Part shown: one piece after another, positions 1 to 64,000 of the stretch
How the letters are laid out: each line of letters begins with the position of its first letter
Numbering within the stretch: the first letter of the stretch is position 1
Assembly: GCF_001194135.2 (NCBI RefSeq)
Contig: NC_068984.1
Location: 76,345,448 to 76,409,447 of the forward strand
DNA from: Octopus bimaculoides
Lineage: Eukaryota
DNA: 64,000 nt
Reading direction: 5' to 3'
The notes under the pieces: model-generated
Told to the model about the DNA's origin: nothing
Seen by the model: the letters and a program-made list of their open reading frames with translations, nothing else
Database searches by the model: none
Program-made: the position numbers and the translations under genes

Positions 1-450
1 CAATGTAGCTTGTCCTTTTTTATAAAATGCTAAGATGTGACATGAGAGAGAGATTTGGCTTCTATTTCTGGCTAGTCAAGTAATCCAATAATTGAAAGAA
101 GTAAAAGATAAAAGGAACTAAGTCTTAACAAGAACAGCTTGGCCTCATCCTTCAGCAATTAATAACACAAGTATTTGTCATATATTGGAATGAATTCTAT
201 TGTTTATATATCTGCTCCTTTAAAAAAAATAAATGATAAAAAAAGAATGAAATAACTAACAATAGTCGTGTATTTGTGCATATGAAAGAAATTTATATTT
301 TTTTAAAGTTTAAGCTGAAATTAATCAAATGTAAGTTGCTTTGAGAACAATAATTTCTTGGAAATGTCATCCCACCATCTGAAGTATTCTGTAAACAATT
401 TGGGGGGAGGGGATGAGTCAATTACATTGACACCAGTGTTCAACTGGTAC

Positions 451-488
<38 letters not shown>

Positions 489-726
489 ACAAAGCCACTG
501 ATTTTAGGAGGGAGAGGTTAGTTGATGATGTCAACTGGTTTTTTATTTTATCGACCTTGAAGTTTACAACTTTGTGTTCATTTGTTTCATGATTCTTCCA
601 TTAATACTTCAGCTTGTACATCTGTGTTCAACTAGTGATGTCATAAGACTAAAACTTGTCTGAAGTTGTCTCCCATACTTGTCTTAACTAATTCCCCATC
701 CCACTTTTCAATATAATTATTTCTAG

Positions 727-782
727 ATAGGTTTTTAATGATCCCTACATTTAATGTTAACACTAAATTAGCTTTTGTCTAT
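727..782 (+). CDS. Candidate upstream exon of the NEF1-like gene (RFLMIPTFNVNTKLAFVY)
   Basis: ttatttctag acceptor and tat|gtaagt donor; only one frame is open (phase 1 in, phase 0 out). Compatible with exon 4140 directly, but not with 3056 without an intervening exon. Confidence 0.4.
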
Positions 783-898
783 GTAAGTGTTTGGTATACA
801 TCAATCTGATTTTCACAACTCCCAGAGATGAACAAACCATGGTTAACATTCCCATGGTGAACAGTCAGTAGTGAACATTCTACAATGAATGCCCAATG

Positions 899-1113
899 GT
901 TAACTGTTTTCATTCCAACATGCCTCCCCTGGTTCTGTGATGCAAACTCTTTGTTTTAAAGTGATCTAAATTAAAATTTCTCATTAAAACTTCATGTTAA
1001 TTTATGTTCTATGCATTTGCTTAATAAGGACAAAGTTATTTTACTATATTCTTCATTATTTTCAAAATTATTTGAAATAACGTGGGCATATTTCAACAAA
1101 AATTTGGTAACAA
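899..1113. mobile_element. Degenerate TTAA-type MITE (reverse copy of the 34905 family)
   Basis: Reverse-complement similarity to 34909-35139, ending ...ggtaacaaaagagtgaa. Confidence 0.55.
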
Positions 1114-1264
1114 AAGAGTGAATACCCAGAGATGAACACTCTGCAATAAAACTTAATCTCTATTTGCATAGCTTTCAGAATCACAACCTGAATTTGTTAC
1201 TGCTAGAAGTGGCAGCCCATCTTCCTCAAAGGACACTTCCATTTTGTAAAATAGTCTAAGCCAG

Positions 1265-1460
1265 GCAGTGGATTTACAGACTTGCTAGAGCAACAAGCCA
1301 ACCACATTGCAGTACTAAGTTGCACACTTTCATGTTCTGAGTTCAAACTCTGCCTTTCATCCTTTTGTGGGTCAATAAAATATATCATATAGTGGGATTG
1401 GTTTAATCAATTATATTACCTACTCTCCCCTAAAATGTGTAACTTTGTGCTTATATCAGA
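1265..1460 (+). mobile_element. tRNA-derived SINE family B, degenerate
   Basis: gttctgagttcaaactctgcctttcatcctttt core shared with the 17818 and 40624 copies. Confidence 0.6.
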
Positions 1461-2323
1461 AATTATAATTATCATCATTGCTTCACTGAAGACCGGGTTT
1501 TTGAATTCACATGGCAATAACATCTGTTAAAAAACATTCCTGGCAATAATATCTGTTAAATCTTTCTTCAGAACTTCTTTTAACTTCAGTTAGGCCCTCT
1601 ATAGTAAAAATGTTATTTTAATAACAGCAGAACATGGCCGGGGGGGGGGGGNNNNNNNNNNAAAGGATATTGAAGTTGAGAGGTTTCAACTGTCTAAATC
1701 CACTTTTGATCTTCAGCCTTTATGTTGTCAATCTACTTGCTAAAAATTGCTGCCAAGCTTCTGTCCTGTAACACAGCCTTGATACATTTAAAAAAGAGGA
1801 AGGGCAAGCACATATTGGATAAAGCATCCTCAATGAGACAAGACTAAAGAAGCCCTCACAACCCCACACTTTCTCTGCTCATGTGCCAACCACTTTACTG
1901 GCTGCATTTTTCGTGACATCAGCACAAGTGAAGCTGTCTCATTCACCAAATCATGCTTTGGGGAGTGTTGTTTCACAGCACCAGTATGGGGAAGGGTATC
2001 TTGTATGCAGTAAATGTTGAGTACTCAGTAACCTAAGATATGTGAACTGACATAAGGAATAGAAGGTAGAGCAATAGCAGTAGAAGAACCAGAAGTGAGT
2101 AGCTGAGAATGGCTAGAGTGTAAATGCAGAGAGTACTCAATAACCTACAGCATCTACATTTGCTCAGATGGTTGAGGTAGAGAAGAGGGGAAGGAGTGAT
2201 AATATCACAAGGACCAGAGTGGCTGGGTGAAAGGAGCAAGAGTATGATGGAAAAGACAGAGGTGGTGGTTATTTGGTCAGTAGGGGTTTGATTGGCAATA
2301 ACCTTAGCCTTTGACAACAGGAA

Positions 2324-2990
2324 TGGGATCTTGTTCAAAATGGGGGCACCAGTTTTCATTTATGTTTTATGTAGTGTTTTTGGTACCGAAAGACTTTCAA
2401 ACTTCGTATACTTATCTATTTTGTGTTATAGAACAGAAAAAAATTTTTGTATTCGAATTTATTTCATGTAAAAAATTGTCTTATTTCGATAATTTCAACC
2501 AATCACTGACAAGTATTCAGCTGTTTACACTTACTCCTTTGGCAATTTAAGCGGTGTAAAGCGTATTTAATCTCCATTACTTCTGACATTTTGCAGAGAG
2601 GCAACACGCATGTGTTCGTTTTCCCTAACCGACTTGTTCCTTCCCTCAAAAACCAGGCCTTGTGCCTATAATAGAAAGGTTTATTAGCTACTGCCAATAT
2701 GCTTCAGCCATTTTTTGTCAAGGAAATAATAATTTTATCACCGCCAGAATCGTTTGAGAATCGTTTGTTTACGTAGTCAGCACTTAATTTTTACGGCTGA
2801 GTGGACGTCAGTCATTAGTTAAAATTACAGAAATACGACAATTTTAACATGAAATAACTTGCGATGTACGTTTTTTTGTTAAGAAGACTAAGAGAAAAAG
2901 ATGTTTTATATGACACATTCTACCAGTGTCCCAAGTTTCAAAGTGTTTCGTTAAGAAAATACTGGTGCCCCTGTTTTGAACAAGATCCCA
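2324..2990. mobile_element. Putative MITE with 30-bp terminal inverted repeats
   Basis: TGGGATCTTGTTCAAAATGGGGGCACCAGT (2324-2353) versus the reverse complement of 2961-2990: 28/30 identical. Interior retains CpG; no TSD found. Confidence 0.6.
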
Positions 2991-3055
2991 AGAGTGTTCT
3001 GGATGACAGATAAAGCTTAGGATTTTTTTTTTCATGTATTGTTTGACTAATATAG

Positions 3056-3107
3056 ACTCCTCCTCAGTATTTGTGTACAACTGTTTGTCAACTATTCTAC
3101 TCTTCAG
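3056..3107 (+). CDS. Candidate upstream exon (LLLSICVQLFVNYSTLQ)
   Basis: Poly-T tract then aatatag acceptor; cag|gtgttt donor; phase 2 in, phase 0 out; joins in frame to VEMVF. Confidence 0.4.
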
Positions 3108-3143
3108 GTGTTTTTAATCCTCTTTATTTTTCAGTTGTATGTT

Positions 3144-3362
3144 TAACCTTTTAGCATTTAAACCAGCCAAAATATTCTATCCATTTTATGTTCAAACTGG
3201 CCAGATCCAGCCTCTCACACCTACCCTACACTATCATTCTAAAAATAAGCAATCACATCATTGAAATCTTAAAGCTACAAGATAATGCATGTTTAACTAA
3301 AAAGAATATGAATAAATGATCAATACATTTAACAGAGTAATATGAATGCTAAAGGTTTAACA
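3144..3362. mobile_element. piggyBac-like MITE (TTAACC(C)TTTAGCATT...AATGCTAAAGG(G)TTAA type)
   Basis: Degenerate TIRs with TTAA at both ends; a related partial copy lies at about 16615-16790. Confidence 0.6.
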
Positions 3363-4139
3363 TTATAATAAATTACCTTTTTTTTTATGTTTGTAAACAC
3401 TAATTTTCTAATGTAACCTCTCTTCTCTTCAAAAGTACAAGTGTATTCTCCACATTAAAGTGTCACTCACATATCCGAGGTATATGGTGCAGTTGCTGTT
3501 ACAAATGCAAATATTCCAGGTCACACTCTAAAATTACACTGTTCATTTGTTTGATTGCTGCACCCTCACTCAGAAATAAGCTACAACTCATTGATACATT
3601 GTGTCCCCTGGTATCACTACTACTGCTACTACTACTACTGCTACTACTACTACTACTGCTACTACTTACAATGCTAACTTCTATATTAGAATTGTTGAAA
3701 ATTATTCTCTACTCCTGTCTAATCCTACCTCATTGAACTACCTTGCCTCTTCTTGACCCTGTTATGTTTGCTCCTCACACAAAGCACCTTCACTAACACT
3801 TGAAAAACTTTACCTAAATAGTTATTCCCAGAACAATAAAAGCAGCGAAACACCATTCCTTGGAACACTTTACTTGCTTACATCTTTTCTATAACCATTC
3901 AACAATAAGCAGTTCAAACTTAACAACAACTGCGTCAACTTAACCTGTCTTTGAGCGACTGCATATTTATTGATATTGCTTTTCCTCGTCAAGCTATGAC
4001 ACTCTACTCCTTGTATGGCATTATTTTCTCTTTTGCTTTTACTCTACACCCTCCTCCTCCTCTTCTTCCTCCTCTTCTTCTTCCTCCTCCTCTTCCTCCT
4101 CCTCCTTATTATTATTCCTGAGACTTGTTTATTTAACAG

Positions 4140-40026
<35,887 letters not shown>

Positions 40027-40032
40027 AGCAGC

Positions 40033-40330
40033 AATAAAATCTATCTGTGATATGAAGAGGTGAAAGATTACTTAACCTTATTTTATGGATAATAGCCATT
40101 GTAAATGGGAATGTGTGACAGAGATAAAATATAAATATCTATTTTTGTGAAAAAAAGAACTTTATGTCACACATTAATCCAATTGATATATTGGAGTTGA
40201 TTGATTCTTTGGATAACTTTTAATCCCAGTTACTACAGTAAGGTCCTACAAAGATTTTTAAAAAAATGAGAAGAGAGATGGAAAAGATATTTAAAAAGTA
40301 CAGTTATTTATTATTATTGTTAACAATAAA
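40033..40330 (+). terminator. Candidate polyadenylation signals (AATAAA at 40033-40038 and 40325-40330)
   Basis: Hexamers downstream of the stop codon; common by chance in AT-rich DNA. Confidence 0.3.
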
Positions 40331-40389
40331 GCAATACATAATATTACTCGTCATCACCATCATCATCATCATCATCATCATCATCATTA

Positions 40390-41860
40390 TTAGGACAGTA
40401 GATTGGTTGAATTGTTAGAGGGTTGGACAAATTACCTTGTGATATTTGTTCAAGCTCCTTACATTCTGTGTTCAAATATCACCAAGGTCAACTTTTCCTT
40501 TCATCCTTCCAGAGGTTCATAAAATAAAATTCTATTCAAATGTTGGGATCAATGTAACTGGCTGCCCTCCTTCTCTCAACATTGCTTGCTTTGTGCCAAA
40601 GTTATTATTATTATTATTATTATAAAGCAGAGAGCTGGCAGAATATTTAACGGTATTTCACCCATCGCTACATTCTGAGTTCAAATTCCACCGAGGTCAA
40701 TCTTGCGTTTCATCTTTTGGGATCGATAAATTAAGCACTAGTCAAGTACTGGGGTCGATATGGTCAACTTACCCTCTCCACAAAAATTTCAGGCCTTGTG
40801 CCTATAGTAGAAAGGATTATTATAAGCAGAGAGCTGGTAGAATTGTTAGCACATCAGGGAAAATGCTTAGTGGCATTTCATCCATCTTACATTCTGAGTT
40901 CAAATTCCGTTGAAGTTAACTTTGCCTTTCATCCTTTCAGGGTCGATAAACTAAGTATCAGTTGAACTCTAGGGTTGATGTAATCAACCTACTCCTACCC
41001 CTGAATTGCTGGCCTCATGCCAAAATTTGAAATCATCATCATCTTTATTATTATTATTATTATTTGTTCTGGGTCTTGATATTCCCTTTATCTTCCAATC
41101 TACTGGAAGTCAATAAAATGAAGTACCAGTGAAATACTGAGGTTGATAATGTCAACTTACTCCCCTATCTTCAGAATTGTTGGCCCTGTGCCAAAATTGA
41201 AATCCATCATCATCATCATCACCATTATTTCTGTTGTTACAATTTTTAGAATTCACAAATTAGAAAATTATCTAAAGGACTTGTGCACTCGGACCACATG
41301 TAGTTAGAGTATCAAACTTCATTAAATCAAATAATTTGAGGCTGTTTGTATAAAGAATTGTATGGTACAAACCAGTCATGTTGTTATGATTGATGAACAT
41401 TTTTCAGTTAATGAAAAAATCTGTATAATAAAAAATGTCTCCTATTTCACTCCAATAAATTTTCATTCCATTATTTCCTCCAATAAAAAAAATCCTATAA
41501 GTTTTTTTTTACTGTTCATTGTTATTATTATTGTTATTGTTGCTGTTTTTGATTTGACTCAGGTTTGTTCTTATTCCAATTAGAATTTATGTGGGTAGTG
41601 GGTTACTAACTGTAACCTTAGATATTCACAAGCTTTCTATTATTATTAAAGCAATAAACTGACAGAATTGTTACTGCGCCAGACAAAATGCTTAACATTA
41701 ATTCTTCCAGTCTTACATTTTGAGTTCAAATGCTACTGAGGTTGATTTTGCCTTTCATCATTTCAGAGTTAATAAAATAAATATCAGTTGAGCATTGGGG
41801 TTAATGTTATCGACTAGTCCCCACCCTTAAATAAATTGATGGCCTTGTGCCAAAGTAAGA
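40390..41860 (+). mobile_element. Cluster of SINE family B copies (about 40390, 40624, 40823, partial 41065, 41648)
   Basis: Repeated ~200-bp unit joined by (ATT/ATC)n. Confidence 0.8.
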
Positions 41861-42719
41861 AATTTCAAATCAGTCACCTATAACAAAAATCCCTTAAAAA
41901 TTTTATCCCCCAAAATGAGTTGAACTTGTAACCTTTGTTAGTTCTACCACTGAACTACTTCATAAAAAATTATGTAAACAATAAGTATGAATAATTTAGA
42001 AAGACAGAAAAGATGTATGTAATGTAAGTCTGTGTGGGTATTTATGCATTCATGAATGAATATATATATATATATATGAATCAATGATTTCTTCAGTGTG
42101 TAACAATAAAGATACTAAACTTTTCCAGCATGAGATATTTCCATTTGCTTTTGATGTCTCAGTATTTGATATATGTGTGTGTGTGTGTGTCTGAATATGT
42201 ACACATGTATGTATAACATACTGGAAACTAATTGCCATACACAAAAAGTAGATTTTTTTGCAATGTAAACTTAATTCACTATAAACCAACTTGAGCTCAT
42301 GTACTGTTTGGCAATGTTTTATTGTCATTTGATTTCCACTAAAAAGGTGGTATTTTTTTCAAATCATTTGACAATGGAATTTTTTTGTGTGAAGTCTACA
42401 TGCTTAAGAGGCTGTTAGGTGTGTAATCAGAACCTCATATATGGTTGCTTAGAACTTCTTTTGGCATTGCTTCAATAGTTACTTGTAAATCTGGCATAGT
42501 TTGGTAGAGTTCTGCATGACTAAGCAACCCTTTTAAAGTGACACTGCGTGCTCACAGCAAGAGAAAAGATTAGAAAAGGTACCCCAAATATATACACTAT
42601 CTCGGAATAAGCAGTAGGTCAATTTAGGATTTATTCATCATTAAAGGCAGTGACATGGATCAGGAGGCTATAATCAAGAGCCAGATGGACACACAAGAGG
42701 TGCAGCAATATCAAAGGAA

Positions 42720-42996
42720 GGCTAATTAGGAAGATAGTTTTTGTGTGTGGCAAATGCTCAGGAGCAATAAACACTGAAAACGTGTAGAGAAAAGCTTCCA
42801 TCACATTCCAGGGGGGAAAACTACAAGTAGTTGATAGCTTCTGTTACCTAGGTGACGAAGTCAGTAGCAGGGGTGGATGCACTGAAAGTGTAGCTGCTAG
42901 AGTAAGGATAGCCTGGACAAAGTTCAGAGAGCTTCTACCTCTGCTGGTAACAAAGGGCTTCTCCCTCAGAGTAAAAGGTAGACTGTATGACGCATG
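42720..42996 (+). mobile_element. RTE LINE fragment (post-RT region)
   Basis: KLQVVDSFCYLGDEVSSRGGCTESVAARVRIAWTKFRELLPLLVTKGFSLRVKGRLYDA. Confidence 0.85.
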
Positions 42997-43765
42997 AAGT
43001 GGATTCAATCCACCATAGCCAAATTTAAATTAACACTGCAGCAGAACTTTTCCCACGGTGGTACAGTGGTTTTTCTGTGACAGCAGTTTTACATTTTCCA
43101 GATGCCTTTAGCTAGGCCAAAATAATGTCTTCACCACTTGACCCTTTCTAACCTCTTCTACTCCACCAAAAGCTAGAATAGAGATAACAAGACCACCAAC
43201 TAAATCTATTGTTCTCAATGATATGTCTATCCTTCTGGATAGTTATAAAAGCATAAACCCCAAGCAAAAAGTTAGTCACATGGTGACGATTCAATGAGAA
43301 CGAAGTCTGGCTGACTAGCTGGAACCTTGGTCAGAGGGAGAAATGAAGTTTACTGTCAGCAACTGTGAGACAATGTCCCACACCCTACAACTCTCACTAG
43401 CTCTAATTCTGTTCTCTTACAACATCATTCTATCTCTCTCTGTAATTACTACTAAACAATGAAGAGGACACAAACACAAATCTTACTTCGCATGCTTTTG
43501 GATTTATCACAACCTGCCCGTTGAGGCAAGGTATTGTAACATAGCGGTAAATAAATACTTTCTTAAAATTTCATGCATTGTTCATCTTTCACATCCTACA
43601 ACATGCTGTTATAACAACAAATTTTTATCGTCGCAACTGCTCACTCCGACATATATTATTGTGTACCTAATCAATCTTACCCGTTATAATTGGTGACCCT
43701 CGACTACAAAAATAAAAACATTGTTACACACGCACACATATATATATACTTATTCGTACCTTTAC

Positions 43766-44380
43766 TTCATTGGACACTAAACTCTGCTTGCGAAGACCTG
43801 TTGAGGCAAGTGAAATCGAACCAAATTTGATGACTGGCACCCATGCCAACCTCTCCTTCATTGGACACTAAACTCTGCTTGCAAAGACCTGTTGGGGCAA
43901 GTGAAATCGAAATCGTGATTTAACCAAATTCGATGACTGGCACCTGTGCCAGTAGAGCGCTAACAGCACCGTCCGAGCATGATCATTGCCAGAGCAGCTG
44001 TCTGGCTTCCGTACCAGTGGCACGTAAATAGCACCATTTGAGCGTAATCGTTACCAGCGTCGCCTTACTGGCACGTAAAAAAATATTTGAGCGAGGTTGT
44101 TGCCAGTGCCGCTGGACTGGCTCCTGTGCAGGTGGCACATAAAATACACCATTTTGAGCGTTGCCATTGCCAGTACCGCCTGACTGGCCCTCGTGCCGGT
44201 GGCACGTAAAAGCACTCACTACACTCTCGGAGTGGTTGGCGTTAGGAAGGGCATCCAGCTGTAGAAACTCCGCCAGATCAGATTGGAGCCTGGTGTAGCC
44301 AGCCATCTGGTATGCCAGTCCTTAGTTAAATCGTCCAATCCATGCTAGCATGGAAAGCGGACGTTAAACGAGGATGATGA
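43766..44380 (+). mobile_element. Young RTE-tail-type repeat with internal tandem subrepeats
   Basis: Two ~55-bp copies at 90-bp spacing (43767, 43857), several ~65-bp units at 44000-44215, ending ggaaagcggacgttaaacg(atg)n; CpG intact. Confidence 0.75.
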
Positions 44381-44411
44381 TATATATATACTTTATTTAA
44401 AAGCAACAGAA

Positions 44412-44491
44412 ATATAACAAAAGCTGTTACTCAGAGTTTCACGTTCCTGTTTGTCTGAACGTGAAACGCTGAGTAACAGCTTTTGTTATAT
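44412..44491. repeat. 35-bp stem / 10-nt loop hairpin
   Basis: 44412-44446 versus the reverse complement of 44457-44491: 34/35 identical. Confidence 0.9.
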
Positions 44492-44589
44492 ATGCATACA
44501 TGTATATGTATACATATGTGTAGATGTATATATATAGATGTACATGTAATATGTACACATATATACATATATATACATGCATACAGATA

Positions 44590-45283
44590 TCTATACATAT
44601 ATACACCCATCACACACATACACATGCACACAAACACACACATTAGTCATTTGTTTTCTTATCCAAAACTACGTCAAAAGTACTGAACGGATCTTTATGA
44701 AATTTGGAAATTATATTCTATGCATAACGGCCATAACTCCCATGAAAATTCATATATTTTTGATGTTGATGAAATTTTAACCCGAACATAACAGATGAGC
44801 ATTACTTGTAATTCAACGGTNNNNNNNNNNNNNNNNNNNNNNNNNNNNNNNNNNNNNNNNNNNNNNNNNNNNNNNNNNNNNNNNNNNNNNNNNNNNNNNN
44901 NNNNNNNNNNNNNNNNNNNNNNNNNNNNNNNNNNNNNNNNNNNNNNNNNNNNNNNNNNNNNNNNNNNNNNNCGCATCTTTGCCTCCACTGATTCACTTGC
45001 GAAGTGTTGAGTAAAATTATTTCGTTTCAGACCTCCTTTGAGTCTTTTTATTATCACTGCGACACACATAGTCCCCAGTTGGTAACATTGATTTCAAGGC
45101 TTTTCCAGATGAGAGACTGGCATTCCACTTAATGTCTATGTTCCATGCTGGCATGGATTGGAGAGTTATTAATGTAGAAATATGGTATTGTAGCTACTAA
45201 CAGTTGAGGGTTGCGTAGTCTAGACGGCGTTTTTAGATTTCATTATTCTCTTTAACCCGGGCAAAGCCGGGTATTTCTGCTAG
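44590..45283 (+). mobile_element. Non-autonomous Helitron (5' boundary uncertain; contains a gap)
   Basis: actgaacggatctttatgaaatttgg internal motif; 3' ACCCGG-GCAAAG-CCGGGT hairpin (45255-45272), then CTAG at 45280-45283 followed by T. Confidence 0.7.
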
Positions 45284-45714
45284 TATAACAATATGAATTT
45301 ACGCAATGTTATCTTAATAAGCTATTTAATGGACTTGTATTTGAAATAAACTCTGTTATTGAAACAAATGTAGTGATGTTTTGAACTACCCATTCGTCGT
45401 TGTTTACTAAATATTATGCTGTATAATATGTACCAGTTATATCTTTTATTACATACAGGGATGGACAGGATAACTGGAACTAGTGAACAACTGTTTAATC
45501 CTGTATGAACTGCTGAATTGTCCACTTCAGTTACATGGAAAGACAGGGGGATATAATTTTATGTTAATATGCCAAGATTTATGTGATGTCATCCGTTTAT
45601 ATACATGTATGTGTGTATGTATGTATGTATGCATGTATGTATGTATGTATGTGTCTGTCTACGTCTATACTACTGGTATTATTATTTCTGATAAGGCAGC
45701 GAGCTGGCAGAATC

Positions 45715-45985
45715 GTCAGCATGGTGGGTAAAATGTTTAGCGGCATTACGCCCGTCTTCATATTCTGCATTCGAATTTCGCCGGGGCCGACTTTGTCTTT
45801 CATCCTTTCGGAGTCGATAAGTTAACTACTGGTCAAATATTGTGGTCAATGTGATCGACTATACCCCTCCCCACAAATTCCATTTCCGCTGAGGTCGACT
45901 TTGCCTTTCTTTCCTTCAGGGTCATTGTTATCGACTAGCCCCCTCCCCACAAAATTTCAAACCTTGTGCTTATATTAGAAAGGAT
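45715..45985 (+). mobile_element. SINE family B, young, with internal partial duplication
   Basis: aaggcagcgagctggcagaatcgtc head; ...gaaaggatcatcatc tail. Confidence 0.8.
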
Positions 45986-46069
45986 CATCATCTTCGTTGT
46001 CGTCGTCGTGGTTGTTGTTTTTGTTGTTGTTGCTGCTGTCATCATCATCATCATCATCATCATCATTAT

Positions 46070-47265
46070 TGTTTTTGCACAACTTCTAACGCTGGAGATG
46101 TACTACGGTGCCAGCTGTTCACTGCCAGTGAACTAAGGTAACACCCCTTATTTTTCGAGGCCCATCCGGAGTATTCGAGCGGTTCCAAGCAGCGCTGTTT
46201 TCTGCAAGTGCTCCATCCTTAATGCAGCCCCTATTTGTCCCATGTATTTCTCAAGATTTTTGCTCACTGTTCCCAGGGCTCCGACAATTATTAGTACTAC
46301 TACCACTATTTTCATCGACCACAACTGCTTAACCACCCAAGCTAACCTGTCATATTTATCGACTTTTCTTTCTTCCTTATCGCATACCTTGTCAGCTGGG
46401 CATGCTATATCTATGATCCAGCATCGTTTGCTTTTTTCTCAATTAACATTATGTCTGGTTTCCTATTCTCTATCTCATGATCGCACTGAATCATAAAATC
46501 CTACAGGATCTTTGCATTATCATTTTCGATTATGCCTTCAGGTTTTTGTTCGTACCACTTTTTTGCTCTGTCAAGTCCGTACTTGTTACAAAGTGTCCAA
46601 TGAACAATCCTTGCTATATTGTCATGACGTCTCTTATATTCTTTCGGGGCTAGTGGCGTATATTGACTGGTAATATGCCTTACAATTTCACCATTTTGTC
46701 CACAAATTCTGCACTTATCACTTTCTGATGTATTGTGTATTCTGTATTTGATGTAATTGGTTCTTAATGCTTGCTCTTGGGCGGCACAGATTAAAGCCTC
46801 TGTTTCCGGTTTTATATCACTTTTAGTCATCCATAGCCATCTTTTTTCTCTGTCTGACTTATCTTCAACATCACTATGAAATTGTCCATATATTCTTTTC
46901 TTTACCCACCTATTTTCAGTTTCATTCATTCTCAAGTCCTTGTACAGCGCTTTATCTTTGCAATCTTCCATCCTACTCAAGCCTGACCTTCCTACTTCTA
47001 ATATTAGCGGTTCTGTGGCATTTTTTACATACCATGCTATGTTGTTTTCTTCTGCTCTAACGCTGTGTTTGTATCCAATCAGCCCTCTTCCCACTCTTTT
47101 TGTTGGTACATACAATCTGTCTGTGTCACTTTTTGGGTGGAGTGTCCCATATCTAGTCAGCTACTTCCTTATCTTTCTGTCTAAGCTGTTTAGTTCGTCT
47201 ACTGTCCATGCAATTACCCCTGCTCCATATCTATGTAGGGAAACCGCCCAGGTGTTGATAGCTTC
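46070..47265 (-). mobile_element. 5'-truncated R4/Dong-clade non-LTR retrotransposon (RT C-terminus, CCHC region, restriction-like endonuclease)
   Basis: NKIEAINTWAV...LHPKSDTDRLYVP..GRGL; AAQEQALRTNY; CRICG...HITS...YKRRHDNIARIVHW; RKPDIML..IIDIACP..KVDKY; KTALLGTARILR. Flanked by (ATT/ATC)n; few lesions. Confidence 0.9.
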
Positions 47266-47340
47266 AATCTTATTCCGTTCGTTTAATTTCGACTTAAGGA
47301 TCAGTCTCAGTCTGATTATTATTGTTATTGTTGTTATTAC

Positions 47341-47377
<37 letters not shown>

Positions 47378-48399
47378 TAGTCCAAAGCACCTTGACGCCA
47401 GTTATAGGTTTAAGGCCATATACTACCAATTCTATTCTCTTCTAAAACTCTTAACTATACCCTGATACCTAGTTCATTCCTTCTTCTCTGAATCCCTTCT
47501 CAATTCGCTACACTTTGTCTATTTCTCAAGATTCTGCATGGAAAACATCTCATTTCCTTTCAATATCATTCATTTGTACATCTGCCTTTCTTCCCCTTCC
47601 CTACAACATCACTTTATATATCCTTCTCTTTTTTTTCTTTCTCTCACCTTCTACCACTCAAAATACATATTCATCCTTCTAATTTAGAAACCGACTTACG
47701 GGTTCTGACCATAAATATTGAAATACTTCCATCAACTGTTTCATATTTTGAAATGTTTTAGCTGAGGAATGTCCTGTGTAATAGATAGATGCTTTCCCTG
47801 TTATATATTATGCAGACCTGAGACGTACGTATTAAATGATCGCAAAATATCGCTATTTAGTTTGGCTTCATACATTTTCTTTTATTTCTATCATGTTTCA
47901 TCCCAAAGGTTGTGGCTATGTTGTAGCACTGCCAATAAACATTATGAACAACCTTAATAGTTTTCTACCCATATTGGGGTCTCATCAGAGGTGTCTACAT
48001 CACTCGACCGATATGTGTGTGTGTGTGTGTGTGTATTTTAAAGAAATTGTTCTAGAAATCATTTTACACGAGAAAATAGAAACTTGCATAATATAGTGTC
48101 ACGAATATAACGAGATGTAGTTCTTAACGAAGTAGAAAGGGCTGTAGAATGATTTCCTTTGGATTGTAATTCTAGACAGAAATTACCAGAAACGAATTCA
48201 TTAAGCCAGATGTATAAATTATGCTTAAAATGTTATATATACAGTGAAACGAAAGAAGTTAAATTGATAGGAATTTAGAAATAAATTAATATAAGAGAAT
48301 AATTCGGTTTTGCAACCAAATTATAATGAAAATTTACTACAATAGTCGAACATATATTATCATATTAACTCACGAACCAGTAAACATGTAAATACATTC

Positions 48400-48754
48400 G
48401 CTACATTGGCGTGTGATCTACAACTTCAAGGGCGATTACTTTAAGTTAGTTTTTAATTACTTTACATTGCAAAACTTCGGCTACCAAACTTATATGATCT
48501 ACGCGCCTATTTTAATTATTATATTGTTTATTCTCGGTTTCTTATTTACTAAGGCATAAATGAGACATGGTTTTATTATAAATAAAATAGTAAGAATTTT
48601 AAAAAAATACATTTACAATGCTAAGTATGTACAAAAGAATTTATTGTAAAAAGTCTGTAGCCAAAATGTAAAGTCATTTTAGAAATTGAAAAGTATACTA
48701 AAAAGTAACCTAAAGTAATTGCCCTTTAGGTTGTGGATCACACGCCAAAGTAGC
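48400..48754. mobile_element. Foldback/MITE-like element with ~65-100-bp imperfect inverted arms
   Basis: gctacattggcgtgtgatctacaacttcaagggcgattacttt versus reverse-complemented gctactttggcgtgtgatccacaacctaaagggcaattacttt. Confidence 0.7.
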
Positions 48755-50133
48755 ATCGGACTATGTGTAACAAATACTTCCACTAACTATAAACAATTAA
48801 ATTACCAAACGAGTGAGCTTCCGTGGGAGTCGTTAGATCTTTTAGAAATAGAAGCCAAATCTTCCTCAAATCATGCTTTACCGCTCTGAAAAAGTAAAGA
48901 TAGATTGATTAACGCGTTTATATATCAGAATGACACGCAAAAGCTGGTTGTCACTTCAAATTCGAATGAGAGATAGCTTCTGTCCTGGCTGTACACCTCT
49001 AAAAATAAATCTACCCACTTCTGGACGACAGTGGTGGTGACAACGTGTTGCTGTTAATTTATAACGTAAATTTTGCCTTCACATTTTAATCATTCAAGTA
49101 GAACACTAACTATATTTACTTCATCTACATGAAGTAAATATAGTTAGCGAAAGTTGGAAGTTTCTTTCAGTGTTAATTCAGTGCACCATTTCTCAAAACT
49201 CGCTGGACATTGCCGCCACTAACTAACCAATGGTTACTATCAACAATTTTTTCCGTAGTTGTAAGTATTCAGACGAATTCATAGTATACCTATATTAGCA
49301 CTTAATACTCCATACTAATTCTCACTGTCCCCCACACCGTATTGCAGCAAGCTCAAATTTAGGAATGACAATCTTCCACCAATTTGCAAGTCAATGAGTG
49401 GTAGCAGCAAAGAGGTTCGACAGGAAATAAGAGAATGACAAATGAAAGGATGGTAAATGACGCTGAACTATAGTAAAAAGGTTGAATCAGTATTTCCGTG
49501 ATTACAATAACTTAGAGGACGATCGAACTAGCAACTGTTAATTTACTGCCCATTTCGACGAAAAAAAAAAAAAACTTTCGATATTGTGTGTTGAAGTTAT
49601 TTCCCTTTAGATAGTGTCGAGTGTTAATAGTTATCTCCCTTCTATCAACTATGTGGAACCTGATGGAACGAACAAACCGATGGTTTATATTATTTTTACA
49701 TTCAATTCCAAAGAAAAGGAAGATTCCAGATGCGATATTCATGCTTTGTCACTTAATCATGAAATTTAACTACATTTTCTTACATGATAATTGATATTTA
49801 TTTTTTTATCGATTACGTTGTAACTTAAGGACTAAGTTGAGTTTGATACATTTGAATTAATATGAATTATAAGTAACTACCATTTCCGTGTCGTCAAAAT
49901 TGCCAATTTTATCAATGATAGAAAATGGCACATCAACACAATGGGAAAAAACCCATTAAAAAATGTCAGCAATCTAGTAAATATATGCACATACAAAGAA
50001 ATGAAGTACTTTAAAAAAATCAGATACGATTGTAACGTCTCGGCTGAAAACTTCGTCCACATGTATATATGTGCATATACACACAAACACATACATATAT
50101 GTACATATACATACATATATATATATATATATA

Positions 50134-50210
50134 TGTTAAAGAGGGCAACAAACGCTAAGGCAAGACAAACATCTCAAGTCTTGCCTTAGTGTTTGTTGTC
50201 CTCTTTAACA
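50134..50210. repeat. 33-bp stem / 11-nt loop hairpin
   Basis: 50134-50166 versus the reverse complement of 50178-50210: 31/33; both differences are G-U pairs on the + strand. Confidence 0.9.
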
Positions 50211-50529
50211 AATATATACCCATCTACAATGGTTCCATAAGTCCCATCTCTGCTATGAGCTTGAAACCCTGGTAATTTGTTACAGCAGTTACCCAGTGCA
50301 GCTAGTCGTTTAGATCACCTGTGAACTAAACCCCCATATTTTGTATGTATATATAAATATACATATATATATATATATATCTGTAAATATAATATGTAAC
50401 AATTATTTGGTAGCCATCACAAAACTCCAAGCTTTAGATGTCAGGGCGGAAACCCATGCTGACATCTCTTCAGTTATCGGGCCATCAAAAAAATGCATTT
50501 CATTCTTTTTGTTGTCTTACCATTTCTAT

Positions 50530-50575
<46 letters not shown>

Positions 50576-50639
50576 GCATTGGTATTGAAACGTTACTGTA
50601 CTAATTATCTTTAATAAAAAATAATTTATTTACCTAAGT

Positions 50640-50985
50640 TTTAACATCATCTTCGAAATAGTGCACAGCGATACACTGGTACCAACATTCCTCCCGCTTT
50701 TAGAATCCGGTCTGGAAGTCATTTTCCGTTAGTGAGTCGCTTGTGATCTGTGATTCACTTTTGATCTCGACAATAGTGTTAAAATGGCGACCTTTGAGCT
50801 GTCCACAGGCATTAAATCTGACGAATATAGCAGGTGCGGAAGCGATGCCATGTTGTTTTTGGTGAGAAACTCATGAGTGAAGACAGCTTGATGACAGGGT
50901 GCACTGTTGTCATGAAGAATCTAATTCTTCGTGCCCCACAGGTCCAATCACTTTTGCCGAATGTCCAGTTGCTTTAAAAATTAAT
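50640..50985 (-). mobile_element. mariner transposase C-terminal pseudogene fragment
   Basis: Minus strand ILHDNSAPCH...FLTKNNMASLPHLLYSSDLMPVD (HDNA / YSPDLAP motifs), then LKGRHFNTIVEIK...W...YFED; internal deletion and stop. Confidence 0.85.
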
Positions 50986-51059
50986 GCAATATTTTGAGCA
51001 TTTCTTGTGAATATTACATTAAGGATTTCTTTTCATTAATAATGATAATGATGATGATA

Positions 51060-51095
<36 letters not shown>

Positions 51096-51954
51096 AATAA
51101 TAATAATAATAATGCCCTGATGCAGTACAAGGTAGTGGCTTTCATGGCTTCTGACCTTAACTGATTGGAAGTGTTATCATGTACATTGTTTTGTCTTGGT
51201 GTAAAAGATTGGCTACAGCAAATATCCTGCTCAATACCACAGATTTGCTTGTCAGTTGTTTGACAAGTTGAGCATGTCTCTTAGTGGCTGACAATATGTG
51301 CATTTCTGATCGTGCGCAGAAGTAGTGGGGTAGCATCATAGCCATGTGTTGAAAGGATAATTCACCTCTGGAAACATGGGTGTTTTGTTCAACACCCTTA
51401 AACAACCTATATTCAGGGACGTTTTGAGTGGGATGGGCTAATCGACCTGTAGAAAATTCTAACTGGGCCCCACCTGCAAGGTCATGTGCTGTTTATCTTA
51501 TGAGATCACCGTGTCGCGCACATATGGTTATGATGCATGTGCCTGGTGTACCCTTTATATCCCCACTATATCAGAAATCTACAATGGTTCCATAAGTCCC
51601 ATCTCAGTTATCAGCTTGAAGCCCAGTTATGAGCTTGAAGACTTATGGAACCGTCTACAATGGTTCCATAAGTCCCATCTCAGTTATGAGCTTAAATCAA
51701 GCATGCACTGCATACAATTCGCTTTTTGAGTACGGCAACCAGTTTCCTGTAGTACAATAAAGATATGAGACAACTGGACGATACTAAATTTCTCAGGTTT
51801 CGTATCAGTGTATCCTATCTTTTAGTCCTTCCTAAAACAAAAGGATCCACAAGACAGAATGGGTTTTAATTCCTAGTTTTTTGTCTTCAAGATTGTTTCC
51901 AATAACACCACATCTAAGGAACCATGTTTACTTCTTTTGTAGATAATTGTTCTG

Positions 51955-52375
51955 AGAGATGGCTGTGTGGTGAGAAGTTTGCTTTGCAACATCATTCTGG
52001 GTTCAGTCCCACTGCATGGAATCTTTGCAAAGTATTTTCTACTATAGCTCTAGGCCAACCAAAGCCAGTTGAGTAGATTTGGTAGATAGAAACTAAAAGA
52101 AGGTCATCATGTATGTTTGTGTGTATGTCTGTATGTGTGTGTGTGTCTGTATGTGTGTGTGTCTGTATGTGTGTGTGTCTTTGTCCCCTTCCACTGCTTG
52201 ACAACTAGTGTTGGTTTGATTACACTCCTATAACTTAGTGGTCTGACAAAAGAAACTGATATAATAAGTACCAGGCTTAAAAAAATAAAAGTACTATGGT
52301 CAATTTGTCCGACTAAAACCCTTCAAGGCAGTGTTCCAGCATGGCAACAGTCTAATGATTGAAACAAGAGAAAGA
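51955..52375 (+). mobile_element. SINE family A, diverged copy
   Basis: tggctgtgtggtgagaagtttg head to tgaaacaagagaaaga tail. Confidence 0.8.
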
Positions 52376-53986
52376 AAAAAATAATAACTACCATGTCTAA
52401 GAAGGCACATTTGCCCCTTTTCTAGGTAAAAGTTATGACAGGAACTAGGATTCTATCACACCCTAATTAGTCTTAGTGTGCTCATTCACAATCTTGAGTA
52501 AGGTGGCAAGCTGGTAGAAAGATTAGCACACCAGGCGAAATGCTTAGCAATATTTCTTCTGTCTTTACATTCTGAGTTCAAATTCCACCGAAGTCAGCTT
52601 TGCTTTTCATCCTTTCGGGGTTGATAAATTAAGTACCAGTTGGGGTCAATCTAATTGACTGGCCCCCTCCCAAAACATTTCGTGCTTTGTGCCCAGAGTA
52701 GAAAAGATTCACAATCATGAATATTTCAATATCATTGTATATTATTGATAGATAGCCATCAACTCTATGTTGGATTCATCCCAAATGAAGAAGGATGGTG
52801 CACTGAATTGAAATTGGTTTGTAGACATAAGGCAGTCTGTTTCAATGTCCTTATACAACATTAGTAGAATTCTAGGGGTGTCAAGAAGTTTTGGAGCATG
52901 ATAATTTTGTACTGTTTTCAGATGGTTGTATTAATGATACTCAGAGGTTTGTGGCTTGTTCTAGTTGGAACAACCTTATTCAAAAAATAGGTTGCCCTGA
53001 TAAATAAATCACTTTTAATAGTGATCATAGATCTACATAGGGTTGAGATAAAACAAACATTGATTGTTGTTGTTTAGCCCTAGGTCAACCTTGATAAAAC
53101 AGACATTCCAGCCACTGTTATCACCCCCACCATTTTTAGGCATGGTGTATCTAAGACTACATTTTGCAATGTGTCCTTTTTTTAAGGTATTGGAGTATGG
53201 ATTGAAGAAGATTTTGGTTGTCATTTCTAACAAACTGAGTGACTGCATAGAAGCTCTTTTGTTGGGTTGTATTTATTTGGTTATTCTCAGCTGGTGGTTG
53301 GTAATTTAACAATGAGCATGTGGCATAAATTATGTCATACAGCAAAAGGGATTAATTCTGCATAGAAAAGAATACTTAGTGCAGCTGTGATATTGGGATT
53401 AAAATCGTAAAAGAAAGAAAGAGAGAGAGAGTGTGCTGTGCTTGGTGATTGTGAGATTGTAATTTCAATGTGCTAATATCTAAGAGCTTATTCCTGCTGT
53501 CATATAGTGGTAAGCTCCTAGAAAGCTGAGTTTGTGATACAGCTTCAGTTCTAGACTAAACCAATATCTCTCTCTCTCTCTCTCTCACTTTTTCTTGTCT
53601 CTTGTCCAAATTATTAACAAGTCTCACAATGTCTTTCTCTCATTCCTTGGGAAGTGTCACAAGCGAAAACAGAGTCAAACTTTGGTAACCTGATGTTGCT
53701 TTATATCTTTTAATCTCGTCTGCTCTTAGATTGGTTTTTAACATTGTTGCAAGATAATGTGATTTTGTGGGAAAATCATCCTAATTACTTATCTAGTACT
53801 AATTACATAGATTAAAGAAAAAAGAAAAATAAGGCAAATTCAGTTACAGTGTGAGTTGAACTCAGCTGTAAGATTAAAATTGGCATAGGTATGGTCTTAT
53901 TAATAATTCTGCTTTTGAAATTATATGGTTTTGGATTCAATTCCTCTGCATGATATCTTGAGCAAGTGTCTTATTTATTTTTTTTA

Positions 53987-54258
53987 TCTTTCTCTTGTTT
54001 CAATCATTAGACTGTTGCCATGCTGGAGCACTGCCTTGAAGAGTTTTAATCGGACAAATTGACCACAGTACTTTTATTTTTTTTAAGCCTGGTACTTATT
54101 ATATCAGAGGGGTGTAAACAAACCAACACCGGTTGTCAAGCAGTGGAAGGGGACAAAGACACACACATATACAAACACACACACATACAGACACACACAC
54201 ATACAGACATAAACACAAACATACATGATGGCCTTCTTTTAGTTTCTATCTACCAAAT
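53987..54258 (-). mobile_element. Inverted duplicate of the 3' two-thirds of SINE 51955-52375
   Basis: Shares private substitutions with the 52077-52375 segment; lacks an internal block of about 25-30 bp. Confidence 0.8.
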
Positions 54259-54494
54259 GTATGAAGTTTGGTAGATGGAAACTGGATGGGAGTCTGCAGG
54301 AGGGACCATTCCTGGTTTCTGGGTGGTAAACTTATCTGTTTTCTCCATTTACTATTGCCATCTGACACTTAGCTGAGTTCACTCTGCTGCAAGAATAATG
54401 CAGGCCAAGTCTTCAGTTTGAGATTTATTTCCACCAACCACTCTCAGTGACTCTGAAAAGTATCACAGACACCACCAGGCCTACACAACTATGA

Positions 54495-55491
54495 ATTTTC
54501 TTCCTCGATGCTCCTGGAGGGACAGGAAAAACATTTCTTACAAAGCTTCTCCCTGCAGAAGTTAGGCAGCATCAGGACATTGCAGTAGCTGTAGCCTCCT
54601 CTGGGATTGCAGCTACTTTGTTACCCGGCAGCAGGACAGCACACTCGACTTTTAAACTCCCTCTCAATTTAGCAACATCCGACATGCCTTCATGCAACAT
54701 CAACAAAAGCTCAGATCAGGGGCAGGTACTTCAAAGGTGTCATCTAATTGTCTGGGATGAGTGCACCATGGCTCACAAGGGAGCTTTGGAAGCACTAGAT
54801 AGAGACCTGAGAGACATCCGAGACTGTCAGGCTCCAATTGGAGGTGTAACGCTTCTGCTGTCAGGTAATTTCAGGAAAACTCTTCCTGTCATTCCAAAAG
54901 GCACTAGAGCAGATGAGGTCCATGCATGCCTAAAGTCCTCAACCTTGTGGTATCATGTTACCATCCTCAGTCTTACCACTAACATGGGAGCTCAGCTGCA
55001 CAGCGACCAAATGTCCACAAAATTTGCACAAGACATTTTGACACTTGGTGATGGCAAGGTGCCTCTCGACGCTGCAGGACAAATGGAAGTGTGACCATTT
55101 TCCTCTGTTGTTAATTCTGTAGATTACCTCAAACACAAAGTCTTTCCCAGCTTCACAGAAAACAACAAAATCACAATTGGCCCTCAATAGGGGATGGGTG
55201 TCTTAACTTCCACATTTTAGAGCTCCATGACTTCCATTTTTCAGGAGCAAAATCCTTTTAACAGGTTCCATAAGACTGGAATTTTGGAATCTGTGCATAA
55301 AGATCAGTAGTATGGGATACATGTGTCATAATTAGAATTTTTTTACAGTATGTAAAGAGAGAAAGAACCCTCATCTGCAATTTTGATGAAATTCGAATCA
55401 TAGGTATTCCAGTTCATTACAGAAAATATAACAGAAAAGTCTAATTCTTCCTATTGCATGTAACATGGGCAATGCCGGGTATCTCTGCTAG
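54495..55491 (+). mobile_element. Internally deleted Helitron: PIF1-family helicase fragment plus 3' terminus
   Basis: Open frame 54495-55094: FFLDAPGGTGKTFL (Walker A), AVASSGIAATLL..RTAHSTFKLP, LIVWDECTM (Walker B), GGVTLLLSGNFRKTLPVIP. Degenerate hairpin and CTAG at 55488-55491. Confidence 0.88.
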
Positions 55492-56007
55492 TGTTTTTAT
55501 AAAATAATGATTCAGCAAAAGTTACTATAACAGTACAAGTATGTTTTAATGGCCACAATGGCTACAAACTGCTTCACTGTCAATATGATTTCAGATCAAT
55601 TTACTTGCCAAACTGTACAGCTTGCACACACACACACACACACACAGCGGGAGAGTTCAGATGCAGTGATTAAAAAAAAAGTGTTTGTACTTAGTGTTTA
55701 ATCAAGATTTCTATCAAGACAACATGGATTTGAATTGTTAGTATCATAAACCATGAGAGTTCATTCTCCTTTGAGTTGTAGAATTAGTCTTAGTAACCTT
55801 GCAGATGTTGAAGATGAAGTATCTTCAGAATTGTAAAAGAAGACTACTTTGTAGTGAGTTCTTGTTATCAGGCATTACATTTATTATTTGCTAATTGCTG
55901 CAGTATTGAGCTGTGCTCGTTCCATAACACTTATTAACAGACAAAGTGAACGGGCTGTCAGGGATTATGTATGTTGTGTACACTGTGCAGTGTCAATGGA
56001 GAATTAA

Positions 56008-56020
56008 AGGTCATTGACCT
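56008..56020. promoter_or_regulatory. Perfect IR1 nuclear-receptor response element AGGTCA-t-TGACCT
   Basis: Exact consensus palindrome in apparently unique sequence; function untested. Confidence 0.35.
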
Positions 56021-56074
56021 TCAGACAAGCAGTTTGATCAATGCTCCATCAGTTTATTTATCTGCATGTAGCTT

Positions 56075-56385
56075 AGTGTTTAGGATATTTGGCTTCTGAT
56101 CATAAAGTAGTGAGACTGATTTCCGCTAGTGTGCCATATCCTTTAGCAAGACACTTCATTTCACGTTGCTCCAGTCCACTCAGCTGGCAAAAATGAGTCA
56201 TACTCATAATTCAAAGGGCCACCCTTGTCACATTCTGTGTCATGCTGAATCTACCTGAGAACTATGTTAAGGGTATGTGTGTCTGTGGAGTGCTCAGCCA
56301 CTTGCACATTAATTTTACAAGAAAGCTGTTCCATTGATCAGATCAACTGGAACCCTCATCGTTGTAAAAGATGGAGTGCCAGTTT
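56075..56385 (+). mobile_element. SINE with the family D 3' tail and a different central domain
   Basis: aattcaaagggc...gtggagtgctcagccacttgcac...gatcaactggaaccctc shared with 14168-14560; centre is agcaagacacttcatttcacgttgctccagtccactcagctggc. Confidence 0.75.
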
Positions 56386-58179
56386 TTTTGATTAATCTAT
56401 ATCTAGAACAATGCAATAAACCTAATTCTTCAGATGTATTTTTTAAATATCCCTAATGCCACACTATGGATACAATTAAAGTTATAATTTTCCAGACAAT
56501 TAACCTTCATATTTACAGAGTTTATTTACATCAATGCTGTTTCAATCACTTAAATCTCTGGTTTCAGATGTATTTCTGTTACCTACTTCAAGACTGGATT
56601 TTCACTAGGAACCTTACGAAATTCATAATTTACCAATAAAAGTTTCTAGTTTAAATCCAGGTAAGAACTCTGTACAGATCCAAGAATAAGATATCTGATG
56701 ATAATTGACGAGCAAAGTGATCAAAGCACAAAATATATATCAAAATGTATTCTGAAAATGAAGTTGATATGAGAAGTTATAATCTTATTGATAGAGCAAG
56801 CTTTCTTAATAAAATGGTCATACTGGACAGTGTAATCTTAGAAAAACAAACAAGAAAAAGCAATGGTCATGGTTGGAAGACATTTGATCATACATCTGCT
56901 TGCTTAGGGCTGATCTAAGGTTAATCACCAACAATCTAATATGAAGGTGTATTGAGTACTTATACTTTCTGTCCTATAAAATAAAGGTATTCACACGTGT
57001 TTAGGCCATTACATTCTCTCTCTTTCATATACACATTTGAAAGTATAGTTATCAACATAAAACCACTCTCAAAGGACTTAAGATGGAGTTAGAGTTCAAA
57101 AATATTATTATGTATTAAATTTAAATAAATGTGATTTGCCATAGATAGCAATATATTTTACTCTATGAACTTTTCAAGTGTATTTATTTGAAAAGCTTGA
57201 ATAAAATGAAACACGGCCATTTGTAATGAATCACATTTATTTTAATATGATACATATCATCATTTAATGTTCATTTTCCATGCTGGTATAAATTGGAAGA
57301 TTGGATAGGTGCTGGTGAGTCCCAGGACTGTATCAGCTTGGCATGGTTTCTATTGATGGATGTCCTTCCTAATGACAACCACTTTACCGTGTGTGCTAGA
57401 TGCACTAGGAAGGTTGCCAAATAACTTGAAAGCCAAGAAAAGAATAGGAAAAAGGATAAAAGTCCTTTTGACAAGTATTTGAGAGTGGGGGTAGGCCAGT
57501 AGTTTTATGCCAGGTGTTGAGAGGCTAAAGTATGACAGAAGGACAAGCATAGGTGTCTTGCTATAGAGGAGATGAAACAAGGTTACCCTGCATTTTATAA
57601 GAGTGGGCAAGAGTAGCTGGAAAGACGGTAGAGATAGTGGTAATGAGATGTCAGACTATCTCAACATGTATTTATACATACACACAAACACACATGCATA
57701 TAAAATACACCACACATACACACACGTTTATGGATAATTATACAGTTTTTATCTTGAACTTTATTACATTTCAATTTCTTCAACTTTATTAACATGTAGG
57801 TTAAGTGAAGTATCAGAAGGCACTCTATATTGCAAGAGTTACTGAAGAGAGAGAAAAAAACCCCCAAAATTTTACCTGAGCTTCAGAGGGCAACATTCAG
57901 TTAAAATGGTGTTGATACATCAAATACCTCAACAATATAATGTTTTAGCTTTACTGCAAAGTTTTGAGGCAGTCGATACCTTTCATTTGCAATGTTTTGT
58001 TCATAATTTAGCATTAATAACAGAAAAAAAGAAATCTCTTTGTTTCTTATGCAATTAGACTCCAATAAGAAATTAATACAAATTATTTCCAGTTATGTAA
58101 GCATGAACAAATTGTGTTCTCATTGAAAATAAAATGCTAATAGTAATAATGATAATTTCTTTCTTCTATAGGCATTTGG

Positions 58180-60260
58180 TGGTGGTGGTGGTAACATGGT
58201 TAGTTGATTACATCTCATACTTATTTTATTGACCCTCCAGGATTTGAAAAAATAATGCAAAGCAGTTTATCTGACACTAATGATTCTGACAGTTTACTGC
58301 CTTCCACTACAATTAATGCTAACAGTTTCTTAGGTGCAAAGCTAGCAAATTTGATGGGGGGATGGTTTAGTCAAATATATTAAAACCAGCATTTGAGTGG
58401 TACTAGTTTTATTGATGATGAAAGGTAAAACTGGCCTTAGTGGCACTTGAACATAAAATGTAAAGAGACTCAACTAATACAGCAAGTCATTTTGTCCAAA
58501 ACTAAGCTCTAATAGTAATACTTTCTTATATAAGTACACAACCATAAATTCTGGGGTAGGAGGCACTCGATTAAATTCATTCCAGTACTCACTGCACCTT
58601 ATTTTATCAACCTTAGAAGGAAAATTAAAATACCAGACAATAAATAATAAATATAAGCAGATAATATAAACTGATTAGTGATGATGGCTACTTCACACAT
58701 TAGTCCTGATACATAGAATAATAGCTGCACATACAAAGCAGAAATATTATAAAGTAAACTTTTTTGAAAAAAAAAAAAAAAAAAAGAAAATTTTTTTTAG
58801 AAGATTGAGTTTATTGAAGAAAAAATATTAAAAAATACCAGCAAAGTCTTATGTTTGGTTTTCATAGAAGGAGTTGCAATATAGGAAGTACAGCTAGTAT
58901 CATAGCAGAAATTTTGACATCTGTATGCATTCTAAGTCTTGGAGGGAAATAATTCATTAGGATGATGAAATAAGTTGGAAAAAAAAAAAGCATTATCAGA
59001 ACAGTAGTGTCAGGATTTTGTGACTTTGCTTTGCTGGGTCGTTGGAGGTGTCTTGTCACAAGCCCAAATTGTTTTGCAAGGAACAGATCAAGCCAAACAG
59101 ACTGACTTCAATATATGGGCTATATCAGGATAGTGAGCTGGTAGAATAGTTAGCACGCTGGACAAAATATTTAGTAGCATTTCTTCTGGCTTTAGCTTCT
59201 GAGTTCAAATTCCACTGAGGCTCACTTTACTATTGATCCTTTTGGAGTTGATAAAATAAATTACCAGCTGAGCAGGATTGGACTCATCAAAATAATTATA
59301 TACTGCAATACATATGATCTGGTGTGCCATCATTTTATCTTATTTACAGCCCTCCCATAATACTAACTGCTTTTAAAATAGGCATAAGGCCAGAAAATTG
59401 TGAGAGAGGTTGGTTGATTAAACTAACCCAATACTCTGCTGGTATTTTATTTTACCAACCCTGGAGAGATGAAAGGTAAAGTTGATCTTCGCAGGATATG
59501 AATTCAGAATGTAAAAAGCTGAAACAAGTAGTTCTAAGCATTTTTATGATGCTCAAACAATTCTGCCAATCCAGTGACATTATTAATTATTTAGGCACAA
59601 GGCCAGCAATTTTGAAGGGAGGTGTTTGGTAATAATAAATATAGTTTCATTTATATTATATAAGGCAGCATATTGGCAGAACCATTAGCATGCTGGGTAA
59701 AATGCTTAGTGGCGCTTTGTCCATTTTTACGTTCTGAGTTCAAATTCTGCTGAGCTTGACTTTGTTTTCATCCTTTCAGGGTCAATAAATTAAGTACCAG
59801 TTGAATAATGGGGTCAATGTAACTGACTTACACACTCCCCCGTAATTGCTGGTCTTGTGCCAAAATTTGAGACCAATAATATTTGTATTATTATATTGAT
59901 AGTGATAATAAATATAATAATGGTTTTTAATTAAGGCACAAAGTCAGTGGTTTTGGGATGAGGAGGACTAGTCAGTAATAGTGAATGTAGCACTTGACTG
60001 GGTACTTTATCTTTGCTGACCCTGAGAGGAAGAATGGCTAAGTTGACCTCAGCAGGATTTGCACTTAGAATGTAAGACATGGAAGAAATATATACCATGA
60101 GACATTTTTTTCTAAAGCTCTAATGATTCTGTCAATCCACATAAATTCCAATTAGTAGAACAGATGATAAAAATCAACCTCAGCAGGATTGAACTCAGAA
60201 TGTATGCTGCAAGATATTTTGTCTGACATTCTAATCCTTCTGCCATTGTTCCACAAAACA
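58180..60260. mobile_element. Cluster of SINE family B copies in both orientations
   Basis: Plus copies at about 59130 and 59663; minus copies at about 58180-58620, 59380-59620 and 59930-60260. Confidence 0.65.
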
Positions 60261-60650
60261 TTTTCAATATAGCGGTTAATAGACACAAAGCAATGTAACA
60301 AAGAAGAAATATATAAGAAACAAACCAATGAAGTAGAAGGGCTCTGAGTGAATTCCCCACTAAATTATAGAAAAATATCACATTGATGGAATACAGAAAA
60401 AAAAAACATCACAGGAATCACTGCCTTCTTTAAGAATATAAAATTTATTTATTCCAGCACACATGTGCAAAATGTAACAGATGTAGATACATACACACAC
60501 ACGCTATACAAGAGTCATTGTAATGTTTCATAGAAAAGCAGATAGTGAACAGATTACAATGATGATCACCACCCATCAGTTGACATAAAATAATTGACAT
60601 CCACGATGTATCAATGAATATCTGTACTTACACATCCACATCCATGTATA

Positions 60651-61012
60651 CTCTTTTACTTCTTTCAGTCATTTGACTGCAGCCATGCTGGAGCATCGCC
60701 TTTAGTTGAACAAATCAACCCTAAGACTTATTTTTTGTAAGCCTAGTACTTATTTTATCAGACTCTTTTTGCTGAACTGCTAATTTACAGGGACATAAAC
60801 ACACCAACATCAGTTGCCAAGTGATGGTAGGAGGAAAACACAGACACACAAATATATATATATACGACAGGTTTCTTTCAGTTTCCATCTACCAAGTCCA
60901 CTCACAAGGCTTTGGTCAGTCCGAGGCTATAGTAGAAGACACTTGCCTAAGGTGCCACACAGTGGGACTGAACCCAGAACCATGTGGTTGGGAAGCAAGC
61001 TTCTTACCACAC
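60651..61012 (-). mobile_element. SINE family A
   Basis: Same landmarks as 8603-9046. Confidence 0.85.
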
Positions 61013-61119
61013 ATATTTTTATTTCTATTATTATTTAGAAGAAGCAACAGAGTGACTCAAGGGCCAAGAGTTTTATGCATGAAACGTTCAGTCCTTGACT
61101 ACCTCTGTTGATTCTGTTA

Positions 61120-61195
61120 AATATTATTAATATATATACATATGTATATATTTATATATGTGTGTGTGTCTGTGTATTTCATATATTTATATATA

Positions 61196-61283
<88 letters not shown>

Positions 61284-62147
61284 GGTGAGAAAGTTGGTAA
61301 TGTTTATATATCAAAAAGATTTTCTAACATTTTTCTGACATAATTTAAATATATACTTTAACCATGTAACACAAGCCTTCTGTAGTTTTTTCACTCTTAT
61401 TATCTTTTATATATATATCTGTGTGTATACTATATATGTATTCTTTTGTTCTTTTACTTGTTTAAGTCATTGGATTGTGGCCATGGCTGGGCACTGCCTT
61501 GACAGTCATATCTGATTAAACTGATACCAGTTATTTTTCTGTGTTATACCGGTTAGTTATTGAAGCGGTTTCTTCTAGCCCAAAGTAATGGCAATGAAAG
61601 TAAGCCAACACTGTTTGTCAAGTGGTGAAAAAACAAACACAAATCCTCATACATACACACACAAATGCCCAACTGGGACACACATACACACACAAGCTAT
61701 CCTGTAGCTTACATTAACAAAATTCCATTAAAAGGTATTGGTTGACCTGTAGGTTGAAGGAAGACACTTGCCCAAAGAGCCATGCAGTGAGACTGAGCCC
61801 AAAACCATGTTGATTGTAAAGTGAACTTCTACCCATATAGCCATGTCTGTATATATAAATATATATAGATACACACACACACACACACACATCTATATAG
61901 TTATTATATATCTTTTATAGTTATATACATCTGTATAGTTATTATACACTTACATACATGCTCAAGCATACACACACAGTCCAACAGCAGTAGATGTTCA
62001 AGCAGTGAAGCAAAGTAGTTTAGCATTTACTATTACAACAAATATTATATACACATAAAAATAATTATGTATATTACATTCCTTTGTCAGAGAACTAAAA
62101 CATTTCATGTTTGTGCATGTGTTTATATATGTGCGTGTGTGTGTGTG

Positions 62148-62186
<39 letters not shown>

Positions 62187-62251
62187 NNNNNNNNNNNNNN
62201 NNNNNNNNNNNNNNNNNNNNNNNNNNNNNNNNNNNNNNNNNNNNNNNNNNN

Positions 62252-62287
<36 letters not shown>

Positions 62288-62304
62288 CACACACACATAC
62301 ATAT

Positions 62305-62346
<42 letters not shown>

Positions 62347-63846
62347 GGTATTTACGTTTTTATGCAGATATAAAAAGTGCTCAATGCACACCTGTGTGTA
62401 GTGTTTGTAACTGTGTGTTGGTAAACTGAATTATATTCTCTCAGACCTAAAGGTTTTGTGTAATTGATGTGTGGTCAGCTGCACTCACCAAATAAGTCTA
62501 AACACCATCAGGCTTTATGACAAGTACGATAATCACCCAAGTATGAAGAAATAATCCAGTATGCCAACATATAATTATATGTGCATGTGTGTGAATAGAT
62601 ATTAATAAGAGGCCACACCAATGGATGTAAACAATTGCATCAGGTTGTAACAGTTCTCAGACGAAGATTGCAGCGTGGTGTGAAACTGGATTCACAAGAT
62701 AAATATTCAGCTTAAATAAACTGTTCACTCTATGAGTATTCCATACTTTTTTATCATTCATTCAACATACTTATCAACTTTTGAAATACACACACACACA
62801 CACACATATACATATATATAAAATATATATCTGTGTGTAAATGTACATACATATTTATGTGTATTTATGTGTGTATATATATATATATATATATACATAC
62901 ACATACACATATGTATGTGTGTGTGTATATATATGTGCATATATATTCATATGTATATAATTGTATGCATGCATATATACATATATATATATATATGCAT
63001 ATGTACAATTATATACATATAAATATATATGCACATATTTATACACACACACATTCATACATATGTGTGTCTATATACACGTGTGTGTGTACATATGGGT
63101 ATTTATATGTACACACATATATATAATTAGATATCATTTGATTTTATGTCTATTGTTCCAGGCTAGCATGGTTTACATGTATAATGGTTTTACAGCTGGA
63201 TGCTCTTCCTGTCACTTACTCTTGTGGATTAACAATGATACTAATGCTTTCATGTGGGAAGTTCACAATTTTTCAAGTGTTCCACATAAGAATGTTGGTA
63301 ATCCATTTCCATGTCATCTAACATGGAAGTGAATTTCTAAAATTTTTGAAGTGAATGTTTGAAAAATTGCAAGCACCTAACATGAAACCATTGGTAACAT
63401 TGTTAATCTACAGATAAAGTATATACACACACACAGACATATTTCAACACTTATCTAAGAGGTCTAATTAGGTGTGCAGTGTATGTCACACACCTGTGTG
63501 TTCTCAAACAGCATGATCAATATTGGGAGAAGACTGGGAAAATTGGGAAAACAAGGTACTCTTTATCTTCATTATATAATTGAGTACTGTTTGATGAGTA
63601 CCAGTGAGACTTCAAAGCCTTTGATACCAGTGAAAACAGTCAGGATGTTTCTCTTATGGTTGCACCAATTCTGCTGTCCCCACCAGAGGGTAGCAATATT
63701 ATCATTGAAGGCGTGAAATTGCATTTGACCCTCTGGCCAATAACTGATGAGGATTTGGTGACCTTCTGTGTCTATTTTCCATTTATCTGTGCATTTATTA
63801 TAGTTTTTTAAAAAACTTGTATATATATATGTGTGTGTATATATAT

Positions 63847-63877
<31 letters not shown>

Positions 63878-63894
63878 CATACATATATATATAT

Positions 63895-63937
<43 letters not shown>

Positions 63938-63942
63938 CATAC

Positions 63943-63973
<31 letters not shown>

Positions 63974-64000
63974 CATACATATATATATATATATATATAC
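61120..64000. repeat. Zone dense in (AT)n/(AC)n/(GT)n compound microsatellites
   Basis: Runs at 61120-61285, 62100-62345, 62780-63125 and 63820-64000. Confidence 0.9.

What the first reader, a model, noticed from the sequence alone, without database searches (positions are those of the whole stretch)
727..40026. Intact cephalopod-type gene for a NEF1 (No Exine Formation 1)-like giant polytopic membrane protein
Seen: 13 exons with canonical splice sites and chained phases give 683 stop-free aa, nearly all transmembrane, across about 36 kb of TE-filled introns, so the gene looks intact. From memory of Arabidopsis NEF1 (a ~1100-aa membrane protein needed for pollen exine and lipid accumulation), colinear similarity runs throughout: SLLHSFW..PW; EILLF...Y....LFSGL..L..L.RL....K; SDITG.IL..TGL...L...IQP; PILGNIA; LQKD...NKNQTVP; TTP....W..LW; PLN..LG..GI. 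Inference: an uncharacterised animal member of a family functionally known only from plants, possibly a lipid-handling membrane protein. The intron-rich native structure argues against contamination or recent transfer.
Basis: partly seen in the sequence, partly recalled or inferred. Interest (0 to 1): 0.75.

Follow-up and report, generated by a model that had tools for sequence, protein, structure and literature searches.

The report
Octopus homologue of plant NEF1
The window holds the last 13 exons (about three quarters) of an Octopus bimaculoides gene, already annotated as "uncharacterized protein LOC106878824", whose roughly 30-helix membrane protein is a true full-length relative of the plant pollen-wall protein NEF1, so this "plant" family is in fact shared with many marine invertebrates.

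Summary
Thirteen + strand exons between 4140 and 40026 chain in frame to a TGA stop. Moving one acceptor 6 nt (13745 instead of 13739) gives 681 aa, identical at 681/681 to residues 233-913 of RefSeq XP_052823597.1 (Octopus bimaculoides LOC106878824).

All four N gaps lie in introns and no coding residue is missing. The segment at 727-782 has no counterpart in any orthologue, and no annotation I looked at uses it. The first ~250 codons lie outside the window, so "intact" is shown only for the 3' 73% of the gene.

The NEF1 interpretation is supported. A profile of 15 animal proteins matches a profile of 12 plant NEF1 proteins with 99.8% probability, E 3e-30, over 842 columns, and 29 columns are invariant. 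Relatives occur in cephalopods, bivalves, gastropods, annelids, a brachiopod and a starfish, all unnamed.

Gene structure and a tree argue for vertical descent. All 12 in-window introns are shared with the scallop gene, including a U12-type intron.

No Pfam, PDB or Foldseek match reveals the fold. The function (most likely transporter-like lipid handling) is inferred only from the plant mutant.

The parts
4140..4218 (+). Exon 1 in the window (79 nt; O. sinensis residues 252-278, [27 protein letters not shown])
   Evidence: AG|..|GTAAGT. The tblastn match is 100% to the Octopus models. The scallop exon is also 79 nt.
10155..10330 (+). Exon 2 (176 nt; residues 278-336)
   Evidence: The scallop exon is 176 nt.
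12117..12193 (+). Exon 3 (77 nt; residues 337-362, ...[16 protein letters not shown])
   Evidence: The scallop exon is 77 nt. The exon ends at the U12-type donor.
12194..13744 (+). U12-type intron. The 5' splice site is GTATCCTTT (12194-12202). A branch-site-like TCCTTTAC lies at 13728-13735, 10 nt before the 3' end. The termini are GT...AT. The intron contains N gap 13081-13424.
   Evidence: The scallop has a textbook AT-AC U12 intron at the same position and phase.
13745..13887 (+). Exon 4 (143 nt; residues 362-410). The alternative canonical CAG acceptor would start the exon at 13739.
Evidence: Starting at 13745 gives 681/681 identity to RefSeq and the same 143-nt length as the scallop exon.
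19598..19694 (+). Exon 5 (97 nt; residues 410-442, [10 protein letters not shown]...LFSGL...)
   Evidence: The scallop exon is 97 nt.
21909..22113 (+). Exon 6 (205 nt; residues 442-510)
   Evidence: The scallop exon is 205 nt.
22904..23018 (+). Exon 7 (115 nt; residues 511-549, ...QPSLSDIT-G)
   Evidence: The scallop exon is 115 nt.
29502..29649 (+). Exon 8 (148 nt; residues 549-598, ...TGL...IQPSWSVSW)
   Evidence: The scallop exon is 148 nt.
31306..31453 (+). Exon 9 (148 nt; residues 598-647)
32110..32246 (+). Exon 10 (137 nt; residues 648-693)
34479..34635 (+). Exon 11 (157 nt; residues 693-745)
   Evidence: The scallop exon is 157 nt.
37205..37339 (+). Exon 12 (135 nt; residues 746-790, ...LPILGNIAA...)
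39598..40026 (+). Last exon (429 nt; residues 791-932 plus TGA stop at 40024-40026; LQKD...NKNQTVP...TTPVY...MPLN). An AATAAA signal lies at 40033.
   Evidence: 60 relatives were found with this exon alone, the best at 78% identity and aligned to the C-terminus. Also.

Best explanation
Window 4140-40026 (+ strand) is the 3' three quarters of Octopus bimaculoides LOC106878824. This is a normal, vertically inherited, intron-rich nuclear gene. It encodes a protein of about 932 aa that is almost entirely membrane-embedded, with about 30 predicted helices, no soluble domain, and an acidic N-terminal tail. The protein belongs to the same family as plant NO EXINE FORMATION 1 (NEF1, At5g13390).

Shown here:
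- the exon chain;
- identity to the RefSeq protein;
- full-length profile homology to plant NEF1, with 29 invariant columns (for example D77, E151, K464, E687, N766, D804, and the prolines of the QP, TxP and PLN motifs);
- orthologues across molluscs, annelids, a brachiopod and a starfish;
- complete conservation of intron positions with scallop, including a U12-type intron.

Inferred, not shown: how the protein works.
- My best guess (about 0.35) is that it acts as a transporter or translocator of a hydrophobic (lipid or sterol-ester-like) substrate across or between endomembranes. The conserved acidic, basic and amide residues at helix ends would form the binding path. This rests only on the lipid-accumulation defect of the Arabidopsis nef1 mutant and on the all-membrane architecture.
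- A membrane-embedded enzyme is less likely (about 0.15).
- A channel or scaffold role is less likely (about 0.2).

Because animals have no plastids, the ancestral role cannot be plastid-specific.
For: - Gene model: 13 exons, 12 introns, 681/681 identity to XP_052823597.1 and 673/681 to O. sinensis.
- Expression of the cephalopod orthologue: a 3173-nt RNA-derived contig carries an uninterrupted 932-aa ORF.
- NEF1 homology: E 9e-33; 99.6%, E 8e-24, 847 columns; 99.84%, E 3.3e-30, 842 columns. The plant hit is a bona fide NEF1, because it has 297 plant relatives, many of which UniRef or NCBI names 'No exine formation 1'.
- Taxa.
- Vertical descent: an NJ tree recovers Mollusca, Cephalopoda and Gastropoda at 100% and Bivalvia at 91%. 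All 12 intron positions and phases are shared with Pecten. The U12 intron is conserved.
- Architecture: AlphaFold2 models are all-helical with about 30 helices, pLDDT 59-66, pTM 0.51-0.53.
- Plant function: PMC3220415 and PMC12346373, citing Ariizumi et al. 2004.
Against: - No transporter, enzyme or channel fold was recognised. Foldseek's best hit had E 0.12 and TM below 0.2, and the models are of only moderate confidence.
- There is no Pfam or NCBIfam domain, no sequence relative of solved structure, and no internal repeat of the kind common in transporters.
- Plant NEF1 is described as a plastid membrane protein. According to PMC3220415 this assignment is tentative. A plastid location cannot apply in an animal.
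- The 5' quarter of the gene is outside the window. Residues ~188-251 are missing or replaced in the O. bimaculoides models, so intactness of the whole gene in this species is not shown.
- I did not examine any Octopus RNA data directly.
Confidence: 0.85

Rival explanations
1. The resemblance to NEF1 is a compositional artefact of two very hydrophobic proteins, and the octopus protein belongs to an unrelated family.
For: Identity is only about 19-21%. The last exon alone did not retrieve plant proteins at E below 1e-3. Databases give some members spurious names, such as 'NADH dehydrogenase subunit 2'.
Against: The profile-profile alignment is colinear over 842 columns, from near the N-terminus to near the C-terminus of both families, with E 3e-30. 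There are 29 invariant columns across 43 sequences, including polar and charged residues and prolines in shared motifs. No competing family matches.
Confidence: 0.02
2. The animal genes derive from horizontal transfer from a plant or alga, or the sequence is contamination, rather than from ancient common descent.
For: The named relatives seen here are patchy: plants, several lophotrochozoan phyla and one echinoderm. No vertebrate, arthropod or nematode was among the 20 hits whose names I looked up.
Against: - There are twelve long, repeat-rich introns in the window, all shared in position and phase with the scallop gene, and one is U12-type.
- The tree follows molluscan classes.
- Animal-plant identity (~20%) is lower than any within-animal value.
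- The cucumber gene has only 3 introns and none is shared with animals.
- No relative was found in a pattern-based scan of bacterial and archaeal genomes.
Confidence: 0.03
3. In O. bimaculoides the gene is broken (a pseudogene or truncated gene), because the exon for residues ~188-251 is missing.
For: tblastn finds no trace of O. sinensis residues 188-251 in the window. RefSeq XP_052823597.1 fills that part with unrelated sequence, including window 3424-3520. Earlier models start at exon 1 of the window or are split.
Against: The 681 downstream codons have no stop or frameshift and differ from O. sinensis at only 8 mostly conservative positions, which is the pattern of a gene under constraint. 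An unread gap (1652-1661, length unknown) lies just upstream, and the window starts only 4.1 kb before the first supported exon.
Confidence: 0.07
4. The protein is a membrane-embedded enzyme (for example a glycosyl- or acyltransferase building an extracellular matrix precursor) rather than a transporter.
For: nef1 plants lack the primexine matrix as well as plastid lipid (PMC3220415). An invariant acidic residue sits in an early loop (D77) and there are several conserved loop motifs, as in some polytopic transferases.
Against: There is no Pfam match to MBOAT, GT-C or any other transferase family. No histidine is invariant across animals and plants. Foldseek finds no such fold.
Confidence: 0.15

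Closest known systems
Arabidopsis NO EXINE FORMATION 1 (NEF1, At5g13390) and its plant orthologues (about 1100-1150 aa)
   Same: Homology runs over the full length (hhalign 99.84%, E 3e-30). Both have the same all-helical polytopic architecture without soluble domains. Shared colinear motifs include F-x-x-N-x-R before helix 1, ExxLFxxxP, SSF(K/R), PS-D..G...TGL, QP, P-x-(L/V)-GN-(I/V)-A, (L/N)Q-x-D, T-x-P and (M/L)PLN.
   Different: Identity is about 20%. The plant proteins are about 200 aa longer, through insertions in loops. The plant protein is described as a plastid membrane protein acting in the tapetum, whereas the octopus has no plastids. The cucumber gene has 3 introns and the animal genes have 18 or more, with none shared. 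I compared against orthologues named NEF1, not against the Arabidopsis sequence itself.
Octopus sinensis LOC115211136, O. vulgaris CAI9721200.1 and Argonauta hians GAB1597902.1 (uncharacterized proteins, 932-944 aa)
   Same: These are orthologues. Over the part in the window they are 98.8% (O. sinensis) and 88% (Argonauta) identical to the window product.
   Different: They are full-length models. They contain the conserved residues 188-251 that are missing from the O. bimaculoides window and RefSeq model. The O. vulgaris and Argonauta models are two residues longer at the U12-type junction.
Pecten maximus LOC117327911 (scallop orthologue, 1007 aa, 19 exons)
   Same: Exon lengths are the same or nearly the same, and all 12 intron positions and phases match. 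The U12-type intron is at the same site.
   Different: Protein identity is about 33%. Its U12 intron has canonical AT-AC ends and a perfect TTCCTTAAC branch site. The octopus intron has GT...AT ends and a one-mismatch branch site.
DEX1 (DEFECTIVE IN EXINE FORMATION 1)
   Same: [quoted passage not shown]
   Different: It is an unrelated protein and is mentioned only as a precedent. I made no sequence comparison here.

Membership tests
NEF1 (No Exine Formation 1) family | Statistically significant sequence homology to plant NEF1 over most of the length | tested here: met
   Profile search hit a protein named 'No exine formation 1' at E 9e-33. hhalign gave 99.6% and E 8e-24 over 847 columns. Profile against profile gave 99.84% and E 3.3e-30 over 842 of about 960 columns.
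NEF1 (No Exine Formation 1) family | The plant comparator really is NEF1 | tested here: met
   P0088 retrieves 297 plant proteins of about 1100-1150 aa at 70-90% identity, many named 'No exine formation 1' by UniRef or NCBI. The Arabidopsis protein itself was not among the 120 rows listed, so I made no direct comparison with At5g13390.
NEF1 (No Exine Formation 1) family | Large polytopic membrane protein (about 1000 aa, more than 20 helices) without soluble or catalytic domains | tested here: met
   The AlphaFold2 models show about 30 helices and no strands. There are no Pfam or NCBIfam domains in the octopus, starfish or plant members.
NEF1 (No Exine Formation 1) family | Shared conserved motifs in the same order | tested here: met
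   29 columns are invariant across 9 animal and 34 plant sequences. The motifs are listed under Closest known systems.
NEF1 (No Exine Formation 1) family | Plastid (envelope) location | not testable with these tools
   Animals lack plastids, so this cannot hold for the octopus protein. The plant assignment comes from Ariizumi 2004 as cited in PMC3220415.
NEF1 (No Exine Formation 1) family | Required for lipid accumulation or extracellular wall (exine) formation | not testable with these tools
   This is known only as a phenotype in the Arabidopsis nef1 mutant.
U12-type (minor spliceosome) introns, for intron 12194-13744 | 5' splice site RTATCCTTT | tested here: met
   GTATCCTTT lies exactly at the exon end defined by the orthologues. 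The window has only 3 such sites on both strands, against 1.7 expected by chance.
U12-type (minor spliceosome) introns, for intron 12194-13744 | Branch site TCCTTRAY about 10-15 nt upstream of the 3' splice site (consensus and spacing from my own knowledge) | tested here: inconclusive
   TCCTTTAC (one mismatch) ends 9 nt before position 13745. It lies only about 3-4 nt from the alternative CAG at 13738.
U12-type (minor spliceosome) introns, for intron 12194-13744 | Conservation as a U12-type intron in orthologues | tested here: met
   The scallop intron at the same position and phase reads ATATCCTTT...TTCCTTAAC-9 nt-AC.
U12-type (minor spliceosome) introns, for intron 12194-13744 | Junction seen in RNA of this species | not tested
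   The junction is supported only indirectly. The RefSeq proteins of two Octopus species and a cuttlefish-type transcript read SIK|LF. The O. vulgaris model uses the CAG instead.
MBOAT / GT-C type polytopic transferases (considered) | Pfam match and an invariant catalytic His (MBOAT), or a family signature | tested here: not met
   No Pfam hit at E up to 1. No His is among the invariant columns. There is no Foldseek match.
Known transporter folds (MFS, RND, ABC and others) (considered) | Structural or sequence match to a solved transporter | tested here: not met
   The best Foldseek matches are non-specific helical repeat proteins, with E at least 0.12 and TM no more than 0.22. PDB sequence searches were negative. 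The model confidence is moderate, so this result is weak evidence.

The most novel reading that the evidence does not exclude
NEF1 is not a plant invention. It is an ancient eukaryotic protein of about 30 helices with a fold not yet represented among solved structures. It was retained in plants and many marine invertebrates and lost in several major animal lineages. Its core job is therefore a plastid-independent membrane process, probably transport of a hydrophobic precursor in the endomembrane or secretory system. The plant 'plastid lipid / exine' role would then be either derived or mis-assigned.
Probability: 0.45. Interest if true: 0.55.

Novelty: new member of a known kind. Interest (0 to 1): 0.42.

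Why it matters
NEF1 has been cited for twenty years as a "novel plant protein" of the tapetal plastid, with no known mechanism. Clear orthologues exist in molluscs, annelids, brachiopods and echinoderms. This shows that the family predates the plant-animal split and that its core function cannot depend on plastids or pollen walls. That reframes how the plant phenotype should be read. It also offers animal systems (oyster, sea star, squid) and a cross-kingdom set of 29 invariant residues for working out the mechanism. For genome annotation, it gives a name to a set of "uncharacterized" invertebrate proteins. It also explains why the first octopus annotation split this gene in two, at a U12-type intron.

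Tried and rejected
- Word-indexed protein search with the last exon found nothing. The exhaustive HMMER search was needed instead.
- Pfam on single exons and on full-length proteins gave no family, and neither did NCBIfam.
- PDB sequence searches with two profiles gave only chance-level hits: 6bhp_A at E 0.029 and a viral VP4 at E 1.7.
- Two AlphaFold2 models (pLDDT 59.5 and 66.4) were searched with Foldseek against PDB and gave no meaningful match.
- hhalign between quarters of the protein found no internal duplication.
- A scan of 185,579 bacterial and archaeal genomes found no relative.
- tRNA and Rfam scans of the window found nothing.
- I rejected the exon at 727-782. I first included it, giving 14 exons and 701 aa. 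I dropped it because it does not match the conserved orthologous residues and no annotation I looked at uses it.
- I rejected the weak donor at 12184 (CTG|GTCAAT), because it destroys the conserved PW motif.
- I rejected the canonical acceptor at 13739 as the most likely junction and prefer 13745.
- I looked for intron positions shared between the cucumber NEF1 gene and the animal genes and found none.
- Literature searches for animal NEF1 homologues found none. One apparent hit was DEX1, not NEF1.

Full report
**What is in the sequence.**
A word-indexed protein search with the last exon found nothing, and Pfam found nothing on single exons.

An exhaustive HMMER search with the longest exon (window 39598-40023) found 60 relatives. 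The best was a 932-aa protein that is 78% identical and aligned at its C-terminus. tblastn of that protein against the window showed a colinear series of matches from 4140 to 40023.

**Gene model.**
Reading the splice sites gives thirteen exons:

| Exon | Coordinates |
|---|---|
| 1 | 4140-4218 |
| 2 | 10155-10330 |
| 3 | 12117-12193 |
| 4 | 13739/13745-13887 |
| 5 | 19598-19694 |
| 6 | 21909-22113 |
| 7 | 22904-23018 |
| 8 | 29502-29649 |
| 9 | 31306-31453 |
| 10 | 32110-32246 |
| 11 | 34479-34635 |
| 12 | 37205-37339 |
| 13 | 39598-40026 (TGA) |

With exon 4 starting at 13745 it is 681 aa. That version is identical at 681/681 positions to residues 233-913 of XP_052823597.1, "uncharacterized protein LOC106878824" of Octopus bimaculoides. 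It matches 673/681 positions, without gaps, in O. sinensis LOC115211136. The window is therefore O. bimaculoides, and the gene is already annotated but unnamed.

**The assembly gaps.**
Gaps 13081-13424, 16155-16164 and 21299-21485 lie inside introns 3, 4 and 5. The exons on either side are adjacent in the orthologous proteins and no residue is missing. Gap 1652-1661 lies upstream of the first supported exon.

**What is not confirmed.**
- *The stretch 727-782.* It has AG and GTAAGT flanks and a compatible phase, and I first included it. It encodes RFLMIPTFNVNTKLAFVY. This bears no resemblance to the residues that precede VEMVF in O. sinensis (...SPIFLFFSASILSKDVSVLSTNFL), although the two octopus proteins are 98.8% identical elsewhere. 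tblastn finds no trace of O. sinensis residues 188-251 anywhere in the window.
- *Existing annotations.* The current RefSeq model fills that part with unrelated sequence, partly taken from window 3424-3520. The older RefSeq model starts at the methionine of VEMVF. The 2015 models are fragments. None uses 727-782.
- *Intactness.* The window holds the 3' 73% of the coding sequence. The start codon and about 250 codons are elsewhere. Whether the exon for residues ~188-251 exists in this species cannot be told from the window.

**A U12-type intron.**
The donor after exon 3 is AA|GTATCCTTTAAC, a perfect minor-spliceosome 5' splice site. That nine-base motif occurs only three times in the window on both strands. 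Upstream of exon 4 lies TCATCCTTTACCAGTGATAT|ATTATTT. The branch-site-like TCCTTTAC ends nine bases before 13745 but only about three bases before the CAG.

I mapped the exons of the scallop (Pecten maximus) orthologue on its genomic locus. Its exon lengths compare with the octopus as follows:

| Species | Lengths of the last 13 exons (nt) |
|---|---|
| Scallop | 79, 176, 77, 143, 97, 205, 115, 148, 145, 140, 157, 147, 438 |
| Octopus | 79, 176, 77, 143, 97, 205, 115, 148, 148, 137, 157, 135, 429 |

All twelve intron positions and phases coincide. The scallop intron between the 77- and 143-nt exons is a textbook AT-AC U12 intron: cac|ATATCCTTTACA ... TTTTTCCTTAACATTATATAC|attta.

This supports the 13745 acceptor, giving a 143-nt exon. 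So do the two RefSeq Octopus proteins and a cuttlefish-type transcript, which read SIK|LF. The octopus intron would then have the unusual ends GT...AT. I did not see Octopus RNA reads, and the O. vulgaris model uses the CAG.

The original O. bimaculoides annotation split the gene in two at exactly this intron.

**Is it NEF1-like?**
- I aligned 15 animal proteins and searched with the profile. Besides cephalopod and bivalve orthologues, it retrieved a Protea protein that UniRef calls "No exine formation 1", at E 9e-33.
- That protein's own search returns 297 plant proteins of about 1100-1150 aa, many carrying that name.
- hhalign of the animal profile against the plant sequence gives 99.6% probability and E 8e-24 over 847 columns.
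- Against a 12-sequence plant profile it gives 99.84% and E 3.3e-30 over 842 columns. This spans columns 56-943 of 963 in the animal profile and 87-1130 of 1151 in the plant profile.
- A joint alignment of 43 sequences has 29 invariant columns.
Examples are MPAVGNVA against [15 protein letters not shown]...RQRYFPVT against CLQKDRH...KNQTVPT, and LPLN against MPLN.
- No other family competes: Pfam, NCBIfam and PDB sequence searches are negative.

**Distribution and descent.**
Named relatives come from:
- cephalopods: Octopus, Argonauta, Acanthosepion;
- bivalves, including Mactra, Mytilus, Ostrea and Pinctada;
- gastropods: Haliotis, Patella, Babylonia, Biomphalaria and others;
- annelids: Owenia, Capitella, Paralvinella;
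- the brachiopod Lingula;
- the starfish Acanthaster.

All are "uncharacterized" or given evidently spurious names.

A neighbour-joining tree rooted on plants recovers Mollusca, Cephalopoda and Gastropoda at 100% and Bivalvia at 91%. Deeper animal nodes are weak. Together with the shared introns, this shows vertical inheritance at least since the molluscan ancestor.

The cucumber NEF1 gene has only three introns and none is at an animal position. A pattern-based scan of bacterial and archaeal genomes found no relative.

I could not establish absence from vertebrates, arthropods or cnidarians. Only 20 of the 60 hits were looked up, and the single-exon query was too weak even to reach plants.

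**Structure and mechanism.**
Two AlphaFold2 models of the O. sinensis protein are entirely helical, with about 30 helices. One used 10 aligned sequences (pLDDT 59.5, pTM 0.51) and the other 43 (pLDDT 66.4, pTM 0.53).

Foldseek against the PDB gives only non-specific helical-repeat matches, with best E 0.12 and TM below 0.22. hhalign between quarters of the protein shows no internal repeat. So no transporter or acyltransferase fold can be asserted, and none can be excluded given the model quality.

The only functional information is from Arabidopsis. nef1 mutants lack normal primexine and exine and accumulate less lipid in tapetal plastids. The protein is described as a plastid integral membrane protein or transporter (PMC3220415; PMC12346373, citing Ariizumi et al. 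2004).

My working model, at about one chance in three, is a transporter-like handler of a hydrophobic substrate in an endomembrane. An enzyme or a channel/scaffold role are the alternatives.

**Novelty.**
I found no paper mentioning animal NEF1 homologues. One apparent hit was DEX1. The gene itself is annotated. What is new is its family assignment and the cross-kingdom extent of the family, which a routine profile search can find. I rate it a new member of a known kind, of moderate interest.

**Surroundings.**
- The introns and the 24 kb downstream are full of repeats. A SINE-like element has at least seven copies in both orientations.
- There are microsatellites next to every N gap.
- A PIF1-like helicase fragment lies at 54618-55094 (Pfam E 5.5e-40).
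- A retrotransposon-tail ORF with a weak zf-RVT match lies at 46501-47115 on the minus strand.
- I saw no second cellular gene, although I did not examine the region beyond 40026 systematically.

Noticed in passing
window 12194-13744 (5' splice site 12194-12202; branch-site-like 13728-13735); L003 5862-6204: This is a U12-type (minor spliceosome) intron conserved between octopus and scallop at the same codon phase. The scallop version has textbook AT-AC ends. The octopus version has GTATCCTTT at the 5' end and, if the RefSeq junction is right, the rare ends GT...AT. A canonical CAG lies 6 nt upstream but too close to the branch site.
   Followed up: yes
window 12117-13800 (proteins P0227 and P0228): The original O. 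bimaculoides annotation (UniProt A0A0L8G7M3, 113 aa, and A0A0L8G6C4, 579 aa) splits this gene into two models at exactly the U12-type intron. One reads through the donor (...[10 protein letters not shown]). The other starts inside the intron ([15 protein letters not shown]...).
   Followed up: yes
window 1-4139, especially 3424-3520 and gap 1652-1661: RefSeq XP_052823597.1 replaces the conserved residues 188-251 of the octopus protein with 45 unrelated residues, part of which are translated from window 3424-3520. The true exon, which is 214 nt in scallop, is not in the window. It may sit in the unread gap or upstream.
   Followed up: partly
window 727-782: This is an open 56-nt segment with a good acceptor and a GTAAGT donor, in a phase compatible with exon 4140. 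It has no orthologous counterpart and looks like a chance pseudo-exon.
   Followed up: yes
window 8631-9060, 15942-16321 (-), 16954-17192, 27107-27227, 38344-38537 (-), 51956-52317 (-), 60668-61013: This is a SINE-like repeat family of about 300-400 bp with an internal (TA/CA)n tract, at 73-92% identity between copies, scattered in the introns and downstream in both orientations. No tRNA or Rfam match was found in the window.
   Followed up: partly
window 54618-55094 (+): This 158-aa ORF has a strong PIF1-like helicase match (Pfam PF05970, E 5.5e-40). It is probably a Helitron-type transposon remnant.
   Followed up: partly
window 46501-47115 (-): This 204-aa ORF has a weak match, below threshold, to the zinc-binding tail of reverse transcriptases (zf-RVT, E 0.003). 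It is probably a non-LTR retrotransposon remnant.
   Followed up: partly
window 4940-5900 and 38539-39076 (+): These are short open segments inside introns whose translations look like reverse-transcriptase fragments (for example ...[14 protein letters not shown]...). Pfam gave no hit at E up to 0.01.
   Followed up: partly
L002 (Cucumis sativus NEF1 gene) and L003 (Pecten maximus orthologue): The cucumber NEF1 gene has only 4 exons, with introns after aa 416, in codon 607 and after aa 680. The scallop gene has 19 exons. None of the plant introns coincides with an animal intron in the joint alignment.
   Followed up: yes
proteins P0022, P0002, P0132, P0155, P0025: Several family members carry evidently spurious database names: Lymnaea 'NADH dehydrogenase subunit 2', Mactra 'Pleckstrin y domain-containing A member 1', and Actinidia 'Rho GTPase-activating protein' and 'Sec-independent protein translocase protein like'. 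The Nucella model P0025 (1541 aa) contains an inserted reverse-transcriptase-like segment and repeated blocks, probably an annotation artefact.
   Followed up: no
window 6150-6290, 23250-23420; flanks of gaps at 13081, 16155, 21299, 44821, 62187: There are long (TC)n/(GA)n tracts, and (TA)n/(CA)n microsatellites directly border most N gaps. This suggests the gaps are unresolved simple repeats.
   Followed up: no
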